Origin: Candidatus Falkowbacteria bacterium
Lineage (GTDB): Bacteria > Patescibacteriota > Patescibacteriia > UBA11705
NCBI GenBank assembly: GCA_003518055.1
Contig: DOZJ01000006.1
Span: 201,631-265,630 of the forward strand
Direction of reading: 5' to 3'
Length of the DNA: 64,000 bases
Of this stretch, positions 1 through 64,000 are shown one piece after another. The notes under the pieces are model-generated. The model did no database searches. It saw nothing but the letters and a program-made list of their open reading frames with translations, and was not told where the DNA came from. The translations under genes were made by a program, and so were the position numbers. How positions within the stretch are numbered: position 1 is the first letter of the stretch; each line of letters begins with the position of its first letter.

Positions 1-3
1 GTC

Positions 4-276
4 ATGAATAATATAGATGAAAAAATAAAAATATATATTGATTTTGATATCGCCGGACATGAGGGACGGTATGTTTTTAGTCTGGATGGGATTGGTGAGG
101 TGCCGTTTGAAATGTATCACAAATTGGGTGATCAGCTTGGATTCGGCTGGACGATTGAACATCGCGGTACCAGTTTGGAGATATTTAATGAGATGGAGGG
201 TTATCGGGATGATAATTTTATTTGTAATTGTATTAATAAAATAATCGGCGAAGAGTTTGTCTTTGAGGCTATTTAG
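4..276 (+). CDS. hypothetical protein (90 aa)
   Basis: Intact ORF followed by a hairpin plus T-run terminator at 305-329. No recognisable motif. Confidence 0.4.
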   Translation: MNNIDEKIKIYIDFDIAGHEGRYVFSLDGIGEVPFEMYHKLGDQLGFGWTIEHRGTSLEIFNEMEGYRDDNFICNCINKIIGEEFVFEAI

Positions 277-304
277 TGATAATTGATCGAGAAGAAAAAG
301 AAAA

Positions 305-329
305 AGACCGATTGGGGTCTGTTTTTTTA
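305..329 (+). terminator. rho-independent terminator (AGACCGattggGGTCT + T7)
   Basis: Perfect 6-bp stem followed by TTTTTTT immediately after the stop of the 4-276 ORF. Confidence 0.6.
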
Positions 330-430
330 TTAGTTAATGATTTTGTAAAATTTAGGTTAATATTTTTTTACCCGGGTCGGCATGATATTTTTAGTTTAAT
401 TTATGACAAAATTGTTGGGGATAACTTTGG

Positions 431-459
431 TTGACCGGGTATGGTTAGCGGTATATAAT
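431..459 (+). promoter_or_regulatory. sigma70-like promoter of the mraZ operon (TTGACC-N17-TATAAT)
   Basis: TTGACC at 431-436 and TATAAT at 454-459 with a 17-nt spacer, ~150 nt upstream of mraZ. Confidence 0.6.
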
Positions 460-477
460 GGGGTTGTAAGGTGTTAC

Positions 478-497
478 GTGGGGAAATGTGGGGAAAT
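478..497 (+). promoter_or_regulatory. putative MraZ operator: tandem GTGGGGAAAT x2
   Basis: Direct 10-bp repeats containing the GTGGG core immediately downstream of the -10. MraZ is known to bind tandem GTGGG-type repeats in its own promoter. Confidence 0.5.
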
Positions 498-606
498 TGT
501 TTAACCAGGTGTTAAATGATTGCCCCGCTTTTAATACAGCAAGTTTGAAGATTTAAGAGAATGAGTAATTGAGAGAATTAAGTTTTAAACTTGTTGATAA
601 ATAATT

Positions 607-1038
607 ATGTTCATCGGCGAATACACACATTCAATTGATGAAAAAGGTCGTTTGGCGATTCCAGTAAAGTTTCGAGCCAAATTGCTAAAAGGGGCAGTTG
701 TCACACGCGGTTTAGACAACTGTTTGTTTTTGTATAGTAAGGATGAGTGGAGTAAGTTGGCGGAAAAGTTGGTTCAGCTGCCAATCAGCCAAGCTAATAC
801 ACGCGCGTTCTCACGTCTGATGCTCGCCGGAGCCATGGACGTGGATTTGGATAAACAGGGAAGGATCACCTTGCCTGATTATCTAAGAAAATTTGGTACA
901 TTAAAGAAAAAGGTCGTGGTCGCCGGATTGTATAATCGGTTGGAAATCTGGGATGAAAAAGCTTGGAGCGAATATAATCAGGTGACCCAAAAAGACGCTA
1001 ATAATATCGCCGAAAAACTCGGCGAGTTGGGAGTTTGA
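607..1038 (+). CDS. mraZ: transcriptional regulator MraZ
   Basis: 143 aa with two tandem MraZ/SpoVT-AbrB-like halves (DEKGRLAIP, DKQGRITLP). Directly precedes rsmH. Confidence 0.9.
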   Translation: MFIGEYTHSIDEKGRLAIPVKFRAKLLKGAVVTRGLDNCLFLYSKDEWSKLAEKLVQLPISQANTRAFSRLMLAGAMDVDLDKQGRITLPDYLRKFGTLKKKVVVAGLYNRLEIWDEKAWSEYNQVTQKDANNIAEKLGELGV

Positions 1039-1042
1039 GATT

Positions 1043-1972
1043 ATGACTATACATGATCCGGTTTTATTAAACGAAGTTATAGAAATCTTAAATCCTGAAG
1101 CCAATCAGGATTTTATTGACGGAACGCTCGGCGGCGGCGGGCACGCGGAAAAGATTGTTGAACGGATTTTGCCTTCAGGCCGGTTGTTGGGCTTTGATTG
1201 GGACGGTGGCGCGGTTTCAGCGGTTAAGGAGCGGCTGAATAATTATAAAAAAAATGTTGTTTTGATCAATGATAGCTACATTACAATAAAGAAACATGCT
1301 TATGAAAACGGATTTGATGCAGTTGACGGTATTCTCCTTGATTTGGGCTTATCACTGGATCAGCTCAAAACCTCTGGTCGAGGCTTTACCTTTGAGAAGG
1401 ACGAGCCGCTAGACATGAGATATTCCCTTGAAGGGGAAATGATGGCGGCGGATATTATCAACACATATTCACAGCGCGAGTTGGAGTCAATTTTTCGAGA
1501 ATATGGTGAGGAGAAGCAGGCGGGAGCAATCGCCAAAGCGATTATTCAACAGAGAGGAGAGACACGAATTACCAGAACCGGTGAGTTGGTTGAATTGGTG
1601 AAGGCGGTAAAAGGGGTAAATCCAAGATTGAGAACCAATCCGGCGACAAAGGTTTTTCAGGCTTTGCGAATTGAAGTTAACCGTGAGTTTGATAATGTGA
1701 GGTTTGTAATTAGTGAGGCGATAGATTTGTTGAAGTCTGGCGGCCGGTTAGCAATAATCACGTTTCATTCGCTCGAAGACGCAATCGTGAAAGATTGTTT
1801 CAAGGCCGAAAGCGCCGGCTGTGTTTGTCCCAAGGAACTGCCGGTATGTGTGTGTCATCACGAGGCCAGAGTCAAATTGGTGACCAAAAAACCAATGGTC
1901 CCGAGTGAAGCAGAATTGAACCGAAATAGACGATCCAGATCGGCAAAGCTGCGAGTGGTGGAAAAACTTTGA
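1043..1972 (+). CDS. rsmH: 16S rRNA (cytosine1402-N4)-methyltransferase RsmH (MraW)
   Basis: 309 aa with a GTLGGGGHA SAM-binding motif and FHSLED motif, placed in the conserved mraZ-rsmH pair. C-terminal CxCP..PxCxC insertion. Confidence 0.9.
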   Translation: MTIHDPVLLNEVIEILNPEANQDFIDGTLGGGGHAEKIVERILPSGRLLGFDWDGGAVSAVKERLNNYKKNVVLINDSYITIKKHAYENGFDAVDGILLDLGLSLDQLKTSGRGFTFEKDEPLDMRYSLEGEMMAADIINTYSQRELESIFREYGEEKQAGAIAKAIIQQRGETRITRTGELVELVKAVKGVNPRLRTNPATKVFQALRIEVNREFDNVRFVISEAIDLLKSGGRLAIITFHSLEDAIVKDCFKAESAGCVCPKELPVCVCHHEARVKLVTKKPMVPSEAELNRNRRSRSAKLRVVEKL

Positions 1973-1995
1973 GTGGAAATTTTAAGGTGAAATAT

Positions 1996-2148
1996 ATGTC
2001 AGCGATAAAAATACAACGGCAGAAATGCGAAGTTTATACCAGGGTTGTCGGATATCTCAGTCCGGTGCACCGCTGGAATAGGGGTAAACAGCAGGAGTTC
2101 CGTGATCGGCGGATGTTTGATGCTAGGCAGATCGAAATTCGAGGGTGA
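1996..2148 (+). CDS. small ORF (50 aa) resembling the NrdD C-terminal glycyl-radical domain
   Basis: AAGGTG Shine-Dalgarno 7 nt before the ATG. The peptide EVYTRVVGYLSPVHRWNRGKQQEFRDRRMF matches the class III RNR (NrdD) C-terminal signature TRRVCGYLGSP...NAGKQEEVKRRVKH, with the radical-site RVxGY motif conserved. Below the 60-aa cutoff of the ORF track. Confidence 0.4.
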   Translation: MSAIKIQRQKCEVYTRVVGYLSPVHRWNRGKQQEFRDRRMFDARQIEIRG

Positions 2149-2207
2149 AATATTAAAACGATTTTGATGAAAATACTTTTCGTTTAAATAAAAATAAAAA
2201 TAAAAAC

Positions 2208-2567
2208 ATGACCCGCTATTCAACCTCAATGAAGTCGAAAATGGCTAAGAATCAAAGCCGGAAGCAGATAAGTTTATTTAAATTATTCAAATCAAAATTG
2301 ATCGGAGCTTTGATTGTCGTGGTGGTTTTGGCTTCAGCCCTGCTATATCTTTTTGAAATAAACAATATGGCGGTAACCGGTTATCAAATAAGAGAGTTGG
2401 AAAAGCAAGTCGCGGCAGTGAAGGCGGAAAACGAACATCTTGAATTGAAAACGGTTGAGTTGCAGTCGATGAAACATTTGCGCGAACGCGTGGGTGAGTA
2501 TAATTTTGTGGAGGCAGCTCAGATCAATTATGTTTCATGGCATGATACGTCGTTTGTACAGCGGTAA
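2208..2567 (+). CDS. ftsL: cell division protein FtsL/DivIC-like (single TM plus coiled coil)
   Basis: 119 aa with a basic N-terminus, one TM helix and a leucine-zipper-like coiled coil. Sits after rsmH in the dcw position. Confidence 0.6.
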   Translation: MTRYSTSMKSKMAKNQSRKQISLFKLFKSKLIGALIVVVVLASALLYLFEINNMAVTGYQIRELEKQVAAVKAENEHLELKTVELQSMKHLRERVGEYNFVEAAQINYVSWHDTSFVQR

Positions 2568-2866
2568 ATCGGGGTGAAATTCAAGGCTAAAGTTTACAGT
2601 GATTGCCGGTCGGTATTTGGCGGAAACACGATTCCCGCTAAAAGCTGACCGATAATGAAAGAAATTGTTTGTTCTTTCTATTTTACGAAAAGACCATGGC
2701 TCATTTGCCGTGGTTTTTTCGTTGTATAATGCGATTATTAATGTGAAAATTATAAACAGACCGAAAAATGGTTGGAACAAGGTTTTTTTTGTGCTATTAT
2801 GGCATTAGATTAGGTTGTTAACTTAACTAATTTCAGTTGGGTAATTAACCATAGACCATAAATAAA

Positions 2867-3904
2867 ATGTTTGGATTTTTCAAAACAAAAATTAAGGTGG
2901 CCATCGTAGCTCCGCCATTTGGTGATACAGGCGGTCCGGAAGTGGTGGCGCAAATTTTGGCTGAATCCTTGCTGGATTTGGGCGTTGAGGTGACTCTTTT
3001 TGCTCCCGCTGACTGGAAAACCAAAGCAGCGCATATTCCGACGTTGGACAAAAGTATTTGGAATATGATAAATCTCAAGGGGATGGATAGCGGAATTCTA
3101 AGAAATTTTGTGACGGCCAGTCAGGTAAAAATCATTGATTATCAAGATGATTTTGACATAATCCATTTGCATTCGCAGACATATGCCTACGCTATCGCCA
3201 AAAATCTGCGAAAACCATGTGTTTTGTCGCTGCACAACCGGTTTACCAGAGGATTTTTGAAGCAAATAAAACAAGCTGGAATATACCCGGTCGCCTTGTC
3301 GAGATCGCAAAGAGGTCAACAAAGAGTTTCGGCGGTGATTATGAACGGAGTGCCGACAGCGGATATCACATATTCAGTTGAGCGTGGGCAGTATTTGATT
3401 TTTGTTGGTCGTTTGACCGACCAGAAGGGGGTTGATACAGCAATTCAGATTGCGTTGAAAGCAAAAAAGAAATTGTTGATTTTTGGCCGGATTGGTAATT
3501 CGGAAAAGCGCCAAAGATTTTATCAGAAAAAAATTGCGCCATATTTGAATAAAAGGGTTATTTATAAGGGTGAGGTTGGGCATAATGAAATTTATGAATA
3601 TTTGCGCGGGGCGGAAGCATTGCTTTTCCCAATTAGACGACCTGAGGTGTGTCCGATGGTGATGGCGGAGGCGTGGGCGTGTGGTACGCCGGTTATTGGG
3701 AGCAAAGTTGATCCTTTGCCCGAGATGGTTAAAAATAAAAAAGTTGCTTTTTTGTCTGATAATTTTAATGATTTGGTAGCGGCGGTAAAGAATCTTGATC
3801 AATTTGACCGGCTGGAATGTCGAAACTACGCTGAAACTTATTTTGATAGCAAAGTAATGGCGGGGAGATATTTGGAGTTGTATAAAAAGATTTTGAAGAA
3901 ATAA
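2867..3904 (+). CDS. glycosyltransferase family 4 (GT-B, EX7E motif)
   Basis: 345 aa with a typical GT4 C-terminal domain (EVCPMVMAEAWACGTPVIGSKVDPLPEMV). Confidence 0.75.
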   Translation: MFGFFKTKIKVAIVAPPFGDTGGPEVVAQILAESLLDLGVEVTLFAPADWKTKAAHIPTLDKSIWNMINLKGMDSGILRNFVTASQVKIIDYQDDFDIIHLHSQTYAYAIAKNLRKPCVLSLHNRFTRGFLKQIKQAGIYPVALSRSQRGQQRVSAVIMNGVPTADITYSVERGQYLIFVGRLTDQKGVDTAIQIALKAKKKLLIFGRIGNSEKRQRFYQKKIAPYLNKRVIYKGEVGHNEIYEYLRGAEALLFPIRRPEVCPMVMAEAWACGTPVIGSKVDPLPEMVKNKKVAFLSDNFNDLVAAVKNLDQFDRLECRNYAETYFDSKVMAGRYLELYKKILKK

Positions 3905-3909
3905 TTAAT

Positions 3910-5076
3910 ATGTCTTATAGACGATTGAAACAATCAAAATCATCAAAGGCGCGGCGAGGTCAGCTGACAACGCGACGCGGAGTATTGGAAACGCCGTTTT
4001 TTATGCCGATCGCGACCAAAGCAGCGGTTAAAAGTTTGACTTATGAAGATTTGCAAGCGCTCGAGGCGCAAATTGTGCTCAGCAATACATATCATTTGAT
4101 GCTCAAGCCGGGAAATTCATTGATAAAAAAAGTTGGAGGATTGCATCACTTTATGAATTGGGATAAACCGATTTTAACCGATAGCGGCGGTTTTCAGGTG
4201 TTTTCATTATCCAAAATCAGAAAGATTACCGAAGAAGGGGTTGAATTTCGGTCACACATTGATGGCAGCAAACACTTTATAAAACCGGAAGATTCAATTC
4301 AGATTCAGTTGGATTTGGGGTCGGATATTGTCATGGCTTTTGATGAATGTGTGGAATTGCCGGCGAAAAAAGAATATCTGGAGAAATCCGTGGAGTTGAC
4401 AACGAGATGGGCGAAGCGGTGTCAAGAGTATTTCGTTTCAAATTTACGAAAGGTTACGAATAATACGAAAACAAGACAGCCATTATTGTTTGGGATTGTG
4501 CAGGGAGGGTTGGATAAGGGGTTGCGCAAAAAAAGTGCTCAGGATTTGGTGAGTATTGGTTTCGACGGTTATGCGATTGGAGGCTTGTCCGTGGGAGAGT
4601 CGGAAAAAGAAATGTATAAAGTGTTGGATTATATCACTGATGAATTACCGGAAGATAAGCCCAGATACCTCATGGGTGTTGGCCGACCGGAAAACATCAT
4701 AAACGCGGTTAAAAGAGGTGTGGATATGTTTGATTGCGTGATTCCGACCAGAGAGGCGAGGCATGGGCGGCTCTACCTGTGGCGTGATGGGTTACGAAAT
4801 TACAAAAGGTTGCGAAAGGTTACAAAAACTAAACAGCTAAATATTTTAAATAATCCGAAGAGTTGTTATAAAACAATCAACATCACGTCGGAAAAGTATT
4901 CAAAGAAGTTTGAGCCGATAAACGCGGAATCGAAATTTCCGGTGTTGAGGAATTATACCAAAGCGTATTTGAGGCACTTGTTTTCTGTTAACGAACCTTT
5001 GGCCATCAGATTGGCGACTTTGAACAATTTGGAGTTTTATTTGGGATTGATGGAGAAAATTAGGCGGGCGATATAA
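3910..5076 (+). CDS. tgt: queuine tRNA-ribosyltransferase Tgt (divergent, zinc-site cysteines absent)
   Basis: TIM-barrel Tgt motifs are present (LTDSGGFQV, FDCVIPTR, GVGRPE). The region that normally carries CxCxxC is replaced by a lysine-rich insertion, and a second small insertion lies at 4441-4470. Confidence 0.85.
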   Translation: MSYRRLKQSKSSKARRGQLTTRRGVLETPFFMPIATKAAVKSLTYEDLQALEAQIVLSNTYHLMLKPGNSLIKKVGGLHHFMNWDKPILTDSGGFQVFSLSKIRKITEEGVEFRSHIDGSKHFIKPEDSIQIQLDLGSDIVMAFDECVELPAKKEYLEKSVELTTRWAKRCQEYFVSNLRKVTNNTKTRQPLLFGIVQGGLDKGLRKKSAQDLVSIGFDGYAIGGLSVGESEKEMYKVLDYITDELPEDKPRYLMGVGRPENIINAVKRGVDMFDCVIPTREARHGRLYLWRDGLRNYKRLRKVTKTKQLNILNNPKSCYKTINITSEKYSKKFEPINAESKFPVLRNYTKAYLRHLFSVNEPLAIRLATLNNLEFYLGLMEKIRRAI

Positions 5077-5143
5077 GGGGTGTTTGGAGAACAACGATTT
5101 TTGCGATGAAGGCGAATTTTGAAACAGGGTGGAGGTTTCTTCG

Positions 5144-5313
5144 TTTGACAGTTGACGGAGGCTGTCACGCCTGCCTGCCGGCAGGCAGGGCGCTACTTCG
5201 TACGCCTCGCAGCAAGAAAGAGAGGATTTTTTGCGAGGAAGGTACGACGAAGCAAACTACGATTGGCTGCTAATGGAGGCTGCTGCGTCGGTACTGCGTA
5301 CTCCTCGCAGCAA
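5144..5313. repeat. repeat family R1 (two units plus spacer; the first unit carries the R2 palindrome) upstream of the GIY-YIG gene
   Basis: Consensus unit TTGACAGCTAA(T/C)GGAGGCTGC(C/T)GCGTCGTTACTGCGTACTCCTCGCAGCAA. Units lie at 5144-5216 and 5265-5313, joined by the spacer TTTGCGAGGA(A)GGTACGACGAAGCAAACTACGA. Confidence 0.8.
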
Positions 5314-5326
5314 CAAACGTTTATCT

Positions 5327-5647
5327 ATGGGAGGGTTTGTATATATAATAACAAATAAATATAACACAGCTTTGTATGTAGGATCGGCAACTGATCTGCT
5401 GTTTAGAATTCAACAGCATAAGAACAAGGCATATAAGAGTTCATTTTCGGCTAGATATAATATTTCAAAATTGGTTTATTTTGAATGTTTTAATAGCAGA
5501 TATGAGGCATATCAACGAGAATATCAAATAAAGTCAGGATCAAGGGCTAAAAAGATTGCGTTAATAATAAAAGCGAATCCAGATTTTGATGATCTTTATG
5601 ATGATATTGTTTTAAATGGGATTGAAAAAAGTATATATAATAAATAG
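5327..5647 (+). CDS. GIY-YIG nuclease superfamily protein (YhbQ/UPF0213-like, ~106 aa)
   Basis: GFVYIITNKYNTALYVGSATDLLFRIQQH matches the GIY-YIG core of the short stand-alone family. The ATG at 5327 was chosen because the upstream part of the listed ORF is repeat sequence. Confidence 0.7.
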   Translation: MGGFVYIITNKYNTALYVGSATDLLFRIQQHKNKAYKSSFSARYNISKLVYFECFNSRYEAYQREYQIKSGSRAKKIALIIKANPDFDDLYDDIVLNGIEKSIYNK

Positions 5648-5686
5648 TGTAGCGTGAATTACGGAGCTGGTTGGAGACTGCTAAGA

Positions 5687-5922
5687 TTGACAGCTAATGG
5701 AGGCTGCTTCGTCGTAACTGGGTTGATGTGGAGTTCGAAACCGGGTGGAGCTGCTACATCTGTCAGCTAACGGAGGCTGCCACGGCGTTACTGCGTACGC
5801 CTCGCAGCAAAAGAAAGAGATGATATTTGCGAGGAGGTACGACGAAGCAAACTACGAACAAGCTGCCGTGTTTGCCTACTGATGGAGGCTGCTTCGTCGT
5901 TACTACGTACTCCTCGCAGCAA
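5687..5922. repeat. repeat family R1 (three units plus spacer) downstream of the GIY-YIG gene
   Basis: Units at 5687-5720 (truncated), 5758-5810 and 5876-5922. The same spacer as upstream lies at 5826-5857. Confidence 0.8.
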
Positions 5923-5948
5923 TAAAAAGGGGTTATGTTCAAAATAAT

Positions 5949-6680
5949 ATGTCTGCAAGCGATGTTGTAAAAGAATTAAAAGCTTTAAAAGATCCGAAAA
6001 AAGCCAATAATTTGGCTTGGTTTTTTAAAACAGGGAAGGGTGAATACGGCGAAGGTGATAAGTTTCTGGGAATCGTGATGGGTGATTTGCGGCAAATAGC
6101 GAAAAAATATTGTGACTTGCCGTTAACTGAAGTTCAAAAATTGGTTGTTAATCCTTACCACGAAATAAGAATGGCCGCGTTGTTGGTTCTGGTTTATAAA
6201 GTTACGGATTTACAGAAATTACGAATATTACGAACACGAGAAATTGATTCTTTGAAACAAATTTACGATTTTTATTTGAAAAATACTAAATATATTAATA
6301 ATTGGGATTTGGTGGATGTGACAACGCCGCAAATCGTAGGGAATTATTTGGTCAATCGAGACCGGAAGATATTATACAAATTAGCCAAGTCAAAGAGCTT
6401 GTGGGAAAAAAGAATCGCTGTCTTGGCGACCTTTTCGTTTATTAAAAATAGGGATTTTCATGATGCCTTGAAAATAGCTGAAGTTTTACTTAATGATAAT
6501 CATGACTTGATTCATAAGGCGGTAGGATGGATGCTCCGGGAGGTGGGTAAACGAGATCCGGCGGAGGAAAGAGCTTTTCTTGATAAACATGGTTTAAATA
6601 TGCCGAGGACGATGTTGCGATATGCGATTGAAAAGTTTCCGGAGCCAATGAGACAGAAGTATTTGAAAAGAAAATCCTAA
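5949..6680 (+). CDS. DNA alkylation repair enzyme (AlkD/AlkC HEAT-like repeat family)
   Basis: 243 aa with N-terminal KANNLAWFFKTGKGEYGEGDKFLG and a HEAT-repeat architecture typical of PF08713. Confidence 0.7.
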   Translation: MSASDVVKELKALKDPKKANNLAWFFKTGKGEYGEGDKFLGIVMGDLRQIAKKYCDLPLTEVQKLVVNPYHEIRMAALLVLVYKVTDLQKLRILRTREIDSLKQIYDFYLKNTKYINNWDLVDVTTPQIVGNYLVNRDRKILYKLAKSKSLWEKRIAVLATFSFIKNRDFHDALKIAEVLLNDNHDLIHKAVGWMLREVGKRDPAEERAFLDKHGLNMPRTMLRYAIEKFPEPMRQKYLKRKS

Positions 6681-6749
6681 TAACATAGGGATCAATCTAA
6701 ATGATACGAATTAAAAAAAATTGACGTTGATTAGCGTCTGATTTTTTTA

Positions 6750-7049
6750 TCACGGATTACTGTTTTTAGAAGTCTTGTCGCCAGTTAGTAGTTGAAATTT
6801 TTGGAATTTTTTGTAAAATACGATATAGGTGGAGACGTAGTTCAACGTGAGGGAGAGGCAAAACCACAGCAGCGGAGAAATATTAAAGGTCAAGAGATGA
6901 TTAACCAGCCAGAGATAAAATAGATTGACTGTAAGCCAGCAAATGGCGTATGGCCATGTGGATATATAATCGAACGTCAAGTGGAAAATTTGTTCATAAT
7001 AAGCGTTGGTTTTGGTGGTCATGTTGATTCTCCTTTGGTGATGGTTCAC
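6750..7049 (-). CDS. hypothetical small membrane protein
   Basis: 99 aa with 2-3 predicted TM helices. AAAGGAG RBS upstream. Confidence 0.4.
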   Translation of the reverse strand: MNHHQRRINMTTKTNAYYEQIFHLTFDYISTWPYAICWLTVNLFYLWLVNHLLTFNISPLLWFCLSLTLNYVSTYIVFYKKFQKFQLLTGDKTSKNSNP

Positions 7050-7089
7050 GATATCATTTATTTATAATTTTGTCAATATTATTTGATTT

Positions 7090-7563
7090 ATGAAGATTAC
7101 TATTTGTTTGAGCATTTTATTCTATCCGGAGATGTTGGCGATAAAAGAAGCGCTTGAAAATTCTGGTCATGAAGTTTTGGTGCCGCCGAGCGAAGTGGCG
7201 GATGGCGAGGGAAAAATGATTCCGGTGGCTGAATATTACAAATTGCGGCACGCGGATGAAGTGGGTGAAGATTGGGTTTGGGAAAGAAAAAAAGAAGCCA
7301 TGAGATGGCATTTTGACAAGGTGGCGGCGGCGAACGCGGTGTTGATTTTGAATTTTGATAAACATGGCATAAAAAATTATATAGGCGCGAATACTTTACT
7401 TGAGATGGGGCTGGCGTTTCATTTGGGTAAACCGATATATTTGTGGAATCCGATACCGGAGGGAATGAGCTATTTGGAAGAAATTAAGGGGATGATGCCG
7501 GTGGTGATAAATAATGATTTAAGTAAAATAATCCTCCGCCAAAGGACGCCTGCCTGCCGGTAG
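7090..7563 (+). CDS. nucleoside 2-deoxyribosyltransferase-like protein (putative); 3' end supplied by the R2 palindromic element
   Basis: 157 aa. The central LILNFDKHG...GANTLLEMGLAFHLGKPIYLW resembles the Rossmann-like deoxyribosyltransferase/DUF4406 fold. The last 9 codons and the stop lie inside repeat R2. Confidence 0.4.
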   Translation: MKITICLSILFYPEMLAIKEALENSGHEVLVPPSEVADGEGKMIPVAEYYKLRHADEVGEDWVWERKKEAMRWHFDKVAAANAVLILNFDKHGIKNYIGANTLLEMGLAFHLGKPIYLWNPIPEGMSYLEEIKGMMPVVINNDLSKIILRQRTPACR

Positions 7564-7577
7564 GCAGGGACGCGTCC
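7544..7577. repeat. repeat family R2: palindrome GGACGCCTGCCTGCCGGTAGGCAGGGACGCGTCC
   Basis: Near-perfect 34-bp inverted repeat. The same core CCTGCCTGCCGG(C/T)AGGCAGG also occurs at 5170-5189, 20367-20399 and 43374-43416. Confidence 0.85.
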
Positions 7578-7726
7578 TCCGGCGCGGAATAGAAAGCGGC
7601 AATCCGAATAATCCGAATGAGAAATTTGAGTTTTGCGTTAATCAGATAAAATTACACTAGTTGACAAAGAAGCATATATAAGGTAATTTAAGGGAAGTAG
7701 CAACCACAACCTCAGGGAGGTGGCCG

Positions 7727-8914
7727 ATGGTGCTTAATTTCCGGTTGTTTGAAAATTCAACTGATATGGTTGTGTCTGCGGCTAGTTTACAGCTCGAAAC
7801 AAATTTTGGCGTTAAGTTGATCAAGGTGCCCGGGTTGGTTCAAGTGATCAATACCTTGTTTAGAGAAGTCGTTCGGGTGAAAACCGACCGAGGTGAATTG
7901 CTGACAGGGGTTGATATCGGTTGGGACAATGTGGCGTGGATGCGTTTGCTTGATACCAATGACAAGGGATTTGAAGTTTTGTTGGAAGGCATTCAGGCGA
8001 CGCCGAAATATGATGAATCGAATTTGTTATTCTTGAAAGATCTCGGTGCTATGGCAGAATTGGTCAGGGCTTTGCACAGTCTCTGTCATTCGATTGTAGG
8101 TTTTTCTTCGAATCGAGTGGCTTTCGCGCTGCCCGATTGCGCGGTTATGACGAAGTATTTTTCCTTTGACGCGGCTGAGAGCGATAACCTGGAAGTTCTG
8201 GTTAAAAGACGGTTTGAGGAAACCTTTCCGTTCGCACCGGAGCATTTTATCTGGGGGTGGCGGGAATCAGCGCGAGTTGATGGTTGTATTTTTGTCATGG
8301 CGTCAGCGGTGAAGAAAGATCTTTATAATGGATATTTGGCGGTATTGACTCAAGCGGGTTTGGACCCAGTGGTCATGACGACTCGAGCTGAGGTTTATAG
8401 TTTGACTCACAGCATTCAAGAGAGCGCTCGAAGGGGTGAAAACGCGGTGGTGATTGATCTTGGTCGAGCGGATTTTTCCGTTTACTCGTATCAATCCGGC
8501 CGGTTGTGTTTTGACCGTTATGTGGCCCCAAGTGAAACAGGTGAAGTGTCGCTGGGACAGCTGTGGCGGACGATTAATTATGAAAGGTTGGTTGCCCTTC
8601 ATAGAATTGATCGGTTTTTTATTACCGGTATCGGAGCAGATGATCCGGAATTGGCTGAAAAGTTTCATCATACAGCCTGTGAAGTTTCAGCCCGGCATGA
8701 TCATTTGCCCGGTTTGTCTCTTGACGAAGACGAGCCGTCAACCGTAACTATAACCAATTCAGTTGCACCAAAGACTGAACCGGAAAGAATTGTGTTTGAA
8801 AAGCTGGAGGTGTTTGATCCAACGCTGGAAGTGTTTGATCCAACATTGAATAGCGCGATCCGTTTCGAGCCGGAAATGAGTCTGGCAGCGGCACTTGCCA
8901 GTATTAAGGGTTAA
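7727..8914 (+). CDS. hypothetical protein, possibly actin-like ATPase fold (PilM/FtsA-like)
   Basis: 395 aa with GVDIGWDNVAWMRLL (phosphate-1-like) and VIDLGRADFSV (phosphate-2-like). Internal tandem duplication LEVFDPT x2. Locally higher GC (~50%). Confidence 0.3.
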   Translation: MVLNFRLFENSTDMVVSAASLQLETNFGVKLIKVPGLVQVINTLFREVVRVKTDRGELLTGVDIGWDNVAWMRLLDTNDKGFEVLLEGIQATPKYDESNLLFLKDLGAMAELVRALHSLCHSIVGFSSNRVAFALPDCAVMTKYFSFDAAESDNLEVLVKRRFEETFPFAPEHFIWGWRESARVDGCIFVMASAVKKDLYNGYLAVLTQAGLDPVVMTTRAEVYSLTHSIQESARRGENAVVIDLGRADFSVYSYQSGRLCFDRYVAPSETGEVSLGQLWRTINYERLVALHRIDRFFITGIGADDPELAEKFHHTACEVSARHDHLPGLSLDEDEPSTVTITNSVAPKTEPERIVFEKLEVFDPTLEVFDPTLNSAIRFEPEMSLAAALASIKG

Positions 8915-8940
8915 GAACGTTATCAAGACGTTCTTTTTTA
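8915..8940 (+). terminator. rho-independent terminator (GAACGTtatcaagACGTTC + T-run)
   Basis: Stem-loop plus TTTTTT right after the stop of 7727-8914. Confidence 0.6.
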
Positions 8941-8997
8941 TTATCGTGAGGTGGTTGGTGGAGGCTCATTCATCTGTCGGTTAATGAGGCTGCCGCG

Positions 8998-9048
8998 CTT
9001 GACAGCTAATGGAGGCTGTCGCGTCGTTACTGCGTACTCCTCGCAGCG
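8998..9048. repeat. repeat family R1, solo unit (a degenerate partial unit lies at 8951-8997)
   Basis: CTTGACAGCTAATGGAGGCTGTCGCGTCGTTACTGCGTACTCCTCGCAGCGA. Confidence 0.8.
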
Positions 9049-9124
9049 AGGGAAAGGGATGATTTTTACATAGTTTTTATTTTGGTATATAATATGGATG
9101 TAAAAGATAAATAATTGGAAATTT

Positions 9125-10147
9125 ATGACTATGGAATTTGCGGCCGCGGCCATGAATAAACAGCCGAATATTAATGATTTGAGGTCTGAGTTTGATGAAG
9201 AAAGTATTGATCGAGCCAAACGGTCTATTGAAAAAGGAAAGGGTGATATGAAATTAAAAGAGTTGTTGGCTGATCCTGACAGCGCAGCCTATTTGGAAGC
9301 GTTACGGCGAAATTTGGTGGGTTTGGATAAAAGACGCCGGAAATCAGAACGGTTGGTCGAGAGAGAAAAACAAGGGCGAGTCGCAAAAGCGGAAAATACG
9401 ATTATGCTTTTGGCGGGGAGGGGAATGATTTATTCAAATGACGCGCAGACTTTGGAAGGAGCTCTGTCCGTGGTAAAAGGGGCTCCCGAGGCTACGCGGG
9501 AAGAATTTTCAGCCAAGTGGAATGAGATGTTTTTTTCAAGGATGACTGAATTGACCGATCGAATGGAAAATCCGCTGGAACAAAAATTGGAAACATTACG
9601 GGAATTGATGGGATTAGCCTATGATTGGCTCAGAGCCAGACAGCGTAAATATTTTGAGGGCGGCGCAGCTTTTGCCGGCAATAAAAGCAAAAGCAATTTT
9701 GTGGATATGACAATTTTTACTGCCGGGCCGTTGATCAAAGCGTTGCGGGATAATTTGGGAGACGGATTTGCAAAAAAAATGGCGGTGTTGAATGAATTGA
9801 ATGATTCTCCCGGATCATACGGCCGGTTTATTGGTGATTTGAATCGCTTTGTGAAAAAATTTGAGGTTTTAAAGAGGGAGGCTGTCATGATGTCAAATGG
9901 TGATGATCGTCAAGAACGGACTCGAGGAGATAAACTCCAAAAAAAAATGGTCGCGTTGGAATCTTTGGATGATAAACATGCCCATGAAGTATTCGCGGCT
10001 TTGGCGGAGAATCTAAATTTGATTGATGAGGGCGATGAAGCGGTAATAATGACTCCGGGGAAGGTTTGGGACAGTCCGCAGATGACGATGAGAAAATTGC
10101 AGGCTGTAGATGAGTCCGTAACCGCCGCTTTGGCAAAAAAAGAATAA
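9125..10147 (+). CDS. hypothetical protein (340 aa, soluble, charged or coiled-coil rich)
   Basis: Intact ORF with its own -10 region and a terminator at 10163-10190. Confidence 0.45.
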   Translation: MTMEFAAAAMNKQPNINDLRSEFDEESIDRAKRSIEKGKGDMKLKELLADPDSAAYLEALRRNLVGLDKRRRKSERLVEREKQGRVAKAENTIMLLAGRGMIYSNDAQTLEGALSVVKGAPEATREEFSAKWNEMFFSRMTELTDRMENPLEQKLETLRELMGLAYDWLRARQRKYFEGGAAFAGNKSKSNFVDMTIFTAGPLIKALRDNLGDGFAKKMAVLNELNDSPGSYGRFIGDLNRFVKKFEVLKREAVMMSNGDDRQERTRGDKLQKKMVALESLDDKHAHEVFAALAENLNLIDEGDEAVIMTPGKVWDSPQMTMRKLQAVDESVTAALAKKE

Positions 10148-10217
10148 ACAAAAGAAATAAAATAGACGTCAGATGAGCGTCTATTTTCTTGTAAAAAAAA
10201 GAGAAGTTATCTCTTTG

Positions 10218-10445
10218 TTAACGAAATTTGTCACCGCTGTACATGGGATTGGCCAGATAATCATTGGTTGGCTGATGGCCGGAATCAAAATTGATTTCAA
10301 TTGAAAATATTTCAGGATGTTCGCGGATTAGTTTACCGGCGGCGGCGTCAGCGCTGAGCGACGATTTGGCCGTGGTGGCCGGTGAATTTGAGGGAAAGGC
10401 AATGAACCAGACACTATCCCGGCGGATAAAAATTTTTGGTGGCAT
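10218..10445 (-). CDS. hypothetical protein (75 aa)
   Basis: AGGAGG RBS upstream. Shares a bidirectional terminator with the convergent upstream gene. Confidence 0.35.
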   Translation of the reverse strand: MPPKIFIRRDSVWFIAFPSNSPATTAKSSLSADAAAGKLIREHPEIFSIEINFDSGHQPTNDYLANPMYSGDKFR

Positions 10446-10564
10446 TTGTCCTCCTTGGTTGATTGAATCATAATGACATTGACAGGGAAGTTTGTCAACT
10501 TTACGGACCGAGAAGAAATCAGCTATAATAAAATTATATTTGCGAAATAAATAATCATAAAAAT

Positions 10565-11596
10565 ATGAAAAAACAATGGCGGTATTTGGGCGGGATTCTG
10601 AGTGTTTTATTACTGATGGTATTATTGACCGGCTGCACCAAAACGCCGGAGTCCGTGGTGGATAAAATGATCGCTAAAATGGCGGCGGTAAAAACTTACC
10701 AATTTGATGCCACCGTTGGTTTGAAGGGGACGATGGCGGCCTTGGAGCAGGGGCTTCAGCTCAGTAACGAGAGTAGCGAAACCAAAATTAAGGCTAAGGG
10801 GCAGGTTGATATGAGAAATGATGATAATGTAAAATATGTCGCGAATCTGGATGTGGCTTTTCAGGCTGAAGGTACGGCCCTTACGCTGAAGGCGGATTTG
10901 TTGACTACCAGCCAGGCGACATATATCAAGGTGAATGAAGCACCCCAGATCGCTTTGATGGATTTTTCACAGTTGAAAGATACGTGGTATAAATTCCAGG
11001 CTGCGGATGGAACAGCGGAGTCGGGTGAAGAGCCGCTGTCAGCTTCTCAGGTCAGAAAAATCAAGAAGTTATTTCAAAATACAGATTTTTTCACGGTCGC
11101 TGAAGATTATGGCACCGAAGATTTGAATGGTATAAAAACATATCATTATCGGGTAAAATTGAACGGCGATGAGCTGAAACGATTTTTTGTCGAGATGAAA
11201 ACCATTGTTGATGAACAGGAACCGACAACGCAAGAGTTTGAAGAGATTCAGGCAAATTTGGCTAAATGGTCTGGTATGGAAGGTGATGTTTGGATCGGAA
11301 CAAACGATTATTATTTGTATCAGGTTAATGTTGGCGCTAACATTGAAGAAGAAAATAGCGATCTCGAAAGGATGGATTTGTCATTGTCGATGTCTGCGTA
11401 TAATGAGCCGGTTACGATTGACATACCTGCGAACGCCAAGATAATGGATTGGGCGGAAATAATGGGAGTGAATGACGCGACAATTCCAGCTGGAACAGAT
11501 CAGAATTTGACCAAACAACTTGAAGATTTGAATTTGTCAGACGAAGAAATGGCCGTGTTTCAAAAACAGCTTGAGGCGTTGGAAGCCGGACAATAA
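10565..11596 (+). CDS. lipoprotein, hypothetical (signal peptide plus LTGC lipobox)
   Basis: N-terminal MKKQWRYLGGILSVLLLMVLLTGCTK is a canonical lipoprotein signal. 343 aa acidic mature domain. Confidence 0.6.
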   Translation: MKKQWRYLGGILSVLLLMVLLTGCTKTPESVVDKMIAKMAAVKTYQFDATVGLKGTMAALEQGLQLSNESSETKIKAKGQVDMRNDDNVKYVANLDVAFQAEGTALTLKADLLTTSQATYIKVNEAPQIALMDFSQLKDTWYKFQAADGTAESGEEPLSASQVRKIKKLFQNTDFFTVAEDYGTEDLNGIKTYHYRVKLNGDELKRFFVEMKTIVDEQEPTTQEFEEIQANLAKWSGMEGDVWIGTNDYYLYQVNVGANIEEENSDLERMDLSLSMSAYNEPVTIDIPANAKIMDWAEIMGVNDATIPAGTDQNLTKQLEDLNLSDEEMAVFQKQLEALEAGQ

Positions 11597-11630
11597 AATA
11601 GGCGCGAAATAATTATTAAATCAAAAAAGT

Positions 11631-12371
11631 ATGTGGTATGTAATCGGTTTTGTGGTGCTGGTGTTGTTGATCAGTTTGCGCCAAATCAATGAGTATGAAC
11701 GCGGGGTGATGTTTACCACGGGAAAATATAGCGGGACCAAGAAACCCGGCTGGAGATTGGTGGTACCGGTTTTTCAACAGATGAGGAAAATCGATTTGCG
11801 GGTCAAGGCGGTAGACGTGCCGGACCAAAAAGCCATTACCAAAGATAATATTTCCGTGACGGTAAACGCAGTGATTTATTATAAAATCAGCATGGCGGAA
11901 AAAGCGGTGCTGGAAGTTGAGAATTTTTTCTTTGCCATGAGCCAATTGGCGCAGACAACGATGAGAAACGCCGTTGGTGAGGTGGAATTGGACCAGCTTC
12001 TTAGCTCGCGCGAAAACGTATCGGAGAGGATTCGCGCAGTCATCGATAAAGCGTCAGATCCATGGGGCATTAAAGTCGAGAATGTGGAGTTGAAAGATAT
12101 TTCTTTGCCGGAAGATATGGAACGAACCATCGCTAAACAGGCTGAAGCGGAACGCGAAAAGCGAGCGGTAATTATTCGCGCCGAGGGTGAAGTAGTGGCC
12201 GCGGAAAATATGGCGAAGGCGGCAACTATGTTGTCAGCAGCGCCCGGGGCTTTGCATTTGCGTACTTTGCAGTCAATCAATGATATCAGTTCAGATCAAT
12301 CAAATACGGTAGTTTTTGCGATGCCGATTGAGGTGTTGAGAGCGCTGGAAAGGGTGGGGACGAAGGAGTAA
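11631..12371 (+). CDS. SPFH/band-7 (stomatin/prohibitin-like) membrane protein
   Basis: N-terminal TM followed by an SPFH domain (YERGVMFTTGKYSGTKKPGWRLVVPVFQQM...) and a C-terminal coiled coil. Confidence 0.85.
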   Translation: MWYVIGFVVLVLLISLRQINEYERGVMFTTGKYSGTKKPGWRLVVPVFQQMRKIDLRVKAVDVPDQKAITKDNISVTVNAVIYYKISMAEKAVLEVENFFFAMSQLAQTTMRNAVGEVELDQLLSSRENVSERIRAVIDKASDPWGIKVENVELKDISLPEDMERTIAKQAEAEREKRAVIIRAEGEVVAAENMAKAATMLSAAPGALHLRTLQSINDISSDQSNTVVFAMPIEVLRALERVGTKE

Positions 12372-12385
12372 AGCGAGTAAAGTAA

Positions 12386-12423
12386 AGAGAGATTAAGAGA
12401 ATTAAGAGATTTAGAGATTAGAG
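12386..12423. repeat. repeat family R3, solo copy (AGAGATTAAGAGAATTAAGAGATT)
   Basis: Matches the inverted repeats that flank the four-helix-bundle gene at 20544-20584 and 20977-21015. Confidence 0.7.
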
Positions 12424-12567
12424 TAAAAAAATAAAAAAAGAGGCTCGAGAGGGCTTCTTTTTTTGAACAAAAAAAGATACAATAAATGGAAAATTGGAAT
12501 GTGGTTGACAATGATGATGTTTTGAGCTAAGATTATCAACCGAATCATCCACGGACAGGAGGCGCGG

Positions 12568-13077
12568 ATGGATAAGGGAAAACCACTGAGTTTTGGTGGA
12601 ATGGAATTGCGGGAATTGCTGCTCGGAGGATTTTATTTGTGGAGCGGAGTGCCGGAACCGATGGAGGGGGTGGTGGTTCTAAATGTTTTTGTTCGCGGTG
12701 ATGATCTGCATCTGGAAATGGTGGATAATGATGTTCGTTGTCCCTGTGAGATTCCAATGGATTTGGTGGTCCGTCGATTTAAAACTGATCCGACAATTGA
12801 TGTTTTTTGTCCGGCTAAGCGGTTGGTTGATCCTGATCCTTTTGGGATGTCGACGGCGTTAAATGTGTTTGTTTTTTCTCTGTCATTTACACTTTCGGTT
12901 TCCCCCATGCTTTTGGGGCTGCGGTTTCTGATTGGGGCAACCAATAAGATTCGAGGATACAGTCAGTATGGTGCGGAGTTTCTTTATCGGTTGAAGGGGC
13001 AGGTGAGCGAGGATGTTTTTGAAACGGTAAAGCAAGCGCTCCGAAATTATTACCGCGAAGGTCCGGTTCTGGTTTGA
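12568..13077 (+). CDS. hypothetical protein (169 aa)
   Basis: Preceded by a TTGACA-N17-TAAGAT promoter and an AGGAGG RBS, and followed by a terminator at 13077-13103. GC ~47%. Confidence 0.45.
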   Translation: MDKGKPLSFGGMELRELLLGGFYLWSGVPEPMEGVVVLNVFVRGDDLHLEMVDNDVRCPCEIPMDLVVRRFKTDPTIDVFCPAKRLVDPDPFGMSTALNVFVFSLSFTLSVSPMLLGLRFLIGATNKIRGYSQYGAEFLYRLKGQVSEDVFETVKQALRNYYREGPVLV

Positions 13078-13103
13078 GAGTCATAATGGTGACTCTTTTT
13101 TGT
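13077..13103 (+). terminator. rho-independent terminator (AGAGTCAtaatggTGACTCT + T6)
   Basis: Perfect 7-bp stem plus TTTTTT at the end of the 12568-13077 ORF. Confidence 0.65.
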
Positions 13104-13193
13104 TGGGTGATAATGGCATTAATAAAATGGGAGACTTGACATTGTTTTATTATTATGATATTATTTTAAGTTCAAACAACAAAAGGGGGAATT

Positions 13194-13799
13194 ATGAGCT
13201 TAAGTGATCATGATTTGGCTAAATTGTCTTCGGTTTTGGAATCGGCGGGATATGGCGTTCAGGGAGCTTTAATTAGATTAAAAATAGTTTGTTTGCGACT
13301 TAATATCTCTGATCTTGAACGGTTGACGTCAGTTTATCATAGACATTTGGAATTGATGAAGGATTTATTGCGCAAAATGGAAGATAAATGGAATGATTTT
13401 GCGGTGAACTGTTTTACTGATTTTGAATTAGCTTGTATTGACGCCCTGTATCCGCTGGGTGATAAACCTACGCCTGTGAGTAATGTTCCGGAAATTTTGA
13501 AGACGGAAGAAAAGTATACTCAAGCAGCATTTATCAGAATGGAAATTAATCATCATCGTCGGAGGCTGGCGGCTATCAATTGGATGAATGATTTACTTCC
13601 TGTTGAATATGCAAGTTCAGCAAAACATTTGGCGAATCAAGAGTGGCTGTGGGCAGAATTGACGAGAGGATTGCCGGTGGAGGTTATTCAGGCCATTGAT
13701 GATCTGTATCCGCTGGTTAATCCGGAGCCAATAACGAAAGCTATGGCTAGACAAATTTTTATGACCAGATTAAGCCTAGTATTCAATAGCGAGCATTAA
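13194..13799 (+). CDS. hypothetical protein, paralog 1 of a tandem pair
   Basis: 201 aa. Own TTGACA-N17-TATTAT promoter at ~13128-13157 and a terminator at 13791-13816. Shares ELACIDxLYPL, VPEILKT and LYPLVxPEP blocks with 13988-14581. Confidence 0.5.
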   Translation: MSLSDHDLAKLSSVLESAGYGVQGALIRLKIVCLRLNISDLERLTSVYHRHLELMKDLLRKMEDKWNDFAVNCFTDFELACIDALYPLGDKPTPVSNVPEILKTEEKYTQAAFIRMEINHHRRRLAAINWMNDLLPVEYASSAKHLANQEWLWAELTRGLPVEVIQAIDDLYPLVNPEPITKAMARQIFMTRLSLVFNSEH

Positions 13800-13987
13800 T
13801 AGATGCTCTTTTTTGTTGAAAAAAATACTAGGCTTAGAACAAATCATATAAAATATGAGTAATTAAGGCTGGTGGCGGGATATTTTAGCGGTGGATGGTT
13901 AGATTCAAGGGTGAATAAAATGGATGATTTGACAGTTTTTATTCGATGTGTTATATTATATAGTCACTTCACACACGAGGGGGAAGC

Positions 13988-14581
13988 ATGAAACTTAGAG
14001 ATTTTGATTCTTATAAGCTAAGTACAGTTTTTGACTCTGCCGGCTATGGTAGTCATGGAGCTTTGATTAGGCTAAGAATAAATTTTGGGCGGCGGCATAT
14101 CGCGGATCTTGAATGGTTGAAAGATGTTTATCAGGTATATTTCGTATATTTGAAAGCATTTTTGCGTCAACAGGAAGATAAATGGAATGTTTTTACTGGC
14201 TTTTTTACTGCTTTTGAATTGGCTTGTATTGACGAGCTGTATCCACTTGATGATAAGCATAAGTCCGTGAGTGGTGTCCCTGAAATTCTGAAGACAGCAC
14301 AAATCGGCCCACAGGTAGCGTTTCGCCGAATGAAAATTAATTATCGGCGCCAGATGGTCGCGGCCATGGATTGGATGAAGGATCTGTTCCCCGATGAATA
14401 TGAAAATTCAGTACTAGAATTGGAGTCATCTGAACAGATGTGGGTAAGGTTGACTGAAAGTTTGTCGGTCGAGGTACTTCGTGCAGTTGATGATTTATAT
14501 CCGCTGGTTCATCCGGAGCCAATGACAAAAGATAAGGCTAGGCAAATGATCATTGATCAAAATCTTCTCGAGATTAATTAG
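13988..14581 (+). CDS. hypothetical protein, paralog 2 of a tandem pair
   Basis: 197 aa, clearly homologous to 13194-13799. Own TTGACA-N17-TATATT promoter and a terminator at 14582-14610. Confidence 0.5.
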   Translation: MKLRDFDSYKLSTVFDSAGYGSHGALIRLRINFGRRHIADLEWLKDVYQVYFVYLKAFLRQQEDKWNVFTGFFTAFELACIDELYPLDDKHKSVSGVPEILKTAQIGPQVAFRRMKINYRRQMVAAMDWMKDLFPDEYENSVLELESSEQMWVRLTESLSVEVLRAVDDLYPLVHPEPMTKDKARQMIIDQNLLEIN

Positions 14582-14677
14582 AGAGCATGAATAAGGTGCT
14601 CTTTTTTGTTGGAGTGGATGTGAATATTAAAGGGGGTAATTTTGTGGTATAATAAAGTTGAATAAAGGAGAGGCTTT

Positions 14678-16609
14678 ATGTCTTTTTTAATAAAAAAAAC
14701 CAAAATACGCAAAGTCAAAAAGTACGGTTATTCTTTCACGCAGAATAAAAGCGTGAAAATTGAACCGTCAAATCGTCGAATTAAAATTTTGATGGTATTT
14801 TTTACGTTGGTGACAATTGCGATTGTTTTTCGGCTGACGCGGCTGCAGATTTTCGATGGTGGTTATTATTACGCCTTGGCCAATGATCAGCATGAAATTT
14901 TTCAGCAGTTGTATCCGCAGCGAGGGACGATTTATGTTCAAGACAAATCAATAAGCGGTGAGGAAAAATTGTATCCAATCGCCACCAATCGGGAACTGAC
15001 TTTTATTTACGCCATCCCCTCGGTGATCACCGATCCGGAGGCGGTTTTGACGGCCTTGATGGAAGTACTTGATTTTGACGATGAGATCGGTAAACTAAAA
15101 AAAGATTTGCCGCCGATGGCGATGTCAGAGGAACTAACAGCGGAAGAGGTTGAAAAAGAAAAAAAACGATTGGAAGGATTGGCCCGGTCGGAAGCCCTTG
15201 ATTTATTTAAGGCCAAAACTCTCGAGCGTCTGAGTAAAAATGATGACCCGTATGAACCAATACAACATCGGGTGACTGATGACAGAGTCCAAAAGTTAAA
15301 AGAATATAATTTGGAGGGAATACGTTTTGTGGCTGAGGATGCTCGTTATTACCCCGAGGGGAATGTCGGGAGTGTTTTGCTTGGATTTGTCGGACATACA
15401 AGTGAGAATAATATGCTGAAAGGATATTACGGCATTGAGGGGAATTTTAATGAATACTTGGCGGGAGAGGCTGGTTTTATTCGCTCGGAGTCTGATGTGG
15501 CCGGACGATGGATCGCTTTGGCCGGTAAAGAGTTTAAGCAAGCCAAGGACGGATCGGACGTGGTTTTGACGATTGATAAAACTATTCAATATTACGCGTG
15601 CGATGAGTTGAATAATGGATTGAGCAAATATGGCGCCGATAGCGGTTCAATCATCGTTATGAATCCAAAAACAGGAGCGATTATCGCTATGTGTTCCGCT
15701 CCTGATTATAACCCGAATGATTACAACAAAGTTGATGACGTTTCAGTCTATAATAATCAGTCATTGATTACAGCGTATGAGCCGGGTTCGGTATTCAAGG
15801 CGGTTACCATGGCAATCGCTCTTGATTATGGTAAGGTGACGCCATTTACCACTTACAACGATACCGGGGTGGAAAAAATCGCGGAATACAGTATTCGAAA
15901 TTCAGATTTGAAAGCTCATGGAATCAGAACTATGACGCAAGTGTTGGAAGAGTCATTGAATACAGGCACGATTTTTGCCGCGAGGCAGGTGGGGATTGAT
16001 GTGTTTGCCGATTATGTCAAACGGTTTGGGTTCGGCCGGCAGACAGATTTTGATTTGACGCCGGAAGCTGCGGGGGACTTGAGTAATTTGGATAAAAAAC
16101 ATGATTTGTATTTGGCTACCGCTTCTTTTGGGCAGGGAATAACCGTCACTCCGATGCAAATGGTTCGCGCTTATGCCGCGATTGCCAATGAAGGTAAATT
16201 GATGCGGCCGTTTGTGGTAGAAAAGGTTAACGGTTTGGATCAGAGTAAAATTACAGAACCGAAGACGGTCGGACAGATAATTTCCAAGGAAACTGCGAAA
16301 CAACTTGGGAGTATGCTGGTGTCCGTGGTGCAAAATGGTCATGCCAAAGGCGCTCAGGTTTCGGGATATTTGGTCGCCGGTAAAACCGGCACAGCTCAGG
16401 TGCCTGATTTGGAACGTGGCGGCTATTCCGATAAAACGATTCATACGTTTGTTGGATATGCGCCTTATGATGACCCGGCGTTTGTCATTTTGGTTAAGTT
16501 CGATAATGTGAGAAACGGTCGGTTTGCTGAGTCCTCGGCTGTGCCCTCGTTTCAAAAAATTGCCAAATTTATTCTTGATTATTATGAAATTCCGCCGAGT
16601 GTAAGGTAG
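14678..16609 (+). CDS. ftsI: peptidoglycan D,D-transpeptidase FtsI/PBP2 (class B PBP)
   Basis: 643 aa with an N-terminal TM, a PBP dimerisation domain and a transpeptidase domain carrying SVFK and KTG motifs. Confidence 0.85.
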   Translation: MSFLIKKTKIRKVKKYGYSFTQNKSVKIEPSNRRIKILMVFFTLVTIAIVFRLTRLQIFDGGYYYALANDQHEIFQQLYPQRGTIYVQDKSISGEEKLYPIATNRELTFIYAIPSVITDPEAVLTALMEVLDFDDEIGKLKKDLPPMAMSEELTAEEVEKEKKRLEGLARSEALDLFKAKTLERLSKNDDPYEPIQHRVTDDRVQKLKEYNLEGIRFVAEDARYYPEGNVGSVLLGFVGHTSENNMLKGYYGIEGNFNEYLAGEAGFIRSESDVAGRWIALAGKEFKQAKDGSDVVLTIDKTIQYYACDELNNGLSKYGADSGSIIVMNPKTGAIIAMCSAPDYNPNDYNKVDDVSVYNNQSLITAYEPGSVFKAVTMAIALDYGKVTPFTTYNDTGVEKIAEYSIRNSDLKAHGIRTMTQVLEESLNTGTIFAARQVGIDVFADYVKRFGFGRQTDFDLTPEAAGDLSNLDKKHDLYLATASFGQGITVTPMQMVRAYAAIANEGKLMRPFVVEKVNGLDQSKITEPKTVGQIISKETAKQLGSMLVSVVQNGHAKGAQVSGYLVAGKTGTAQVPDLERGGYSDKTIHTFVGYAPYDDPAFVILVKFDNVRNGRFAESSAVPSFQKIAKFILDYYEIPPSVR

Positions 16610-16654
16610 GTCATCGATAGATAATTCGGAATGGAATCGGTAGATGTTGCTTCG

Positions 16655-16706
16655 TTTGACAGCTAACGGAGGCTGCCGCGTCGTTACTGCGTACTCCTCG
16701 CAGCAA
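16655..16706. repeat. repeat family R1, solo unit between ftsI and murF
   Basis: TTTGACAGCTAACGGAGGCTGCCGCGTCGTTACTGCGTACTCCTCGCAGCAA. Confidence 0.8.
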
Positions 16707-16774
16707 TAAAAGTTTAATGTCGGGAGTTGAAATTCTTGTGAAATTGATATATAATGAATATTATTCATTGAAAA

Positions 16775-18061
16775 ATGAAAGCAATTATGAAGAAATTACT
16801 GCAAAAAATATTGGCTTATTATTCAAAAAAAATATTGCTCAAATATAAACCAAGGGTGATTGGAATCACCGGTTCAATTGGAAAAACTTCGACCAAGGAA
16901 GCGGTTTTTGCCGTGGTGAAAACAAAGTTCCGGGCGCGGCAAAATATTAAAAACTATAATAATGAAATTGGGGTGCCGCTCACGGTAATTGGAGCTGAAA
17001 CAGGCGGACGGTCAATTGGCGGTTGGTGGCGAGTGTGGCGGCAGGCGATTAAGCTGTTGACTTCAACCGATGATAATTATCCGGAAATTTTGGTTTTGGA
17101 GATGGGCGCGGATAAACCGGGTGATATCGAGTATCTGGTTGATGTGGCGTCTTGTGATATTGGGGTGGTAACAAAAGTGGCGCCGGCTCACGTGGAGTTT
17201 TTCGGTTCAATCGAGGAAATCGCCAAAGAAAAAAAGAAAATTGTCACTCATATTGATAAAGATGGATTTGCTGTGTTGAATTTTGATGATAATCGAGTGA
17301 AAAACATGGCTAAACAGGTAAAGGCCAAAGTGGTGTCTTATGGTTTCGCTCCCGAGGCGGCGGTCCGAGCGATTGAGCTGACCAGTCAGGGGCAGGGAAT
17401 TAATTTATCAGGATTACAATTTAAACTATCTTATGGCGGAAGTTCGGTGCCGGTTTCAATTCCGGGTGTGATCGGCGGTCATCAGATATACGCGGCCTTG
17501 GCGGCGGCGGCTGTCGGCGTCTGTCTTGGGTTAAATATTCTGGAGATTTCCGATGGGTTGAAAAATTATCAGGCGCCGAAAGGCCGAATGCGGCTTTTGC
17601 CCGGAATAAATGGTTCTCTGCTGGTTGATGATACATATAACTCTTCACCCGAAGCAGCTAAAGCGGCGGTCGAGGCGGTCGGAAAGATTGAGACCGTCGG
17701 ATCGAGGGTGGCCGTGCTGGGTGATATGCTGGAATTGGGTGAAATATCAAATGAAGAACATCAGAATTTGGGCCGAGAAATCGCTGTTAATGGTTTTGAT
17801 GTTTTGGCGGCGGTGGGAAAATATCGACAAGAAATAATTAAGGGAGCCAAAGCAAGCGGTTTTGGCGGCTTGATTTTGGACTTTGAGCAATCAGATGGAG
17901 TGTCTGAGGAACTTGTTCATGGGTTAAAATCAGGCGATGTGGTTTTGGTGAAGGGTTCTCAGGGGTCAAGAATGGAGAAAGTGGTTCGAGGCTTGCTGGC
18001 TGATCCGAGCCGCGCGAGTGAGTGGCTGGTTCGGCAGGACGGAAAGTGGCTAAAAAATTAA
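16775..18061 (+). CDS. murF: UDP-N-acetylmuramoyl-tripeptide--D-alanyl-D-alanine ligase MurF
   Basis: 428 aa Mur ligase with a GITGSIGKTSTKE P-loop and a C-terminal Mur ligase domain. Its position after ftsI fits murF. Confidence 0.8.
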   Translation: MKAIMKKLLQKILAYYSKKILLKYKPRVIGITGSIGKTSTKEAVFAVVKTKFRARQNIKNYNNEIGVPLTVIGAETGGRSIGGWWRVWRQAIKLLTSTDDNYPEILVLEMGADKPGDIEYLVDVASCDIGVVTKVAPAHVEFFGSIEEIAKEKKKIVTHIDKDGFAVLNFDDNRVKNMAKQVKAKVVSYGFAPEAAVRAIELTSQGQGINLSGLQFKLSYGGSSVPVSIPGVIGGHQIYAALAAAAVGVCLGLNILEISDGLKNYQAPKGRMRLLPGINGSLLVDDTYNSSPEAAKAAVEAVGKIETVGSRVAVLGDMLELGEISNEEHQNLGREIAVNGFDVLAAVGKYRQEIIKGAKASGFGGLILDFEQSDGVSEELVHGLKSGDVVLVKGSQGSRMEKVVRGLLADPSRASEWLVRQDGKWLKN

Positions 18062-18107
18062 TCATTTAATTTTGTAAAATATTGACAATGTAAACAAGGG
18101 GGGATCA

Positions 18108-18404
18108 ATGCCCGGGTTCAACGAAGCACGGGTAAGAAAATTTTTTAAGCAGGTTTTGGGGCGGAATTTTTTGAAAATAATGTTCGATGAAATTGATTCA
18201 ACCTTGACGATTGAGTTTGAGGCATTCAATGATGTTATTGATTTTTCGCTAAAAAGGTATTTGATGGTGCAAAAAGTTTTTGGCGCTGAAGATGTGTTGG
18301 GAACGGTAAAATTGATGGAATATCCCAAGACGTCACGTCATTCGGCGACGAGATGTAAGAGAGTGATCATCTCGGTGTTGAAAGTTTCCTCTTGGCCCGA
18401 ATGA
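18108..18404 (+). CDS. hypothetical protein (98 aa)
   Basis: Intact ORF with a terminator hairpin at 18404-18440. Confidence 0.35.
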   Translation: MPGFNEARVRKFFKQVLGRNFLKIMFDEIDSTLTIEFEAFNDVIDFSLKRYLMVQKVFGAEDVLGTVKLMEYPKTSRHSATRCKRVIISVLKVSSWPE

Positions 18405-18497
18405 TCTCCTGATAATGTCAGGAGATTTTTAATTTTTAGTTGATTGACGAAAGGAAAAAATGATGATAGAATATTTTTGTTATTTCTTGTTTTTTTT

Positions 18498-18572
18498 GCC
18501 TCCATCGTCTAGCGGTTAGGACATCGCCTTCTCACGGCGGAAACCGGGGTTCGATTCCCCGTGGAGGTACCA
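18498..18572 (+). tRNA. tRNA-Glu (anticodon CUC)
   Basis: 75-nt cloverleaf with acceptor GCCTCCA/TGGAGGT, a CTC anticodon in the loop cTTCTCAc, a GGTTCGATTCC T-arm and an encoded CCA end. Preceded by a TTGACG-N17-TAGAAT promoter at ~18446-18475. Confidence 0.85.
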
Positions 18573-18592
18573 GCCTACGCTCTTACTGCGTA

Positions 18593-18690
18593 GAGCTTCG
18601 GCTGGCACGGCCAGTACTATAGCTTTTTAAATGAGCTTCGGCTGGCACGGCCAGTACTATAGCTTTTTAAATGAGCTTCGGCTGGCGAGC
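18593..18690 (+). repeat. 40-bp tandem repeat x2.5 (GAGCTTCGGCTGGCACGGCCAGTACTATAGCTTTTTAAAT) immediately 3' of tRNA-Glu
   Basis: Two perfect copies and one partial copy. Each unit contains a CTGGC-acg-GCCAG hairpin followed by a T-run. Confidence 0.85.
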
Positions 18691-18714
18691 CAATATTGGC
18701 GAGATAAGGGGGAA

Positions 18715-18745
18715 AGAGAATTGAGAGATTAAGAGAATTAAGAAA
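18715..18745. repeat. repeat family R3, solo copy
   Basis: AGAGAATTGAGAGATTAAGAGAATTAAGAAA. Confidence 0.7.
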
Positions 18746-18814
18746 TGTAATTTGTAGAAATAGTAAAAAGTAAAAATACTGAAATATACATAAATAAAAG
18801 CGCGTGATGGCGTG

Positions 18815-18852
18815 TTTTTTTTGTACGAAAAAACCTGAACGATGTCAGGTTT
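18815..18852 (-). terminator. rho-independent terminator of the GC-rich cassette A (minus strand)
   Basis: AAACCTGAacgatgTCAGGTTT hairpin, followed on the minus strand by a T-run. Confidence 0.6.
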
Positions 18853-18883
18853 GGGGAAGTTGAGGCGGGAAAGAACTGGTGGG

Positions 18884-19429
18884 CTAGAGGTGGAAGTCGG
18901 TGCAGATGATGGATTCGAGCATGTTGTAGGAGTCGTCCCATTCGGGATGCTCGGGGTCGTGGCAGCGGAGGTCGGGCAGGTCGTCGGCGAAGGTGCCTTG
19001 GGTGACGGTGCCGGCGGGAACGGTGCGTCTGGTGCGGATGGCGACCGTGAGCTCGGCCACGGTCTGCAGCGCGATGATGTCGGGGTGGGTCGGGTCTCCG
19101 GTTTCGCGCAGGATCTCGATGGCGCGTCGGGCGTGATTCGGGCCGTAGTAGAAGTTGTACTGGCCCGTCTCGATCTTCCCGTGCTTCTTCACGTCGCCGA
19201 AGTCGATCACGAAGCGCTTGCCGCCGGCCCAGTCGATGTAGAAGCGGCTGGTGGCGTGTTCGAGCAGAATGGCGAGCGCCCCCACGTCGTCGATGATGTT
19301 GGGGGTGGGGTCGGCGGCGCTGACGCCGAACTTGACGCCGGCGTTGTACAGAGCCGCCAGAATATCTTCCTCGACGAGTCCTTGAACGTCCACGATGCTG
19401 TCGTGGGTGCAGGTGCGATCGAATGGCAT
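18884..19429 (-). CDS. hypothetical protein encoded in GC-rich island A (181 aa)
   Basis: Body ~65% GC against ~40% in the flanks. AAGGAGGAGG RBS and the shared TTGACT-N17-TATAAT promoter immediately upstream, with a terminator downstream. The overlapping plus-strand ORF is regarded as a GC artefact. Confidence 0.55.
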   Translation of the reverse strand: MPFDRTCTHDSIVDVQGLVEEDILAALYNAGVKFGVSAADPTPNIIDDVGALAILLEHATSRFYIDWAGGKRFVIDFGDVKKHGKIETGQYNFYYGPNHARRAIEILRETGDPTHPDIIALQTVAELTVAIRTRRTVPAGTVTQGTFADDLPDLRCHDPEHPEWDDSYNMLESIICTDFHL

Positions 19430-19490
19430 GGTTTTCTCCTCCTCCTTAAAGCGGCCGTTGAGAGCGAAGGAACAGTTGAATTAACTTTAA

Positions 19491-19519
19491 ATTATATCAT
19501 ATATTTATCAAAAAGTCAA
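19491..19519 (-). promoter_or_regulatory. shared promoter module, copy A (TTGACTTTTT-N-TATGATATAAT)
   Basis: Minus-strand -35 TTGACT and -10 TATAAT with a 17-nt spacer. A near-identical 35-nt module recurs at 50097-50128 and 55685-55716. Confidence 0.7.
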
Positions 19520-19753
19520 TAGGCTGGGGGGCGGTTATTGTTTAAACGATATGAGCAGCCTTTATTTGGCTTAAAATGGACGATATTTGTCCTTGGTGGA
19601 ATTGTGTATTATTAATGAACCATGAAGAGCATTTTTTTTGTTGTGAAAAAAAGGAATATTGGGTATAATTTATGGCAGAAGTATAATTGACGTCGGAGAA
19701 ATAAAGCTTAAAAGGATTATAAAAAATAAGTTTATAAATTTAATTTTAATTAT

Positions 19754-19987
19754 ATGGGATTTTTTGATGTGTTCAAACCTAAAGTTGAGCCAGTTCAATC
19801 AGCAGTGGTTGAAAAGCCGAATCTAGATCGAGATACAGCCGTGGCGACAGAGGCTGTGGTTTTGGCGACGGCGCGGGAAACCGTGGGGGAAAACGGACGT
19901 TTGATTGTTGAATTGTTGGATCAGTCAACTCAGTATTTTGCTAATAGCGATCGGGTGCCTGAGCACCAAGAAGGTGAAGCTGCTTAA
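19754..19987 (+). CDS. hypothetical protein (77 aa)
   Basis: ORF with an extended -10 (TGgGTATAAT) upstream. Confidence 0.35.
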   Translation: MGFFDVFKPKVEPVQSAVVEKPNLDRDTAVATEAVVLATARETVGENGRLIVELLDQSTQYFANSDRVPEHQEGEAA

Positions 19988-20016
19988 CAAGCATAATTTA
20001 AAATAAAATTAAAAAT

Positions 20017-20307
20017 ATGGATCGAGACGAAAAATTCAATAAAGTCGTGGAAATGATGAATCGCGCTGAAACCGATCCGAGGCAGCAGGAGCATTTGAGA
20101 GTGTTTTTGTTTCAAATGATTGAGAAACCGGAATTTGATCGGTTGGTGGAGTTGTTTGATAAAAATCATGAATTATTTGATAAGTTTGTTCGTATTTTTG
20201 AATTAAAGTTGAAGTTTTTTGAATTCGGTGATGATGAGGCTTCATGGAATCATCTGATGGACGAAGAAAAAGAGGCGGTGTTGATGGCGGAGAAGTCGGC
20301 AAATTAA
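20017..20307 (+). CDS. hypothetical protein (96 aa, acidic, helical)
   Basis: Intact ORF with an R2 palindrome ~55 nt downstream. Confidence 0.35.
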   Translation: MDRDEKFNKVVEMMNRAETDPRQQEHLRVFLFQMIEKPEFDRLVELFDKNHELFDKFVRIFELKLKFFEFGDDEASWNHLMDEEKEAVLMAEKSAN

Positions 20308-20357
20308 TGGAAATTGATCCCGCTCCTTACGAGGCGTGGGATTGATGGAAATAAATA

Positions 20358-20409
20358 TCCGCCAAAGGACGCCTGCCTGCCGGTAGGCAGGGATGCGCCT
20401 CTGGCGCAG
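20358..20409. repeat. repeat family R2 (extended copy, identical in its outer arms to the 7533-7588 copy)
   Basis: ATCCGCCAAAGGACGCCTGCCTGCCGGTAGGCAGGGATGCGCCTCTGGCGCAG. Confidence 0.85.
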
Positions 20410-20543
20410 AAATTACTAGGCAGGTAAAAATATAAGCCGCTTCGGGGAAGCGGTTTTTGGTTTATCCACAGGTGGGTTTTGACGTTCGGTTTTTGTTTGG
20501 GTATAGTGGAGGTAGGCGAACAAGAAGCGAACAGAAGAAAGAT

Positions 20544-20584
20544 AATTGAGAGATTAAGAGAATTAAGAGATTGAGAGAGTGAGT
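20544..20584. repeat. R3 left inverted repeat flanking the four-helix-bundle gene
   Basis: AATTGAGAGATTAAGAGAATTAAGAGATTGAGAGAGTGAG, the reverse complement of the right-hand repeat at 20977-21015. Confidence 0.75.
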
Positions 20585-20609
20585 TAAAAAAAAGACAAAA
20601 TATTATTTT

Positions 20610-20981
20610 ATGCCTACTTCATATCGAGAATTAAGAATTTGGAAGAAAGGATACGATCTTCTTTTGGAGGTTTATGAAATAACGAGTCATTATCCAAATG
20701 GTGAAAAATTTGGCTTGGTTTCTGATACTAGACGTTCGGCTAATTCGATTATCGCCAATATTGCGGAAAGCCATGGGCGTTATTACTTTCTGGATAAAAT
20801 TAGGGTTTTATATATTGCTAGGGGTGAAGTTGAGGAAGTGAGAAGTCATTTAGAAGTGGCTTTTGGGGTGAATTATTTAACACAAGAAGTTTATAAAAAA
20901 TTAGATTTAGAGTATCAAGGTTTATTAATTGGTTTAAATGAATACATAAACAGCATTTTTAAAGAAAAAAATAAAACTTAA
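20610..20981 (+). CDS. four-helix-bundle protein (23S rRNA intervening-sequence protein / Avd-like family)
   Basis: 123 aa. YRELRIWKKGYDLLLEVYEITSHYP...GLVSDTRRSANSIIANIAESHGR matches the PF05635/TIGR02436 signature. Confidence 0.8.
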   Translation: MPTSYRELRIWKKGYDLLLEVYEITSHYPNGEKFGLVSDTRRSANSIIANIAESHGRYYFLDKIRVLYIARGEVEEVRSHLEVAFGVNYLTQEVYKKLDLEYQGLLIGLNEYINSIFKEKNKT

Positions 20982-21015
20982 TTCTCTTAATCTCTTTTTA
21001 TTCACTTAATTCTCT
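20977..21015. repeat. R3 right inverted repeat flanking the four-helix-bundle gene
   Basis: CTTAATTCTCTTAATCTCTTTTTATTCACTTAATTCTCT. Confidence 0.75.
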
Positions 21016-21023
21016 AAAAACAT

Positions 21024-21626
21024 ATGACTTTAAGCAAGCGTCAAAGTGAAATTCTCAGTTTTATAAAAGAATTTGTCCGTGATTATGATTATTCGCCGAG
21101 TTATCGCGAGATCGGGGAAGCCATGGGAATTTCTTCGCCGGCGACGATTCATCAGCATATGCAGACGCTCAAGGCCAAGGGATATCTGGATATTGATCCG
21201 AACGCGCCGCGGTCATTGCAGCTAACTAGCAAGGTGATGAAATTGGGCAAGAGCATTGAGCTGCCCCTTCAGGGGTTGATTGCCGCGGGTGAGCCGATTG
21301 AGGCGGTGATGCAGAATGAAACTATCGCGGTGCCGGTTGATTTTGTCACCAACGACAATTCTTACGTTTTGAAGGTCAAGGGGTTATCGATGATTGATGA
21401 GGGAATTTGGGATGGCGATTATGTGGTGGTGGAATACAACCCATCACCTAAAAATGGGGATGTGGTTGTGGCCTTGCTTGATAATGCTTATGTGACATTG
21501 AAAAAGTTTTTTCGGGAAAAGACTCGCATTCGATTACAGCCGGCCAATGCCAGCATGAAACCGATTTACTGTAAGGATGTGATTATTCGGGGTGTGGTCA
21601 AGGCGATTATAAGAAAGTTCGCGTGA
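21024..21626 (+). CDS. lexA: LexA repressor (S24 peptidase)
   Basis: 200 aa with an N-terminal wHTH, an AAGEP cleavage region, and a catalytic Ser (GLSMIDEGI) and Lys (VTLKKF). Confidence 0.85.
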   Translation: MTLSKRQSEILSFIKEFVRDYDYSPSYREIGEAMGISSPATIHQHMQTLKAKGYLDIDPNAPRSLQLTSKVMKLGKSIELPLQGLIAAGEPIEAVMQNETIAVPVDFVTNDNSYVLKVKGLSMIDEGIWDGDYVVVEYNPSPKNGDVVVALLDNAYVTLKKFFREKTRIRLQPANASMKPIYCKDVIIRGVVKAIIRKFA

Positions 21627-21918
21627 TGATTAAAAAGAATGGAGGCAGGATGAATCAAGTTCAGAGTTTGGCTACTGGTAGGAGATGCTGAAACGAGTTC
21701 AGCATGACGATAATTCAGGTTTGGTCATTCTGAACTTGCTAATAGATGTAATAAAAATAAATAAATAAATAACTAACTAAGGGGGCTCGTTTATTGGGTA
21801 ATTTACAAGCATGGTTATCCAACAGCGTTTCCCCCGCCAAAACAAAAATGTATGTCAAAAAGAAAAGTCCGGTCGTTTTATCGACGTTATTTCAAGGCGT
21901 ATTTTGAAGCATTAACAA

Positions 21919-22179
21919 TTGAAGTTTAATTCTATGTACAGCAAAATAAACGAAAAAATTGAAGTCTTGTGCGCTTACGTCAAAAATAAATCTTTGCCGC
22001 TGTATTTCCGCTGGGGTGAGAAAAAATATAAGGTTGATAAAGTTAATTTGGTTCATTCGATGAGGCGCGGTCGTGATAAGCTGTATTTTTATTCAGTCAG
22101 TAACAAAGATAATTTTTTTAAGTTATGTTTTGATACGGAAAAAAATCAGTGGATGCTGGTGGAAAGATTTTGCCAATAG
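21919..22179 (+). CDS. hypothetical protein (86 aa)
   Basis: ORF only. Confidence 0.3.
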   Translation: MKFNSMYSKINEKIEVLCAYVKNKSLPLYFRWGEKKYKVDKVNLVHSMRRGRDKLYFYSVSNKDNFFKLCFDTEKNQWMLVERFCQ

Positions 22180-22196
22180 AAATAAAATATTAATTT

Positions 22197-22643
22197 ATGC
22201 CTGATAGACACAGCCTGATTCACGCTTCCTACTTGGTTTTAATTAAGGATAATAAAGTGCTTTTGGCTCGAAGAATCAATACTGGTTATGAAGACGGGAA
22301 TTATTCTCTGATAGCCGGTCATGTGGAGCGGAGTGAAACTTTCACTGAATGTGTAATCAGGGAATCCATGGAGGAGGGGCGGATTATAATTAAAGCTGAG
22401 GATTTGCGAGTGGTTCATGTAATGCAGAGAAATTCTAAAGAAAAAGTAGCTAATGAACGGCTCGATGTGTTTTTCGTCGCGGAAAAGTGGTCCGGCGAGC
22501 CGATGATTAATGAACCACATAAGTGCGATTATATGGGTTGGTTTGACATGGATCATTTACCTGAGAATATCATTCCATATATCAAACACGCTTTGGAACA
22601 GATTCAACGCCGGAATTTTTACAGCGAGTATGGCTGGCATTAA
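22197..22643 (+). CDS. NUDIX hydrolase
   Basis: Nudix box GHVERSETFTECVIRESMEEGRI (GX5EX7REUXEEXGU). Confidence 0.8.
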   Translation: MPDRHSLIHASYLVLIKDNKVLLARRINTGYEDGNYSLIAGHVERSETFTECVIRESMEEGRIIIKAEDLRVVHVMQRNSKEKVANERLDVFFVAEKWSGEPMINEPHKCDYMGWFDMDHLPENIIPYIKHALEQIQRRNFYSEYGWH

Positions 22644-22764
22644 TTAGTGTAGAAAGTTTTTGTTAATAGAACGTGAAATTTATTTATGAATACTTTTGTT
22701 CTTGAATAAAAAAGACAATCCGATTGGGGATTGTTTTTATAATTTTGTCAGGAGTAGTTACTTC

Positions 22765-23082
22765 TTATCTGTAGCTATAATACTGCGGCTCGTCGGGCTG
22801 CGCATTTTTGTACAATTTTACCCCACCATAAGTAAAACCAATTATGCCGCAGCTGGTAATGATAGCAAGTGCGATACTTGCCCCGATTTGTTTCATGATT
22901 GGAATCAGAGTGGGGTCAATGATCGCGGTAATGACGCCAATGACGTAGCTTATTGGGAGGCCTAGGAAGTAGAGAATTAGCCCTGAGCCAAAGAATCCGA
23001 TTGCACAGCCGATTAGCGCCCAAAACAGAAACTCCATAGTTATCCAGACCCAGCGATTAATATGGTTTTTGGCAGCTTCCAT
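22765..23082 (-). CDS. small membrane protein (glycine-zipper rich), member 3 of a tandem trio
   Basis: 105 aa with 2-3 TM helices and GxxxG motifs, paralogous in character to the two upstream genes. Confidence 0.45.
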   Translation of the reverse strand: MEAAKNHINRWVWITMEFLFWALIGCAIGFFGSGLILYFLGLPISYVIGVITAIIDPTLIPIMKQIGASIALAIITSCGIIGFTYGGVKLYKNAQPDEPQYYSYR

Positions 23083-23155
23083 TTCAGAACCTTCCCTTGT
23101 TGCGGTGATCGGAGACTAAATGAGATTGTTTTTGTTCTGGATGAAGATTCGATTT

Positions 23156-23467
23156 TTAGGCCGGAAGTGATTTCTTGTAGGCTTTTTTGCTAAAATCGAG
23201 GCCAAATAGAACGAAGCCAATGGAGCCTCCGACCCAAATCCCTATGGGATAAATCCACTGGAAGAAAAATATCACGGTATCATGCAGAGATGTGGTGGAA
23301 AAAAGAAAGCTATACGCGGGTGAAAGAAGGTAGGCAGCAAAGAAAATTCCGATAAGGGCTATTGCTGTAATTAGGCCTCCAATAATAGCACCCCCGATAC
23401 CGCCGCCAATGAAACCGCTAATTGACCAGAGAAAGGCTGAGAATTTTTTGGTTTTGAATTGGTTCAT
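23156..23467 (-). CDS. small membrane protein (glycine-zipper rich), member 2 of a tandem trio
   Basis: 103 aa with a GGGIGGAIIGGLITAIALIG glycine-zipper TM. Confidence 0.45.
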   Translation of the reverse strand: MNQFKTKKFSAFLWSISGFIGGGIGGAIIGGLITAIALIGIFFAAYLLSPAYSFLFSTTSLHDTVIFFFQWIYPIGIWVGGSIGFVLFGLDFSKKAYKKSLPA

Positions 23468-23515
23468 GTTGAATCCTTTCTTTGGCGATGGGTTTTATGA
23501 TTAAAATGTCTCTGA

Positions 23516-23812
23516 TTAATCTTTTTTCAAATCCCAGTATACACCGTCTAGGGCACAGTATACTCCACCCCAGATTAGTCCAATGGCAATGCCCATGATA
23601 TAGCAGATATATCTAAGAGTTATTCCGAATTGTTGAACTGCTGGAATGGATTCAGGGCTAAAAGTTTGAATAAACGCATAGGCGATATTGCTGATAATGA
23701 CAGCCAAGACGAGTGCGATAGCGAATCCGCAGATAGCTCCGAAAGCGCCGCCGGCAAGAAACCAGCTGGTAGCGATTCCTGCATTTCGAATTGTGGCCAT
23801 GGTTCTTGTCAT
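23516..23812 (-). CDS. small membrane protein (glycine-zipper rich), member 1 of a tandem trio
   Basis: 98 aa. Strong TTGACA-N17-TAATAT promoter at 23850-23878 (minus) and an AAAGGAGG RBS. Confidence 0.5.
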   Translation of the reverse strand: MTRTMATIRNAGIATSWFLAGGAFGAICGFAIALVLAVIISNIAYAFIQTFSPESIPAVQQFGITLRYICYIMGIAIGLIWGGVYCALDGVYWDLKKD

Positions 23813-23849
23813 GTTGGTCCTCCTTTTGTGTGGGCTGGCGGAATAGTGA

Positions 23850-23878
23850 ATATTAACCTTTTAAAAATAAGTTGTCAA
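23850..23878 (-). promoter_or_regulatory. promoter of the small-membrane-protein operon (divergent from dinB)
   Basis: On the minus strand, TTGACA (plus 23873-23878) with a 17-nt spacer and TAATAT (plus 23850-23855). Confidence 0.55.
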
Positions 23879-23945
23879 TCCTGTCTCTCGTCCCGATTTT
23901 CGCGAAGGGCGGGATGGCGAGAAGCGGGATCAATGTTTTTGAGAT

Positions 23946-25157
23946 ATGCAGCGGATTATTTTTCACATTGACATGGATTCGTATTTTGCCACGCTGGAGC
24001 AGCAGGCTAATCCGTTTTTGCGCGGCAAACCGGTCGGTGTCAGCGGCAAGGAGGATTCCCGAACGGTGATTGTGGCGGCGTCGCGTGAAGCCAAGCAATT
24101 TGGCGTGAAAACAGCAATGAGTTTGTTTGAGGCGCGAAAATTGTGTCCACAGATGTATTTGGTTGAAGGTGATGGGCCGAAATATCGGTTTGTAACCGAT
24201 GAGTTTATTAAAATTTTTAAACGCGTGTCATCACAAGTTGAAATTTATAGCATTGATGAAGCGTTTTTGGATTTGACCGGGTATGTCAATGATTTTAAGG
24301 CGGCGAGAATTAGGGCGCTTTGGATCAAGGAGCAGTTGAAAATCAAGGCGGGTGAGTGGGTCACATGCTCCATTGGGATCGCCAAAAATAAATTGCTGGC
24401 CAAAGTGGCCTCAGATTTGAATAAACCAAATGGATTGGTGGTGATTAACGATACAAATTTATTTAATATTATTGATAAGTTGAAACTAACGGATTTTTGG
24501 GGGCTCGGACCGCGGATCAATCGGCGGCTGGAAGCAATGGGAATTGAAACGGTGAAGAAACTTCGAGCTTATCCGGTTGCCGAGTTGATAAAAGAGTTTG
24601 GGTTGTTTTACGGTCGCAAATTGCATGATATGGTTAGAGGCGAAGATGTCGGATCGGTGGTATCTGACTACAATGAACCAGCGGTGAAGTCTGTTAGCCG
24701 GGCCTATACTTTGGATCGTGATACTTGGGACAAAGGAGAAATTTTTCAGGTGCTGGCGCATTTGTGTTATAAATGCGGTCGAGAACTCAGGCGGAAAAAA
24801 ATCGCCGGCCGAACTTTGGAATATTATTGGCGTTATGATGATTTTACTCATGCCGGTTTTAGATTCACATTAAAAAAGAAGATTGATGATGGGTTGGAGT
24901 TATTCAAAATCGGGCAGGTAAAATTAATCAGATATGATTTGGCCAAAGCGGTGCGTTTGGTTGGCGTTAGGGTAGCCAATTTGGAGCCGGTTAGCGGTCA
25001 GCAGTTATTGTTTACCAATGAACGTAAATGGCAGCGGCTGGGGCCGTTTTTGGACCAAATTAATGACACTTATGGGGAATTAACGATAAAATCAGCTTAT
25101 TTGGTAAAAAAGTCTAGATTAAGAAATAAAATAGGCGGGTTTAAGTATGGAGATTGA
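23946..25157 (+). CDS. dinB: DNA polymerase IV (DinB, Y-family)
   Basis: 403 aa with an N-terminal IFHIDMDSYFATLE motif and Y-family palm, fingers and little-finger organisation. Confidence 0.85.
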   Translation: MQRIIFHIDMDSYFATLEQQANPFLRGKPVGVSGKEDSRTVIVAASREAKQFGVKTAMSLFEARKLCPQMYLVEGDGPKYRFVTDEFIKIFKRVSSQVEIYSIDEAFLDLTGYVNDFKAARIRALWIKEQLKIKAGEWVTCSIGIAKNKLLAKVASDLNKPNGLVVINDTNLFNIIDKLKLTDFWGLGPRINRRLEAMGIETVKKLRAYPVAELIKEFGLFYGRKLHDMVRGEDVGSVVSDYNEPAVKSVSRAYTLDRDTWDKGEIFQVLAHLCYKCGRELRRKKIAGRTLEYYWRYDDFTHAGFRFTLKKKIDDGLELFKIGQVKLIRYDLAKAVRLVGVRVANLEPVSGQQLLFTNERKWQRLGPFLDQINDTYGELTIKSAYLVKKSRLRNKIGGFKYGD

Positions 25158-25162
25158 CAAAA

Positions 25163-25192
25163 ATGGCCAAATTTGTTACAATTTATGGTGCG
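25163..25192 (+). promoter_or_regulatory. promoter TTGACA-N17-TACAAT of the Cys-rich secreted protein gene
   Basis: Consensus -35 and near-consensus -10 hexamers, followed by a GGGGGAGG RBS. Confidence 0.55.
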
Positions 25193-25249
25193 TTTGAACC
25201 TTGAAAAAGACCAACAAAGACAGCAACCCATAAGCCGGGGGAGGCTAAG

Positions 25250-25831
25250 ATGATGCGGAGAGTTGCGATGTCGGTGTTTTTTGCTGTTTTAGTTTTTGTT
25301 ACTTTGTGTGGTAACCGCAGCTGTGTTCCGGTAGAGCCTGAGCAGGTGGTTGGGATTCCTTGTGAGATTAATGATGATTGTGATGATAATAATGAGTGCA
25401 CGGTGGAAACTTGCGTTGCCGGCGAATGTGTTTATGATCTGACGGTCATGGATGGAGAGGTGTGGTTTGGTTCATCACCCTCGATGGGTTTTTACAAAAT
25501 TTGCTGGAATGGCCGCTATGCTGGTTACAACGGTTATTGTCATGTGGGTGAAGATGCGGCGATTTGTTCGGATACAACCATGGAGCTTTACAATTCTGAT
25601 ACGGGTCATTATGAATATTTGTGGGGTGTAGATTATTGTGTCGCTGATGAAGCCGGCAGAGGTTGGTGTCAGGAGTGCCAGCCAGGCACAGCTCTAGATG
25701 ATGGTGTTGATGCCGGGTGTTCGCTGGATTTTCCTCGGTGCACTACGGAAATGATTAGTTTGAACGGTCTTTGGGAGGAAAGCGCTACAGGAACAATATA
25801 CCGGCCTAGGTGGTTTTGCTCTGGTATCTAA
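25250..25831 (+). CDS. secreted cysteine-rich protein (signal peptide)
   Basis: 193 aa with the N-terminal signal MMRRVAMSVFFAVLVFVTLCG and more than 20 Cys in the mature part (CEINDDCDDNNECTVETCVAGECV). GC ~50%. Confidence 0.55.
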   Translation: MMRRVAMSVFFAVLVFVTLCGNRSCVPVEPEQVVGIPCEINDDCDDNNECTVETCVAGECVYDLTVMDGEVWFGSSPSMGFYKICWNGRYAGYNGYCHVGEDAAICSDTTMELYNSDTGHYEYLWGVDYCVADEAGRGWCQECQPGTALDDGVDAGCSLDFPRCTTEMISLNGLWEESATGTIYRPRWFCSGI

Positions 25832-25897
25832 AATATAGAAGTCTAAATCGGCTTCTTTTTTATATGAAAAAACCAGCGTATTACTGGTTTGGGAAAT

Positions 25898-26764
25898 TTA
25901 TTTTTCGAGTTGTTTCTTGGTTCTCATCAAGTGATCACGAAGTTTTTCTAGAGCGGATCTCTGTTCCGGATCACTGGCAGACGAGGTTGGGGGCAGGGTA
26001 ATGTCGGTTACTTCATTCGGGTAGCGAAGCCGCATGGCGACTTGGGTGTCGATTGGCTTAAGTGGAATATTCAGTTGTGGGTGGCGTCCGGGCTGCATGA
26101 ATAATTCGAAATCGCCGTTCGCGTGTTCATAATACCAGAATAGCGGCTGGCCATCCGGAGTGAAGAGTCTCAGATTTGGGTTTAGCTCTACGGTTTCGAT
26201 GGTAATTGGCGGCCGGCTAACCATTTCTTTGGATCGGTTCAGGCTTTTGATTTCAGCTGGGTCGCGAATGACAGGATTACCGGTTTGGGGATCAATTTCC
26301 CACTCGCATGGGACTTCGACATAACTGTCAAGGCGAGCGCTGAAGCATTTTTTCGGTTCTCCGGTTTCGGGATCAAAGAGCAGATTAGCGTCAGCGTAAT
26401 ACATGAAACCGCAAAAGGCCAAATAGGCGGAGCTGCCCAGAATGATGCCAATCAGACGTTTACGTCGGCGGAAAGAAAGTATCATGCCTACGCTGATCAC
26501 GAACAGAATGGCTGGCAGAATGGCGATCATTTTGGCCAGCCATGGATTAAGTGCGGCATGAAGTTCCAAATATTCGGAGATCCACGGAAATACCAAGAAA
26601 AAGGCAATTAGACTGCCGAATTTAAACAGGCTGAATAGCATCAATAGTCCAAAGACAAATAAAATAATACCCCAAATGAGTTTTTTTCGGCTGCGTTTGA
26701 TCTTTGGTGGTTCATCTCGGTTGGATTCGGATTTGATTTCACCAAATGGCTGTGTCATGATCAT
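25898..26764 (-). CDS. membrane protein, family M (cytoplasmic N-terminus, TM helices, extracytoplasmic C-domain)
   Basis: 288 aa, paralogous to the disrupted copy at 34676-35466 (same LIWGxILxxFGLLMLFSLFKFGS and VPCxWEIDPQTGNPVI blocks). Confidence 0.6.
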   Translation of the reverse strand: MIMTQPFGEIKSESNRDEPPKIKRSRKKLIWGIILFVFGLLMLFSLFKFGSLIAFFLVFPWISEYLELHAALNPWLAKMIAILPAILFVISVGMILSFRRRKRLIGIILGSSAYLAFCGFMYYADANLLFDPETGEPKKCFSARLDSYVEVPCEWEIDPQTGNPVIRDPAEIKSLNRSKEMVSRPPITIETVELNPNLRLFTPDGQPLFWYYEHANGDFELFMQPGRHPQLNIPLKPIDTQVAMRLRYPNEVTDITLPPTSSASDPEQRSALEKLRDHLMRTKKQLEK

Positions 26765-26779
26765 CTCCTTGCTGGTGGT

Positions 26780-27175
26780 TTGGAAACGAACAGGTTATGT
26801 ATCATTGTGTGGTTTATGGCGCAATTTGTCAAGTCGCTTTTGACAAGAAGGGTCATTTTTGGTAGGTTAAGGGCAAGGAATCATAGTTTAATCGAGACCT
26901 CAAAATTGAGGGAAAGGGAGGCTCAGATGCTGAGAGTATTGCTCATTGTAGCAGTGGTGGTCTTGATCGCCATCATCTTGGCCGGTGTCGCGTTGATCAG
27001 GGATTATTGGCGGCCGTTGAAGGATAGCAATGGCCAGCCGGTTGAACTTGATTCAAAGCAAAAGTCAAGATTGAAAATTATGATGGGCGCGGCGGCGATC
27101 GCGTTGTTCACGATTTTTCTTTCATCCAAGCATAATTGGGTGAAAAAAATGAAGCGGTCAATGGGCCGAGCGTAA
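26780..27175 (+). CDS. small membrane protein, hypothetical
   Basis: 131 aa with 2 TM helices and a terminator at 27185-27208. Confidence 0.35.
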   Translation: METNRLCIIVWFMAQFVKSLLTRRVIFGRLRARNHSLIETSKLREREAQMLRVLLIVAVVVLIAIILAGVALIRDYWRPLKDSNGQPVELDSKQKSRLKIMMGAAAIALFTIFLSSKHNWVKKMKRSMGRA

Positions 27176-27217
27176 TTATTGTCCAGCAAACTAACAGTTT
27201 GCTTTTTTGATTAAAAA

Positions 27218-27240
27218 AAACTAACAGGTGCTGTTAGTTG
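27218..27240 (-). terminator. terminator family AACTAACA-N-TGTTAGTT (copy for L1)
   Basis: AACTAACAGgtgCTGTTAGTT followed by a T-run on the minus strand. Related hairpins lie at 28542-28567, 30580-30603 and 35545-35568. Confidence 0.6.
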
Positions 27241-27253
27241 TTGTTTTATTCGG

Positions 27254-28465
27254 TCATCGCTTGAAAGGAACCAATGGTAATGCATGAGTCGGACAATGTT
27301 CGGTGGCGCAGTTTCCTTTGAAATCCACATCAGAAATAATAGTTTGGTAGTCACATCTGATGTTTGGGCAAAAACAGTATTTTTTTTGATTTTCTTCTTT
27401 CCATGCTTTCCATTCTGCGACCGATGCAGCCGCTTTTTCTTCTTCTTGGCGTTTTTTTTCTGCCGCCACCTTTATAAACAGTACTGCTAGTTCCAATTGG
27501 CGTATAAATTGTTCTTTGGCTACTCTTTGTCTTTCTAATTCTGCTTCACGCCTTTTTTCATCTTCGATCTGTTTCAAACGTTCAAATTCGATTTGCCGTT
27601 GTCGTTCTTGTTCGATTTGTTTCTGTTTGGCCAGTTCTATTTCATGGAGTTGTGTTTCCGCTTTCTTTTTTTCCAATATACGTAACCTACGGGATTTTTG
27701 GCGGCGTTGTTCGAGTAATTCAGCCCTTTTCTGTTTCTCAAGTTCTTTCTTTTGTTTTAATTCTTCTTCCTGTTTAGATTTAAGCAACTTCTCTTGTACT
27801 TTTTTCTTTTCTTCTGCAAAGATGTATTGATCATAAATTTCATCAAGTTCTTTGAGGTCTGCCTCTTTGGGAGGCGGCAAAATCAGCTTTTGAGTTCGGG
27901 GTTGATATTGGGTTATGACCAGATCCAAACGATCAAGTAGTCGGTCAATTTCCGCGTCTTCCATGCTGTCGAGAAGAATAATGTCTAAATCAAGCTGCTT
28001 TTCCACCCCGACCAGTTCAATTTCACCGGCTTCGGTTTTTTGTGCCGCTTCGATCACGATTTGTTTATATCCATGGGCTTTTTGTATCGCTTCAAGACAA
28101 TTTCTAATCCGCTGATTTTTAATACTTTCATCAAACCCCTGTTGACCAGTATAGCTTTTTTCCTCTTGAATTTCTTTGACGTTTCTTTGAATTTCTGATT
28201 CAAATTTGACGACTGTGCCGCGTAGCGTTTGGGCTTTGGCCGCCAGTTCGGCTTTTAGAGCTTTGACTGTTTGAAGTTTTTCTTCTGAGAGCTGCTTTTT
28301 ACTTTTGGCGTCATGTTGTTGAATATCTTTTGTAGTTTTGTGTACGCCAATTTGTTTCCGATTTGGATTTTTGTTCGGGCTTTCTGATTGTTGATGAGAG
28401 CAGGAAGCAATTATCAGCCATAGAACAGCAATGATTGTAATGCCAAGGTATTGACGGTGGAGCAT
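27254..28465 (-). CDS. lipoprotein L1 of a paralogous family (conserved N-domain, KE/QR-rich coiled coil, Cys-rich C-terminus)
   Basis: 403 aa with an IIASC lipobox. Shares the N-terminal ~200-aa domain (…CLEAIQ…LDLVITxYQP…) with 28562-30505, 30603-32915 and 35568-37634. Its C-terminal CxCPN…HCPTHALPL is shared with L3. Confidence 0.65.
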   Translation of the reverse strand: MLHRQYLGITIIAVLWLIIASCSHQQSESPNKNPNRKQIGVHKTTKDIQQHDAKSKKQLSEEKLQTVKALKAELAAKAQTLRGTVVKFESEIQRNVKEIQEEKSYTGQQGFDESIKNQRIRNCLEAIQKAHGYKQIVIEAAQKTEAGEIELVGVEKQLDLDIILLDSMEDAEIDRLLDRLDLVITQYQPRTQKLILPPPKEADLKELDEIYDQYIFAEEKKKVQEKLLKSKQEEELKQKKELEKQKRAELLEQRRQKSRRLRILEKKKAETQLHEIELAKQKQIEQERQRQIEFERLKQIEDEKRREAELERQRVAKEQFIRQLELAVLFIKVAAEKKRQEEEKAAASVAEWKAWKEENQKKYCFCPNIRCDYQTIISDVDFKGNCATEHCPTHALPLVPFKR

Positions 28466-28541
28466 GGTTCCTCCTTGGGTGTAGTTGTAAATGAACTTTT
28501 CATGATATTTTATATCAAAACTTCTAATTTGTCAATGAAAA

Positions 28542-28567
28542 AACTAACATCGGGTTAAATGTTAGTT
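28542..28567 (-). terminator. terminator family AACTAACA-N-TGTTAGTT (copy for L2; contains the stop codon)
   Basis: AACTAACATcgggttaaATGTTAGTT. On the minus strand it is followed by TTTTTTCATTGACAA, which runs directly into the promoter of L1. Confidence 0.6.
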
Positions 28568-30505
28568 GAGTTGCCGCATATCCCAAATGCAAAATCTCCA
28601 GCCGTCAGATCTCGCGAGAAGGTAACGGCCATCATGACTCCAGTCAAAGTTGGTTTGAATAAGAGGGCCGCCGCAAAGTAAGGCGGCAACAGTTTTTTGA
28701 GTTGAGTAATCTTTTACGTAGTATACGCCATGAGCTTTGGCCATGTTCGCGCTGAGAGCGGGATTTTCGGTGGTGGGATTGAGAAAATAGAGTGGATTGG
28801 TTGGCGACCAAAATTTGAGATCGACAGAATGTTCAGGCAAGGACATGGGTAAAGTTAATGGCGTTTGGGTGTTTTTTTCCGGATCCAAGACAATAATCTT
28901 ATCACCGTTGGCAATCAGTAATTGCTGGCCATGCCACCACATGTGAGTTTTCGCGGTAACAAGCGGTAGACGACTGAGGAGGCTGTTGGTAACCGTATTC
29001 CAGACAGACACTCTGAGGCCTGTTTGATCCTTGACCAGCGTGGCCAATCGATGGTTGGCGTAGTTTAAGCGAACGATTTGGACTTTATTGCATTCAGTGG
29101 CAAACAAAGTCGGATCCGAGGCGTCCGGACATTCATTGAGCTCAACCATGACGGTATTGGTCGTGAAATCAAGCAATCTGATTTTTCCTGATTCTCCGTA
29201 GTAAAAAGATTTTGAATCTTTATCGCATGAAGAATTGGCTCGAAATGAAATTGAAAGATTAGATGCAAATGCCTTACTGTAACCCAGTCTTGAATAACAA
29301 GAGTCAGGAGAAATGCATGATCCCTGATGAACAACATACCCATGGTCTGTCCAGCTGATTAATTTATTCCTGGCGTCAGCGCAGCTTACAGATTCATAAG
29401 CTGTGAAAATGGTTTCCCCAGATTCAATTGCCCAAATCCGAAATGTAGATCTGACTGTATCTGTAGCTGAACATGCCACCTGATCGATAATGGCCAGTCT
29501 TTGATCATCGGTTGACCAGACAACGTCAGTAAGATTTCCGATATAACGTTCTTGAAAAGAGGTGATTATATTTTCAGTGCCGGTTTCGTTAATCAGAATT
29601 TGTGTCGTTGAACTGCCATTGATTAATGCGATATACTTTCCAGAGTAAGAAAATCTGGCGAATCTAAAATGGCCGCCTAGCTGTTCGATGGTGATGTGGA
29701 AAGCCGGCCGAACGACCTTGATCCGCGACAGATCGGCTTGAACTCGTTTTTCTTGTTCGATTCTTCTTTGTTCCTCGAGCTCTTTTTGACGCTGTAAGGC
29801 GGTTTGTTGGTCTTGGAGGTCTTTTTGCCGTTGCAATTCCAATTGGCGTTGTTGGTCTTTGGCCGCTTCTTCCGGTCGAATATAATGGTCGTAGATTTCA
29901 GACAATGGTTTTAGGTCGGTTTTTTCATCGGTGAGGACCAACCTGTTGGAGTCGGGTTGGATGCGAGTGATGACCAAGTCAAGATCAGCCAGAATATTAT
30001 TGATTTCGTCTTCATCCAAGCTATTAAACATGATGGCGTCAAGTCTTAATTTTTTTTCCAAGGTACTGAGTTCAACGGTGCCCGCTTGGGTCAGATGGAT
30101 ATGTTTGTTCACAATTTGAATGTAGGCATTAGCTGTTTGGATCGCTTCGAGACAACCTCGGATTTTTTCATCCTTGATCGCTTGATCAAAACCAATCAAA
30201 CCGGTTCGGCTTTTCTCCGTCTTAATTTCGATAACATTAGCGTTGATTTCAGCATCAATTTGGGTCAGGGTAGCGGCAAGGGTGGTTTCTTTTTGTTGAA
30301 GCACGGATTTGAGCGTTTGAACTTCTTGTAGTTTTTCCGTGGTTAATTCTTGCTTGCTTTTTGTCGCTTTAGCCGCGGGGACAATTTTGACACTTTCGGT
30401 TGGCTTCATTTCGTCGGAATGGTTGGGGTTGGAATTACAGGCGAGGCCGGTCATGATGATTAAAATTCCAAACGCTAGCGTCTCAAAGAAATTTGATGAT
30501 TTCAT
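28562..30505 (-). CDS. lipoprotein L2 (conserved N-domain, coiled coil, PD40/TolB-like beta-propeller repeats)
   Basis: 647 aa with a signal peptide and a Cys at ~22. The N-domain is homologous to L1, L3 and L4. C-terminal repeats of the WSTDDQRLAIID / WSHDGRYLLARSDG type match PD40/WD40-like blades. Confidence 0.65.
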   Translation of the reverse strand: MKSSNFFETLAFGILIIMTGLACNSNPNHSDEMKPTESVKIVPAAKATKSKQELTTEKLQEVQTLKSVLQQKETTLAATLTQIDAEINANVIEIKTEKSRTGLIGFDQAIKDEKIRGCLEAIQTANAYIQIVNKHIHLTQAGTVELSTLEKKLRLDAIMFNSLDEDEINNILADLDLVITRIQPDSNRLVLTDEKTDLKPLSEIYDHYIRPEEAAKDQQRQLELQRQKDLQDQQTALQRQKELEEQRRIEQEKRVQADLSRIKVVRPAFHITIEQLGGHFRFARFSYSGKYIALINGSSTTQILINETGTENIITSFQERYIGNLTDVVWSTDDQRLAIIDQVACSATDTVRSTFRIWAIESGETIFTAYESVSCADARNKLISWTDHGYVVHQGSCISPDSCYSRLGYSKAFASNLSISFRANSSCDKDSKSFYYGESGKIRLLDFTTNTVMVELNECPDASDPTLFATECNKVQIVRLNYANHRLATLVKDQTGLRVSVWNTVTNSLLSRLPLVTAKTHMWWHGQQLLIANGDKIIVLDPEKNTQTPLTLPMSLPEHSVDLKFWSPTNPLYFLNPTTENPALSANMAKAHGVYYVKDYSTQKTVAALLCGGPLIQTNFDWSHDGRYLLARSDGWRFCIWDMRQLN

Positions 30506-30579
30506 GGGTGGTCTCCTGTTTGGTTGTCAAGGGTCATTCAATTAAAGCTACCTCTAATCGCACTCTTTGTCAATGAAAA

Positions 30580-30603
30580 AACTAACATTGGTTGATGTTA
30601 GTT
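30580..30603 (-). terminator. terminator family AACTAACA-N-TGTTAGTT (copy for L3)
   Basis: AACTAACATtggttgATGTTAGTT plus a T-run on the minus strand. Confidence 0.6.
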
Positions 30604-32915
30604 TAGTAAACCATGATTGTTAGAGGAAGGTGATGCTTGGGGCATTTTTTTCTAGAGCACGGAAGAGTTCTCGAGGCATCTCTTGCGAAATCACAACTCT
30701 CATTCGGACAAGTGCAATAATCCCTGTTGTTTGGGTCATCAGGCTCCATTTCACTGTAGTTATTTTCATAATCATCTTTTGTATAACTTTTTTTTGCGTA
30801 TTTCAGGTATTCAGAATATTGTTTTTCATTAAGAAGTGGGATTCCATGCTCTAAACAAGTTTGTTTTGAACACGTATCGAACTTTTTAATATACACAGTG
30901 GTAGCTTCAATTGGACAATAACAGTGAGAACCTTCGGGAATTTTAACTTCTACATATCGTGGTGATGATAATTGAGGATCGACTGGAGTAACTTCTAGGG
31001 GCGGGGTGGTCGGTGCGGTTTCAATTTCAACTTCGGGTTCTTTTGGTTTTTGGGGTGGTGGTGTGAAAGGTGGTGAGTATGGTGGTGAGTAAGTCACATT
31101 CCACAAACAATAATTCCATCCGTTAGTTAATCCGATGATGTGTTTCCCATCTGGACTCCACGATATTTCCCCAGCAATTCTTTGATTGCAGAGTAGAGCG
31201 GCGATGGTGCTTTCTGATTCTATGTCTTTAATATAGTACTTCCCATAAGCCGCCGCTATTTTTTTCGCTAGACCAGTGACTTCTGTCGTCGGACTTAGAA
31301 ATACATAGGGATCTCGAGGCGACCAAGAAATATCGGCGGTAACAAAGAAGCTGGTTTTTTTTAATTCCCATTTTTGGGAGCCCAGTTTGTAGATCTCGCC
31401 ACCGGTGACAATTACAAGAGCATCGCCCCACCACCAGAATTGGGTGTCGGGAACGAGTTTAATCATGGAGTTGATCTTTTCTTTGGTCGTGGTGTCCCAG
31501 ACTGATAGTCTGTATCCTTTTTTGTCTTGAACAAAGGTTACAAGGCGATCGCGTTCATATAGCATCTGGAGCACAACGACTGAACTGCATTCTGTTTTAA
31601 ACAGATTTGGATCTGATTTATCAGGACATTCATTAACTTCAACGGTTTCTTGGCCGGTGTTTAAGTCATACAACTTTACTTTTCCGTCTTTACTATAATA
31701 AAAAGAATGATCATCTTTCCAAAACGTGGAAGAAGCTCGGAATGAATGTTTGCCGATTCTTTCTCCAGTATCGCTAAGAATGTTCACATGACAATTGTAA
31801 CCAGCACTATCTCCATAAATTACAATGTTTATTTTATTCCAACCAAGAAGCTGGGGAGTACAACCGGAATAGTCAAGCGAAACGTTAACGGAAGTATAAT
31901 CACGTTGATCCACCGACCAAACTCTAAATGTTTGATCTACACAATTTCCTGATAATACGGCGATGGTTTTGTCATCCGGAGACCAAGCGACATCATATAA
32001 GGCGTGAAGTTTATGAGCCCTTTCTGCTGGCACAGGGATAGGGATTTCGGTTGTTTCGGGTGGATCTTTGCTAAAATCTTCAATATAGAGTTTTCTTTGG
32101 TCATTACTTGTACCATATAGTAAGACTAGTGGTTTTGAGTGTGCCCATAGAACACGAGTCACTGCAGCATCCGCACCTTGAATCGTTTTGTATAAAGTGG
32201 GTTCAATTATCGGCATTTCTTGAAGTTGTTGCTTGGATTCTTCTTGGTGTTCAAGTTCTACTTGTCTTTGTCGCTCTTTTCCTCGTTCTTCTCGCCCAAT
32301 ATATTGTTCATAAATATCAGGCAGTGGCTGGCGGTCAATATCTTCCTCGGTAACGATTGATTCCACAGCATTTGGGCCTACGCGATCGATAACTAGATTT
32401 AGATCGGTGATGAGATCATCGAGTTTGGCTTCTTCCAGCCCTTCGAGATAGATAACGCCAAGTTCAGTTTGTTTCTCTTCTCCTTTTAAGTCTACTAACC
32501 CAGCTTCGGTGATTTGGGCGTGTTTGGTATAAGATTGTTTGTAGGCGTGGGCTGTCTGTATGGCTTCAAGGCAGTGACTAATAGAGACTTGTTGCATGGA
32601 CTGTTCAAAGCCGGTAATGCCGGCGCGGCTTTGTTCAGTTTTGATTTCAGCTACGTTAGCGGTGATTTTCGCATCAAACTTAGCAAGTGTGGTTTGTAAA
32701 ACGGTTTTTTTCTGTTGCAGTGCAACGGAGAGATCTTTTATTGCCTGTAGTTTTTCTTGATACAAGAGAACTTTGCTTTTTTTATCAATGGGTTTCGGAG
32801 TGTAGCGAATTACTACTTCATCCGGAGGCGGAGGTACCGGAGTTTCAGTCTTGTTGCAGGCGGCAAAAATCATGATGGTAGCTAGGAAAAAACAAAAGAT
32901 GGGTTTAGATCTCAT
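30603..32915 (-). CDS. lipoprotein L3 (conserved N-domain, beta-propeller, Pro-rich linker, Cys-rich C-terminus)
   Basis: 770 aa with an IFAAC lipobox. PD40-like WSPDDKTIAVLSG / WSPDGKHIIGLTNG blades, a PPYSPPFTPPPQKPKEPE linker, and a C-terminal CxC…HHLPL module related to the L1 C-terminus. Confidence 0.65.
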   Translation of the reverse strand: MRSKPIFCFFLATIMIFAACNKTETPVPPPPDEVVIRYTPKPIDKKSKVLLYQEKLQAIKDLSVALQQKKTVLQTTLAKFDAKITANVAEIKTEQSRAGITGFEQSMQQVSISHCLEAIQTAHAYKQSYTKHAQITEAGLVDLKGEEKQTELGVIYLEGLEEAKLDDLITDLNLVIDRVGPNAVESIVTEEDIDRQPLPDIYEQYIGREERGKERQRQVELEHQEESKQQLQEMPIIEPTLYKTIQGADAAVTRVLWAHSKPLVLLYGTSNDQRKLYIEDFSKDPPETTEIPIPVPAERAHKLHALYDVAWSPDDKTIAVLSGNCVDQTFRVWSVDQRDYTSVNVSLDYSGCTPQLLGWNKINIVIYGDSAGYNCHVNILSDTGERIGKHSFRASSTFWKDDHSFYYSKDGKVKLYDLNTGQETVEVNECPDKSDPNLFKTECSSVVVLQMLYERDRLVTFVQDKKGYRLSVWDTTTKEKINSMIKLVPDTQFWWWGDALVIVTGGEIYKLGSQKWELKKTSFFVTADISWSPRDPYVFLSPTTEVTGLAKKIAAAYGKYYIKDIESESTIAALLCNQRIAGEISWSPDGKHIIGLTNGWNYCLWNVTYSPPYSPPFTPPPQKPKEPEVEIETAPTTPPLEVTPVDPQLSSPRYVEVKIPEGSHCYCPIEATTVYIKKFDTCSKQTCLEHGIPLLNEKQYSEYLKYAKKSYTKDDYENNYSEMEPDDPNNRDYCTCPNESCDFARDASRTLPCSRKKCPKHHLPLTIMVY

Positions 32916-33198
32916 GGATTTTCTCCTGTTGGGGTTGTCAAAGGGCTTTCAATTAAGGGTAGTGGTTATGGGGTGTTTTGTCAATCAAAAAACAGGTTTC
33001 TTTGTTGGTTGAAGTAATTAATTATAAATACATAATATTGATCTAAAAATTTGTTTATATGGTTGACGGAAAAATAAGTTTGTGTTAATGTATTCTGTCA
33101 AACATAAACGGAGGGTGCGTGAGAGCGAATTTTGTTTTTGCGTTTGAAATTGTCCGGGTAAAAACCAATCAACTTCAAATTCAACCAAGGAGGGCAGC

Positions 33199-33684
33199 AT
33201 GAGGCTGATGGTTAAATTTCAGCAGGCGGTTGGATGTGAGGCGGCTCAGCAGATTCTGGCGCCGTTTATGGCTCGGTTGGCTTTGATTGAGTCAAAGACG
33301 TATCAACTATTGATGTTTAATGAAGTCTCAGTGGAAGAATTGCTACGAATGTTTTTTTCTCAGATGAAGCAGTCAGAATCAAAGGTGCATTTTTTCCCCA
33401 GTTCAAAAAGTGTTATTCTGTCGGCCAAGAATCAGGCTCCTGATGTGGTGGTTACCACGATTATTAGCGAATTGACTGAGCAGCAGCTGCTTTTGCTTAA
33501 AGTTGTTTATGATTTGTACCAGTTGAATCAAGATGAAAAGGTTTTTCTCGTTTTTGTTAACGCCTTGAGCGATTTTTGGCGAGCCAAAGGAGATGGCGGT
33601 TTTTATCAGATGATTGGGGTGGATGCGGATGATGTGTGGCGCTTTTGGCAGGAATTTAGAGACCGGCAAATGCGAATGAGGTAA
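33199..33684 (+). CDS. hypothetical protein (161 aa)
   Basis: AAGGAGG RBS, a TTGACG promoter-like element upstream, and a terminator at 33755-33778. Confidence 0.4.
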   Translation: MRLMVKFQQAVGCEAAQQILAPFMARLALIESKTYQLLMFNEVSVEELLRMFFSQMKQSESKVHFFPSSKSVILSAKNQAPDVVVTTIISELTEQQLLLLKVVYDLYQLNQDEKVFLVFVNALSDFWRAKGDGGFYQMIGVDADDVWRFWQEFRDRQMRMR

Positions 33685-33893
33685 AGAATTTATGGTGGAA
33701 AAAAATAATGAAAGTATCAGTCAATTGAGTTGGTTTGAATTGATAATAATCCGTAAGAGCTAAACAAGCTCTTTTTTGGTGGGAAAAAAGTGCGAGATAA
33801 AAATTGAAAGAAGTATCAACTGGTAATAAAACGTGCTTGACAAAAATAACGCTTATTGATAGTATAAACACATAATATTCATTTGAAACTTAT

Positions 33894-34010
33894 ATGCATA
33901 AAATTAGACCGAGTGAACGCGCAAGCAAATTTCTCAATCCGGTAAAGAAGGACAAAAAGTCCAAAAAGGCGAAAATCAGGGACCGGAAGAAAAAGACTAA
34001 AATGCGATAA
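33894..34010 (+). CDS. possible small lysine-rich peptide (38 aa), or an untranslated short transcript
   Basis: A TTGACA-N17-TAGTAT promoter at ~33837-33866 and a terminator CAGCTGaaaaGCTG plus T8 at 34019-34040 bracket a ~170-nt unit. No SD in front of the ATG, so translation is uncertain. Confidence 0.2.
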   Translation: MHKIRPSERASKFLNPVKKDKKSKKAKIRDRKKKTKMR

Positions 34011-34159
34011 AAAAAATTCAGCTGAAAAGCTGTTTTTTTGTTTTTAGCCAAAAATTTCAGGCTTTCAACTGATGCGAGGTACTGTTTATGGTTTATGCCC
34101 AACGGTTTTTACAAAAAGGAAAAAATTTTGTATAATTTATCCATAATATATTAAAGATT

Positions 34160-34633
34160 ATGACTATACTTTTTAAGGAGAGGCAGCTGATGCAGCCGAT
34201 TTTTACGGTTGTTAATCTCGGGGTCATCGGGTTCCTGTTGTATTCCATTTTAGTTTACAATGAACAGTACAGTCGAGGTTCGTTGATTTTTTTGGCGGCC
34301 GCGCTATGCGTCTTATCGTTTACCATGATTAATTTCGCGGTCTTAAACATTAGAGTGACGGAAACAGCGTTGGATTTTGGTTTTGGATTATTCAAACGAT
34401 CATTTTTTATCAAAAATTTGGTCGAGGTGGAAATCCAGAAATACGAATTTCGTCGTTTTGGCGGTTATGGTATCCGAAAATCATTAACCGGCGAAACCGG
34501 TTTTGTCGCTCGCGGCGGAAGCGGAGTATATTTTCGCGATACTAATTCCGGAAAAAAAGTCTATCTCAGCAGCGATAAACCGGAAGAATTGTATACCAAA
34601 TTGATTGAAAATGGTGCGATGGAAAAAAGGTAG
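34160..34633 (+). CDS. membrane protein with a putative bacterial PH-like (bPH/YdbT-like) domain
   Basis: 157 aa with two N-terminal TM helices then a ~90-aa soluble domain. Assignment is by architecture only. Confidence 0.3.
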   Translation: MTILFKERQLMQPIFTVVNLGVIGFLLYSILVYNEQYSRGSLIFLAAALCVLSFTMINFAVLNIRVTETALDFGFGLFKRSFFIKNLVEVEIQKYEFRRFGGYGIRKSLTGETGFVARGGSGVYFRDTNSGKKVYLSSDKPEELYTKLIENGAMEKR

Positions 34634-34675
34634 TCTTTATATAAAAAGTAAAAGACCGCATTGTTATGCTGTTTT

Positions 34676-35466
34676 TTAATAGGGGCCATGTTTGACTTCT
34701 TGTTGTTTAATTTGCCAATAATTGCGAAGGTCTTCTAACGCCGTGCCATACTCTGAACAGGGACCTGCTTCGGCTTGTTCGGGATCAGGTGGCGAGAATG
34801 TGGCTTTGGGCAGTTTCTTGTATCTTTCCGGAAAGTAAATGCGTTTAACGATTTCGGGTGTGATTGGTTTTAGTTCAATTTGAAATTGAGGATCAAACCC
34901 CGGTTCGCTCGCAAAGTAAAAATCATCGGTTGCTCGTTCTGAATACCAGATTAGTGGTTGGCCGTCATTACCAAAATAGCGGGTGTTTTGAGTTGTTTTG
35001 ATTGACACGATTTCGTGTGATACGGGTTTTTTAAACTGTTGCGCTCTGGCAATTGTTTTGATGTTATCAGGATCTTTGATAACAGGATTGCCGGTCTGAG
35101 GATCAATTTCCCACGAGCAAGGAACTTCGATATAACCGACACTACCCATAATGACACAGATCAGGTGTTTACGTCGGCGAAGGAGAAAATCATGCCTACG
35201 CTGATGATAAAAAAGATAGCCGGCAGAAAAGCGATGATTTTGGCTAGCCAAGTATTGATTGCGGCATGAACTTCCATGTATTCAGCGAACCAAGGGAAGA
35301 CCAAGAAGAAAGCGATAATACTGCCGAATTTAAACAGGCTGAATAACATCAGGAGGCCAAAGGCTACTAAAATAAAACCCCAAATGAGTTTTTTCCGATT
35401 GTGCTTGGTCACCGGTGTTTCAGTTTTGTTGGATTCGGATTTGATCGCAGCAAATGGTTTTGTCAT
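34676..35466 (-). pseudogene. disrupted paralog of membrane protein family M (frameshift plus internal deletion)
   Basis: Two overlapping ORFs (35161-35466 and 34676-35251) together align with 25898-26764. About 37 codons are missing relative to the intact copy and the frame changes near 35160-35250. The 5' region, including the upstream motif, is duplicated. Confidence 0.6.
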
Positions 35467-35544
35467 GATCAGCTCCTCGCCGGAGGTTTGGAAATGAACA
35501 GGTTATATATCGTTGTACATTGTTTTGTGTCTAATGTCAACAAA

Positions 35545-35568
35545 AAACTAACATCTTTGGTGTTAGTT
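35545..35568 (-). terminator. terminator family AACTAACA-N-TGTTAGTT (copy for L4)
   Basis: AACTAACATctttggtGTTAGTT hairpin plus a T-run on the minus strand. Confidence 0.55.
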
Positions 35569-37634
35569 TAATCGAGTAACGAGGTGTCCCAAACAGCAAC
35601 TTTTAGTTCGCGGTTAATTCCTATCAGGTAGCGGTTGGTTGGATCCCAGTGGAAGTTGACGGCATCATCTTTGATAAATCCATCGGGGAAAAAGTCAAAT
35701 GGAGCTTTCAAAACAGCTAAGAATTGTTTTGGTTGCAAGTGATCTTTGAAGAGCCTATAAGTTTTACAAATATACGTTGGAGTTGGTTCAAGCTGTAGTC
35801 CTGAAGATTTGACAGGTGTCGTTTTTTTATAAGGTGGTTGCTCGAGAACAACAAAATAATTTTTTGACGGACGTGAAGTAATCCGGCCACTATTATATAA
35901 CATCCACCAGATGTCAATAATATTTACAACCGGTGCGTCTGTAGTAAATGAAGTTTGCGTTTTATCGCTCCAGTTCCAAAAAGATATTCTGTACGTTGTT
36001 TTAGAGAAGTCATCATTTTTGGATTCAGATAAAACTACCAAGGTTCCGTTGTCATACATAATTTGGCTAATATGCAAAAGATCTTGGCACTGTTTGAATA
36101 AATTTTTGGGATCTGACTTCCAAGGGCATTCATCGAATCCAACTTCCTTTCGTGTTGCGAGGTTGTACTCATAAAAATTATTTGCTCCAACGTGATAAAT
36201 AATTGTACCATTACCCGTTGCAACAGTCTGGTCCACATTGGTTAAATATGCTTTTCGTCGGAAGGCATACTCGTGAGATTCAGAAACATCTATGATATGT
36301 ATGGGGAAATCATTAAAAAACTTACCACCAGAAGCGCCAAATCGGTGTATTACGATTGTATCATTGGTCCAGTTAATGATGTGTTGCGCCTTAAAACAGC
36401 AGTTTGGGTCCCACCAGCAATCACGCTCACTTTGTTGGACGTTAACTCCCTTTAATATTTCACGAAAAGTTGCCTCTCTTTGAGTAAACGACCAAACCTT
36501 GAGACTGCTTTCACAATCATCATCCTTATGTTCAGTTAATATGGCAAGACCGGTATTGTCTGGTGACCACATAACATCTTTATATGATTCTGCTCTTGGA
36601 GTTAAACGGCTGAAAGGGCTATAAGCTTTTTTTTCGGCTGCATCATAAATAAAAATTCTGATAGGGGAAAAAAAAGCAAAGAGACTTGGTTTCCCGGACC
36701 AAATAACCTTGAACTCAGATAAGAATTCTTTGGCGTTACTTTCGGGGAATGGTTTATTGAGTTCAAATGTATACAGCGGTTGCAGACACAAAAAGTCGAA
36801 ATCAGGGTCTTTTGTCGTGAATTTAGCTTTTAATTGCTGTAGTACTTGTTTTTTATATTCAGCCTTTCTGGCCTCATCTTGCTGTTTTTGTTCCTGAGAT
36901 TTTTTTTGTTCCTGTTGTCTTTTTTCTTCTTCAGTCCGGATATACTTTTGGTAGATTTCATCAAGACTTTTGGTTTTGGCGTCTTGCGGGCGTGGCAACT
37001 TCAGCATTTCAGCTTGGGGTTGATATTCGGTGATGACAATATTCAGTTTGGCGATTAGATCGTCAACGCTGTCAACGTCCATTGAGTCCAAGAGTTCAAT
37101 ATCCAGTTTTAGTCTTTTTTCCAGACCATTCAATTCACTTCGTCCAAGTTCAGTTTGGCTTAGCGCTTCGGTTACGATTTGGATGTAGGCATCGGCCACG
37201 CTAATGGTTTCAAGGCAAAATTGAATATCTTTGTTAGCGATTGTTTTTTCAAGTACGGTTTGTGAGGTTTCACTTTTTTTTGCCATAATTTCATTGACAT
37301 TGGTTTGAATGTCATCAGTGAATTTTTGGATTTTTTGGCGCAATTCCGTGGCGCGATCGGATAGGCTTGCTTTCAGAAGTTGAACCTCAGATAATTTTTG
37401 ACGAGTCAAGTCCTGTTTGCTTTTAATTTCTTTGGTGGGCGCCGGTGGACTGATGACAATTACTTTTTGCGGTTGATTGGTTGGAGTTGGTGAGTTTGAA
37501 TGTTGATTGCAAGAACAGAAGGTCAGGATAATGATCGTCAGCAAGGCAAATTTTCGGTGTTTCATGGTTGGTCTCCTAGTTTGGTTGTCAATGGGCATTC
37601 CTTTATGTTTACATCGAATTGATAATTTTGTCAA
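35568..37634 (-). CDS. lipoprotein L4 (conserved N-domain, coiled coil, beta-propeller-like C-domain)
   Basis: 688 aa with signal peptide LLTIIILTFCSC. The N-domain is homologous to L1-L3, followed by a KE/Q-rich segment and C-terminal MWSPDNTGLAILTEH-type blades. Confidence 0.65.
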   Translation of the reverse strand: MTKLSIRCKHKGMPIDNQTRRPTMKHRKFALLTIIILTFCSCNQHSNSPTPTNQPQKVIVISPPAPTKEIKSKQDLTRQKLSEVQLLKASLSDRATELRQKIQKFTDDIQTNVNEIMAKKSETSQTVLEKTIANKDIQFCLETISVADAYIQIVTEALSQTELGRSELNGLEKRLKLDIELLDSMDVDSVDDLIAKLNIVITEYQPQAEMLKLPRPQDAKTKSLDEIYQKYIRTEEEKRQQEQKKSQEQKQQDEARKAEYKKQVLQQLKAKFTTKDPDFDFLCLQPLYTFELNKPFPESNAKEFLSEFKVIWSGKPSLFAFFSPIRIFIYDAAEKKAYSPFSRLTPRAESYKDVMWSPDNTGLAILTEHKDDDCESSLKVWSFTQREATFREILKGVNVQQSERDCWWDPNCCFKAQHIINWTNDTIVIHRFGASGGKFFNDFPIHIIDVSESHEYAFRRKAYLTNVDQTVATGNGTIIYHVGANNFYEYNLATRKEVGFDECPWKSDPKNLFKQCQDLLHISQIMYDNGTLVVLSESKNDDFSKTTYRISFWNWSDKTQTSFTTDAPVVNIIDIWWMLYNSGRITSRPSKNYFVVLEQPPYKKTTPVKSSGLQLEPTPTYICKTYRLFKDHLQPKQFLAVLKAPFDFFPDGFIKDDAVNFHWDPTNRYLIGINRELKVAVWDTSLLD

Positions 37635-37718
37635 ATGATCAGGGATGAAAAGTCTGTAGGGATTGTATTTACCTTACTCGAATAAATATGCTATAATTAT
37701 GAATGAATTAAAATCATT

Positions 37719-38909
37719 TTGGTTATGAAATTACGTTCAATCAAAGAAATAAGAAGCTTGGCGGGGAAAACGGTTTTGGTCCGGGTTGATTTTAATGTTG
37801 ACATAAAAAATGGCCGAGTGTCAGAGAAATTTCGGTTAAAACAAGCGGTGGAAACCGTCAAATATTTATTAAAACACGATTGCCGGGTGATTGTCATGGC
37901 TCATTTGGGGCGTCCCGGAGGAAAGTTGAACCATGATTATAGTTTGGCGCCGTTGGTAAAAGAATGGCGGCAGCTGATCTCTCCGTTTGGGGTGAAGTTT
38001 TATCCCGGGAAAATCGATGCCGGTTTGGTTGGGCGGGTTAGTGCTGATAAGTCACGATTGATAATGTTGGATAATTTGCGGTTTAATGCCGGTGAAGAAA
38101 AAAATGATCGGAAGTTTGCTGAAATGTTGGCGTCGATGGTGGATTTTTATGTTAATGAGGCATTTTCGGTTAGTCATCGAGAGGCGGCGTCGGTCGTGGC
38201 TATTACCAAATTATTGCCCAGTTACGCTGGATTAAATCTGATGGATGAAGTTAATTTTTTAAGCCGGGCCGCTGATCCAAAGAAGCCGGCAATGGCTTTG
38301 ATCGGTGGAATTAAGATCGGGTCTAAATTTGGCGTGATTGATACATTTGTGAAAAAGTACGATGTGGTGGCGGTCGGCGGCGGGATTGCCAATACGTTTT
38401 TTTACGCTCAAGGTTGTTCCGTCGGCAAGTCAGTGGTTGATAAAAAATGTTTGGGGAAAATTAAAAAATTAAGCAAGAAAAAAATATTGCTGCCGCTGGA
38501 TGTGATTGTAACCGACGTCAAGACAAAAACCAAAAAAAGATATCATAAGTTGAGCTGGGGAAAAGATATTTGCGAGCCGGACGAAATGATCGCTGATGTA
38601 GGTCCGGAAACCATCCAAATGATTACAAAGATTTTAGCCGGAAAAAAGAGCATTGTTTGGAGCGGAGTTTTTGGCGATACATCAATTCCGGAATTCAAAA
38701 AAGGGTCTAAACAAATTATGACTGCCGTGGCCGATCAGGTGAAAAAAAAGAATGTGGTCGGGGTAATCGGCGGTGGTTCGATGATTGATTTGGTGTTCGA
38801 AATGAAAAAAAATACCAGTTTGGATTTTATTTCCACCGGCGGCGGGGCGATGCTGGAATTTTTGGAGCAAAAAACTTTGGTCGGGTTAAAATCGTTGATA
38901 AAAAAATAA
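37719..38909 (+). CDS. pgk: phosphoglycerate kinase
   Basis: 396 aa with RVDFNVDIKNGRVSE…MAHLGRPGG N-domain motifs and a C-terminal nucleotide-binding domain. Confidence 0.9.
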   Translation: MVMKLRSIKEIRSLAGKTVLVRVDFNVDIKNGRVSEKFRLKQAVETVKYLLKHDCRVIVMAHLGRPGGKLNHDYSLAPLVKEWRQLISPFGVKFYPGKIDAGLVGRVSADKSRLIMLDNLRFNAGEEKNDRKFAEMLASMVDFYVNEAFSVSHREAASVVAITKLLPSYAGLNLMDEVNFLSRAADPKKPAMALIGGIKIGSKFGVIDTFVKKYDVVAVGGGIANTFFYAQGCSVGKSVVDKKCLGKIKKLSKKKILLPLDVIVTDVKTKTKKRYHKLSWGKDICEPDEMIADVGPETIQMITKILAGKKSIVWSGVFGDTSIPEFKKGSKQIMTAVADQVKKKNVVGVIGGGSMIDLVFEMKKNTSLDFISTGGGAMLEFLEQKTLVGLKSLIKK

Positions 38910-39015
38910 ACAAATATAAAAATTAATGGCGGGTGCGGTTGATTGACGCGGATAGCGATGCAGGCTTCGGCCCTTTGTCGTTCATCTCGTTAATCGGCTA
39001 AACCCGTGAAATAGT

Positions 39016-39801
39016 ATGGAAAACAAATCTATGAGCGGGCAATGTTGCGGCTCAGCTCATTTGTGGAAAATGGTGTTGATGACCGTGGGCGTGGTGTTTT
39101 TGTCGCTGTTTTTGATCTTTTTAACTCGTAATGCTTGGAAACAGTATGATTATATCGGCCGGTCAGCTGAGGTCAGAGATACTATTAGTATGACTGGTGA
39201 AGGTAAAGTTGTAGTCGTTCCTGATATTGCCAAGGTCTCGCTTGGGCTTGAAACCAAGAATTTTGATGTAGCCAAAGCGCAAAAAGAAAATTCCGATCGA
39301 ATGAATCAAGTGATCGGAGATTTGAAGGCGCTCGATGTGGCAAAGGAAGATATCAAGACCACGAATTACAATATTTATCCGAATTATGATTGGACATCCG
39401 GCAGTCAAACTTTGCTGAATTACAGCGTGACTCAGACGGTGGAAATAAAAATTCGCGATTTGAACAAAGTTAGTCAGGTTTTGGCTTTGGCCGGAAAATA
39501 TAACTTGAACCAGGTCGGCGGGCTGCAATTCTCGGTTGACAATATTGAAGCGGTGAGAGAAGAAGCGCGGATTAAAGCGTTTGATCAAGCTAAGTCAAAA
39601 GCCAAGGTGTTGGCTGAGGCCGCGGGAGTTAAACTCGGTAATGTCGTGTCTTTTTATGAAAATAACGGCGGATCATATTATTACAGTGATGATGTTTATG
39701 GTTTGGGTGGATCTCCGGAGGCTTCATATAAAGAGCCAACCATTGAAACCGGTAGTCAGGATGTAATTGTTAATGTGACAATCGATTACGAAATTTTGTA
39801 G
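39016..39801 (+). CDS. SIMPL domain protein (DUF541; periplasmic/immunogenic protein family)
   Basis: 261 aa with an N-terminal TM then GEGKVVVVPDIAKVSLGLETK…, typical of PF04402. Confidence 0.7.
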   Translation: MENKSMSGQCCGSAHLWKMVLMTVGVVFLSLFLIFLTRNAWKQYDYIGRSAEVRDTISMTGEGKVVVVPDIAKVSLGLETKNFDVAKAQKENSDRMNQVIGDLKALDVAKEDIKTTNYNIYPNYDWTSGSQTLLNYSVTQTVEIKIRDLNKVSQVLALAGKYNLNQVGGLQFSVDNIEAVREEARIKAFDQAKSKAKVLAEAAGVKLGNVVSFYENNGGSYYYSDDVYGLGGSPEASYKEPTIETGSQDVIVNVTIDYEIL

Positions 39802-39892
39802 CGAAAAATTTTGTTAAAATCGGGCAAGTCGGCGTGATGTTGGCTTGCCTTCATTTTTACGAAATTGATTTTAAGTATGTTGCTGGTAAATT

Positions 39893-40654
39893 ATGGTAGA
39901 AGAAATTAAAACAAGAACAGAAGTGAATGATAAGCCATGGATGTATTTTGCTGATTCAAAAGTTAGAGAGCAATTCAAAAAAAGAATTGAGCAGTTAATA
40001 CTTGAAGTGTCAGATCGACAGCCTCGAGCGTTAATCTTCATTGATCGGGCGGCGAGACCATTGGCTTGGGCTCTAAAAGCGGCGTGGGAGAAACAGTCTC
40101 AGGGATCATTGCCGCCAATAAAGTTTTTTAATTTGGCCGCGGTGAAAGAAAAAATCTTTCCTTTGATTAAGAAAGATTCCAATATGGCTTTGCGCGAGGG
40201 CGGTGAATATACGACGCAGAGAGCTCCGTGGTCGGAGCTGCAGATTGATACAGAAAAAGCGAAAGCAGTGTGGCGGACGGTGGGATCGGACAAGGAACTG
40301 TTGGCGATGATGCCAGATTTGTATAGTTCAAGTGGACCGGTATTGGTGATTGATGATTACCGCGGTCAAGGATCAACAATGAAAGTGGCGAGGAGTTTTT
40401 TGGAGTTTCAGTTTCCTGAAATTGATTTCGAAGAGTATACGGTTTTCTCGGAAATGGACGCGGTTAATTTCCGACCGCCAAAAGGATTGAGCTGGATTGG
40501 CCCGTGGCTGCCATGGAATAGTGATAAGGATTTGACTGGGGTTGAGTCTCGGGAAAATGACAAAGAAGTAATTTCAAAGAGACAGGATTCGCCCGAAGCA
40601 AGACAGAAAATGAAACGACTGAGAGAAGAAATAAATAGACTTTTTGCTGATTAA
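39893..40654 (+). CDS. hypothetical protein with a phosphoribosyltransferase-like motif
   Basis: 253 aa. VLVIDDYRGQGSTMKVA resembles the PRTase PRPP-binding loop. Confidence 0.3.
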   Translation: MVEEIKTRTEVNDKPWMYFADSKVREQFKKRIEQLILEVSDRQPRALIFIDRAARPLAWALKAAWEKQSQGSLPPIKFFNLAAVKEKIFPLIKKDSNMALREGGEYTTQRAPWSELQIDTEKAKAVWRTVGSDKELLAMMPDLYSSSGPVLVIDDYRGQGSTMKVARSFLEFQFPEIDFEEYTVFSEMDAVNFRPPKGLSWIGPWLPWNSDKDLTGVESRENDKEVISKRQDSPEARQKMKRLREEINRLFAD

Positions 40655-40675
40655 AAAAACATCCAGTTTTGGATG

Positions 40676-41305
40676 TTATGAAGCGCAAAGAGTGAGTTTG
40701 TCGGCAATAAATACCAGATGGACCTTGGCAGTTAAAGGAATTGGTGCGGTTATGCAGTGCTGTTTGAGATTAGCGGCAAAAACACTGAATTCCGCGATGA
40801 AAGTTTCGGGTTTGGTTAGATTGAATTCCCTTGTTCCTGCAGAGACCAAAGAAGTTTGCCAGGCTTCGGCGAGGTCACTCGGAATATCACATTCAGGCAT
40901 AGCGTAGTTGTTCAAGGTAAAAGAAGTATTACGTCGTCTATGGAGCAGAAGAAGAAATTCCCGCCATTGACTAACAATGTTTTCGGTACAAGTAAGCACA
41001 TTCTCATTGAGGATTTCAGCGTCAACCGGGTCGGAGCTGTCAAACGGTTTTTCCATGATATCGATTAATTCTTCTGCTTGAACCCTTGCTCGGGTATTCA
41101 TTTCAGAGCATTCCCTTCGCATTTGCGCAATTTCATCAGAGCTTGGGGTAGCGGCTTGGGCCTCTGCAAGAAAAGCTTTTTTCATGTGTTCTTCAGGGAA
41201 AAGACCGATAAGAATATGAATCGCTTGACTACGAGCTTGAGTGGCTAATCGGACTTGAGCCATGTTATGAACCGGAAGGTCTGGAATCGGGCTTTTGGGC
41301 TCCAT
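40676..41305 (-). CDS. hypothetical protein, paralog pair member A
   Basis: 209 aa. Its C-terminal block (FAANLKQHCITAPIPLTAKVHLVFIADKLTL) is related to the C-terminus of 41412-41990. Terminator hairpin ACATCCAgttttGGATGT at its 3' end. Confidence 0.4.
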   Translation of the reverse strand: MEPKSPIPDLPVHNMAQVRLATQARSQAIHILIGLFPEEHMKKAFLAEAQAATPSSDEIAQMRRECSEMNTRARVQAEELIDIMEKPFDSSDPVDAEILNENVLTCTENIVSQWREFLLLLHRRRNTSFTLNNYAMPECDIPSDLAEAWQTSLVSAGTREFNLTKPETFIAEFSVFAANLKQHCITAPIPLTAKVHLVFIADKLTLCAS

Positions 41306-41411
41306 GTGTCCTCCTGTTGGTGTTAAAGTATCAACTTATAATTATAGTAAAAATAAATCATTTTGTCAAGTATTATGAAGATTAAAAAAACATCCAAATG
41401 ATTTTGGATGT

Positions 41412-41990
41412 CTATTTCCGGGCAGTCACGGTGAGTTCTTCGTTGACTAGCTTTAGATGAAATCTATCGGTTAAGCAAAGTGGTTCGTTCGTGGTCTGAA
41501 GATGTGTTCTGAGATTGGTGGCGAAAGTCTGGAAAAATGGTACTTCCATACCGGGCTGATAGGTCGTAACTGTGTTGAAGATTACAGCAATAGTTATTTC
41601 CCATGTGTCTTGGACATTGGTGGGAATTGGAGCCATTGACAAGGCATGGTCATTCAATTTCATTTCATTTGTATGGGGTGTCTGTATAGTAGTCAAAATA
41701 ATAAAGTTCAACCAGTTGTTAGTGAACATTTCGAGAAGCCATTGTTCAATGTTTTGAGATGGCGTTTGCGCTTGTTTCGACTGTGACGTTTCATTTGATT
41801 GAGTGGCGGGCTGCGTAGCCGAATCGGCAACCGAAGATGTGTGATTTAATTCGGCTAGAAGCCACTCTTGAGCAAGCGGTTTGAGTGTTGCGACTGTTTC
41901 GATATTTTCTTTCCCAACAATTTTTCGTAGAAAATCGGTGATCATGGTAATCGGAAAGAGTGATTTCAGTGTTGCGTCACAATGGAGCAT
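41412..41990 (-). CDS. hypothetical protein, paralog pair member B
   Basis: 192 aa whose C-terminus (FATNLRTHLQTTNEPLCLTDRFHLKLVNEELTV) is homologous to that of 40676-41305. The same ACATCCA…TGGATGT hairpin follows it. Confidence 0.4.
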   Translation of the reverse strand: MLHCDATLKSLFPITMITDFLRKIVGKENIETVATLKPLAQEWLLAELNHTSSVADSATQPATQSNETSQSKQAQTPSQNIEQWLLEMFTNNWLNFIILTTIQTPHTNEMKLNDHALSMAPIPTNVQDTWEITIAVIFNTVTTYQPGMEVPFFQTFATNLRTHLQTTNEPLCLTDRFHLKLVNEELTVTARK

Positions 41991-42050
41991 GTTCCCTCCG
42001 TTTGTTGTGGAAAAATAAATGAAAATTGATTATAACAAATATAACATTTT

Positions 42051-43319
42051 TTGTCAATCAGTATGAAAATCAAAAAAATTACAGCTCGTGAAATCCTCGA
42101 CTCCCGCGGCAATCCGACCGTGGAAGCTTTAGTTGAGCTTGAAAATGGCATCAAAGCCAAAGCATCGGTGCCGAGTGGCGCGTCAACAGGAGAACACGAA
42201 TCGTTAGAGTTAAGAGATGGGGATAAAAAAAGGTATTTGGGCCGTGGCGTGCTTAAAGCGATAAAAAATGTGAATCAGAAAATCGCGCCGAAATTGAAAG
42301 GCATGGATGTAACGAAGCAAACGGATTTGGATCAAATGATGCTTGAGCTTGACGGCACAGAAAATAAATCAAAACTTGGGGCGAATGCGATTTTGGCGGT
42401 TTCAATGGCCGTGGCCCGAGTCGGAGCTCTAGCTACGAATAAACCGTTATATAAATATATTCGTGAAACTTTCGGTTTTAAGGAGAAGGGTTGGAGGCTG
42501 CCGATTCCAACTATGAACATTATCAATGGAGGCAAGCACGCGGATAATTCTTTGACCGTGCAGGAATTTATGGTGGTGCCATTGGCGTCAAAGTTTGCCA
42601 CCCGTGTTCGAATCGGGTCGGAAGTGTTTCATCATTTGAAAAAATTGTTAAAGGAAGCAGGGTATCAGACTTTGGTCGGAGATGAAGGCGGTTTCGCGCC
42701 GAATTTGAAAAGAAATGAGGACGCTCTGGAGTTTATTGTCAAGGCGATAAAAAAAGCCGGATATACTCCGGGCAAAGACGCGGTTTTGGCGGTGGATTTG
42801 GCGTTGTCGGAGTATTACAGCGGCGGCAAGTACGCGATGAATGATAAAACAGGAAAAATAAAAATTTCCGCCGACCAGGTGATCAAAACTTTGGACAAGT
42901 GGGTGGCTAAATATCCGATCGTGTCACTCGAAGATCCTTTGGCTGAGGATGATTGGGAAAATTGGGCCAAGATGACGGATTTTCTTGGCCATAAAGTATT
43001 GTTCGTCGGCGATGATTTGTTTGTGACAAACGCCGAGCGGTTGCAACAGGGAATCGATACCGGTGTGGCCAATGCGATTTTGATTAAACTTAATCAGATA
43101 GGAACATTGTCGGAAACAATGGAAACTATTTATCTGGCGAAAAAGAATGGCTATAAAATCAGCGTTTCTCATCGTTCCGGTGAGACAGCCGATACATTTA
43201 TCGCTGATTTGGCGGTGGCGGTCAACGCGGATTTTATCAAAACTGGGTCATTGTCGCGGTCGGAACGAGTGGAGAAATATAACCGGCTCATGGAGATTGA
43301 AGGGGAAGTAAAAGCATAA
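42051..43319 (+). CDS. eno: enolase
   Basis: 422 aa with canonical enolase N- and C-domains ([17 protein letters not shown]…, …SHRSGETEDT-like [10 protein letters not shown]). Confidence 0.95.
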
Positions 43320-43373
43320 ATAATCAATGTGGATCGAGTTCGATAAATCGACGTCGAGATAATTTAATTTTGT

Positions 43374-43416
43374 CATGCTGAGCCTGCCTGCCGGTAGGCA
43401 GGGCCCTCGAAGCATG
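43374..43416. repeat. repeat family R2 (43-bp palindrome CATGCTGAGCCTGCCTGCCGGTAGGCAGGGCCCTCGAAGCATG)
   Basis: Same core as the other R2 copies, sitting between eno and gpmI. It is followed at 43436-43462 by a second hairpin GTCACCCttcaagagcctcaGGGTGAC. Confidence 0.85.
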
Positions 43417-43470
43417 GCAACTCAATTTTATGACCGTCACCCTTCAAGAGCCTCAGGGTGACAGAATGCT

Positions 43471-45045
43471 ATGCAAAAAAAACCAATAGTCTTGCTAATC
43501 CTCGACGGCTGGGGTTTGGCCCCGAAGTCAAAATTTAACGCGGTGGAGCAGGCCAAAAAGCCTAATTTCGACAAGTTGTGGAAAAAATATCCGCATACTT
43601 CGTTATCCGCGAGCGGGGATGGTGTCGGTTTGCCGGCGCGGCAGCCGGGAAATTCAGAAGCCGGTCATATGAACATCGGCGCTGGGCGTTTGGTGTTACA
43701 GGACACGATGATTATCAACCGCTCCATTGATGATAGAACTTTTTTTGGCAATACAGCGTTTTTGCACGCGTTTGATCATATAAAGGCCAACAAGTCGCGG
43801 CTGCATTTGATGGGTTTGGTCTCGGTTAACGGCAGCCCGCATAGTGATTTGAGGCATCTTTTTGCTTTGATTGAGTTGGCTAATGCGCAAAAACAACAAA
43901 AGATTTTTTTGCACCTTTTTACCGATGGCCGTGATTCGCCGCAGCATTCAATTTCTTCAATTATAAAAAAAATAAGATCACACGTACAAAAAATAAATGT
44001 TACCGGTGATATTGATGTTCAGATTGTAACTTTGATGGGTCGGTTTTACGCGATGGATCGGGGTAAAAATTGGAATCGAACCAAGGCGGCGTACGATTGT
44101 TTGGTTGAAAGTCGCTGCCGGCGTTTTCCTTCGGTTGAAGCGGCAATTGAGCACTCATATAACGCTGGTAATACGGATGAATATTTTGAGCCGTCAATTG
44201 TTGAAGATGATGATAATAAGGAACAGACACGGGTCAAAAAAAATGATGCAATTATATTTTTTAATTTGAGATCAGATCGAGCGCGGCAAATAGCGAAGGT
44301 GTTTGCGCAAAATGATTTTACCAAAAAAAACAACAAATCATTTACTCGGTCAAAGGTGGTGAAAAACGTTTTGTTTTGCGCCTTGACGGATTTTGGTCCG
44401 GATTTATCGAGTAATTTGGTCACTGCTTTTCCCGGTGATGATTTGATCGGCACGATGCCGTTTATCATGAATCGATATAAACAATTGTATATCGCTGAAA
44501 CGGAAAAATTTGCCCATGTAACATACTTTATCAACGGCGGTCATGCTGATCCGGTTTTTGCTGAGCAGCGCGTAAAGATTGATTCACCGAAAATACGCAG
44601 TTATGCGCAAAAACCGGAAATGTCAGTTTACAAAATTACCGATTATATAGTAAAAAGTATACAGAAGGGGACGGCAAATTTTATTGTGGCGAATTTTGCT
44701 AATCCTGATATGGTTGGGCATACCGGTGATTTTGAAGCCACGAAGGCGGCCATCTCGCATGTTGATAATTGTCTTGGGATGGTGGTGGCGGCGGTTCATG
44801 AACAGGAAGGAACATTGTTTGTTACCGCTGATCATGGTAACGCGGAAAAAATGATGGATGCCAATGGGGAAATTAATGTCCAGCATACGACCAACCCGGT
44901 GCCGTTCATTGTGGCTAACCATGATAAATCCATCCGGCTACGAAAAGGAATCTTGGGTGATATCGCGCCGACAATATACGATTATTTTGATATTATTAAG
45001 CCGGATTATGTGACTGGTAAGTCATTAATAACAAATCACAAATAA
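43471..45045 (+). CDS. gpmI: 2,3-bisphosphoglycerate-independent phosphoglycerate mutase, copy 1
   Basis: 524 aa with an LILDGWG N-terminus, a GNSEAGHMNIGAGR phosphoserine loop and an HTGDFEA metal-site motif. Confidence 0.85.
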   Translation: MQKKPIVLLILDGWGLAPKSKFNAVEQAKKPNFDKLWKKYPHTSLSASGDGVGLPARQPGNSEAGHMNIGAGRLVLQDTMIINRSIDDRTFFGNTAFLHAFDHIKANKSRLHLMGLVSVNGSPHSDLRHLFALIELANAQKQQKIFLHLFTDGRDSPQHSISSIIKKIRSHVQKINVTGDIDVQIVTLMGRFYAMDRGKNWNRTKAAYDCLVESRCRRFPSVEAAIEHSYNAGNTDEYFEPSIVEDDDNKEQTRVKKNDAIIFFNLRSDRARQIAKVFAQNDFTKKNNKSFTRSKVVKNVLFCALTDFGPDLSSNLVTAFPGDDLIGTMPFIMNRYKQLYIAETEKFAHVTYFINGGHADPVFAEQRVKIDSPKIRSYAQKPEMSVYKITDYIVKSIQKGTANFIVANFANPDMVGHTGDFEATKAAISHVDNCLGMVVAAVHEQEGTLFVTADHGNAEKMMDANGEINVQHTTNPVPFIVANHDKSIRLRKGILGDIAPTIYDYFDIIKPDYVTGKSLITNHK

Positions 45046-45090
45046 TAAATCATAAAAATTAAAATAGCTAGTTTAGAATTTATATATTAT

Positions 45091-46668
45091 ATGGCTCAAA
45101 AAAAACCGTTTGCTTTGATTGTCATGGATGGCTGGGGCGTTGCTCCGGCTTGCGATAGTAATGGCGTGACTTTGGCCAAAACGCCTAACTTTAACAATTA
45201 TATCTCGAATTTTCCCACATATACGTTATTGGCTTCAGGCGAAGCGGTGGGCTTGTCGTGGGGGGAAATCGGTAACTCGGAAGTCGGCCATTTAAATTTG
45301 GGGGTTGGGAAAATTATGTTTCAGAATTTGCCGCGAATCGATCGTGAAATCAATGACGGTAGTTTTTTTTCCAATGAAAGCTTTTTGAAGGCACTGGAAC
45401 ACGTAAAGAAAAATCGAAGCCGCTTGCACTTGATTGGTCTCATGAGTGATGGCAAGGTTCATTCAACCATAACGCATTTTTACGCTTTTTTGGATTTAGC
45501 CAAAAAAAATAAAGTGAAAGACGTATATATTCATGGGTTTTTGGATGGACGAGATACTCTGTACAACGGCGGCAAGGGTTATGTTCAAGAAATGCTAAAT
45601 AAAATGAAAGAAATCGGGGTCGGTGAATTGGCGACTTTGAGTGGTCGTTATTATGCCATGGATCGGGATAATCATTGGGAAAGAGTTGAAAAAACATATA
45701 AAGCGATGACTGAGGGCGTTAGCGATGAGTATTTTGATGATCCGGGTGAGGCGGTTGAAGCTTCTTACGCCAAAAAAGTGTATGATGAAGAGTTTATTCC
45801 GGTGGTTATTGGTAAACAAGGAAAACCAACAGCTGTAGTTGAGGCCGGTGATGCGTGTATTTTTATTAATTATCGCTCTGATCGGGCACGGCAGCTGACC
45901 AAGGCTTTTGTGGCGGATGATTTCAACAAGTTTAATCGAACGAAGATTGATAATTTGGTTTTTGTGACCATGACCGAATATGAAAAGGGCTTGCCGGTTG
46001 ACGTGGCGATGTCAAGGGACGACGCGGAGACCTGTTTGGCGCGGGTCGCCAGCGAGTCAGGGGTAAGTCAGTATCATATCGCGGAAACGGAAAAGTACGC
46101 GCATGTTACGTTCTTTTTTAATGGAGGCAAGGAAGATGTTTTTAAAAATGAAGATCGTGATGTGATTCCATCGCCCCGCGTGGCCAGTTTTGCTGATAAG
46201 CCGGAAATGTCCGCGCTTGATGTTACTCAGAAATTATCAAAAGTAATGTTGCAGGAGAAACATGATTTTTATGTGGTTAATTATGCCAATCCGGATATGG
46301 TTGGTCATACCGGCGATATTAACGCGGTGATCAAGGCGGTTCAAACAACCGATTATTGTGTGGGACAGATTGTTGATTTGATTTTGTCCAAAGGCGGCAG
46401 CTGTATTTTGACGGCTGATCATGGCAACTGCGAGGAGCTGCGGAATTTGCAGACCGGGGAAATCAGCAAGGATCACTCAACCAATCCGGTGCCGTGCGTT
46501 GTTATCGGTGAAAAGTATCGCGGCAAAACCAACCCTGATTCTCAGGTTATTGGCGGTGATTTGAGTTTACTCCGGCCGGTGGGGTTGCTGTCCGATGTTT
46601 CGGCCACAGCGTTGAAAATGATGGATTTGGAGATTCCCAAGTACTTGAGTGGGAGACCGTTGATATAA
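45091..46668 (+). CDS. gpmI: 2,3-bisphosphoglycerate-independent phosphoglycerate mutase, copy 2 (tandem paralog)
   Basis: 525 aa with IVMDGWG, GNSEVGHLNLGVGK and HTGDINA. Divergent from copy 1 (~35-40% identity by eye). Confidence 0.85.
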   Translation: MAQKKPFALIVMDGWGVAPACDSNGVTLAKTPNFNNYISNFPTYTLLASGEAVGLSWGEIGNSEVGHLNLGVGKIMFQNLPRIDREINDGSFFSNESFLKALEHVKKNRSRLHLIGLMSDGKVHSTITHFYAFLDLAKKNKVKDVYIHGFLDGRDTLYNGGKGYVQEMLNKMKEIGVGELATLSGRYYAMDRDNHWERVEKTYKAMTEGVSDEYFDDPGEAVEASYAKKVYDEEFIPVVIGKQGKPTAVVEAGDACIFINYRSDRARQLTKAFVADDFNKFNRTKIDNLVFVTMTEYEKGLPVDVAMSRDDAETCLARVASESGVSQYHIAETEKYAHVTFFFNGGKEDVFKNEDRDVIPSPRVASFADKPEMSALDVTQKLSKVMLQEKHDFYVVNYANPDMVGHTGDINAVIKAVQTTDYCVGQIVDLILSKGGSCILTADHGNCEELRNLQTGEISKDHSTNPVPCVVIGEKYRGKTNPDSQVIGGDLSLLRPVGLLSDVSATALKMMDLEIPKYLSGRPLI

Positions 46669-46729
46669 AATTCTAAATCATAAATTATAAATTCTAAAAC
46701 ATTTAGGATTTATAATTTATTTTGTAAAT

Positions 46730-47599
46730 ATGCCTGAGCTGCCAGAGGTTGAAACCGTCCGGAGTGATTTGGAACGGTTTGTGACCGGGAAAAAAGTGAT
46801 AAAAATCACGATTAAACAAGATTTTGTTAAAAAAATTCAGCCATCAGCGGCGGAATTTGTTTCAAGTCTTGAAAATGAAAGATTGGCAGGAATATACAGG
46901 CGAGGGAAAATGCTGGTGTTTGATTTTGGGCCAAATAAAAAGGTGCTGGCCCATCTCAAAATGACCGGCCAGTTTGTATTTGTTTCGCCGCGCAACGAAT
47001 TAACCGCCGGCGGTCATCCTATTGATCAAGAAGCGGGAAAACCAATGAAGTTTAACAAAGTTCACTTTGATTTTGGGTCGGCTGGGGATTTGTTTTTTAA
47101 TGATATGCGGAAATTCGGTTATTTCAAATTGGTTGGTGATGAAGAAGCGGAAAGAGAAATGATAAGATTTGGTCTTGAACCTCACACTAGAAGTTTTACC
47201 ATAAAGAAATTTGAGGGTATTTTAGAGCGACGCCCAAGGTGGGAAATAAAAAAATTCCTGCTGGCACAGGATTTAATCGCTGGTGTGGGGAATATTTACG
47301 CGGATGAATGTTTGTTCGCGGCTGGAATCCGAGGTGATCGGCCGGTAGCGAGTTTGGCTGGAGACGAAATTGAAAAGTTGTTTGCAGCCCTGAAACGGAT
47401 TATGGCTAAGGCCATTAAATATCGCGGCACGTCGGTCAGTGATTATGTTGACGGCCGAGGCAACAAGGGAGGCTATGCTCGGTTTCTCAATGTTTATAAA
47501 CAAGCAGGGAAAATTTGTCACCGCTGCGGCCGCGGGCAGATTCAAAAAACCAAGTTGGCCGGCAGAGGAACGAGTTATTGTCCCGTGTGTCAGAAGTGA
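46730..47599 (+). CDS. mutM: formamidopyrimidine-DNA glycosylase (Fpg/MutM)
   Basis: An N-terminal PELPEVE catalytic proline, an H2TH domain and a C-terminal CHRCG…CPVCQ zinc finger. Confidence 0.9.
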   Translation: MPELPEVETVRSDLERFVTGKKVIKITIKQDFVKKIQPSAAEFVSSLENERLAGIYRRGKMLVFDFGPNKKVLAHLKMTGQFVFVSPRNELTAGGHPIDQEAGKPMKFNKVHFDFGSAGDLFFNDMRKFGYFKLVGDEEAEREMIRFGLEPHTRSFTIKKFEGILERRPRWEIKKFLLAQDLIAGVGNIYADECLFAAGIRGDRPVASLAGDEIEKLFAALKRIMAKAIKYRGTSVSDYVDGRGNKGGYARFLNVYKQAGKICHRCGRGQIQKTKLAGRGTSYCPVCQK

Positions 47600-47662
47600 A
47601 CTTTATAGAGTATTTTTTCAGGTTGTGGTAACTGATAACGTAAAGAACAGTTAGTTGACAGA

Positions 47663-48094
47663 TTAACCGAGAAATAAAATATATAAAGCGGTGATTAGCA
47701 AGCCGACAACCATACCGGCAAAGACTTCGAGGTAGGTGTGGCCGACTCGTTCATTAAGATATTGATATTGGTAATTTTTATCGTGTGGCAGCCGGCTGAT
47801 TTGCAAATTAATGGTCTGCGCGTGGAGACCGATTTGGCGGCGGAAGCCGACGGCGTCGCGCAGGACGATCAGAGAGAAAACGATGGCCAAAGCAAAGATA
47901 GCTGAATCCCAGCCGTCATAATAACCGGCGGCAGCGCTGAGAGATATAACCATTGCTGTGTGAGAAGATGGCATCCCGCCATAACTGTTGAATTCTTTCC
48001 ATGAAAATTGGCGCTTGGAGAGAAAAATTATTATTTTGATGATTTGGGCCACGATGGCGGCAGTAAGCGGGATGATCAAAAGGGTGTAGTTCAT
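47663..48094 (-). CDS. divergent PAP2 family membrane protein (YuiD/DUF212-like)
   Basis: 143 aa with 4 TM helices and a GGMPSSHTAMV motif. Confidence 0.7.
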   Translation of the reverse strand: MNYTLLIIPLTAAIVAQIIKIIIFLSKRQFSWKEFNSYGGMPSSHTAMVISLSAAAGYYDGWDSAIFALAIVFSLIVLRDAVGFRRQIGLHAQTINLQISRLPHDKNYQYQYLNERVGHTYLEVFAGMVVGLLITALYILFLG

Positions 48095-48176
48095 ATGGGA
48101 TTTTATGTATAATAGAATATATTAACTATGACGGTTGAAAGTTTGGCGTGTTGGTTTTAAATATTAATAATGTATT

Positions 48177-48986
48177 ATGATAATTATTTACGCGACATTT
48201 TTTGCCTTGGTTCAAGCGGTAACGGAATTTTGGCCCGTGTCGAGTTCCGGACACTTGGTTTTGCTGCACGAATTGCTCCAGATGCAGGTGATAGATGATT
48301 TAACTTTTGATGTGGCCTTGCATTTAGGTACAGCATTAGCTTTGATTTGGTATTTTTGGGTTGATATCAAGCGGTATGCCAAAGCTTTTTTTTCTATCTT
48401 TCGTGGAGTGAACTTGGGCAGTGAAGATCAGAAAACTGTATTTAATTTAATGCTGGCAACCGTGCCGGCTGTGTTGGTTGGAATCTTTTTGGAAAGTACG
48501 ATTGAGGTGGTGTTTCGCAGTGTCATCATTGTAGCGATAAATCTTATAGTCGGCGGATTGATTATTTTTGCCGTAGAGCGCTGGGGGCAGAAAAAACGAG
48601 ATTTTGAGAATTTGTCACTGATTGAATCGTTTGGGATCGGCTGCGCTCAAGCTTTGGCGTTGATTCCCGGCGTGTCGCGGTCCGGCAGTACCATTATAAC
48701 AGGAATGATTTTAAAATTGAAACGACCGGAAGCGGCGAGATTTTCTTTTTTACTCAGCATCCCGATTGTGCTTGGCGCCGCGGCCAAAAAATTATTTGAA
48801 ATTTCATGGAATTTGGTCAGTGCCAAAGAATTATACATTTTTTTGTATAGCGTTATTCTGACCTTTGTCATCGGCTATTTCATTATCAAATATTTTTTGC
48901 GCTTTTTGCAAAATCGGTCATTAAATATTTTCGGCTGGTACCGGATTTTGTTGGGATTGATTATTTTGGCGGTGTATTATTTATAG
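48177..48986 (+). CDS. uppP: undecaprenyl-diphosphatase UppP (BacA)
   Basis: 269 aa polytopic membrane protein with the conserved VTEFWPVSSSGHL N-terminal motif. Confidence 0.9.
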   Translation: MIIIYATFFALVQAVTEFWPVSSSGHLVLLHELLQMQVIDDLTFDVALHLGTALALIWYFWVDIKRYAKAFFSIFRGVNLGSEDQKTVFNLMLATVPAVLVGIFLESTIEVVFRSVIIVAINLIVGGLIIFAVERWGQKKRDFENLSLIESFGIGCAQALALIPGVSRSGSTIITGMILKLKRPEAARFSFLLSIPIVLGAAAKKLFEISWNLVSAKELYIFLYSVILTFVIGYFIIKYFLRFLQNRSLNIFGWYRILLGLIILAVYYL

Positions 48987-49002
48987 CGATTGCATGTTTG
49001 GC

Positions 49003-49034
49003 CAAACGAAAAAGACTCCAGGTTTGAAGTCTTT
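49003..49034 (-). terminator. terminator of GC-rich cassette B (AAAGACTccaggtttgaAGTCTTT), bidirectional with uppP
   Basis: 7-bp stem. On the minus strand it is followed by TTTTTCGTTT. Confidence 0.55.
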
Positions 49035-49067
49035 TCTCAATGTTGTGAGATTTGTTCGATCAGTGGG

Positions 49068-49622
49068 TTAGTAGCGGAATGCTTCATCTTCGAGTGGGAG
49101 GCCGAGCGCGGAGCCCAGCCGGTGAAGGCCGAGCCAGATCAGGGCGATGAGGCTCACGACGTAGCCGATGGCCATGAACGGCCAGACGAACGACATCAGA
49201 CCGATGTACGTGCCGCGTTCGCCGACGATGTTGGTCCCGAAGGATAGCTTTTCCGGGATTTCGACATCGTTAATGTTGCTATCTCGGTCGAGAAACGCTG
49301 GCAGGAGTGACGGGAACAGGATGAAGTGGTACCAGCGGATGTGGTCGAGCCGGAAGAAGATCCGGCTGACATCCCTGCTGGGAAGCTTGTAATGCCCCAA
49401 GAGAGTCAGTCTGAACTGGTATCCTTTGTTGGCCTCGTGCCACCGGATCCAGCCGTAGATCAGGCCGAATGCGAAGTAGCCGAGCGGAATCATGACGAAC
49501 CAAGTCCACAGGAACGCGTGAGCGGCTTCCATGTATTTCTCTTTCCGGTCAGCATTGGCTGACTGAATTGACGTTGTTTGAGCTTCAGGCACGCTCGAAG
49601 GACAGGTTTTCTTGGCCGTCAT
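49068..49622 (-). CDS. membrane protein encoded in GC-rich island B, distal gene (real start probably MEAAHAF… near 49532)
   Basis: ~62-65% GC with 3-4 TM helices. Lies downstream of and slightly overlapping the 145-aa ORF. The listed start overlaps the upstream gene. Confidence 0.45.
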   Translation of the reverse strand: MTAKKTCPSSVPEAQTTSIQSANADRKEKYMEAAHAFLWTWFVMIPLGYFAFGLIYGWIRWHEANKGYQFRLTLLGHYKLPSRDVSRIFFRLDHIRWYHFILFPSLLPAFLDRDSNINDVEIPEKLSFGTNIVGERGTYIGLMSFVWPFMAIGYVVSLIALIWLGLHRLGSALGLPLEDEAFRY

Positions 49623-50022
49623 CGTCGATGTAGTAGTTGAATACTTCTCCGTTGTATTCGGCTTTGAGCGCTCGGGCGAAGTAGATTCGGGTGGCGGACT
49701 GTTCGATGTATATGGTGATGTAGAACGTCGATCCTGACGGGAAGCTGATCGAGGCTAGGATATGCCAGTCCCAGCCGGCGCCGTTGTGGAATTCCTTCAG
49801 ATCAGGATTGAAGAGAGTGGTGGCGACCGGATTGCCGAAGTTGGCCTGGAGAATTGCGGCATATGCGTTCAGCACGGCGATCGTTTTGAGATCGATACGT
49901 GTCAGTGTCAGCTTCGTGCCGGATTTACGGCACTTGTCCGAGATGCTCCTTGAGACAAATCCGGGCAGCGTCGGATCGATACCCAGAAACAGCCGAGCCA
50001 TGTCACGACCATGAGCGTTCAT
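49585..50022 (-). CDS. hypothetical protein encoded in GC-rich island B, proximal gene (145 aa)
   Basis: ~65% GC. GGGAGGGAAACC RBS, a structured 5' UTR and shared promoter module copy B immediately upstream. Confidence 0.5.
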   Translation of the reverse strand: MNAHGRDMARLFLGIDPTLPGFVSRSISDKCRKSGTKLTLTRIDLKTIAVLNAYAAILQANFGNPVATTLFNPDLKEFHNGAGWDWHILASISFPSGSTFYITIYIEQSATRIYFARALKAEYNGEVFNYYIDDDGQENLSFERA

Positions 50023-50096
50023 GGTTTCCCTCCCGGAGCCTTGAGCTCCAATGTGTCCCTCTTGAAGGGACGGGTGAAAAGAACTATATAGTAGAT

Positions 50097-50128
50097 ATTA
50101 TATCATACTTTGAATAAAAAGTCAATAG
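50097..50128 (-). promoter_or_regulatory. shared promoter module, copy B (TTGACTTTTTATTCAAAGTATGATATAAT)
   Basis: Minus-strand TTGACT-N17-TATAAT, near-identical to copies A and C. Confidence 0.7.
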
Positions 50129-50291
50129 TAGTGGCTAGAATTAGGTGAAAATAGGCGATAATTGTTATAATTTTGCTAATTAATCTAATTATTTTGATAA
50201 TTGTTCTTATTTAGAGCAATTAGAATAATTAGGACTTAGAATAATTTTTAATGATTTTTTGTTTTTTAGATTTATGCTACAGTAGTTTTAT

Positions 50292-51371
50292 ATGAAATTA
50301 GTGATCATGGCCGGAGGCGGCGGGACTCGATTGTGGCCGCTCAGCCGCGAGGCCAAACCAAAACAATTCAGCCGAATTGTCGGCAACAAAACCATGTTCG
50401 AGGAAACAGTGGCCAGATTTATGGCGGATTTTAGTTTCAACGATATTTACGTGGTTTTGAATGAACAGCTGTTGGCTCAAGCGCGGGAATTGGTCCCGGA
50501 AATCCCGCGACAAAATTATATCGTGGAACCGGAAAAACGTGATACAGCGCCGGCGATGGGTTTTGTCGCGGCCACGTTGTATGATCAAATGCCGGATGAG
50601 CCGATCGCTTTTATTCCGTCCGATCATTATATCGCTGATACTGGTAAATTTATTCGGATGATCAAAATGGCTGAGGCGATAATTCGCAATCAAGGCAAAA
50701 TGGTTGATATCGCCATTCATCCGACTTTTCCCAGCACAGTGCTCGGCTATACCAAAGTCGGTCAATGTTTAAGCTGCGACGATGTTGAAATATATGAATT
50801 TCTTGGCCATACGGAAAAACCCAAATTCGAAACGGCCAAACAATACCTTGAAGACGGTAGTTATTTGTGGCACGCCAGCTATTATATGTGGACACCGCGG
50901 AAAATGCTCGAGGCTTTTAGCAAACACAGCCCAAGCCACGGCGACAAATTGCATCAAATAGTCGAAGCGTTAAAAATAAATAATCAAGAATTGGTGAAAA
51001 TGGCTTTTAATCAGATGGAAAAGATTTCGTTTGACTACGCGGTGACGGAAAAGATTGATCCGAGTGAAGTTTTGATTATGAAAGGTGATTTTGGCTGGAG
51101 CGATGTGGGTGCGTTTGATGTGCTGCACGAGGCGCAAAAGCATTTGATGGATGAAAATTCCAATGTGGTAAAAGCCAACCATATTCATCGTGATTCTTCC
51201 GACAATTTGATATACACGACCAAGGATAAATTGGTGGCGACGGTCGGTTTGAATGATTACGCGGTGATTGATACTGATGATGTTCTCTTGATTTGTCCGA
51301 AAAGCAAATCGCAGGAAGTAAAAAAAATTGTCGAGCAATTAAAAAATAACGGGCAGGATAAATATTTATGA
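50292..51371 (+). CDS. mannose-1-phosphate guanylyltransferase (NTP-transferase family)
   Basis: 359 aa with an N-terminal LVIMAGGGGTRLWPLS nucleotidyltransferase motif. Confidence 0.8.
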   Translation: MKLVIMAGGGGTRLWPLSREAKPKQFSRIVGNKTMFEETVARFMADFSFNDIYVVLNEQLLAQARELVPEIPRQNYIVEPEKRDTAPAMGFVAATLYDQMPDEPIAFIPSDHYIADTGKFIRMIKMAEAIIRNQGKMVDIAIHPTFPSTVLGYTKVGQCLSCDDVEIYEFLGHTEKPKFETAKQYLEDGSYLWHASYYMWTPRKMLEAFSKHSPSHGDKLHQIVEALKINNQELVKMAFNQMEKISFDYAVTEKIDPSEVLIMKGDFGWSDVGAFDVLHEAQKHLMDENSNVVKANHIHRDSSDNLIYTTKDKLVATVGLNDYAVIDTDDVLLICPKSKSQEVKKIVEQLKNNGQDKYL

Positions 51372-52372
51372 ATGTGGCAGTGAAAATCATTCTAGGTTTA
51401 CTCGCAGTGTTTGTGGTTTTTTGGTTTGGGTTGAATATTATGATCGAAGCGCCGAATAATAATCCTTTCGGATCAAAAAAACTTATTGTCGATGAGGGAA
51501 TGGGTGTCGGTGACATCGCTGAAAGATTAAAAAATGAGGGTTTCACAAAAAAAGATTTTATTTTCAAAACCTATGTGTTATTGAGAGGGCTGCGGGCTGA
51601 ATTTCATCCGGGTGAATATCAACTTGAGACCAACATGAATTTGAAAGAAATCATTACCATTTTAACTGATGAGAGAACGGTCCGTGATGAAGTGTCAATA
51701 ACGATAATCGAGGGGTGGAAAAACGTAGAGATCGCCGAGTATTTGGAAAGTAAGGTTTTGTTTTCGGCTGAGGATTTTTTACACGTGGCAAATGAAACGC
51801 CAAATTTTGATTATAATTTTTTGGGATTTAAGCCGCGAACGGTTGGTTTGGAGGGATTTCTTTATCCTGATACATATGTTGTCTACACGGATTCAACGCC
51901 CGAAGACGTGATAATAAAAATGTTGGATAATTTTGAGAGAAAACTTGATGCTGAGGTGATGAAAGAGATTGGGCGTCAGAAAAGAGACCTGTATGAGGTT
52001 TTAACTTTGGCCAGTATCGTGGAAAAAGAGATGTTTGGGTATGAGAATCGGCAAATCGTCGCCGGGATTTTTTGGGAAAGGTTAGGCGACAATTATCCTT
52101 TGCAATCGGACGCGACCGTAAATTACATCACTCGAAAGGGGACAACCAGACCCAGCCTTGATGACACAAAAATTGAAAATCCCTATAATACATATCAGGT
52201 GATAGGGCTGCCGCCAACTCCGATATGTAATCCCAGCATTGAGGCGATTAGAGCGGTGGTTTACCCCAAAGAAACTGATTATTACTTTTTTCTCACTACG
52301 CCGAATAATAAAATAATATTCAGCCGAAATCATGAGGAACACATCGCGAATAGAATAAAATATTTGGATTAA
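51368..52372 (+). CDS. mltG: endolytic murein transglycosylase MltG (YceG-like)
   Basis: 334 aa with an N-terminal TM and a YceG domain (LTLASIVEKE…, QSDATVNY). Confidence 0.8.
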   Translation: MNVAVKIILGLLAVFVVFWFGLNIMIEAPNNNPFGSKKLIVDEGMGVGDIAERLKNEGFTKKDFIFKTYVLLRGLRAEFHPGEYQLETNMNLKEIITILTDERTVRDEVSITIIEGWKNVEIAEYLESKVLFSAEDFLHVANETPNFDYNFLGFKPRTVGLEGFLYPDTYVVYTDSTPEDVIIKMLDNFERKLDAEVMKEIGRQKRDLYEVLTLASIVEKEMFGYENRQIVAGIFWERLGDNYPLQSDATVNYITRKGTTRPSLDDTKIENPYNTYQVIGLPPTPICNPSIEAIRAVVYPKETDYYFFLTTPNNKIIFSRNHEEHIANRIKYLD

Positions 52373-52404
52373 ATAAAAATCATTACTATTATATTGAAAT
52401 AAGT

Positions 52405-52977
52405 ATGCTCAATCAAAATTTTTGGAAGAAAATCAATGATGATCAGGCTGAATATGATCAATCTCGACGGATTATTATCGGTCAATCGAGCAAGGCCTTG
52501 CATCTGGCAAAACAGACTATTTTCGCGCTTCATCGGAATAACCTTGATGAGGCGAGGACGAAGCTGGAAGAAAGTGAGCAATTTTTGAAAGCTTTGGAAA
52601 AGGATTTCGCCAAGAACCAGAAGCTTCGATTCGAGGGCAGCTGGTGTGCGGCGGTCGAGGAGTATGTGGAGGCCAGATTATTTTTTATGTATGTGAATGG
52701 CGATGAGGTCGGTGAAATTACCGGTTTGCATATTGAGCCGCAAGAATATTTGGGCGGATTTTCAGATTTTACCGGCGAGCTTTTGCGCCGAGCGGTGTTG
52801 CTTTCCGCCGAAGAAAAGTTTGATGAGGTGAAAAAGATTGCTCAGGAAATATCTGATGCGATTGATATCTTGTTGGCTTACAATTTGAGCGGCTTGCTCA
52901 GAACAAAGTTTGATCAGGCCAAGAATAATTTGAATAAAATTGAACATGTGTTGTACGATATTAGCATGAGAAGATAA
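52405..52977 (+). CDS. hypothetical protein (190 aa, helical)
   Basis: ORF only. No confident family assignment. Confidence 0.4.
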   Translation: MLNQNFWKKINDDQAEYDQSRRIIIGQSSKALHLAKQTIFALHRNNLDEARTKLEESEQFLKALEKDFAKNQKLRFEGSWCAAVEEYVEARLFFMYVNGDEVGEITGLHIEPQEYLGGFSDFTGELLRRAVLLSAEEKFDEVKKIAQEISDAIDILLAYNLSGLLRTKFDQAKNNLNKIEHVLYDISMRR

Positions 52978-52980
52978 CTT

Positions 52981-53655
52981 ATGATCGAAAATAATGATTA
53001 CAATCAAGAGGATCGGTATGCTGACGAACTGCATGAACGGCGAGAAGAAAAAAGAGGCCGGATTCCAGAGCCACATGATCGGCCGGAGAAAAAGAAACGT
53101 TTGAGCTTGTCATGCGGCGTGTTATTGGCGGTTATATTGGGTTTATCTTTTTATTTAATTTATTTTGTTTGGTCACAGCTCAGTGGTCCGCTCAAGGATG
53201 AATGGGCTAAAAGAAAAGTTGATTGGGAAAAATTGCCGCAGACAATTGAACAATTAAAAATCGACGCACAGAAACAAGCGGAGGAAGGCAAAGAGGTTTT
53301 GGATCAGCCCAATAATTCAAATAACGACGGGGGCGAAATTGACAATACGTTGCCTCTTTGGATGTCCAAGATGATTTTGAATGATGATAATTACGCGCCC
53401 AGTGTCAGGTGTGATTATTTGGGCGAGAAATATTATATCGGGTTTAATCGGGAGGTCGATTGCCGTGATTGTTATACCGATCAAGTTTATAACAGAGATG
53501 GTGTGGCTTTTTGTTCGACCGGCGGAGGATTGAGCGGCCGCGGCGATGGGGGCTGTCCTGACTTCGATTCAATGGCGGGAAACTGTCAGATTTGGAATGG
53601 CGAGCGGTGGGAAAAGACGATTTGGAGCGGGGCAATGAAAAATAAGGTGCCGTGA
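52981..53655 (+). CDS. hypothetical membrane-anchored protein with a Cys-rich C-terminal domain
   Basis: 224 aa with a charged N-terminus, one TM helix and a C-terminal domain containing 8 Cys. Confidence 0.4.
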   Translation: MIENNDYNQEDRYADELHERREEKRGRIPEPHDRPEKKKRLSLSCGVLLAVILGLSFYLIYFVWSQLSGPLKDEWAKRKVDWEKLPQTIEQLKIDAQKQAEEGKEVLDQPNNSNNDGGEIDNTLPLWMSKMILNDDNYAPSVRCDYLGEKYYIGFNREVDCRDCYTDQVYNRDGVAFCSTGGGLSGRGDGGCPDFDSMAGNCQIWNGERWEKTIWSGAMKNKVP

Positions 53656-53718
53656 GATCAATTGAAGCCTGATGAAAATTTAATTTTCAATAATTTTAAA
53701 TTAGTTTGATGTTTATAT

Positions 53719-53749
53719 AGAAAAAATCGGGTTGTCCCGATTTTTTTTG
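53719..53749. terminator. bidirectional terminator (AATCGGGttgtCCCGATT flanked by an A-run and a T-run)
   Basis: Perfect 7-bp stem between convergent genes. Confidence 0.65.
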
Positions 53750-54358
53750 TTATAAATATTTTTTGATTTGATCACAGGCGATTTTGCGATGATTGATTTG
53801 GGCGTGTTCTTTTTCCGTCAGCGATGAATATGGTTTGGCAAATTCTTTAACTATGAACAAAGCTCTAAATGGGAAGCCGGGCGTGTATTCAGCAATAACG
53901 TGATCAGCGATTGATCCTTCGATTGATTCAGCAATAAATACGGGTTCTTGATTTGGTTTAATAAAGCATAGCGTCATGGTCAGTCGGGCGGTTCTTTTTT
54001 CATTTGGAACTTTTCGTAGTCGAAATAATGTATATTCAATAATTTCTTCGTCTGTCATTTCGACTTCTGGTAGTCCCTCAGCTCGGCTTTTCCAGCGGCG
54101 GCTATAAACTCCGGGTTCTCCGTTTAGGGCATCAATCTCAATCCCGCCATCATCAGCCAGGGTGGGTAAGCCGGTTAATGCAAAAAAGTGTCTGGCTTTG
54201 AGTTCGGCGTTGGCTCTGAAAGTTTGACCGGTTTCTTTGATATCAGCTTCAAGCCCCAATTCAGCTGGAGACACAATTTCATAACCGATATCAGCCATGA
54301 ATTTTTTAAAATCAGAGATTTTGGCTTGGTTGTTGGAAGCGATGAGTAGTCTTTTCAT
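53750..54358 (-). CDS. rdgB: non-canonical purine NTP pyrophosphatase (RdgB/Ham1/ITPase)
   Basis: 202 aa. LIASNNQAKISDFK…TGQTFRANAELKA…ADDGGIEIDALNGEPGVYSRR is a typical Ham1 pattern. Confidence 0.85.
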   Translation of the reverse strand: MKRLLIASNNQAKISDFKKFMADIGYEIVSPAELGLEADIKETGQTFRANAELKARHFFALTGLPTLADDGGIEIDALNGEPGVYSRRWKSRAEGLPEVEMTDEEIIEYTLFRLRKVPNEKRTARLTMTLCFIKPNQEPVFIAESIEGSIADHVIAEYTPGFPFRALFIVKEFAKPYSSLTEKEHAQINHRKIACDQIKKYL

Positions 54359-54484
54359 AGTTTTACAAAAATTTGTTAGTCGGTTACTGGTTTCTGATTT
54401 GTTTTTACAAAAGTATAACAGTAACTGCGAAAGTTTGGCTGCGTGTGATTGGTTTTTACTCGTCCTATGGCGGACAAAAATTTG

Positions 54485-55372
54485 TTAGTCAGCTACTGAT
54501 TTCAGATCTTTGTTTACTGTTAACTGTAATCTTTTGTGGGACAGAATATAAAACTTTTTATCGATTTCAAAACCAATATATTTTCGGTTCAGTTTTTTGG
54601 CCACGGCAGCCGTTGTTCCTGAGCCGAGAAATGGGTCAAGAATAATATCACCTGTATTTGATGATGCCATGATTAAACGTTCAATGAGTTTTTCCGGTTT
54701 TTGGGTTGGGTGTTCGGTATTTTCCGGCATGGACCAAAAGGGGACGATTAAATCTGTCCAAATGTTTGAGGGATGAGTATAGCGAAATTTTTGGCCGTTT
54801 TCTTCAAACCAGTCTTTGGGCCGGCCGAGCGAGTCGATATACGGTGCTTTGACCGCGCGTTTTTCTTTGACGGCGTCGAGATTGAAGGTGTACTCAGGAC
54901 TTTTGGTGGCAAACCAGATGTCTTCCATGTTGTTTTTCCAGTTGGATTTTGAACCGCGGCCTTTGTCGCGTTTCCAGGTAATACGGTTTTGGATAATCAA
55001 ATATTTTTCCAAGATGTTTTGAAACAAACATGAGCTGGGCCAGTCAATACATAGATACAAACTGCCGGTTGGTTTTAAAATTCGGCTTGATTGTTCAATC
55101 CAAGCCAGGTTCCAATTGTAGTATTCGTTTTTGCTCAAATTGACATTGCCGGCGCCAAAATTTTTACGCAGATTAAAATATGGTGGGTCGGCAATGATTA
55201 AATCAACGGATTCTGATGGAAGTTTTTTTAGCGCGATGATGGAATTTTCCAGATAAATTTTATTTTGGAGAGTCGTTATGTTTTTAATTTCATCAGGTAA
55301 ACGCAAAAAATGACTGAAAGATTTCAGGTCAAGATCAGAAACTGATAAGGTTTTATTTCTTGATGACGGCAT
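54485..55372 (-). CDS. DNA methyltransferase (N6-adenine/N4-cytosine, beta class; orphan in this window)
   Basis: 295 aa with motif IV IIADPPYFNL preceding motif I ILDPFLGSGTTAAVA (PF01555-like order). No adjacent restriction endonuclease is recognisable. Confidence 0.8.
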   Translation of the reverse strand: MPSSRNKTLSVSDLDLKSFSHFLRLPDEIKNITTLQNKIYLENSIIALKKLPSESVDLIIADPPYFNLRKNFGAGNVNLSKNEYYNWNLAWIEQSSRILKPTGSLYLCIDWPSSCLFQNILEKYLIIQNRITWKRDKGRGSKSNWKNNMEDIWFATKSPEYTFNLDAVKEKRAVKAPYIDSLGRPKDWFEENGQKFRYTHPSNIWTDLIVPFWSMPENTEHPTQKPEKLIERLIMASSNTGDIILDPFLGSGTTAAVAKKLNRKYIGFEIDKKFYILSHKRLQLTVNKDLKSVAD

Positions 55373-55439
55373 TAGAATGTAGGTAACGGTTTCAAATCAT
55401 CGCGTGTGATATAAAATAGTATAGCAGATGAATTGATTT

Positions 55440-55684
55440 TTAAAAGGTTATTTAAAATATTAAACCGCCGGGCGCTTGCGCTCGGCGGTGTCGAACTGGT
55501 TTGAATTGTAGGCTCTTGCGGCCCCATAACCGTTGAAAGAGCGGATCTCTTCGGCTCGGGGTGGTTGGCTCGCAAGGGGCAGTTTGCCCGCGCCCATGAT
55601 CACTGCTCCATTCCTTGTTTCGGGTCATTTCACGTATCGTGAATCTCCTAGAGCTGCGCCGTTGCAGCTCATATGGGCATATAT
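55440..55684 (-). promoter_or_regulatory. GC-rich (~63%) structured leader/small-RNA-like segment between shared promoter copy C and the methyltransferase gene
   Basis: Contains perfect hairpins GAGCTGCaacggcGCAGCTC and TTCACGataCGTGAA, and ends in CCGCCGagcgcaagcgccCGGCGG plus TTTAATATTTT, which is terminator-like. It could encode a 45-aa peptide (MGAGKLPLASQ…) instead. Confidence 0.35.
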
Positions 55685-55716
55685 ATTATATCATGTTTGT
55701 ATAAAAAGTCAATAGG
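55685..55716 (-). promoter_or_regulatory. shared promoter module, copy C (TTGACTTTTTATACAAACATGATATAAT)
   Basis: Near-identical to copies A and B. Oriented toward the GC-rich leader and the methyltransferase. Confidence 0.7.
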
Positions 55717-55837
55717 AATTACAATTATTATGAAAAAAAGGCTAAAATATGTGTGTCTGTACGCTTTTGAGATTCAAATTGTTGACATGTTTGATAAATT
55801 GTGATAATATTTAAAGTCTCAAACAAGGAGGAGACAC

Positions 55838-56578
55838 ATGGAACACATGGATCGGTTGCGAGCGTTTGAAAATGGATTAACGCGATTTTTCCATGGTGTT
55901 TCAAATTTGAGGGCGAGTGTCTCAGCGCAGAGTTTTACTTTTAACATGAAAAAGCCTAACGGCTGTTTGGTATTGCAATATAATCAGCGTTTGGTTGATT
56001 ATTTGCTTGAGCAGTTTGGCACCGCCAAGATGTTGATTTCAATTTCAAGCGTCAGTAGTGTTGGTCTAGTGGGATTGAGCTCACAAGTATTTCCAATGCG
56101 TGATAATTGCGGAATTATGGGGCAGGTTGAACTTCGGGATGCAGACGTGTCGCAAATTTTGGGCACAGAGTTGCCGCCGGCTAGGAATCTGAAGCTGATT
56201 GAGATTTATGAAAGACTCGCATCAGTCGAACATGTTTTCGCGACTGCCACACTGGATTTGGCTAGAGCAAAGGATTCCACGCGGGTAGCGAGTGGATGGA
56301 GAGCCTCGGAAATTAATCAGGAACTGAACGTGGTGTTGTGTCCTGAGCTCTTGGAGTCAGTCCGTCAATTCGGGTATTCCAGGTTGGAGCTGGAATTTGA
56401 TCCAAGCGTTGAGCGTACTGATGCCGATCCTATGTGGGCAGATTATAATTTCTGGGTTAAGTATCAATACGTGGCGTTGCATAAATTAAAAGTAGGTAAA
56501 TCACCTTCTTTTTTATTGGTAATATTGACAAATGCTATTATGCAATGTACAGTGATACATTCAAATCTGTTTTGTTGA
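55838..56578 (+). CDS. hypothetical protein (246 aa)
   Basis: TTGACA-N17-TAATAT promoter and an AAGGAGG RBS. GC ~48%. Confidence 0.45.
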   Translation: MEHMDRLRAFENGLTRFFHGVSNLRASVSAQSFTFNMKKPNGCLVLQYNQRLVDYLLEQFGTAKMLISISSVSSVGLVGLSSQVFPMRDNCGIMGQVELRDADVSQILGTELPPARNLKLIEIYERLASVEHVFATATLDLARAKDSTRVASGWRASEINQELNVVLCPELLESVRQFGYSRLELEFDPSVERTDADPMWADYNFWVKYQYVALHKLKVGKSPSFLLVILTNAIMQCTVIHSNLFC

Positions 56579-56601
56579 ACTAACCACCAAGGAGGGGATA
56601 G

Positions 56602-57048
56602 GTGGCAGCTAAAAAGATCGAAACATTTGAAGAATTGTGTTCTTTGCCAATTGGTACTCTGATTTTGAATATGAGAATCAACTCTATATTTCATCCGGCG
56701 AGTACAAAGCCGTGTGTCGGGGTAACGATGATTGTGGATCAGGCAAGATATGATCGCGTTTCGAATAAAGGCGGTGGGTATGTGTTTACAGGTATTGCCG
56801 ATAAAAAGTTTTTCAGAGCGTTGTATTTATCAGATGAGGCGCAAAAAGAAATGGCGGATGATATTAACGCGGAAACTTTTAGTGAATGTGAATTGTATGT
56901 ATTGGGTCCTGAAGCTTTGGCGGATTTTTGGCTTCATTATTGTCAGCAGGCGGAAGATTTTATTGAAATGCAAAGTCGTGTAAGCGAAAAAGTCAAGCAG
57001 GCGAAATATACCACGTTTCAGAGATTGCGTGAAAGATCCGGATCATAA
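56602..57048 (+). CDS. hypothetical protein (148 aa)
   Basis: AAGGAGGGG RBS. Co-oriented with, and immediately after, 55838-56578. Confidence 0.45.
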   Translation: MAAKKIETFEELCSLPIGTLILNMRINSIFHPASTKPCVGVTMIVDQARYDRVSNKGGGYVFTGIADKKFFRALYLSDEAQKEMADDINAETFSECELYVLGPEALADFWLHYCQQAEDFIEMQSRVSEKVKQAKYTTFQRLRERSGS

Positions 57049-57139
57049 ATTCGGTCAAAAAAGGTCAGTTACATAGAGTCTAACAAGGCTCTTTTATGTT
57101 TTTATAATCAAAAAATGCTGGTGTTACAGCATTTAATAA

Positions 57140-57361
57140 TCAGCCGCGGCGTTTTTGATTGTGCCGGATGGCTTTCGAATCACCATGTCTTTTCCCGTAA
57201 AAGCGTTTGGCTCGGCCCTTGTGACCATCAGAGTCTCGGCTCGCAGGCAGCGGAAGCACCGAGTGTGGTTCGCTTCGCAAATGAGTAAATAGAAAGCTTG
57301 GAAGACGCTTGATCTTGTCAATGGTTCGACGGAAGAAATGGGCAAGGCTTGCTCGAATCAT
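57140..57361 (-). CDS. small basic protein, hypothetical (73 aa)
   Basis: A GGAGG RBS 6 nt upstream, 12 nt after the stop of 57374-57892. Terminator hairpin at 57114-57133. Confidence 0.35.
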   Translation of the reverse strand: MIRASLAHFFRRTIDKIKRLPSFLFTHLRSEPHSVLPLPASRDSDGHKGRAKRFYGKRHGDSKAIRHNQKRRG

Positions 57362-57373
57362 CGGCCGCCTCCA

Positions 57374-57892
57374 TTACCATGTTTTGTTGGCCGCGATTTT
57401 TTCGGCGAATCTGGGATGATTCTTGTCATACCCCAGACAGTTAATTACCCATTGCTCCAGCAGAAAATCAACTTGAAGGCGATCGACAACGGCTTTGAGC
57501 GTATCCGTGTGCCGTTCGAAATTAAAGTGCAGTCCAGCCTTCAAGTGAGGCTCAAGAAATTCGCGATAACAGGCGGTCAATTTGCAGAACCAACTGATGA
57601 TAAGGTTAGTATCGATGGTGACGTTGACCGGTTTGGTTTTCGGCCAGTGGCTTTCAATATGCCGGTTCATTCCCACAATTCCGAATTCAACCAAGCGATC
57701 CATCAAGTCGTAAAGAAAATGATTAGGCGTCAGATCTGGGAAATTGGCCACGAGACTTTGCAGTCTTTTCTGGATGTCTGTCCACGTGAAAATAACGAGA
57801 GGCCTTTCACCTTCAAGTTCAGATCGGTGGTTTTCCAGAAGCGCGGAGAAATCTTCGGCGGCGATAATAAAGTCGCGCGGGAGTGGCTTCAT
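57374..57892 (-). CDS. hypothetical protein (172 aa)
   Basis: AGGAG RBS. Part of a minus-strand operon running 59241 to 57140. Confidence 0.45.
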   Translation of the reverse strand: MKPLPRDFIIAAEDFSALLENHRSELEGERPLVIFTWTDIQKRLQSLVANFPDLTPNHFLYDLMDRLVEFGIVGMNRHIESHWPKTKPVNVTIDTNLIISWFCKLTACYREFLEPHLKAGLHFNFERHTDTLKAVVDRLQVDFLLEQWVINCLGYDKNHPRFAEKIAANKTW

Positions 57893-57918
57893 GATGTGTT
57901 CTCCTAGCTGTCGGGGTG

Positions 57919-58431
57919 TTAATTGTGAATAAATGTATGAATTTTTTTTACCGTATCAAGCCGGTTCAGCTTACACTTGGCAATATAAATCAAAACATTT
58001 AACACGTCTAGCCAGAGCCAGCTGATCAGCCAAAAGGTAATGATAAGGTTTCGAAATTGTTCCGTTGAATCCGGTGCGCCACGAGTCATAGCCGGCGCCA
58101 GATAAAGCGCTATCAGGACGATAATGAAAGATATAATGCTTACTAATTCTGCAATCGGCGGGTTATTCAGTTTCGTGACCATGAATATTTTGACCACAGC
58201 GGAAAAACTCATGAAATTTGCCAGCGCCCAGCTAGCGATCAATACTTCAGTTGAAAATTGAGACGGGTTATATTTTGGTTCGTATTCAACCATATAAAGG
58301 AAGAGCATACCAATCGTACCAATTATGAGCATGTATATACCGGTGGTGCGTTTGTAGGTGTCAAGTTTCAGGAGAAATAAACCAAGAGCATTTAACAGCT
58401 CGTTGAGGCTGCGTCGAAGCGTGGTCAGCAT
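57919..58431 (-). CDS. hypothetical membrane protein (170 aa, ~4 TM helices)
   Basis: ORF with multiple hydrophobic helices, in an operon with the flanking hypothetical genes. Confidence 0.45.
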   Translation of the reverse strand: MLTTLRRSLNELLNALGLFLLKLDTYKRTTGIYMLIIGTIGMLFLYMVEYEPKYNPSQFSTEVLIASWALANFMSFSAVVKIFMVTKLNNPPIAELVSIISFIIVLIALYLAPAMTRGAPDSTEQFRNLIITFWLISWLWLDVLNVLIYIAKCKLNRLDTVKKIHTFIHN

Positions 58432-58494
58432 GTGATGGTCTCCTTTGTCGGTGAAGTTAAAATTTGACTCGCATTCAGTTCAGCTAGGCGGGAT

Positions 58495-58755
58495 CTATTT
58501 TGTCAGACCAAACGCTTTGGCCAGTTCCTCCGCTTTGTCTCTGACAGCAGCATGAAACGCCAAACAATCTTCTTGATAGCTGGAATCAGGATCACAATAG
58601 TCAAGATCAATTCCGAGTGATCGGACTTGAATCGCGACGCAATCATCATCACCGAGAAGAATCTCATATTTCGTTTCCCAATCAGCGGTTGATTCCATAA
58701 TATTCGCAGTGGTGATGGCGAGTTCAAGAAAGGAGATCAATTTTTTTTCGGTCAT
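58495..58755 (-). CDS. hypothetical acidic protein (86 aa)
   Basis: ORF only, in the operon. Confidence 0.35.
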   Translation of the reverse strand: MTEKKLISFLELAITTANIMESTADWETKYEILLGDDDCVAIQVRSLGIDLDYCDPDSSYQEDCLAFHAAVRDKAEELAKAFGLTK

Positions 58756-58815
58756 TGATTCCTCACTTCGGCCGTTGAAGTTGTTGCGAATAGTTGTCAG
58801 CAGGTGAATGCCGCT

Positions 58816-59241
58816 TTAGACTTTGGTGTTAAGAACTTGAACCAGATCTCGATAATTCACCTGAACCAACACCGTCTCACCCTCATAATCAAACCGGCAA
58901 CATCCGGTAAGATCGATAATGTTTTCAATTTTTGATCGCTCAAAAACAGTTAGAAATCGACTCACGTAATAATCCGGCGAGTTGAAGTACTGGCGCAGCG
59001 CGACGAAGTCAGGATTGGCCACCAGCCATAGACAAAGGTCAGCCGGAGTTTCGGTGAATGATTGATTTACTCGTTGGTTATTGGGGTCAAATTCATCATC
59101 CATAATATACGGTCCGGTATGCTCAATGGTAGTATTTCCGGCGGCATCTTCGGAGATATTTTTGATATCATCAACAGCAAAAAGCCATGGGAGTTCTTCG
59201 CCTTGGCCGGCATAGATTTCCAGAATGATTTTGTGGCTCAT
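58816..59241 (-). CDS. hypothetical protein (141 aa)
   Basis: First gene of the minus-strand operon, divergent from rsmI. Confidence 0.4.
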   Translation of the reverse strand: MSHKIILEIYAGQGEELPWLFAVDDIKNISEDAAGNTTIEHTGPYIMDDEFDPNNQRVNQSFTETPADLCLWLVANPDFVALRQYFNSPDYYVSRFLTVFERSKIENIIDLTGCCRFDYEGETVLVQVNYRDLVQVLNTKV

Positions 59242-59359
59242 TGTTTGCTCCTGTATGTGGGACGAGTCGAACGCTGAATATTATCATAAAACTAATTATT
59301 TGTCAATGGGTTGTGACTTTACTGATAGTTGCGAAATGATTCAACTTCTGGTATAGTTT

Positions 59360-60040
59360 TTGTATATGAATAAGGGAAATTTATACATCGTAGCCACACC
59401 GATTGGAAATCTCGGGGATATGACGTTTAGAGCGGTGGAGATATTGAAATCGGTCGAGATTATCTGGTGTGAAGATACGCGTGAAACCGCAAAGTTGCTC
59501 GCTCATTTTGATATTAAGAAAAAAACGACTGGTTTGCACCAGCATTCCGATGACAGCAAGATTATTAAAATGATCGAACAATATTTGGGCGAGGGGCAGG
59601 ACGTGGCTTATGTCAGTGATGCCGGTACCCCTGGAATATCGGATCCGGGCGGCAAGGTAGCGCAGCTGGCGATTGAAAGGGGAGTGAATATAATTCCGAT
59701 CCCTGGTGCCAGCGCGGTGACGGCGATTCTGAGTGTGTCGGGGTTCCCAACCGATAAATTTTTGTTTCTCGGCTTCATGCCGCACAAAGGCAAGGGTAAA
59801 TATTTTGATCAAATCAATGAATCAAAAATTACGACCGTTTTTTATGAATCACCTCACCGAATAATCAAAACATTAGAGCAGATGTTGGCGGTTGTAGAGT
59901 CTGAAAGAGAAGTCGTAGTTGGCCGCGAGTTAACAAAAATGTTTGAGACGATTTATCGCGGAAAATTGTCAGAAGTGATTGAAACGGTTAAGGAAAAGGT
60001 AAAGGGTGAGTTCGTGGTCGTGGTTAGGGGGAATCAATAA
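59360..60040 (+). CDS. rsmI: 16S rRNA (cytidine1402-2'-O)-methyltransferase RsmI
   Basis: 226 aa tetrapyrrole-methylase-fold protein. LYIVATPIGNLGDMTFRAVEILKSVEIIWCEDTR is the RsmI N-terminal signature. Confidence 0.85.
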   Translation: MYMNKGNLYIVATPIGNLGDMTFRAVEILKSVEIIWCEDTRETAKLLAHFDIKKKTTGLHQHSDDSKIIKMIEQYLGEGQDVAYVSDAGTPGISDPGGKVAQLAIERGVNIIPIPGASAVTAILSVSGFPTDKFLFLGFMPHKGKGKYFDQINESKITTVFYESPHRIIKTLEQMLAVVESEREVVVGRELTKMFETIYRGKLSEVIETVKEKVKGEFVVVVRGNQ

Positions 60041-60140
60041 TGTGATACAAAAGACACAAAACGTTACAAAAGGTTACAAAAATAAAAAATTGTGATACAA
60101 AAGTTACGAAAGGTTACAAGGGGTTACAAAAATAAAAATT
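60041..60140 (+). repeat. R4 tandem repeat (2 x ~49 bp, rich in GTTACAAAAGGTTACAAAA) upstream of the GxxExxY gene
   Basis: TGTGATACAAAAG…GTTACAAAAGGTTACAAAAATAAAAAAT x2. An inverted partner lies at 60532-60568, and related in-frame copies lie inside tgt at 4441-4470 and 4791-4830. Confidence 0.75.
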
Positions 60141-60515
60141 ATGGTCACTGTGTATTATAAGGATTTGAGTTATGAATTGAATGGTTTAGCATTTGAAATG
60201 TTTAAGTATCATGGCTACGGACAAAGAGAAAAAACATATTGTGATTATTATTGCTCATTGTTAGATGAGAAAAATTTGAAGTATAAAAGGGAAAGATATA
60301 TCCCTGCACTTTGTCACAATGAAAAAATATTAAAACGCTACGCAGATATTATTGTTGAAGATTTGGTGGTGATTGAAATGAAAGTGGGTAAGCGTCTTCG
60401 AAAAGTAAGTTTTGATCAAACTTTAGAGTATCTGAAATTATTAGATAAAAAATTGGGATTATTAATTTGGATTTCTCCCAATGGGGCTCAAGTTTATAGA
60501 GTTCTGAATGGTTAA
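60141..60515 (+). CDS. GxxExxY family protein (PDDEXK_3 nuclease-fold family)
   Basis: 124 aa. LNGLAFEMFKYHGYGQREKTYCDYY matches the GxxExxY motif region of PF13366. Flanked by inverted R4 repeats. Confidence 0.65.
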   Translation: MVTVYYKDLSYELNGLAFEMFKYHGYGQREKTYCDYYCSLLDEKNLKYKRERYIPALCHNEKILKRYADIIVEDLVVIEMKVGKRLRKVSFDQTLEYLKLLDKKLGLLIWISPNGAQVYRVLNG

Positions 60516-60531
60516 ATAAATATTATTTGAA

Positions 60532-60568
60532 TTTTGTAAGGTTTTGTATTGTTTTGTAATTTTGTAAC
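60532..60568 (-). repeat. R4 inverted copy downstream of the GxxExxY gene
   Basis: TTTTGTAAGGTTTTGTATTGTTTTGTAATTTTGTAAC, the reverse complement of GTTACAAAATTACAAAACAATACAAAACCTTACAAAA. Confidence 0.7.
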
Positions 60569-60576
60569 AAATATAT

Positions 60577-62103
60577 ATGCAAAAATTTTATATTACCACT
60601 CCAATTTATTACGTGAATGACAAGCCGCACCTCGGACACGCGTACACGACAATCGCAGGCGATGTTTTAGCGCGGTATTACCGGCAAAAACTCGGTCCGG
60701 ATAATGTTTGGTTTCTGACCGGCACCGATGAACACGGCGTCAAAGTGTCACAGACAGCGGAAAAGTTTGATAAAACACCGCAGGCATACGCGGATGAAAT
60801 TTCTGCGAAGTTTCAGTTTGCTTGGGATCAGTTGAATATTTCCTATAACGATTTCATCCGTACCACTCAGACGCGGCATGAGGAGAACGTTGAATTTTTT
60901 GTCAGCAAATTAAAAGAAGCGGTTGGTCCCGATGGTCAGTCGGTAATTTATAAAGGAACATACGAAGGTTTGTATTGCTACGGCTGCGAGGCGTATAAGA
61001 CTGAAAACGATTTGGTCGATGGCAAGTGTTTGGATCACCCGAATATTGAGCCGGCGTATCTAAAGGAAGAAAATTGGTTTTTTCGATTGTCCGCTTTTGC
61101 CGATCATATAAAAGAGGTGATTGAGCGTGGTGATTTTATTGTTGCGCCGGAATCGCGCAAGAATGAGGTACTGCGATTTATCACTGATGGGCTCGACGAT
61201 ATAGCTATCAGCCGCGCCAATGTTGATTGGGGGATAAAAGTGCCGTTTGATCAGGATCAAACCATATACGTTTGGGTTGACGCGCTTTTGAATTATATTT
61301 CCGCGTTGGGGTACAAAGACAATGACGAAAAATTTAAAACTTTTTGGCCGGCCAATGTGCAGCTTTTGGCCAAAGATATTTTGAAGTTTCACGCGATAAT
61401 TTGGCCGGCGATACTAATGGCTGGCGGGCTGGACTTGCCCCGCGTTTGTTTTGCTCATGGTTTTTTTACTGTTGACGGCCAGAAAATGAGCAAGACGATT
61501 GGCAACGTGATCGATCCGAATAATTTGGTGGCTGAATTCGGTTCGGACGGCGCTCGGTATCTGATTTTATCTCAATATCCTTTTGGTAATGACGGTGATA
61601 TCAAAGCCGATGATTTTGTGATTAAATACAACGCTGATTTGGCCAATGGCATCGGTAATTTGGTCAGCCGCGTTCTTGGAATGATAGAAAAATATTTTGG
61701 CGGATTGGTGCCCCAGGGCAAATATGGAGCTGAATACAATTTAAAAGATTTTTGGGGCAACCTTGATCAGGGATATGCGGATTTGAAATTGTATGAAAAT
61801 TTGAAGTCAATGATTGATTTGGTTTCTTGGTGTGATAATTACATTGATCAAACAAAACCGTGGGAGCTCGCGAAAAATGATCAAGACAAATTGGAAAAAG
61901 TATTATATAATCTAATTGAAATTGTTCGACATTTATCAATCGCGGTTTATCCGTATTTACCGGAAACAGCGGAAGCGATTTGGGATAAACTGAATATTTC
62001 ACAGGTGATGGTGGAAACAAAATTTGAGGATTTACAAAAAATCGGTTTAATGGAACCGGGGTTGAAAGTGACGAAGGGTGATGCGTTGTTTGCGCGAAAA
62101 TAA
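60577..62103 (+). CDS. metG: methionyl-tRNA synthetase (short form)
   Basis: 508 aa with PHLGHAYTTIAGD (HIGH-type) and KMSKT motifs and a zinc-knuckle CxxC…C region. Confidence 0.9.
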   Translation: MQKFYITTPIYYVNDKPHLGHAYTTIAGDVLARYYRQKLGPDNVWFLTGTDEHGVKVSQTAEKFDKTPQAYADEISAKFQFAWDQLNISYNDFIRTTQTRHEENVEFFVSKLKEAVGPDGQSVIYKGTYEGLYCYGCEAYKTENDLVDGKCLDHPNIEPAYLKEENWFFRLSAFADHIKEVIERGDFIVAPESRKNEVLRFITDGLDDIAISRANVDWGIKVPFDQDQTIYVWVDALLNYISALGYKDNDEKFKTFWPANVQLLAKDILKFHAIIWPAILMAGGLDLPRVCFAHGFFTVDGQKMSKTIGNVIDPNNLVAEFGSDGARYLILSQYPFGNDGDIKADDFVIKYNADLANGIGNLVSRVLGMIEKYFGGLVPQGKYGAEYNLKDFWGNLDQGYADLKLYENLKSMIDLVSWCDNYIDQTKPWELAKNDQDKLEKVLYNLIEIVRHLSIAVYPYLPETAEAIWDKLNISQVMVETKFEDLQKIGLMEPGLKVTKGDALFARK

Positions 62104-62121
62104 AAATAGAAAAAATAAAAT

Positions 62122-62619
62122 ATGAATCCATTGGATTACATCCTTCTTGGCACAATGATTTTATTTTTGCTTTGGGGGGCTAAAAAAGGTTTTTTGCAGG
62201 CGGTTGGCAGTATTGTCGGAATTGTTATTGCCACGGTGGTCGCGGGTCAATTTTACGAATGGCTGGCCGAGTTTTTTGGTCAGTCCAATTTGTCGCTATT
62301 TATTGCGTTTATAGTCTTGTTTTCAGTCGTGCTGAAAATCGTTGGTTTGGTATTCTGGGGTTTGGGCAAGGTGTTTCAACTGATTTCTCTCGTGCCGTTT
62401 TTGCGGACTTTTGATCGTGTCCTTGGTTCGGTTTTGGGGTTGGTCTCCGGAATTTTATCTTTGGCAGTTGTGGTTTATTTTACCAACAAATTTCCTTTTA
62501 ATGACTGGGTGGCACTGCAATTAAAAGATTCTGTGGTTGCTCCGGTATTGCTTATGGTTTCGTATATCTTTTTACCGTTAATGCCGGAGGCGCTGAAAAG
62601 GATGAAGGCAGTAATTTAG
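62122..62619 (+). CDS. cvpA: CvpA family membrane protein (colicin V production protein-like)
   Basis: 165 aa with 4 TM helices. The N-terminal DYILLGTMILFLLWGAKKGFL is typical of CvpA. Confidence 0.7.
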   Translation: MNPLDYILLGTMILFLLWGAKKGFLQAVGSIVGIVIATVVAGQFYEWLAEFFGQSNLSLFIAFIVLFSVVLKIVGLVFWGLGKVFQLISLVPFLRTFDRVLGSVLGLVSGILSLAVVVYFTNKFPFNDWVALQLKDSVVAPVLLMVSYIFLPLMPEALKRMKAVI

Positions 62620-62675
62620 TGTGTTGGTTAACTAGTTAATTAGTTAACTGGTTAATTTATTTTATAATTTATAAT

Positions 62676-63518
62676 ATGCTTTTCGACACCCATGCCCATG
62701 TAAATTTTAATGACTTCAAAGATGATCATGAAGATGTTTTGACGCGGGCTAGAGAAAAAAATGTCGTGATGATTAATGTTGGTTCTCAGATATCCACAAG
62801 TGAACGTGCGGCGGAAATGGCGGTGAAGTATGCAAAAACATTTGCCGCGGTCGGTTTGCATCCAATTCATTTGCAGTCATTTGAGGTCAAAGAAGAGGGT
62901 TTGACGTTTATGTCTCGCGCCGAGGATTTTGATGTCGAAGCATATGCCCTGCTCGCGGCCAAGGATCAGGTGGTGGCAATTGGCGAGTGTGGGTTGGATT
63001 ATTACCATATTGATTTGAATGGTGATCTTGATTTGATTAAACAAAAGCAAAAACAAGTATTAAATCTGCAAATTGATTTGGCGAACCAGCACGAATTGCC
63101 GCTGATATTGCATTGCCGCGGCAGCAAAATGAATCCCCAAGACGCTTATAAAGATTTACTGCGGGAATTGAAAAAAAATTTACCGCGCAAGCGAGGTGTG
63201 CTTCATTGTTTTGGTTCGAATTGGGAAGTGGCACAAGAGTTTTTGGAATTGGGTTTTTATCTCGGATTCACCGGCGTGATTACATTTGATAAAACCGGAA
63301 ATTTGGCTGAGGTAGTCCGCAATGTGCCTGAGGCGCAAATGCTGGTTGAAACCGATTGTCCGTATTTGACGCCTGATCCATATCGAGGCAAAAGAAATGA
63401 ACCCATATATGTGGAGTATGTAGTCAAAAAAATAGCTGAATTACGTAATTTATCTTTTGAACAAGCGGCGGAGATAACCACGCGTAATGCGAAGAATTTA
63501 TTTAATGTTGTGGTCTAA
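62676..63518 (+). CDS. tatD: TatD family metal-dependent hydrolase/DNase
   Basis: 280 aa with FDTHAHV at the N-terminus, plus conserved His and Asp metal ligands (IGECGLDY, LHCR, VETDCPY). Confidence 0.85.
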   Translation: MLFDTHAHVNFNDFKDDHEDVLTRAREKNVVMINVGSQISTSERAAEMAVKYAKTFAAVGLHPIHLQSFEVKEEGLTFMSRAEDFDVEAYALLAAKDQVVAIGECGLDYYHIDLNGDLDLIKQKQKQVLNLQIDLANQHELPLILHCRGSKMNPQDAYKDLLRELKKNLPRKRGVLHCFGSNWEVAQEFLELGFYLGFTGVITFDKTGNLAEVVRNVPEAQMLVETDCPYLTPDPYRGKRNEPIYVEYVVKKIAELRNLSFEQAAEITTRNAKNLFNVVV

Positions 63519-63618
63519 TTTTGAGTTAAATTAAATAAAAAGTAGCCATTGTGGTTGACTTTTTTTATATTTTGTTATATAATCGATTGTTGCGTTCCAC
63601 TCACGCGGGAGGATGAAG

Positions 63619-64000
63619 ATGGCTAATGTTGTTGGAATTTTGTTTTTTCTGGTAATTATCATCACTCCTTTGGTAGTGTTTTTCCGGATCGTTTGGTGGA
63701 TTGGGCGGATAACTATCGGATCAAAAATGTTTTCGCATACGGGATGTTTGGTTGGCTATCATTTGGTTCGGCCGATCGGTGATGATTTGGAAGGAGACTA
63801 TTTTCTGCGACGAACGATTTATTTGTATCTCCAGAAGGGCAAAGACAAGCAAAAGGTGCGGTTGGGGACTTTCTTTTGGGATAATGTTCCATCTTTGGAG
63901 CTTCAAAAATTGCTTGGCGAGAATGTCCAAGTTCACGTACCCGGTGTCGGCGCGAAGATTTTTTCGAATCAAAAACCGATGATTTCGCTTGCATCTGCAG
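63619..64000 (+). CDS. hypothetical membrane protein (5' partial; runs off the end of the window)
   Basis: A GGGAGG RBS 7 nt before the ATG at 63619. More than 127 codons are open to the window end, and the N-terminus carries a TM helix. Not in the ORF track because no stop lies within the window. Confidence 0.45.
   Translation, partial: MANVVGILFFLVIIITPLVVFFRIVWWIGRITIGSKMFSHTGCLVGYHLVRPIGDDLEGDYFLRRTIYLYLQKGKDKQKVRLGTFFWDNVPSLELQKLLGENVQVHVPGVGAKIFSNQKPMISLASA

What the first reader, a model, noticed from the sequence alone, without database searches (positions are those of the whole stretch)
1973..2207. Stand-alone 50-aa ORF with the NrdD (class III ribonucleotide reductase) glycyl-radical C-terminal signature, inserted between rsmH and ftsL
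The 235-bp rsmH-ftsL spacer contains an ORF (1996-2148) with a good SD (AAGGTG-7nt-ATG). Its product, MSAIKIQRQKCEVYTRVVGYLSPVHRWNRGKQQEFRDRRMFDARQIEIRG, aligns with the extreme C-terminus of NrdD (…VTRRVCGYLGSPDARPFNAGKQEEVKRRVKH…), including the RVxGY glycyl-radical loop and the GKQ-E…R motif. No NrdD catalytic core or NrdG activase is in the window. It is either a decayed remnant that still carries expression signals, or a glycyl-radical spare-part mini-protein analogous to GrcA/YfiD for pyruvate formate-lyase but of NrdD type. The latter would be unusual. Its location inside the dcw operon is also odd.
Basis: partly seen in the sequence, partly recalled or inferred. Interest (0 to 1): 0.65.

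Follow-up and report, generated by a model that had tools for sequence, protein, structure and literature searches.

The report
Detachable radical peptide of split anaerobic reductase
This 50-residue gene is a real, conserved second copy of a small detachable peptide that carries the glycyl radical for an anaerobic ribonucleotide reductase (NrdD) whose gene is naturally split, and such NrdD-type radical mini-proteins turn out to be widespread in bacteria, archaea and phages but are not described in the literature I could search.

Summary
The ORF (1996-2148, +) is real and matches only the last ~32 positions of the NrdD profiles (Pfam 39.9 bits, cutoff 26.2). It is not a remnant: against an ortholog in the same mraZ-rsmH-X-ftsL slot, pN is 0.09 and pS 0.90.

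An exhaustive profile search found that 139 of the top 150 hits are stand-alone 42-170-aa proteins with the same motif. Fetched loci show three layouts:
- **Split:** an NrdD core ending just after its zinc ribbon, then a ~50-aa mini, then NrdG.
- **Tandem:** a complete NrdD followed by a zinc-ribbon mini. In L050 its Gly segment differs from the enzyme's own only by synonymous changes.
- **Orphan:** a mini with no nrdD nearby. This is the commonest case on viral contigs.

The window organism is an NCBI TPA Candidatus Falkowbacteria assembly. On another contig it carries nrdR, a 685-aa NrdD core with no Gly segment, a 51-aa mini and nrdG. The window ORF is therefore a second, unlinked paralog (71% identical) and an old duplicate.

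Most likely it is activated by NrdG and inserts in trans into the NrdD core, as an extra or replacement radical subunit. This is inferred, not shown. A June 2026 review says spare parts are known only for pyruvate formate-lyase.

The parts
431..459 (+). Sigma-70-like promoter match (TTGACC-17-TATAAT, 11 of 12) upstream of mraZ. It is the likely promoter of the mraZ-rsmH-mini-ftsL transcript.
   Evidence: This is a consensus match only, and the number of such matches in the region is no higher than in shuffled sequence.
607..1038 (+). mraZ
   Evidence: Pfam MraZ, E 2.1e-39.
1043..1972 (+). rsmH (16S rRNA m4C1402 methyltransferase). Identical to NCBI HCC23717.1 of a TPA Candidatus Falkowbacteria assembly.
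   Evidence: Pfam Methyltransf_5, E 1.2e-107.
1984..1990 (+). Shine-Dalgarno-like AAGGTGA, 5 nt upstream of the ATG.
   Evidence: Read directly from the sequence.
1996..2148 (+). 50-aa NrdD-type glycyl-radical mini-protein (MSAIKIQRQKCEVYTRVVGYLSPVHRWNRGKQQEFRDRRMFDARQIEIRG). It is the second copy of the small subunit of the split NrdD.
   Evidence: profile matches; purifying selection; family; partner operon in the same assembly.
2020..2118 (+). Conserved core, residues 9-41, equivalent to the buried Gly loop plus the start of the C-terminal tail of NrdD. Family-invariant residues are E12, R16, G19, P23, K31, E34 and R38.
   Evidence: The AF2 model has an extended N-terminal part and a helix at residues 29-36.
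2050..2052 (+). Codon GGA for Gly19, the predicted radical-bearing glycine in the RVVGY motif. It aligns with the Gly of the RIVGY motif of T. maritima NrdD.
   Evidence: Invariant in the 92-sequence family alignment.
2208..2567 (+). FtsL/DivIC-like division protein with one transmembrane helix and a coiled coil.
   Evidence: Weak Pfam DivIC match, E 0.03. 64% identical ortholog in the same position in L001.

Best explanation
The ORF encodes a functional 50-residue protein that is the detachable glycyl-radical segment of a class III (anaerobic) ribonucleotide reductase: the Gly loop plus the C-terminal tail, without the zinc ribbon.

In this Falkowbacteria genome nrdD is naturally split in the linker between the zinc ribbon and the Gly loop. 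A 685-aa core carries the ATP-cone, the barrel and the zinc ribbon. A ~50-aa peptide carries the RVVGY glycine.

Proposed mechanism, inferred rather than shown:
1. The activase NrdG (a radical-SAM enzyme of the NrdG2 type) abstracts a hydrogen from Gly19 of the free or loosely bound peptide.
2. The peptide inserts its loop into the NrdD barrel next to the catalytic cysteine and supplies the radical in trans.
3. If oxygen cleaves the peptide at the radical glycine, only a 5-kDa piece is lost and a fresh one can replace it.

The genome has one copy in the nrdR-nrdD-mini-nrdG operon. The window ORF is a second, anciently duplicated copy. It appears to be co-transcribed with mraZ-rsmH-ftsL and most likely gives an additional or replacement supply of the radical subunit.
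For: Shown by tool results:
- **Segment identity.** The ORF matches NrdD profiles only at the extreme C-terminus. Split NrdD cores match TIGR02487 positions 1-549 of 581 and the window peptide matches 549-579, so coverage is complementary; a full-length NrdD matches 1-580.
- **Clean split.** 24 of 24 split cores end 8-30 residues after the second CPxC. 41 full-length and 4 tandem enzymes continue into CEVYSRVVGY....
- **Operon linkage.** The mini sits between or next to nrdD and an NrdG2-type activase (E about 1e-60) in 23 of 24 split genome loci and in 44 of 78 close metagenomic relatives.
- **Same genome.** The NrdD core is HCC23472.1, NrdG is HCC23470.1 and FtsZ is HCC23478.1; the window's RsmH is HCC23717.1 and its MetRS is HCC23787.1. 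All lie in one accession block and occur in the same four datasets. Tetranucleotide correlation with the window is 0.959, against 0.95-0.978 within the window. The operon mini is at L264:8176-8331 and is 71% identical to the window ORF.
- **Independent second case.** One Falkowbacteria contig, MFGJ01000007.1, holds both an operon copy and a dcw copy. A 520,868-bp JGI contig shows the same pair.
- **Selection.** pN 0.09 against pS 0.90.
- **Interchangeability.** In tandem loci the mini's Gly segment equals the neighbouring NrdD C-terminus: 34 of 34 aa in L050, where all 9 of 102 nucleotide differences are synonymous.
- **Age of the duplication.** Copies from the same genome clustered together in 0 and 1 of 200 bootstrap trees.

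From the literature:
- The glycyl-radical domain of NrdD is a zinc site, then a buried Gly loop, then a surface tail, and it is highly mobile (PMC11226230).
- Oxygen cleaves glycyl-radical enzymes at the radical glycine, and YfiD restores cleaved pyruvate formate-lyase (PMC13450708; PMC8683613).
Against: - There is no expression, proteomic or biochemical evidence for any member of the family. Activation in trans, docking and replacement are all inferred.
- The window peptide has no zinc ribbon, and nothing shows how a 50-residue peptide is held on the core.
- The AF2 model of the peptide alone is only moderate (pLDDT 76.6) and gave no fold matches.
- Whether the second copy is a spare, a differently timed supply or a variant with altered properties is open. 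Its C-terminal tail differs from the conserved tail of operon copies.
- The four dcw-slot copies were not recovered as a single clade. The alignment is only 43 columns.
- The promoter and terminator scans are weak evidence.
Confidence: 0.72

Rival explanations
1. Cell-cycle-coupled isoform rather than a spare. The dcw-encoded paralog is a specialised radical subunit whose expression with mraZ-rsmH-ftsL tunes class III RNR activity, and so dNTP supply, to division. It may have different stability or affinity because of its divergent C-terminal tail.
For: - The slot between rsmH and ftsL is kept in at least four lineages, down to 54% RsmH identity.
- The duplication is old, and same-genome copies do not cluster.
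- Operon copies share a (D/N)(K/R)(M/I/V)L tail that the dcw copies lack.
- In Falkowbacteria the nrd operon itself lies just downstream of ftsA-ftsZ.
- Another orphan group sits beside a deoxynucleoside kinase and a SpoIID-like gene.
Against: - All family-invariant residues are retained, so no functional difference can be seen in the sequence.
- There are no expression data.
- Co-location with division genes may be a neutral insertion site.
- This rival overlaps the best explanation: both have the same molecular mechanism and differ only in physiological role.
Confidence: 0.18
2. Decoy or inhibitor. The peptide binds NrdG or the empty NrdD core without supporting catalysis, damping RNR activity or acting as a radical sink.
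For: It is a free-standing copy away from the operon, with a divergent tail. Many phages carry only a mini and no NrdD or NrdG within 10 kb, and such a gene could in principle interfere with the host enzyme.
Against: The radical glycine and every invariant residue of the catalytic segment are conserved under purifying selection. In tandem loci the mini is kept identical to the enzyme's own segment through synonymous-only change. That pattern fits substitution, not inhibition.
Confidence: 0.05
3. Sole, relocated radical subunit. The genome's nrdD operon has lost its own mini and the dcw copy is the only one.
For: This was plausible before the operon was found, because no nrd genes lie within about 81 kb of the ORF.
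Against: The same TPA assembly has an intact 51-aa mini between nrdD and nrdG (L264:8176-8331). The same holds for MFGJ01000007.1.
Confidence: 0.03
4. Decayed remnant of an nrdD C-terminus that happens to retain an open frame and a ribosome-binding site.
For: The ORF is short, is isolated from nrdD and covers only 32 of 562 profile positions.
Against: pN 0.09 against pS 0.90 with an ortholog. It is more conserved (80% identity) than its neighbours RsmH (73%) and FtsL (64%). The flanking spacers are not conserved while the ORF is. There are hundreds of stand-alone homologs bounded by stop codons.
Confidence: 0.01

Closest known systems
GrcA/YfiD of E. coli and Y06I of phage T4 (autonomous glycyl-radical cofactors, spare parts for pyruvate formate-lyase)
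   Same: A small stand-alone protein that reproduces only the radical-bearing C-terminal segment of a glycyl-radical enzyme. It is presumably activated by the parent enzyme's activase and acts in trans on the parent's core. Phage-encoded versions exist. Tandem loci, with a complete NrdD plus a mini, look like the classical spare-part arrangement.
   Different: - The sequence family differs. The ORF matches the NrdD profile only and gives no hit at E<=1 to any other Pfam or NCBIfam model, PFL-type Gly_radical and GrcA models included.
- It is much shorter (about 50 aa, against 127 for YfiD) and has no disordered N-terminal domain.
- In this lineage the parent enzyme has no radical segment of its own, so a mini is obligatory and not only a repair part.
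- Its function has not been tested.
C-terminal glycyl-radical domain of full-length NrdD (T4, T. maritima, P. copri structures)
   Same: Homologous sequence: an RVxGY loop, then WNxGKxxE, then a short helix. The window peptide aligns with T. maritima NrdD residues 611-646 of 651. The domain is known to be mobile (PMC11226230).
   Different: Here it is a separate gene product without the zinc ribbon. The break lies in the linker between the zinc ribbon and the Gly loop.
Split class II RNR (NrdJa/NrdJb, e.g. Pseudomonas aeruginosa)
   Same: A ribonucleotide reductase catalytic chain naturally divided into two consecutive genes, with the C-terminal functional module on the smaller chain (PMC9669993).
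   Different: It belongs to another RNR class. NrdJb carries zinc-finger and IscU-like domains for re-reduction, not the radical. I found no report of an NrdD split at the glycyl-radical segment.
Class I RNR, with a separate radical-generating beta subunit
   Same: The radical is stored on a separate polypeptide that must dock onto the catalytic subunit.
   Different: The proteins and chemistry are unrelated: a ferritin-like metallo or tyrosyl radical against a backbone glycyl radical installed by a radical-SAM activase.

Membership tests
NrdD, class III RNR catalytic subunit (Pfam PF13597; NCBIfam TIGR02487) | C-terminal glycyl-radical motif RVxGY followed by the conserved tail | tested here: met
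   RVVGY at residues 16-20. Pfam NRDD 39.9 bits against a cutoff of 26.2, on profile positions 531-562 of 562. TIGR02487 positions 549-579 of 581.
NrdD, class III RNR catalytic subunit (Pfam PF13597; NCBIfam TIGR02487) | Ten-stranded alpha/beta barrel with the catalytic cysteine loop (whole-protein equivalog score) | tested here: not met
   TIGR02487 scores 36.1 bits against an equivalog cutoff of 326.35. Only 50 residues are present, so the ORF is not an NrdD enzyme.
NrdD, class III RNR catalytic subunit (Pfam PF13597; NCBIfam TIGR02487) | Zinc ribbon (C/H pairs) immediately before the Gly loop | tested here: not met
   The peptide has a single Cys (C11). In split systems the ribbon stays on the core (...CPxHGY...CPxC).
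GrcA/YfiD autonomous glycyl-radical cofactor (PFL type) | Sequence membership (PFL-type Gly_radical domain or GrcA models) | tested here: not met
   At E<=1 the ORF hits only NRDD in Pfam and only NrdD models in NCBIfam; no other family is reported.
GrcA/YfiD autonomous glycyl-radical cofactor (PFL type) | Small stand-alone protein consisting of the radical segment only | tested here: met
   The 50-aa ORF is bounded by stop codons and has its own ribosome-binding site. 139 stand-alone homologs are among the top 150 profile hits.
GrcA/YfiD autonomous glycyl-radical cofactor (PFL type) | Coexists with a complete parent enzyme that has its own radical segment | tested here: not met
   The resident NrdD core (HCC23472.1, 685 aa) ends ...CPKCDEEMGYAEHADEILNKTV with no Gly segment. 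The feature is met only in other lineages: the tandem loci L050, L058, L060 and L082.
GrcA/YfiD autonomous glycyl-radical cofactor (PFL type) | Activated by the parent's activase and restores activity to the oxygen-cleaved enzyme | not testable with these tools
   Requires EPR and activity assays.
Proposed family: small glycyl-radical subunit of split NrdD (NrdD-type mini-protein) | 40-170-aa ORF with the core CE(V/I)Y(S/T)R(V/I)VGYxxPxxxWNxGKxxE | tested here: met
   The window peptide carries all invariant residues of the 92-sequence alignment: E12, R16, G19, P23, K31, E34, R38.
Proposed family: small glycyl-radical subunit of split NrdD (NrdD-type mini-protein) | The same genome encodes an NrdD core lacking this segment, and an NrdG activase | tested here: met
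   L264 carries nrdR, an NrdD core, a mini and nrdG. Its accessions HCC23470.1 and HCC23472.1 lie in the same TPA block as the window's HCC23717.1 and HCC23787.1.
Proposed family: small glycyl-radical subunit of split NrdD (NrdD-type mini-protein) | Encoded adjacent to nrdD or nrdG | tested here: not met
   No nrd gene lies in the window or in the ~81 kb seen around it. This copy is the unlinked paralog. The operon copy is on another contig.
Proposed family: small glycyl-radical subunit of split NrdD (NrdD-type mini-protein) | Purifying selection on the coding frame | tested here: met
   Over 37 codons against L001, pN is 0.09 and pS 0.90.

The most novel reading that the evidence does not exclude
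Class III ribonucleotide reductase exists in many lineages as a true two-component enzyme, with the glycyl radical on a dissociable ~5-kDa peptide that works as a replaceable radical cartridge. These lineages include CPR bacteria, DPANN archaea, Thermoplasmatota, Synergistota, Bacillota and Chloroflexota. Genomes keep extra unlinked copies, such as this dcw-operon paralog. Complete NrdDs keep tandem spares. Phages carry orphan copies, possibly to keep host dNTP synthesis running. These would be the first spare-part or autonomous radical cofactors for a glycyl-radical enzyme other than pyruvate formate-lyase.
Probability: 0.55. Interest if true: 0.88.

Novelty: new variant of a known kind. Interest (0 to 1): 0.8.

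Why it matters
[quoted passage not shown] This finding points to a large, easily testable candidate family for the anaerobic ribonucleotide reductase, an essential enzyme.

If the inference holds:
- It would show that a glycyl-radical enzyme can run with its radical on a separate 50-residue peptide. That gives a minimal substrate for studying activase recognition and radical transfer.
- It would explain how oxygen-sensitive dNTP synthesis can be cheaply repaired in organisms with tiny genomes.
- It would identify a new kind of phage auxiliary gene.

It also bears on annotation. These ORFs are either missed (as in MFGJ01000007.1) or labelled as full "anaerobic ribonucleoside-triphosphate reductase". 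Split NrdD cores pass equivalog cutoffs although they lack the radical site.

Tried and rejected
- **Fold search.** The AF2 model of the peptide alone (pLDDT 76.6) gave no Foldseek hits in the PDB. This is uninformative for a 50-residue loop plus helix.
- **Direct PDB sequence search.** Only weak hits to T. maritima NrdD (E 0.07).
- **RNA element.** Rfam shows nothing in 1700-2900 at E<=1 beyond chance-level hits outside the ORF.
- **P0003/L007 as a split nrdD interrupted by an HNH endonuclease.** Rejected. The upstream 761-aa protein has no NrdD domain and the context is phage-like.
- **The `CDEE(I/M)GY` tail of split cores as a degenerate Gly loop.** Rejected. It is the linker region, it is variable, and it is absent in several cores.
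- **Finding the organism's nrdD by contig length.** Failed. Matching NCBI accession blocks and shared datasets succeeded.
- **Contig walking.** Limited to window-encoded proteins.
- **First homolog search with the peptide.** It returned only 4 hits because of the word index. The exhaustive profile search was needed.
- **Literature.** Searches for a split NrdD or an NrdD spare part found nothing (papers read).
- **Cultured-phage collection.** Only three matches, one of them a 144-aa mini in ANMV-1 virus annotated as NrdD.
- **Caveat on counts.** The architecture counts come from the best 80 loci per scan, ranked by similarity to the query. They are not unbiased frequencies.

Full report
**1.

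The 235-bp rsmH-ftsL spacer contains an ORF at 1996-2148 (+). It starts with ATG, encodes 50 aa, and has AAGGTGA 5 nt upstream. The neighbours are MraZ (607-1038), RsmH (1043-1972) and a 119-aa FtsL/DivIC-like protein (2208-2567).

The peptide matches Pfam NRDD at E 2.9e-10, scoring 39.9 bits against a cutoff of 26.2. The match covers only profile positions 531-562 of 562. It matches TIGR02487 at positions 549-579 of 581. It aligns with T. maritima NrdD residues 611-646, placing Gly19 on the glycine of that enzyme's RIVGY motif. No other Pfam or NCBIfam family appears at E<=1, so it is not a GrcA/YfiD homolog. Rfam finds nothing in the region.

**2. It is a gene under selection, not a remnant**

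A relative carries an 80%-identical 47-aa ORF in the same mraZ-rsmH-X-ftsL slot. Its RsmH is 73% identical and its FtsL 64%, so the micro-ORF is the best-conserved of the three. The spacers on either side of it are not conserved. Over 37 aligned codons pS is 0.90, which is saturated, and pN is 0.09.

The same slot is occupied in a Falkowbacteria genome whose RsmH is only 54% identical, and in one further lineage (L231).

**3. It belongs to a large family of stand-alone proteins**

I searched a profile of the first hits against 1.84 billion representative proteins. It gave 4,835 hits at E<=1e-3. Of the top 150:
- 139 are proteins of 42-170 aa (median 62) with an annotated start codon and the core CEVYSRVVGYLxPVxxWNxGKxxEFxDR. 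Their N-termini are unrelated to each other.
- 9 are full-length NrdDs.
- 2 are fragments of full-length NrdDs.

Nine of the minis carry their own CxxC...CxxC ribbon.

I then scanned one genome per GTDB species and IMG/VR. In the fetched loci the mini-ORFs are bounded by in-frame stop codons deep inside long contigs, so they are not truncated gene calls.

**4. Three architectures**

Based.

| Layout | Description | Genome loci (79 classified) | Viral loci (72 classified) |
|---|---|---|---|
| A, split | NrdD core of 660-700 aa (longer with inserts) ending 8-30 residues after the second CPxC of the zinc ribbon, then a 40-69-aa mini | 24 (23 with NrdG in the fetched locus) | 2 |
| B, tandem | Complete 708-711-aa NrdD followed by an 85-92-aa mini with its own zinc ribbon | 4 | 0 |
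| C, orphan | Mini with no NrdD or NrdG within 10 kb | 7 | 59 |
| Full-length only | Complete NrdD, no separate mini | 44 | 8 |
| Ambiguous | Match at a contig end | 0 | 3 |

- **Layout A.** The mini follows the core after 0-180 nt. In a few loci (L014, L022, L062) the order is nrdD-nrdG-mini. The taxa include Patescibacteria, Thermoplasmata, Micrarchaeota, Woesearchaeota, Acetomicrobium, Bacillota and Chloroflexia.
- **Complementary profile coverage.** Split cores match TIGR02487 positions 1-549, minis match about 540-580, and a complete NrdD matches 1-580. The activase is of the NrdG2 type (E about 1e-60).
- **Separate translation.** Some gaps between core and mini contain Shine-Dalgarno-like sequences (for example TAAGGAGGACAAAGATG in L080), and gap lengths and gene order vary.
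- **The truncated core is the norm in this clade.** 119 of the 120 closest relatives of one split core lack the Gly segment. One (P0231, 704 aa) is fused.
- **Layout B.** In L050 the mini's Gly segment is identical to the neighbouring enzyme's C-terminus over 34 of 34 residues, and all 9 of 102 nucleotide differences are synonymous. In L058 and L060 the segments are identical until the last three positions compared (31 of 34), where the tails diverge. This points to selection for interchangeability.
- **Layout C in viruses.** The viral nature of the contigs was checked. In L108 the mini sits directly upstream of the terminase large subunit and portal genes, and L104 has a tape-measure gene. 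ANMV-1 virus encodes a 144-aa version annotated as NrdD.

**5. The window organism's own enzyme is split, and this ORF is a second copy**

The window's RsmH is NCBI HCC23717.1 and its MetRS is HCC23787.1. Both come from a TPA Candidatus Falkowbacteria assembly.

A 685-aa NrdD core (HCC23472.1), NrdG (HCC23470.1) and FtsZ (HCC23478.1) fall in the same accession block. They occur in the same datasets as the window: JGI 3300009031, ENA ERZ909580, Logan SRR6482257 and Logan SRR5855242. That locus (L264) has a tetranucleotide correlation of 0.959 with the window. The within-window range is 0.95-0.978, and other loci give 0.84-0.935.

The gene order in L264 is ftsA-ftsZ-...-nrdR-nrdD core-mini-nrdG. 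The core ends ...CPKCDEEMGYAEHADEILNKTV. The 51-aa mini lies at L264:8176-8331 and is 71% identical to the window peptide.

An independent Falkowbacteria contig, MFGJ01000007.1, shows the same pair about 180 kb apart. So does a 520,868-bp JGI contig.

In a neighbour-joining analysis of the 43-column core, copies from the same genome clustered together in 0 and 1 of 200 bootstrap trees. The window copy grouped with its dcw ortholog L001 in 93% of them. The duplication is therefore old and both copies have been kept. Monophyly of all four dcw copies was not resolved.

**6. Mechanism: shown and inferred**

*Shown.* The sequence identity of the segment. The complementary truncation of the core. 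Operon linkage with the activase. The two copies in one genome. Purifying selection.

*From the literature.* In NrdD the glycyl-radical domain is a zinc site, then a buried Gly loop, then a surface tail with a short helix, and it is highly dynamic (PMC11226230). This fits the AF2 model of the peptide, which is extended up to about residue 22 and has a helix at 29-36 (pLDDT 76.6). Oxygen cleaves glycyl-radical enzymes at the radical glycine, and YfiD, once activated by the PFL activase, replaces the lost part of pyruvate formate-lyase (PMC13450708 and PMC8683613).

*Inferred.* NrdG activates Gly19 on the peptide. The peptide inserts into the core barrel and supplies the radical in trans. After oxygen damage only the peptide needs replacing. 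The dcw copy gives an extra or differently timed supply. It appears to be co-transcribed with mraZ-rsmH-ftsL: there is a promoter-like site at 431-459 and no convincing terminator before ftsL (weak evidence).

**7. Comparison with what is known**

- **GrcA/YfiD and T4 Y06I.** The ORF would work like these, but it is not a member of that family. It differs in being the obligate radical carrier of a split enzyme.
- **Split class II RNR (NrdJa/NrdJb).** This is an analogy in gene organisation only.
- **Literature.** I found no description of an NrdD split at the glycyl-radical segment, or of an NrdD-type spare part (papers read). The June 2026 review states that the question is open.
- **Databases.** They recognise the similarity: the ORFs get Pfam NRDD hits and names such as "anaerobic ribonucleoside-triphosphate reductase" for 45-144-aa proteins. 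They attach no separate function to them.

**8. Limits**

- Everything functional is inferred from sequence and context.
- The architecture counts come from similarity-ranked top-80 lists and are not prevalence estimates.
- The paralog tree rests on 43 columns.
- Assigning L264 to the same organism rests on accession contiguity, shared datasets and composition, not on a closed genome.

**Verdict**

The remnant reading is refuted. The spare-part reading is right in spirit but must be recast: this is a second copy of the detachable radical subunit of a naturally split class III RNR. I rate it a new variant of a known kind, with interest 0.8.

Noticed in passing
window 5139-5939: Five copies of a 30-80-nt direct repeat (core ...GCTAAYGGAGGCTGC...ACTGCGTAC.CCTCGCAGCAA...) flank a GIY-YIG-domain ORF at 5231-5647. 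This may be a small mobile or repeat element.
   Followed up: partly
window 43471-45045 and 45091-46668: Two tandem paralogs of cofactor-independent phosphoglycerate mutase (iPGM_N plus Metalloenzyme domains), directly after enolase at 42051-43319.
   Followed up: no
L251:9157-11827; also L177, L217, L222: A second recurring orphan context for close relatives of the mini: deoxynucleoside kinase (PF01712, E 5e-50), then the mini, then a SpoIID-like ~550-aa membrane protein, with RuvB nearby. It again links the mini to dNTP supply and cell-envelope genes.
   Followed up: partly
L169, L172, L264 (Falkowbacteria nrd loci): The nrdR-nrdD-mini-nrdG operon lies just downstream of ftsA-ftsZ in three Falkowbacteria genomes. 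Both copies of the mini are therefore next to division genes.
   Followed up: no
L169:7191-7343 (MFGJ01000007.1): The gene table for this NCBI record lists no gene in the nrdD-nrdG gap, although a 50-aa mini is encoded there. Other assemblies of the same NrdD protein do call it. Small radical subunits are under-annotated.
   Followed up: yes
L108:10001-11713; L104; 59 of 72 classified viral loci: Phage contigs commonly carry only the mini, with no NrdD or NrdG within 10 kb. In L108 it sits directly upstream of the terminase large subunit. ANMV-1 virus encodes a 144-aa version annotated as NrdD.
   Followed up: partly
P0231 (704 aa), among the homologs of the L008 NrdD core: This is the only fused NrdD (core plus Gly segment) among the 120 closest relatives of a split core, so fission or fusion events occur within the clade.
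   Followed up: no
L029, L072, L075; P0268: Some split NrdD cores are 1007-1350 aa. P0268 carries a precomputed PF14890 hit, so inteins are a likely cause of the extra length.
   Followed up: no
P0005, P0016, P0082: These short proteins have the Gly-loop motif duplicated in tandem within one ORF. They may be assembly artefacts or real double-loop variants.
   Followed up: no
L019, L030, L067, L074, L085 (Desulfobacterota MAGs): Orphan minis of 116-135 aa with an N-terminal helical part and their own CxxC...CxxC ribbon, and no NrdD within the flanks fetched. They form a distinct longer subfamily.
   Followed up: no
window 28562-32915 (- strand): Two large adjacent proteins (647 and 770 aa) have only weak WD40 or PD40 beta-propeller matches. 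A 688-aa ORF at 35568-37634 has no Pfam match.
   Followed up: no

What the first reader, a model, noticed from the sequence alone, without database searches (positions are those of the whole stretch)
3910..5076. Tgt lacks the canonical CxCxxC…H zinc site and carries in-frame insertions built from the GTTAC(G/A)AAAGGTTACAAAA repeat
The catalytic TIM-barrel motifs of queuine tRNA-ribosyltransferase are intact. Between GRLYLWRDG and YTKAYLRHL, however, the expected zinc-binding CxCxxC is replaced by a ~27-aa longer, lysine-rich segment (LRNYKRLRKVTKTKQLNILNNPKSCYKT…) encoded by 4791-4830. A second small insertion is encoded by 4441-4470. Both coincide with copies of the same short repeat (R4) that flanks the GxxExxY gene at 60041-60140 and 60532-60568. 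This indicates repeat-mediated remodelling of an essential tRNA-modification enzyme and loss of a normally invariant structural Zn site.
Basis: partly seen in the sequence, partly recalled or inferred. Interest (0 to 1): 0.55.

Follow-up and report, generated by a model that had tools for sequence, protein, structure and literature searches.

The report
Zinc-less Tgt with repeat-coded loop inserts
This candidate-phylum bacterium has an otherwise normal tRNA-modifying enzyme (Tgt) that lacks the "absolutely conserved" structural zinc site, an old trait shared by a whole clade, and separately it has recently gained two small surface-loop insertions written by a short dispersed DNA repeat.

Summary
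ORF 3910-5076 is a true bacterial Tgt of a Candidatus Falkowbacteria (Patescibacteria) genome. It scores 465 bits on TIGR00430 against a cut-off of 307, and all catalytic and preQ1-pocket residues are present. All four zinc ligands are missing: E. coli C302/C304/C307/H333 align to S341/F343/L346/N372. The zinc-free signature S-x-hydrophobic-x-x-L...N occurs in 104 of the 120 closest homologues, and none of the three whose DNA was read carries the repeat in tgt. A variable 13-35-residue hairpin expansion 19 residues upstream is also clade-wide and occurs in zinc-containing relatives too. Only 9-12 hairpin codons (4789-4833) and 3 loop codons (within 4441-4473) are specific to this genome. These are in-frame copies of a (GGTTACRAAA)n array, which is stop-free on one strand and translates to ...YKRLRKVTK.... 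The same repeat flanks a PD-(D/E)XK gene at 60 kb. A related 9-bp array sharing the TTACGAA core adds 9 codons to the DNA_alkylation gene. Related units form a C-terminal tail on RsmH in a sister genome. Zinc-site loss also occurs in Devosia, Daejeonella and a Hyphomonadaceae genome, although the literature states the ligands are absolutely conserved. Verdict: real, not an artefact, a new variant of a known enzyme, moderately interesting.

The parts
3910..5076 (+). tgt ORF, 388 aa: bacterial preQ1-type tRNA-guanine(34) transglycosylase, zinc-less Patescibacteria variant
   Evidence: The AlphaFold2 model has pLDDT 92.3. Foldseek TM-score 0.88-0.91 and rmsd 1.7 A to Z. mobilis TGT.
4930..4947 (+). 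Codons S341-K-F343-P-V-L346, which occupy the CxCxxC zinc-knuckle positions (E. coli C302, C304, C307)
   Evidence: In 104 zinc-less relatives the residues are S 97%, hydrophobic at 343 (F 64%, otherwise mostly I or L) and L 100%.
5023..5025 (+). Codon N372, which occupies the position of the fourth zinc ligand (E. coli H333, Z. mobilis H349)
   Evidence: N is present in 96% of zinc-less relatives.
4786..4875 (+). Hairpin-tip expansion, residues 293-322, net +28 aa against canonical Tgt. The downstream part, residues about 311-322, is modelled with high confidence and aligns with relatives. The upstream part is the repeat-coded insert.
   Evidence: Hairpin length is 13-35 aa in all 120 relatives against 3 aa in 17 Tgts from other phyla. 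pLDDT block means: 291-300 = 71, 301-310 = 54, 311-320 = 92.
4789..4833 (+). Genome-specific in-frame repeat array, GGG TTA CGA AAT TAC AAA AGG TTG CGA AAG GTT ACA AAA ACT AAA, which encodes GLRNYKRLRKVTKTK. It accounts for 9-12 codons absent from the three closest orthologues.
   Evidence: Codon alignment, TRF, pattern statistics. The peptide equals the translation of (GGTTACRAAA)n.
4441..4473 (+). Second repeat-coded stretch, AAT TTA CGA AAG GTT ACG AAT AAT ACG AAA ACA, which encodes NLRKVTNNTKT in the loop after the long helix 154-183. It is 3 codons longer than in the closest orthologues and reads LRKVT in the same frame as the hairpin insert.
   Evidence: pLDDT block 181-190 = 74.
6201..6236 (+). 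Related in-frame array of 9-bp TTACGAA-core units in the DNA_alkylation (AlkD-like) gene 5949..6680. It adds 9 codons (VTDLQKLRILRT region) that are absent from two orthologues.
   Evidence: TRF 6202-6234, codon alignment, Pfam PF08713.
60041..60138 (+). Intergenic array: a 50-bp unit repeated twice, made of GTTACAAAA/GTTACGAAA decamers, immediately upstream of the PDDEXK_3 gene
60141..60515 (+). PD-(D/E)XK (PF13366, GxxExxY-type) gene enclosed by the inverted repeat arrays
   Evidence: It was found in a single genomic context only.
60526..60567 (-). Inverted copy of the decamer array downstream of the PDDEXK_3 gene. Arms of 32-38 nt are 71-81% complementary to 60056-60137.

Best explanation
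Two unrelated events of very different age are superimposed on one gene.

(A) Ancient and clade-wide. The gene is the orthologous, catalytically intact preQ1-type Tgt of a Falkowbacteria genome. It belongs to a large Patescibacteria clade in which the structural Zn(Cys3His) knuckle of the C-terminal subdomain has been replaced by a conserved metal-free set of residues: S341, a hydrophobic residue at 343, L346 and N372. Four other positions co-vary with them: N338, P363, L371 and E375. I infer that the subdomain keeps its fold through side-chain packing and hydrogen bonds instead of metal, and that the enzyme still exchanges G34 of tRNA Asp/Asn/His/Tyr for preQ1. The clade, including its zinc-containing members, also has an expanded hairpin just before this subdomain and lacks the roughly 25-residue C-terminal helix of E. 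coli Tgt.

(B) Recent and specific to this genome. A short dispersed repeat with unit GGTTACRAAA, which is stop-free on one strand, has been inserted or expanded in frame. It adds 9-12 codons at the hairpin tip and 3 codons in a loop. A related array of 9-bp units sharing the TTACGAA core adds 9 codons to the nearby DNA_alkylation gene. Because three decamers make 30 nt, the array preserves the reading frame and reads G-Y-K/E-R-L-Q/R-K-V-T-K in any phase. The inserts are basic, are predicted to be flexible, lie at positions that vary in length across the family, and are most simply tolerated passengers.

Shown: ligand absence, clade distribution, repeat identity, insertion relative to orthologues, and independence of the two events. 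Inferred: metal-free folding, retained activity, and neutrality of the inserts.
For: - Family assignment and catalytic residues.
- All four ligands substituted.
- 104 of the 120 closest homologues lack CxCxxC, with S341 97%, L346 100%, N372 96%, N338 95%, P363 93%, L371 97% and E375 97%.
- No new conserved Cys or His column appears in the zinc-less clade.
- The NJ tree built on the barrel part only places zinc-containing Patescibacteria Tgts mostly towards the base, with most zinc-less ones in a large derived group.
- Hairpin length is 3 aa in 17 Tgts from other phyla and 13-35 aa in all 120 relatives, including the CCCH forms.
- The model has pLDDT 92.3, with 92-98 across residues 321-388 and 54-71 only over the repeat-coded residues. 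TM-score 0.88-0.91 to Z. mobilis TGT.
- Codon alignments show the repeat segments are absent from the three closest orthologues.
- Repeat statistics.
- The array translation equals the observed peptide, and only the + orientation is stop-free. All coding copies are in that orientation.
- Related units sit at other sites in the sister genome L081, forming the RsmH tail DVMKLQNVTNNYKK and lying just after the tgt stop.
- A cargo-less palindromic copy lies between atpB and atpE just outside the window, with fold z = -4.6.
- DNA is identical in three assemblies.
- The genome is not generally zinc-free, because Fpg keeps its CxxC...CxxC finger.
Against: - There is no biochemical evidence that any zinc-less Tgt is active or metal-free.
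- AlphaFold2 does not model metals and would reproduce the fold from homology alone, so high pLDDT is weak evidence for metal-free stability.
- The NJ tree has no support values, and zinc-less and zinc-containing sequences interleave near its base. The number of losses within Patescibacteria is therefore unknown.
- Insertion boundaries cannot be defined, because flanking codons are too diverged, and no target-site duplication is visible.
- The DNA_alkylation array has a 9-bp unit and could be a local triplet-codon duplication that shares only the TTACGAA core.
- Only about 84 kb of the genome was examined for the repeat.
- The public metagenome scan for the repeat returned mostly chance hits.
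- QueA, QueG and QueH were not found in the 64-kb window. This says nothing about the rest of the genome.
Confidence: 0.8

Rival explanations
1. One reading: insertion of the repeat disrupted and replaced the CxCxxC motif, so loss of the zinc site is a consequence of repeat-mediated remodelling in this genome.
For: The repeat-coded insert lies only 33 residues upstream of the former zinc motif and in the same subdomain.
Against: The former zinc motif aligns without gaps to canonical Tgt and is not interrupted. 104 of 120 homologues lack the ligands, and the three whose DNA I read lack the repeat in tgt. Zinc-containing relatives also have long hairpins.
Confidence: 0.03
2. The zinc-less protein is no longer a tRNA-guanine transglycosylase. 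It would be a decaying gene, a non-catalytic partner like eukaryotic QTRT2, or a repurposed enzyme such as the DNA-modifying DpdA.
For: In E. coli Tgt, mutating the zinc ligands abolishes activity. This rests on my own knowledge of Chong et al. 1995, which is listed as a reference in PMC3074131. The three basic tRNA-stem contacts of E. coli Tgt (K285, K292, R320) are N324, S331 and S359 here. No queA, queG or queH lies in the window.
Against: All catalytic aspartates and the preQ1 pocket (C147, V228, G224-G225, E230) are invariant across 115 relatives. The protein scores 465 bits on the TIGR00430 equivalog model but only 34 bits on DpdA against a cut-off of 200. The ORF is intact and in the same genomic context as in a relative. 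The C-terminal subdomain is among the best-conserved parts of the clade. QTRT2-type proteins lose catalytic residues, which has not happened here.
Confidence: 0.07
3. A metal site persists but uses different ligands: a relocated site, or a site built from S341/N372 plus other residues or water.
For: H285 is invariant in the clade and H356 is present in 71% of members. This window's protein has a Cys at 318 in the hairpin.
Against: The zinc-less clade has no conserved Cys or His column that the zinc-type lacks. C318 is S or I in the closest relatives. Positions 343 and 346 are hydrophobic (F/I/L and L) and cannot ligate metal.
Confidence: 0.04
4. The coding repeats are independent local slippage products of Lys/Arg-rich codons and are unrelated to the intergenic arrays. 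There is no dispersed or mobile repeat family.
For: The DNA_alkylation array has a 9-bp, codon-compatible unit. The inserts are short (9-36 nt). No target-site duplications were seen. The metagenome scan gave no clear family.
Against: The same 14-mer TTACGAAAGGTTAC occurs exactly in tgt (4444) and in the intergenic array (60104), and with one mismatch at 4810 and 60064, against 0.02 expected. The two tgt inserts read the repeat in the same frame. Related units occur at other sites in a sister genome. They also occur as a palindromic solo element and as inverted arms around a nuclease-family gene.
Confidence: 0.15
5. The repeat-coded basic arm is adaptive. It would supply tRNA-stem contacts that this Tgt otherwise lacks. 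This is compatible with the best explanation and differs only on neutrality.
For: The insert sits 3 aligned residues before the equivalent of E. coli K285. K285, K292 and R320 contact the tRNA stem, and the K285D and K292D mutants are inactive (PMC13416341). All three positions are non-basic here. The hairpin carries a net charge of +9, against a family mean of +1.7 with sd 2.8. The three host proteins (Tgt, an AlkD-like protein, and RsmH in the sister genome) all bind nucleic acids.
Against: The closest relatives manage without the insert. The basic composition follows automatically from translating the repeat. The segment is predicted to be disordered. Three host proteins are too few to establish a trend.
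Confidence: 0.2
6. The insertions are sequencing or assembly artefacts.
For: Short tandem repeats can be mis-assembled.
Against: The DNA is identical over 3.9-5.2 kb in three assemblies from different samples and pipelines. The reading frame is preserved in all three coding copies.
Confidence: 0.01

Closest known systems
Bacterial tRNA-guanine(34) transglycosylase Tgt (Z. mobilis 1PUD/1Q2R, E. coli; TIGR00430, PF01702)
   Same: It has the TIM-barrel fold (TM 0.88-0.91, 46% identity). It keeps the catalytic Asp nucleophile and general acid, the preQ1 pocket Cys/Val, and the C-terminal subdomain topology. The dimer-interface aromatic residues are conserved or conservatively replaced: Z. mobilis W326/Y330/H333 correspond to Y349/Y353/H356.
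   Different: All four zinc ligands are replaced by S, F, L and N. The hairpin before the subdomain is 28 residues longer. The last roughly 25-residue helix is absent. The E. coli tRNA-stem contacts K285, K292 and R320 are not basic.
Rickettsia palindromic elements (RPEs) and other intragenic MITEs that make in-frame fusions (reviewed in PMC10969869)
   Same: A dispersed non-coding repeat family also occurs inside unrelated housekeeping ORFs in frame. It adds a conserved peptide without destroying the host protein, at positions that vary in length and are modelled as flexible.
   Different: RPEs are about 150 bp long and palindromic. Here the coding copies are 27-45 nt, one-armed arrays of a 9-10-bp unit. 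Palindromic versions exist only between genes. No transposase, target-site duplication or high copy number has been shown.
Zinc-independent counterparts of zinc proteins, such as C-minus ribosomal proteins and QueD2 in the queuosine pathway (PMC9894224, PMC11672702)
   Same: A protein that normally needs zinc exists in a form without the zinc ligands. The queuosine pathway is already known to be metal-sensitive and to have a low-zinc paralogue.
   Different: Those are usually Zur-regulated second copies alongside the zinc form. QueD2 still binds metal. Here the zinc-less Tgt is the constitutive orthologue in the conserved genomic position, with no sign of a second copy in the data examined. 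Other zinc fingers in the window, such as that of Fpg, are kept.
Small cassette genes of the 23S-rRNA-intervening-sequence type (PF05635 four-helix-bundle protein; PF13366 GxxExxY PD-(D/E)XK protein)
   Same: The decamer arrays form inverted arms around a PF13366 gene. A PF05635 gene in the same window is likewise enclosed by inverted arrays of a different 9-bp repeat.
   Different: Neither cassette lies in an rRNA gene here. A link between these cassettes and the spread of their flanking repeats into ORFs is only a conjecture.

Membership tests
Bacterial Tgt (queuine/preQ1 tRNA-ribosyltransferase, TIGR00430 equivalog) | Whole-protein score above the curated equivalog cut-off, with a PF01702 TIM-barrel domain | tested here: met
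   TIGR00430 465.1 bits against 306.75. PF01702 482.6 bits against 26.3. Foldseek TM 0.88-0.91 to Z. mobilis TGT.
Bacterial Tgt (queuine/preQ1 tRNA-ribosyltransferase, TIGR00430 equivalog) | Catalytic aspartates (E. coli D89, D143, D264; Z. mobilis D102, D156, D280) | tested here: met
   Window D91, D145 and D275 align to them and are invariant in 115 relatives.
Bacterial Tgt (queuine/preQ1 tRNA-ribosyltransferase, TIGR00430 equivalog) | preQ1-type substrate pocket (Z. mobilis C158 and V233, G229-G230, E235) | tested here: met
   C147, V228, G224-G225 and E230 are invariant.
Bacterial Tgt (queuine/preQ1 tRNA-ribosyltransferase, TIGR00430 equivalog) | Structural zinc site CxCxxC...H in the C-terminal subdomain, described as absolutely conserved across three kingdoms (PMC3074131) | tested here: not met
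   The positions hold S341, F343, L346 and N372. No alternative conserved Cys or His exists. I therefore file the protein as an orthologue that is a zinc-less variant, not as a canonical member.
Bacterial Tgt (queuine/preQ1 tRNA-ribosyltransferase, TIGR00430 equivalog) | Guanine-34 to preQ1 exchange activity on tRNA Asp/Asn/His/Tyr, with the homodimer as the active form | not testable with these tools
   There is only indirect support: conservation of the catalytic residues and of the interface aromatic residues Y349, Y353 and H356.
DpdA (DNA-guanine transglycosylase) and archaeal ArcTGT | Score above the NF041059 or TIGR00432 cut-off | tested here: not met
   DpdA 34 bits against 200. ArcTGT 117 bits against 350.
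RPE/MITE-type intragenic repeat | Dispersed multi-copy repeat family found both between genes and inside ORFs | tested here: inconclusive
   There are 5 array sites in the 64-kb window, 1 more in 19 kb of flanks, and 3 in 13 kb of a sister genome. No whole-genome count was possible.
RPE/MITE-type intragenic repeat | In-frame insertion that preserves the host ORF and adds a family-specific peptide | tested here: met
RPE/MITE-type intragenic repeat | Element of about 100-400 bp with terminal inverted repeats and target-site duplications | tested here: not met
   Coding copies are 27-45 nt, one-armed and without a visible duplication. Only intergenic copies are palindromic.
Phase-variable coding microsatellite (contingency locus) | Perfect tandem repeats whose copy number varies between reads or strains and switches the reading frame | tested here: not met
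   The array matches at only 85% with 10% indels. The sequence is identical in three assemblies. Read-level variation was not testable.

The most novel reading that the evidence does not exclude
Metal-free Tgt is a recurrent natural solution. It has evolved at least four times: in a large Patescibacteria clade, in Devosia, in Daejeonella/Sphingobacteriaceae and in Hyphomonadaceae. This contradicts the textbook view of an absolutely conserved structural zinc site. In addition, in this lineage a stop-free 'coding-competent' decamer repeat, perhaps spread from the inverted arms of a PD-(D/E)XK cassette, grafts basic ...RLRKVTK... arms onto nucleic-acid-binding enzymes: Tgt, an AlkD-like glycosylase, and RsmH in a sister genome. 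In Tgt the arm would functionally replace the missing tRNA-stem contacts K285, K292 and R320.
Probability: 0.15. Interest if true: 0.7.

Novelty: new variant of a known kind. Interest (0 to 1): 0.45.

Why it matters
Tgt is a long-studied drug target and RNA-labelling tool, and its Zn(Cys3His) site is described as absolutely conserved. One evolutionary study discarded sequences that lacked these ligands as suspect (PMC3074131). A large clade with a conserved metal-free replacement, plus independent losses in cultivable Devosia and Daejeonella, gives a natural and testable system. It can show how a zinc knuckle is replaced by ordinary side chains, and whether queuosine modification can be uncoupled from zinc supply. 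This bears on the known metal sensitivity of the queuosine pathway.

The repeat-coded inserts are a small but clean example, outside Rickettsia, of non-coding repeats being read as protein. They come with a simple rule: the array is stop-free on one strand, and three decamers make ten codons.

For genome annotation, absence of CxCxxC should not be used to reject a Tgt call.

Tried and rejected
It returned mostly non-Patescibacteria genomes, so it served as canonical controls but not for mapping the zinc-less clade taxonomically.

The only notable hit was L101, a perfect (GGTTACGAAA)n run at a contig end in DNA of 53% GC. No family could be defined this way.

3. The promoter and terminator scan of the arrays around the PDDEXK_3 gene found nothing in the arrays. 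I dropped the idea that they are sigma-70 promoters.

4. I looked for queA, queG, queH, queCDEF and transporters by Pfam across about 60 window ORFs. None was present, and this is uninformative for the genome as a whole.

5. I considered genome-wide zinc economy. I rejected it for this window because Fpg keeps its zinc finger. MetRS also still shows a CxxC...CxxH-like knuckle in the ORF translation, but I did not test that further.

6. I considered a relocated metal site and rejected it.

7. I looked for extra copies of the PDDEXK_3 protein as a sign of mobility and found only one genomic context.

8. Four literature searches for a described zinc-less Tgt found none. The library is incomplete, so this is absence of evidence only.

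9. The peptide KRLRKV also occurs in the PDDEXK_3 protein (GKRLRKVSF), but with different codons. I treated this as chance.
Full report
**What is at the coordinates**

ORF 3910..5076 on the + strand encodes 388 aa. It matches Pfam TGT at 483 bits. It also matches the NCBIfam equivalog model for bacterial tRNA-guanosine(34) transglycosylase at 465 bits, against a cut-off of 307. DpdA and archaeosine TGT models score far below their cut-offs. An identical protein is deposited as Tgt of a Candidatus Falkowbacteria bacterium, in the Patescibacteria/Parcubacteria group. The neighbouring genes (glycosyltransferase, tgt, DNA_alkylation) are in the same order in the closest relative.

**Zinc site**

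phmmer against PDB sequences aligns the protein to Z. mobilis TGT in two blocks: query 10-292 with Zm 21-297, and query 323-387 with Zm 300-364. In the second block ECHCAVCQ aligns with ESKFPVLR, and TEHN aligns with TLNN. I fetched a real E. coli tgt to fix the numbering. C302, C304, C307 and H333 correspond to S341, F343, L346 and N372. The catalytic and pocket residues D89, D143, C145 and D264 correspond to D91, D145, C147 and D275.

**Where the extra residues are**

The extra residues do not replace the motif. Residues 293-322 (net +28) lie between E. coli D281 and G282, at the turn of the beta-hairpin that opens the C-terminal subdomain. This is 19 residues before the former zinc motif, which aligns without gaps. 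A second length difference, +9 against E. coli and +3 against the nearest relatives, lies in the loop after the long helix 154-183.

**How general this is**

Among the 120 best homologues (52-78% identity, named Falkowbacteria, Kuenenbacteria, Parcubacteria and Patescibacteria), 104 lack CxCxxC and 16 keep it.

- The zinc-less group has its own conserved signature: S341 97%, a hydrophobic residue at 343, L346 100% and N372 96%.
- Four further positions co-vary: N338 (D in zinc forms) 95%, P363 93%, L371 97% and E375 97%.
- No Cys or His column is conserved in this group that is not also conserved in zinc forms, so a relocated site is unlikely.
- All 120 have a long hairpin (13-35 aa), including those that keep CCCH. 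Seventeen canonical Tgts from other phyla have 3 aa, and Uhrbacteria has CCCH with 21 aa.
- A neighbour-joining tree on the barrel part only places the zinc-containing Patescibacteria sequences mostly towards the base, with most zinc-less ones in a large derived group. It has no support values and shows some interleaving.
- Both kinds also lack the roughly 25-residue C-terminal helix of E. coli Tgt.

The order of events was therefore hairpin expansion first, zinc loss later, and both long before this genome diverged.

**Outside Patescibacteria**

- Of 79 species-representative genomes, 76 have CCCH.
- A Hyphomonadaceae genome has S, C, S, H and a Sphingobacterium-like genome has S, L, D, H.
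- All 120 close relatives of the Sphingobacterium-like protein (Daejeonella/Sphingobacteriaceae) lack CxCxxC.
- Cultured Devosia species carry DEASPNPNCRRWS...SQINL, that is S, N, C, I.
- Among the best 150 representatives at 50% identity, 97 have CxCxxC, 37 do not and 16 lack the C-terminus. Some of the 37 look like frameshifted or partial predictions.

The literature I could search states absolute conservation of the four ligands and reports that sequences missing them were removed as suspect (PMC3074131). I found no paper describing a zinc-less Tgt.

**Structure**

With the 115-sequence alignment, AlphaFold2 gives pLDDT 92.3 and pTM 0.91. The zinc-less subdomain (residues 321-388) scores 92-98. 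Only blocks 291-300 (71), 301-310 (54) and 181-190 (74) are weak, and these are the repeat-coded parts. Foldseek places the model on Z. mobilis TGT with TM 0.88-0.91 and rmsd 1.7 A. AlphaFold2 ignores metals, so this shows fold retention by homology and does not prove metal-free stability.

**The repeat**

- The 14-mer TTACGAAAGGTTAC occurs exactly at 4444 (tgt loop) and 60104 (intergenic), and with one mismatch at 4810 (tgt hairpin) and 60064, against 0.02 expected.
- Codon alignment with the three closest orthologues shows that 4789-4833 contributes 9-12 codons they lack. It reads GGG TTA CGA AAT TAC AAA AGG TTG CGA AAG GTT ACA AAA ACT AAA. The segment 4441-4473 contributes 3 more. Both read LRKVT in the same frame.
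- A related case lies 1.1 kb downstream. The DNA_alkylation gene has 9 extra codons built from 9-bp TTACGAA-core units (6201-6236) that are absent from two orthologues.
- Translating (GGTTACRAAA)n explains the peptide. The + strand has no stop in any frame and gives the cyclic peptide G-Y-K/E-R-L-Q/R-K-V-T-K. The - strand has a stop in every frame every 30 nt.
- The tgt insert contains YKRLRKVTK, and all coding copies are in the stop-free orientation.
- Three decamers make ten codons, which matches the 9-12-codon size of the hairpin insert.

**The repeat elsewhere**

- It forms a tandem 50-bp unit upstream of a PD-(D/E)XK (PF13366) gene and an inverted array downstream of it. The arms are 32-38 nt and 71-81% complementary.
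- About 3 kb beyond the right end of the window, related units form a cargo-less palindrome between atpB and atpE. Its RNA fold is -22.3 kcal/mol with z = -4.6.
- In the sister genome that carries P0002, related units lie right after the tgt stop. They also encode a 13-residue C-terminal tail on RsmH (DVMKLQNVTNNYKK), which the window and another relative lack.

The family is therefore shared by the lineage and sits at different sites in different genomes. That argues for a dynamic dispersed repeat and against coincidence. I could not show a transposition mechanism, target-site duplications or a genome-wide copy number.

**Artefact check**

The gene and 2 kb on each side are identical base for base in three assemblies from different samples and pipelines.

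**Function of the inserts**

In the E. coli TGT-tRNA cryo-EM structure, K285, K292 and R320 hold the tRNA stem, and the K285D and K292D mutants are inactive (PMC13416341). These positions are N324, S331 and S359 here, and the insert begins three aligned residues before K285. The window hairpin has a net charge of +9, against a family mean of +1.7 with sd 2.8. An added tRNA-binding arm is conceivable. Against this, the nearest relatives lack the insert and the charge follows automatically from the repeat. I rate neutral tolerance as more likely.

**Context**

The window holds no queA, queG, queH or queCDEF, which says nothing about the whole genome. The genome is not generally shedding zinc sites, because Fpg keeps its CxxC...CxxC finger. 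The queuosine pathway is known to be metal-demanding and to have a low-zinc QueD2 paralogue in other bacteria (PMC11672702). A zinc-independent Tgt would fit a zinc-sparing logic, but nothing here tests that.

**Verdict**

The gene is a real, conserved, zinc-less variant of a well-known enzyme, and I found no published description of such a variant. It also carries two recent in-frame repeat inserts. These work like Rickettsia palindromic elements (PMC10969869) but do not meet that family's structural definition. The causal link between repeat and zinc loss is refuted.

Noticed in passing
window 5077-5948: The spacer between tgt and the DNA_alkylation gene is 870 bp. It holds a GIY-YIG ORF (5231..5647, PF01541) plus GC-rich palindromic sequence. 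The orthologous spacer in the closest relative (L081) is about 90 bp, so this looks like an inserted GIY-YIG element. The three coding repeat inserts lie within 0.3-0.7 kb on either side of it.
   Followed up: partly
window 20539-21015; also 12385-12420 and 18714-18743: A 23S-rRNA-intervening-sequence-type four-helix-bundle gene (20610..20981, PF05635) is enclosed by inverted arrays of a different 9-bp repeat, AAGAGAATT. The same repeat forms arrays at two other intergenic sites. This parallels the PD-(D/E)XK gene enclosed by the decamer arrays.
   Followed up: partly
L214:14285-14362 (same contig, about 3 kb beyond the right end of the window, between atpB and atpE): A cargo-less palindromic copy built from TTACGAA/TTACAAA-type units related to the decamer repeat. 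Predicted RNA hairpin of -22.3 kcal/mol, z = -4.6 against shuffles.
   Followed up: partly
L081:2170-2216 and L081:7129-7150 (sister Falkowbacteria genome): RsmH has a 13-residue C-terminal tail, DVMKLQNVTNNYKK, encoded by TTGCAAAATGTTACAAACAATTACAAAAAA. The window and another relative lack it. A further copy, ATACAAATGTTACAAATAAAA, follows the tgt stop codon.
   Followed up: yes
P0391-P0403 (Devosia spp.), P0121-P0240 (Daejeonella/Sphingobacteriaceae), L061 (Hyphomonadaceae): Tgt of these non-Patescibacteria lineages, some of them cultured, also lacks the CxCxxC zinc motif. Devosia has S, N, C, I. Daejeonella has S, L, D, H. Hyphomonadaceae has S, C, S, H. This contradicts the published statement of absolute conservation.
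   Followed up: partly
window 3910-5076, C-terminus, and relatives P0002-P0120: All Patescibacteria Tgts examined end 0-10 residues after the ...IRxxI helix. They lack the roughly 25-residue C-terminal helix of E. coli Tgt. The E. coli tRNA-stem contacts K285, K292 and R320 are N, S and S in the window protein.
   Followed up: partly
window 18593-18686: A perfect tandem repeat: a 40-bp unit, 2.3 copies, 100% identical (GAGCTTCGGCTGGCACGGCCAGTACTATAGCTTTTTAAAT), in an intergenic region.
   Followed up: no
window 43471-45045 and 45091-46668: Two adjacent paralogous genes for cofactor-independent phosphoglycerate mutase (iPGM_N plus Metalloenzyme domains).
   Followed up: no
L101:1600-1670 (metagenome contig Ga0066631_10067691): A perfect (GGTTACGAAA)n run of at least 6 units at the end of a contig with 53% GC, clearly a different organism. 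The decamer array therefore exists outside this lineage.
   Followed up: no
window 60141-60515: The PD-(D/E)XK protein contains GKRLRKVSF, the same KRLRKV hexapeptide as the repeat-coded Tgt insert, but it is written with different codons. Probably chance.
   Followed up: no
window 1-64000: GC skew is strongly and uniformly positive along the whole window, and nearly all genes in the first 25 kb are on the + strand. This is consistent with a single replichore arm. TTACGAA occurs 10 times on the + strand and never on the - strand, although most copies lie in the arrays.
   Followed up: no

What the first reader, a model, noticed from the sequence alone, without database searches (positions are those of the whole stretch)
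5139..5935. YhbQ-like GIY-YIG gene embedded in a nest of a ~55-bp dispersed repeat (R1), with solo R1 copies at 8998-9048 and 16655-16706
Unit consensus: TTGACAGCTAA(T/C)GGAGGCTGC(C/T)GCGTCGTTACTGCGTACTCCTCGCAGCAA. Two units plus a conserved spacer (TTTGCGAGGAGGTACGACGAAGCAAACTACGA, partly complementary to the unit) precede the small GIY-YIG ORF, and three units plus the same spacer follow it. Solo units sit in the 3' intergenic regions of the PilM-like gene and of ftsI. One upstream unit carries the unrelated R2 palindrome as an insertion. The unit and spacer complementarity predicts an extended RNA or DNA secondary structure. This looks like a MITE/REP-like element, possibly mobilised in trans or associated with the GIY-YIG nuclease.
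Basis: seen in the sequence. Interest (0 to 1): 0.6.

Follow-up and report, generated by a model that had tools for sequence, protein, structure and literature searches.

The report
Ssn-type GIY-YIG nuclease with cognate repeats
The small GIY-YIG gene and its surrounding repeats are a candidate-phyla (Falkowbacteria) example of the Ssn system described in 2025, in which a tiny single-strand-DNA nuclease sits among the hairpin repeats it recognises. It is therefore a new member of a known kind, not a new kind of element.

Summary
Eight R1 copies or part-copies, all on the + strand, lie at three loci in the window, and a ninth lies on a separate contig (L002).

The 106-aa GIY-YIG ORF (5327-5647) sits between two ~200-nt direct repeats. 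Each repeat is built from R1 units plus an inverted "spacer".

The interpretation needs re-framing. The "spacer" is the canonical unit of a repeat family that accompanies homologous GIY-YIG genes in Bacteroidota. It is 23/24 identical there, although the proteins are only ~62% identical. R1 is the same unit, inverted and lengthened.

The protein is a homologue of Neisseria SsnA (37% identity; tblastn E 5e-11). SsnA is the site-specific ssDNA endonuclease of Chenal et al. 2025 (PMC11893778), whose gene is flanked by its cognate hairpin repeats (NTS/SRM).

So this is an SRM-ssn-SRM module. It is absent from the orthologous tgt/alkylation-repair junction of the closest genome, and the gene has 28.7% GC against a 44% background. 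It was probably acquired horizontally.

Two points appear new. The host phylum is not mentioned in the paper's main text, and the published degenerate SRM search string does not match this repeat class.

Nuclease activity on these repeats, and their mobility, are inferred rather than shown.

The parts
5094..5125 (+). Possible decayed forward unit (GATTTTTGCGATGAAGGCGAA...) in front of R1 copy u1
   Evidence: It aligns with the arm of the second composite in alignment A1 and with the right-flank counterpart. This rests on sequence similarity only and is low confidence.
5145..5215 (+). R1 copy u1 (reverse-orientation unit), interrupted by the 20-bp R2 palindrome at 5170-5189
   Evidence: nhmmer E 3.8e-11. 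The clean insertion is seen against copy u4.
5228..5262 (+). It is the 5' arm of composite hairpin cA.
   Evidence: It is homologous to the Bacteroidota/IMG-VR motif CGTCATTGCGAGGAGGNACGACGAAGCAATC.
5263..5313 (+). R1 copy u2, the 3' arm of composite hairpin cA. It ends 14 nt before the ssn start codon.
   Evidence: Hairpin z is -3.9 as RNA and as + strand ssDNA.
5327..5647 (+). ssn-like gene: a 106-aa single-domain GIY-YIG nuclease
   Evidence: Pfam PF01541 E 3e-15. It is 37% identical to the NTS-flanked N. gonorrhoeae ssnA product (tblastn 5e-11; pairwise 2e-21). Tyr6, Tyr17, Gly19, Arg27, His31 and Glu65 are invariant in alignment A4. GC is 28.7% against an ORF mean of 43.9%.
5687..5720 (+). 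R1 copy u3, truncated to its 5' 34 nt
   Evidence: nhmmer model positions 1-34, E 2e-8.
5760..5810 (+). R1 copy u4
5826..5857 (+). Forward unit, "spacer" B: TTTGCGAGGAGGTACGACGAAGCAAACTACGA. It is the 5' arm of composite hairpin cB.
   Evidence: It is 23/24 identical to the motif upstream of the Bacteroidota homologue in L092-L096.
5872..5922 (+). R1 copy u5, the 3' arm of composite hairpin cB
   Evidence: Hairpin z is -4.4 as RNA and -6.9 / -7.05 as ssDNA on the two strands.
8975..9049 (+). Dispersed R1 copy (8999-9049) with an extra 5' half-unit (8975-8997), 3' of the PilM-like gene
   Evidence: It lies downstream of the intrinsic terminator at 8913-8935 and upstream of the promoter-like site at 9065-9093.
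16656..16706 (+). Dispersed R1 copy, 3' of the ftsI-type PBP gene
   Evidence: It lies upstream of the promoter-like site at 16727-16755.

Best explanation
The 106-aa protein is a member of the Ssn family of single-domain GIY-YIG nucleases. R1 and the "spacer" are its cognate Ssn-related repeats.

Each unit is a small stem-loop closed by a 5-bp stem: TTTGC...GCAAA in the spacer and GCTGC...GCAGC in R1. A forward unit and a reverse unit together form a ~90-105-nt hairpin when the DNA is single-stranded.

By analogy with the characterised Neisseria, N. elongata, N. wadsworthii and Wolbachia enzymes, the protein should bind this structure on one strand of ssDNA and cut a few nucleotides away. It should ignore dsDNA and RNA.

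The whole SRM-ssn-SRM module (about 5094-5925) was most likely acquired horizontally, from a donor whose closest sequenced relatives are Bacteroidota. It inserted between tgt and the DNA-alkylation-repair gene. A few units then spread to nearby intergenic spacers.

Shown here: protein homology, module architecture, cross-phylum co-occurrence of gene and motif, hairpin potential with covariation, and an empty orthologous site. Inferred: nuclease specificity, direction of transfer, how the units spread, and the cellular role (for example restricting or shaping recombination of incoming or replicative ssDNA).
For: 1. **Protein homology.**
   - tblastn finds an N. gonorrhoeae gene at 37% identity, E 5e-11 in 7.3 Gb. 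The pairwise E is 2e-21.
   - That gene sits among 11 canonical NTS copies in 3.3 kb, which is the NTS-ssnA-NTS locus of PMC11893778.
2. **Domain and catalytic residues.** The protein is a single GIY-YIG domain, and its catalytic Tyr, Tyr, Arg and Glu are conserved.
3. **Motif conservation across phyla.**
   - The spacer core TTGCGAGGAGGTACGACGAAGCAA is 23/24 identical to a motif ~105 nt upstream of a 63%-identical Bacteroidota homologue (L092-L096).
   - The exact pattern occurs in 8 IMG/VR contigs. There it is always embedded as CGTCA-...-TCY, the same flanks as the NTS.
4. **Recurrent architecture.**
   - Every distinct homologue locus examined (L092, L097, L107, L110) has forward and reverse units within 300 nt of the gene.
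   - That is 3-5 TTGCGAG 7-mers per 0.6 kb, against 0.052 per kb in 1.3 Mb of control loci.
   - L107 has perfect 25-bp inverted repeats around the gene.
   - L110 has a direct-repeat composite on both sides, as in the window.
5. **R1 belongs to the same unit family.**
   - It aligns with reverse units such as L103 GACTGCTTCGTCGTACCTCCTCGCAGTGA.
   - The closing stem covaries: AT/GC/TA at one pair and TA/CG at the next, with 96.5% of cells paired and 0/500 shuffles reaching the observed score.
6. **Hairpins.** The composites are significantly stable as ssDNA on both strands.
7. **Empty site and composition.**
   - The closest genome (Falkowbacteria CG10_39_11; TGT 76% identical) keeps the order GT4, tgt, alkylation-repair, ndt, pilM. 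Only 92 nt separate tgt and the alkylation gene, with no GIY-YIG and no R1.
   - The gene's GC is more than 4 sd below the ORF mean.
Against: - The published degenerate SRM search string finds nothing in the window or in the Bacteroidota loci. By that operational definition these are not SRMs.
- Single units have only a 5-bp stem, much weaker than the 9-bp NTS stem, and solo R1 copies show no significant fold.
- The window repeats lack the GTCA prefix that the paper says is crucial for SsnA-NTS interaction.
- cd10448 assignment was not run directly.
- Only four R1 loci are known, three of them within 12 kb of the gene, so genome-wide expansion is not demonstrated.
- With a single syntenic outgroup, insertion cannot be formally distinguished from deletion.
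- No biochemical data exist for this protein or for any Bacteroidota-type homologue.
Confidence: 0.8

Rival explanations
1. R1 is an RNA-level element, such as a terminator, 3'-UTR stabiliser or small RNA, which would explain why all copies point the same way as transcription and sit after stop codons. On this view the GIY-YIG gene merely landed among them.
For: - All eight copies in the window, and the one in L002, are co-oriented with the flanking genes and lie 36-62 nt after a stop codon.
- Two R1 copies and one arm keep their closing stem only through G-T(U) wobble on the + strand.
Against: - There is no Rfam match.
- Solo R1 does not fold better than shuffles.
- No R1 was flagged as terminator-like and none is followed by a T-run. 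At 9 kb a canonical terminator (8913-8935) already precedes the array.
- Homologous units occur in both orientations around homologous genes in other phyla. This fits a DNA-level partner of the nuclease, not a host RNA signal.
- The + strand is also the G-rich, leading-strand sequence throughout the window. Orientation is therefore confounded with replication direction.
Confidence: 0.07
2. R1 plus spacer is an ordinary MITE or REP/BIME left by a conventional transposase (an IS or a RAYT) encoded elsewhere. Its association with the GIY-YIG gene would then be a coincidence of insertion hot-spots.
For: - The composite has imperfect terminal inverted repeats and is ~90-105 nt long, which is MITE-like.
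- It is intergenic, and its clustered, alternating orientation resembles BIMEs.
Against: - No target-site duplications are visible at cA, cB or L002.
- The gene enclosed by the repeats is a GIY-YIG nuclease, not a DDE or HUH transposase.
- The same gene-repeat pairing recurs in Bacteroidota and Neisseria, and the motif is better conserved than the protein.
Confidence: 0.07
3. The nest is a purely local tandem or segmental duplication around a domesticated GIY-YIG repair nuclease of the YhbQ/UPF0213 type, with no functional link between repeat and protein.
For: - The two flanks are ~200-nt direct repeats.
- Three of the four known loci lie within 12 kb of each other.
- All assemblies of this population are identical across the nest, so no activity is visible.
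Against: - A copy lies on a separate contig (L002).
- There are no R1 copies in the sister genome.
- Motif and gene are linked across phyla.
- The protein is closer to SsnA (67 bits) than to UPF0213 (24 bits).
Confidence: 0.04

Closest known systems
[quoted passage not shown]
   Same: - The protein is a ~100-aa single-domain GIY-YIG and a detectable homologue of the NTS-flanked Neisseria gene.
- The gene is flanked on both sides by hairpin-forming inverted repeats, with a forward-reverse pair directly upstream of the start codon, as in N. gonorrhoeae.
- The repeats are intergenic and dispersed.
- The Bacteroidota form of the unit shares the CGTCATT...AATCY frame of the NTS.
   Different: - The stem-loop sequence differs: TTGCGAGG...GCAA, against TTCCCGCG...CGCGGGAA in the NTS.
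- The closing stem is 5 bp, not 9 bp.
- The window copies have lost the GTCA prefix.
- R1 carries a ~7-nt internal insertion and a lineage-specific 5' extension (TTGACAGCTAATGGAG).
- The published SRM search string does not match.
- The host is a Patescibacteria/CPR genome, a group the paper's main text does not mention.
- Copy number appears low, not in the hundreds.
REP/BIME elements with RAYT (IS200/IS605-like HUH) transposases
   Same: - Short extragenic hairpin repeats cluster in alternating orientation and flank the gene of the protein thought to act on them.
- Recognition is of ssDNA hairpins.
- PMC11893778 draws this analogy itself.
   Different: The enclosed protein is a hydrolytic GIY-YIG nuclease, not a Y1 HUH transposase. 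No covalent strand-transfer chemistry is known for it.
Free-standing GIY-YIG homing endonucleases (I-TevI / Seg type)
   Same: - It has a GIY-YIG catalytic core (weak TIGR01453 and 1MK0 similarity).
- It sits in an intergenic position between conserved genes.
- The site is empty in a relative.
   Different: - It has no DNA-binding domain.
- Homing does not produce flanking direct or inverted repeats.
- The family's characterised members cut ssDNA only.

Membership tests
Ssn nuclease / SRM system (PMC11893778) | Single-domain GIY-YIG protein of roughly 90-110 aa with no additional DNA-binding domain | tested here: met
   The protein is 106 aa. The Pfam GIY-YIG match covers residues 3-76 and no other domain was found.
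Ssn nuclease / SRM system (PMC11893778) | Homology to SsnA (the paper's operational criterion is tblastn E < 1e-10) and placement in CDD family cd10448 | tested here: met
   tblastn against the N. gonorrhoeae chromosome gives E 5e-11 and 37% identity over residues 5-95. The pairwise E is 2e-21. The target gene is embedded in 11 NTS copies. CDD/rpsblast assignment to cd10448 could not be run, so this is a proxy test.
Ssn nuclease / SRM system (PMC11893778) | Conserved GIY-YIG catalytic residues. The paper shows that mutating the conserved GIY-YIG tyrosines and a predicted cofactor-binding site abolishes cutting. | tested here: met
   Y6, Y17, G19, R27, H31, E65 and N84 are invariant in the alignment with the Neisseria and Bacteroidota homologues.
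Ssn nuclease / SRM system (PMC11893778) | [quoted passage not shown] | tested here: met
   Composite cA lies upstream. A truncated R1, R1 copy u4 and composite cB lie downstream. Hairpin z ranges from -2.5 to -7.05 as ssDNA. The unit closing stem covaries.
Ssn nuclease / SRM system (PMC11893778) | Repeats match the published degenerate SRM search sequence HGTCWYN(0-2)YYVSBRHN(0-5)WNVSBRGN(0-2)RNCYNB | tested here: not met
   There are 0 matches in the window, L002, L092 and L097, against 7 in 1.3 Mb of control loci. The repeats are related to the NTS only through the CGTCATT...AATCY frame seen in the Bacteroidota and IMG/VR copies.
Ssn nuclease / SRM system (PMC11893778) | Repeats dispersed through the genome and mostly intergenic | tested here: inconclusive
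   There are four intergenic loci: three in about 84 kb of contig examined, plus L002. The rest of the 173-183-kb contig and the rest of the genome could not be fetched.
Ssn nuclease / SRM system (PMC11893778) | Strand-specific binding and cleavage of ssDNA next to the motif, with no activity on dsDNA or RNA | not testable with these tools
   This needs purified protein and oligonucleotide assays.
REP/BIME with RAYT | Repeats flank a gene for a Y1 HUH (IS200/IS605-like) transposase | tested here: not met
   The flanked gene is a GIY-YIG nuclease. The rest of the genome was not searched for RAYTs.
MITE of a conventional IS | Terminal inverted repeats plus a target-site duplication at each insertion | tested here: not met
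   Imperfect inverted ends are present, but no duplicated flanking bases are seen at cA, cB or the L002 composite.
YhbQ / UPF0213 GIY-YIG proteins | Closest similarity is to UPF0213 members | tested here: not met
   The UPF0213 structure 1ZG2 scores 24 bits (E 4.6e-4), against 67 bits for the Neisseria ssnA product.
Integron gene cassette (attC) | attC with RYYYAAC / GTTRRRY core sites, and an integrase | tested here: not met
   Reading shows no such cores at the ends of the composites. Copies also follow essential genes (the ftsI-type PBP).

The most novel reading that the evidence does not exclude
The SRM-ssn-SRM module is itself a mobile element: an IS-like unit whose only protein is a hairpin-specific ssDNA GIY-YIG nuclease. 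On this reading it moved between phyla into a CPR genome, and R1 copies are its non-autonomous offspring.

The filled site here and the empty site in the sister Falkowbacteria genome would be a natural before/after pair. Together with the perfect 25-bp inverted ends in L107, they would let the ends and the insertion chemistry of this proposed transposon class be defined.
Probability: 0.3. Interest if true: 0.7.

Novelty: new member of a known kind. Interest (0 to 1): 0.4.

Why it matters
- **Range.** It places the Ssn/SRM system in an ultra-small CPR genome, a group the paper's main text does not mention.
- **Detection.** A large Bacteroidota/CPR branch of the family uses a repeat class (CGTCATTGCGAGG...GCAATC and derivatives) that the published SRM search string does not detect. 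The reported 71% gene-motif association is therefore probably an underestimate.
- **Specificity.** The motif is far better conserved than the protein (23/24 nt against ~62% aa). This points to a specific recognition sequence that could be tested directly as a new enzyme/site pair for ssDNA tools.
- **Mobility.** The empty orthologous site and the anomalous GC are circumstantial support for the still-untested idea that these modules are mobile.

Tried and rejected
- **Rfam.** The gathering-threshold scan of the window and the E-value scan of 5050-5960 found only a tRNA and a chance lncRNA hit.
- **R1 in public collections.** The exact R1 pattern gave 0 hits in 185,579 species-representative genomes. 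It gave 2 contigs of the same population in JGI metagenomes and 0 in IMG/VR. The Falkowbacteria-type arm pattern gave 0 in IMG/VR. The R1 form appears lineage-specific.
- **Published SRM regex.** No hits.
- **NCBIfam.** Only a sub-threshold match to a group I intron endonuclease model.
- **Integron attC reading.** Rejected: there are no core sites and no integrase, and copies follow essential genes.
- **Terminator reading.** Rejected.
- **Target-site duplications.** None found.
- **Polarising insertion against deletion.** Only L003 shares synteny.
- **Strain polymorphism.** All seven assemblies are 100% identical across the nest. Short-read contigs break at R1 copies.
- **Literature.** Searches for COG2827 and YhbQ gave nothing useful. 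The Ssn paper came up from a search on the GIY-YIG superfamily.

Full report
**Source of the window**

The window comes from a groundwater Candidatus Falkowbacteria (Patescibacteria/CPR) population.
- Its proteins are found on 173-183-kb contigs Ga0103682_10000014 and ERZ909580 k127_82149.
- The closest species-representative genome is Falkowbacteria CG10_big_fil_rev_8_21_14_0_10_39_11, with TGT 76% identical.

**Check of the observation**

R1 is real and far beyond chance. A 39-nt core pattern gives 5 matches and none in 100 shuffles. Looser half-patterns and an nhmmer profile bring the total to eight copies or part-copies, all on the + strand:
- 5145-5215, which holds a clean 20-bp insertion of the R2 palindrome
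- 5263-5313
- 5687-5720 (5' 34 nt only)
- 5760-5810
- 5872-5922
- 8975-8997 (half-unit)
- 8999-9049
- 16656-16706

The conserved spacer lies at 5228-5262 and 5826-5857.

The ORF is a single GIY-YIG domain (PF01541, E 3e-15). Its probable start is the ATG at 5327 (106 aa).

The two flanks of the ORF are themselves ~200-nt direct repeats, 5118-5316 and 5730-5925, 80% identical. Each consists of R1, an A-rich linker, the spacer, then R1.

A further spacer-plus-R1 composite lies on contig L002, which has no other similarity to the window. L002 comes from the same metagenome as L001, which is 100% identical to the window.

No further copies occur in the 6 kb upstream or the 10 kb downstream of the window.

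**Anatomy**

A solo R1 has no fold better than shuffles as RNA or as ssDNA (z between +0.5 and -0.8).

The spacer is an inverted, shorter version of the 3' part of R1. Spacer plus R1 forms a 90-105-nt hairpin. RNA z is -3.9 and -4.4. ssDNA z is -3.9 and -2.5 for cA, and -6.9 and -7.05 for cB, on the two strands.

The functional unit is therefore an inverted pair, not the 55-nt R1 alone.

R1 copies are not terminators. None was flagged by the terminator scan. At 9 kb a canonical terminator (8913-8935) lies before the array. Strong promoter-like sites (9065-9093 and 16727-16755) follow the copies. R1 thus occupies the dead space between one gene's terminator and the next gene's promoter.

**Comparative evidence**

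The closest protein homologues (about 60-63% identity) are ~100-aa GIY-YIG proteins of Bacteroidota.

The spacer core TTGCGAGGAGGTACGACGAAGCAA reappears, with one mismatch in 24, about 105 nt upstream of such a homologue in L092-L096.

The exact pattern with one free position occurs in eight IMG/VR contigs. There it is always embedded as CGTCA-TTGCGAGGAGGNACGACGAAGCAA-TCY, and it is often followed by an inverted partner AGATTGC...CTCGCAATGACG.

All four distinct homologue loci examined carry forward and reverse units within 300 nt of the gene:
- L092: forward-reverse upstream, reverse downstream.
- L097: forward-reverse-reverse upstream, reverse downstream.
- L107: perfect 25-bp inverted repeats GGTCTTTGCGAGGCACGAAGCAATC around the gene.
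- L110 (Tamlana): a nest upstream, and a repeated forward-reverse composite on both sides, as in the window.

The 7-mer TTGCGAG occurs 3-5 times per 0.6 kb around these genes, against 0.052 per kb in 1.3 Mb of unrelated loci.

R1 aligns with reverse units such as L103 GACTGCTTCGTCGTACCTCCTCGCAGTGA and L092 GATTGCCACGCTCCACTGCGTTTCACTCGCAATGA. It differs by a ~7-nt internal insertion and a lineage-specific 5' extension.

Across these units the 5-bp closing stem covaries: ATTGC/GCAAT, ACTGC/GCAGT, GCTGC/GCAGC (R1) and TTTGC/GCAAA (window spacers).
- 96.5% of cells are paired.
- Three pairs show double changes.
- 0 of 500 shuffles reach the observed score, and all slid controls are far lower.

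The set was hand-curated and represents only about four independent changes, so this is supportive and not conclusive.

**Identification**

A literature search led to Chenal et al. 2025 (PMC11893778). That paper reports the following.
- SsnA of Neisseria meningitidis is a 94-aa single-domain GIY-YIG protein (CDD cd10448). It binds a ~28-nt hairpin repeat (NTS, CGTCATTCCCGCGMAVGCGGGAATCYRG) in ssDNA only, on one strand only, and cuts just upstream of it.
- ssnA homologues in many phyla are flanked by Ssn-related motifs. By the authors' degenerate pattern, 71% have at least one and 42% have one on both sides.
- The NTS-ssnA-NTS layout resembles an insertion sequence and the REP/RAYT system.

tblastn of the window protein against the plasmid collection happened to hit two N. 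gonorrhoeae chromosomes deposited as plasmids (37% identity, E 5e-11; pairwise 2e-21). The hit gene lies among 11 canonical NTS copies in 3.3 kb, with a forward-reverse pair directly upstream. This is the gonococcal ssnA locus.

The catalytic Tyr, Tyr, Arg and Glu are conserved.

The protein is much closer to this gene (67 bits) than to the UPF0213 structure 1ZG2 (24 bits). "YhbQ-like" is therefore imprecise.

The Bacteroidota unit shares the CGTCATT...AATCY frame of the NTS.

The window thus holds an SRM-ssn-SRM module.

**Where it departs from the published description**
- The authors' degenerate SRM string matches nothing in the window, L002, L092 or L097.
- The stem-loop sequence is different and the closing stem is short.
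- The window copies have lost the GTCA prefix.
- The paper's main text mentions neither Bacteroidota nor Patescibacteria.

This is a divergent repeat class within the known system, and the paper itself anticipates many enzyme/motif pairs.

**Origin**

The sister genome keeps the gene order glycosyltransferase, tgt, alkylation-repair, deoxyribosyltransferase-like, pilM-like. It has 92 nt between tgt and the alkylation gene where the window has 872 nt. It has no GIY-YIG gene and no R1 anywhere in 21 kb.

The ssn gene has 28.7% GC, against an ORF mean of 43.9% (sd 3.6). The repeats have ~52% GC.

Together with the Bacteroidota affinity of both the gene and the motif, this favours horizontal acquisition and insertion. 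With one syntenic outgroup, deletion in the sister lineage cannot be excluded.

All assemblies of this population are identical across the nest, so there is no sign of ongoing activity.

**Mechanism proposed**

Shown:
- homology to SsnA
- the gene-repeat architecture and its recurrence across phyla
- hairpin potential and stem covariation
- intergenic placement
- the empty site

Inferred:
- The protein recognises the hairpin formed by forward and reverse units (or single-unit stem-loops) on one strand of ssDNA and nicks nearby.
- The dispersed R1 copies derive from the module.
- The system acts on replicative or incoming ssDNA.

All R1 copies lie on the G-rich + strand (GC skew +0.2 to +0.29 across the window). 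That strand has the leading-strand sequence and serves as the lagging-strand template. The orientation is equally explained by co-direction with transcription.

**Verdict**

This is a new member, with a divergent repeat class, of the known Ssn/SRM system. Interest is moderate.

Noticed in passing
window 5170-5189, 7549-7568, 20372-20391, 43383-43402; L003 14591-14610: R2 is a 20-bp palindrome, CCTGCCTGCCGG[C/T]AGGCAGG. It forms a second hairpin-repeat family and is present in both Falkowbacteria genomes. The copy at 5170 is a clean insertion into an R1 unit. The other copies fall into two classes with conserved, partly self-complementary flanks: CCGCCAAAGGACG|R2|GAYGCG..GGCGC, and CATGCTGAR|R2|... 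The L003 copy lies directly after the PilM-like gene, the intergenic region that holds the R1 array in the window.
   Followed up: partly
window 8913-8935, 9065-9093, 16727-16755: A canonical intrinsic terminator follows the PilM-like gene. Strong promoter-like sites (11 of 12 matches) precede the next genes. The R1 copies sit between these signals.
   Followed up: partly
window 1-64000: GC skew is very strong and uniform (+0.09 to +0.29 in every 4-kb bin), even where genes are on the - strand. The whole window therefore lies on one replichore, with + as the leading-strand sequence.
   Followed up: no
L001 635-640 versus window 15508-15551: Contig Ga0208373_1048833 is otherwise 100% identical to the window. 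It lacks about 44 nt inside the ftsI-type PBP gene, which would shift the frame. This may be a strain variant or an assembly error.
   Followed up: no
L098 (NZ_CP119142.1 1880219-1883488): Two 2.17-Mb N. gonorrhoeae chromosomes are filed as plasmids in PLSDB. In this strain the ssnA reading frame has no in-frame ATG, GTG or TTG just upstream of the conserved VYILAS start. The nearby ATG at 1494 is out of frame, so the gonococcal copy may be 5'-damaged.
   Followed up: partly
L097 2337-2415 (- strand): A Flavo-1 RNA (RF01705, 43.4 bits, just above the gathering score) lies about 600 nt upstream of the Bacteroidota GIY-YIG homologue, in an 800-nt stretch without genes.
   Followed up: no
L100 (IMGVR_UViG_3300031454_000004) 233-256, 3664-3687, 6833-6856: Three copies of the canonical forward unit lie on the same strand within 8.3 kb of a contig classed as viral. 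No GIY-YIG gene is present in the stretch held. The units therefore also disperse in Bacteroidota-type or phage-like DNA with a strand bias.
   Followed up: no
window 16609-16640: Directly after the ftsI-type gene's stop codon, GGTCATCGATAGATAATTCGGAATGGAATCGG begins with GTCAT and ends with GGAATCGG, reminiscent of the NTS frame. It may be a decayed forward unit partnering the solo R1 at 16656, or it may be chance.
   Followed up: no
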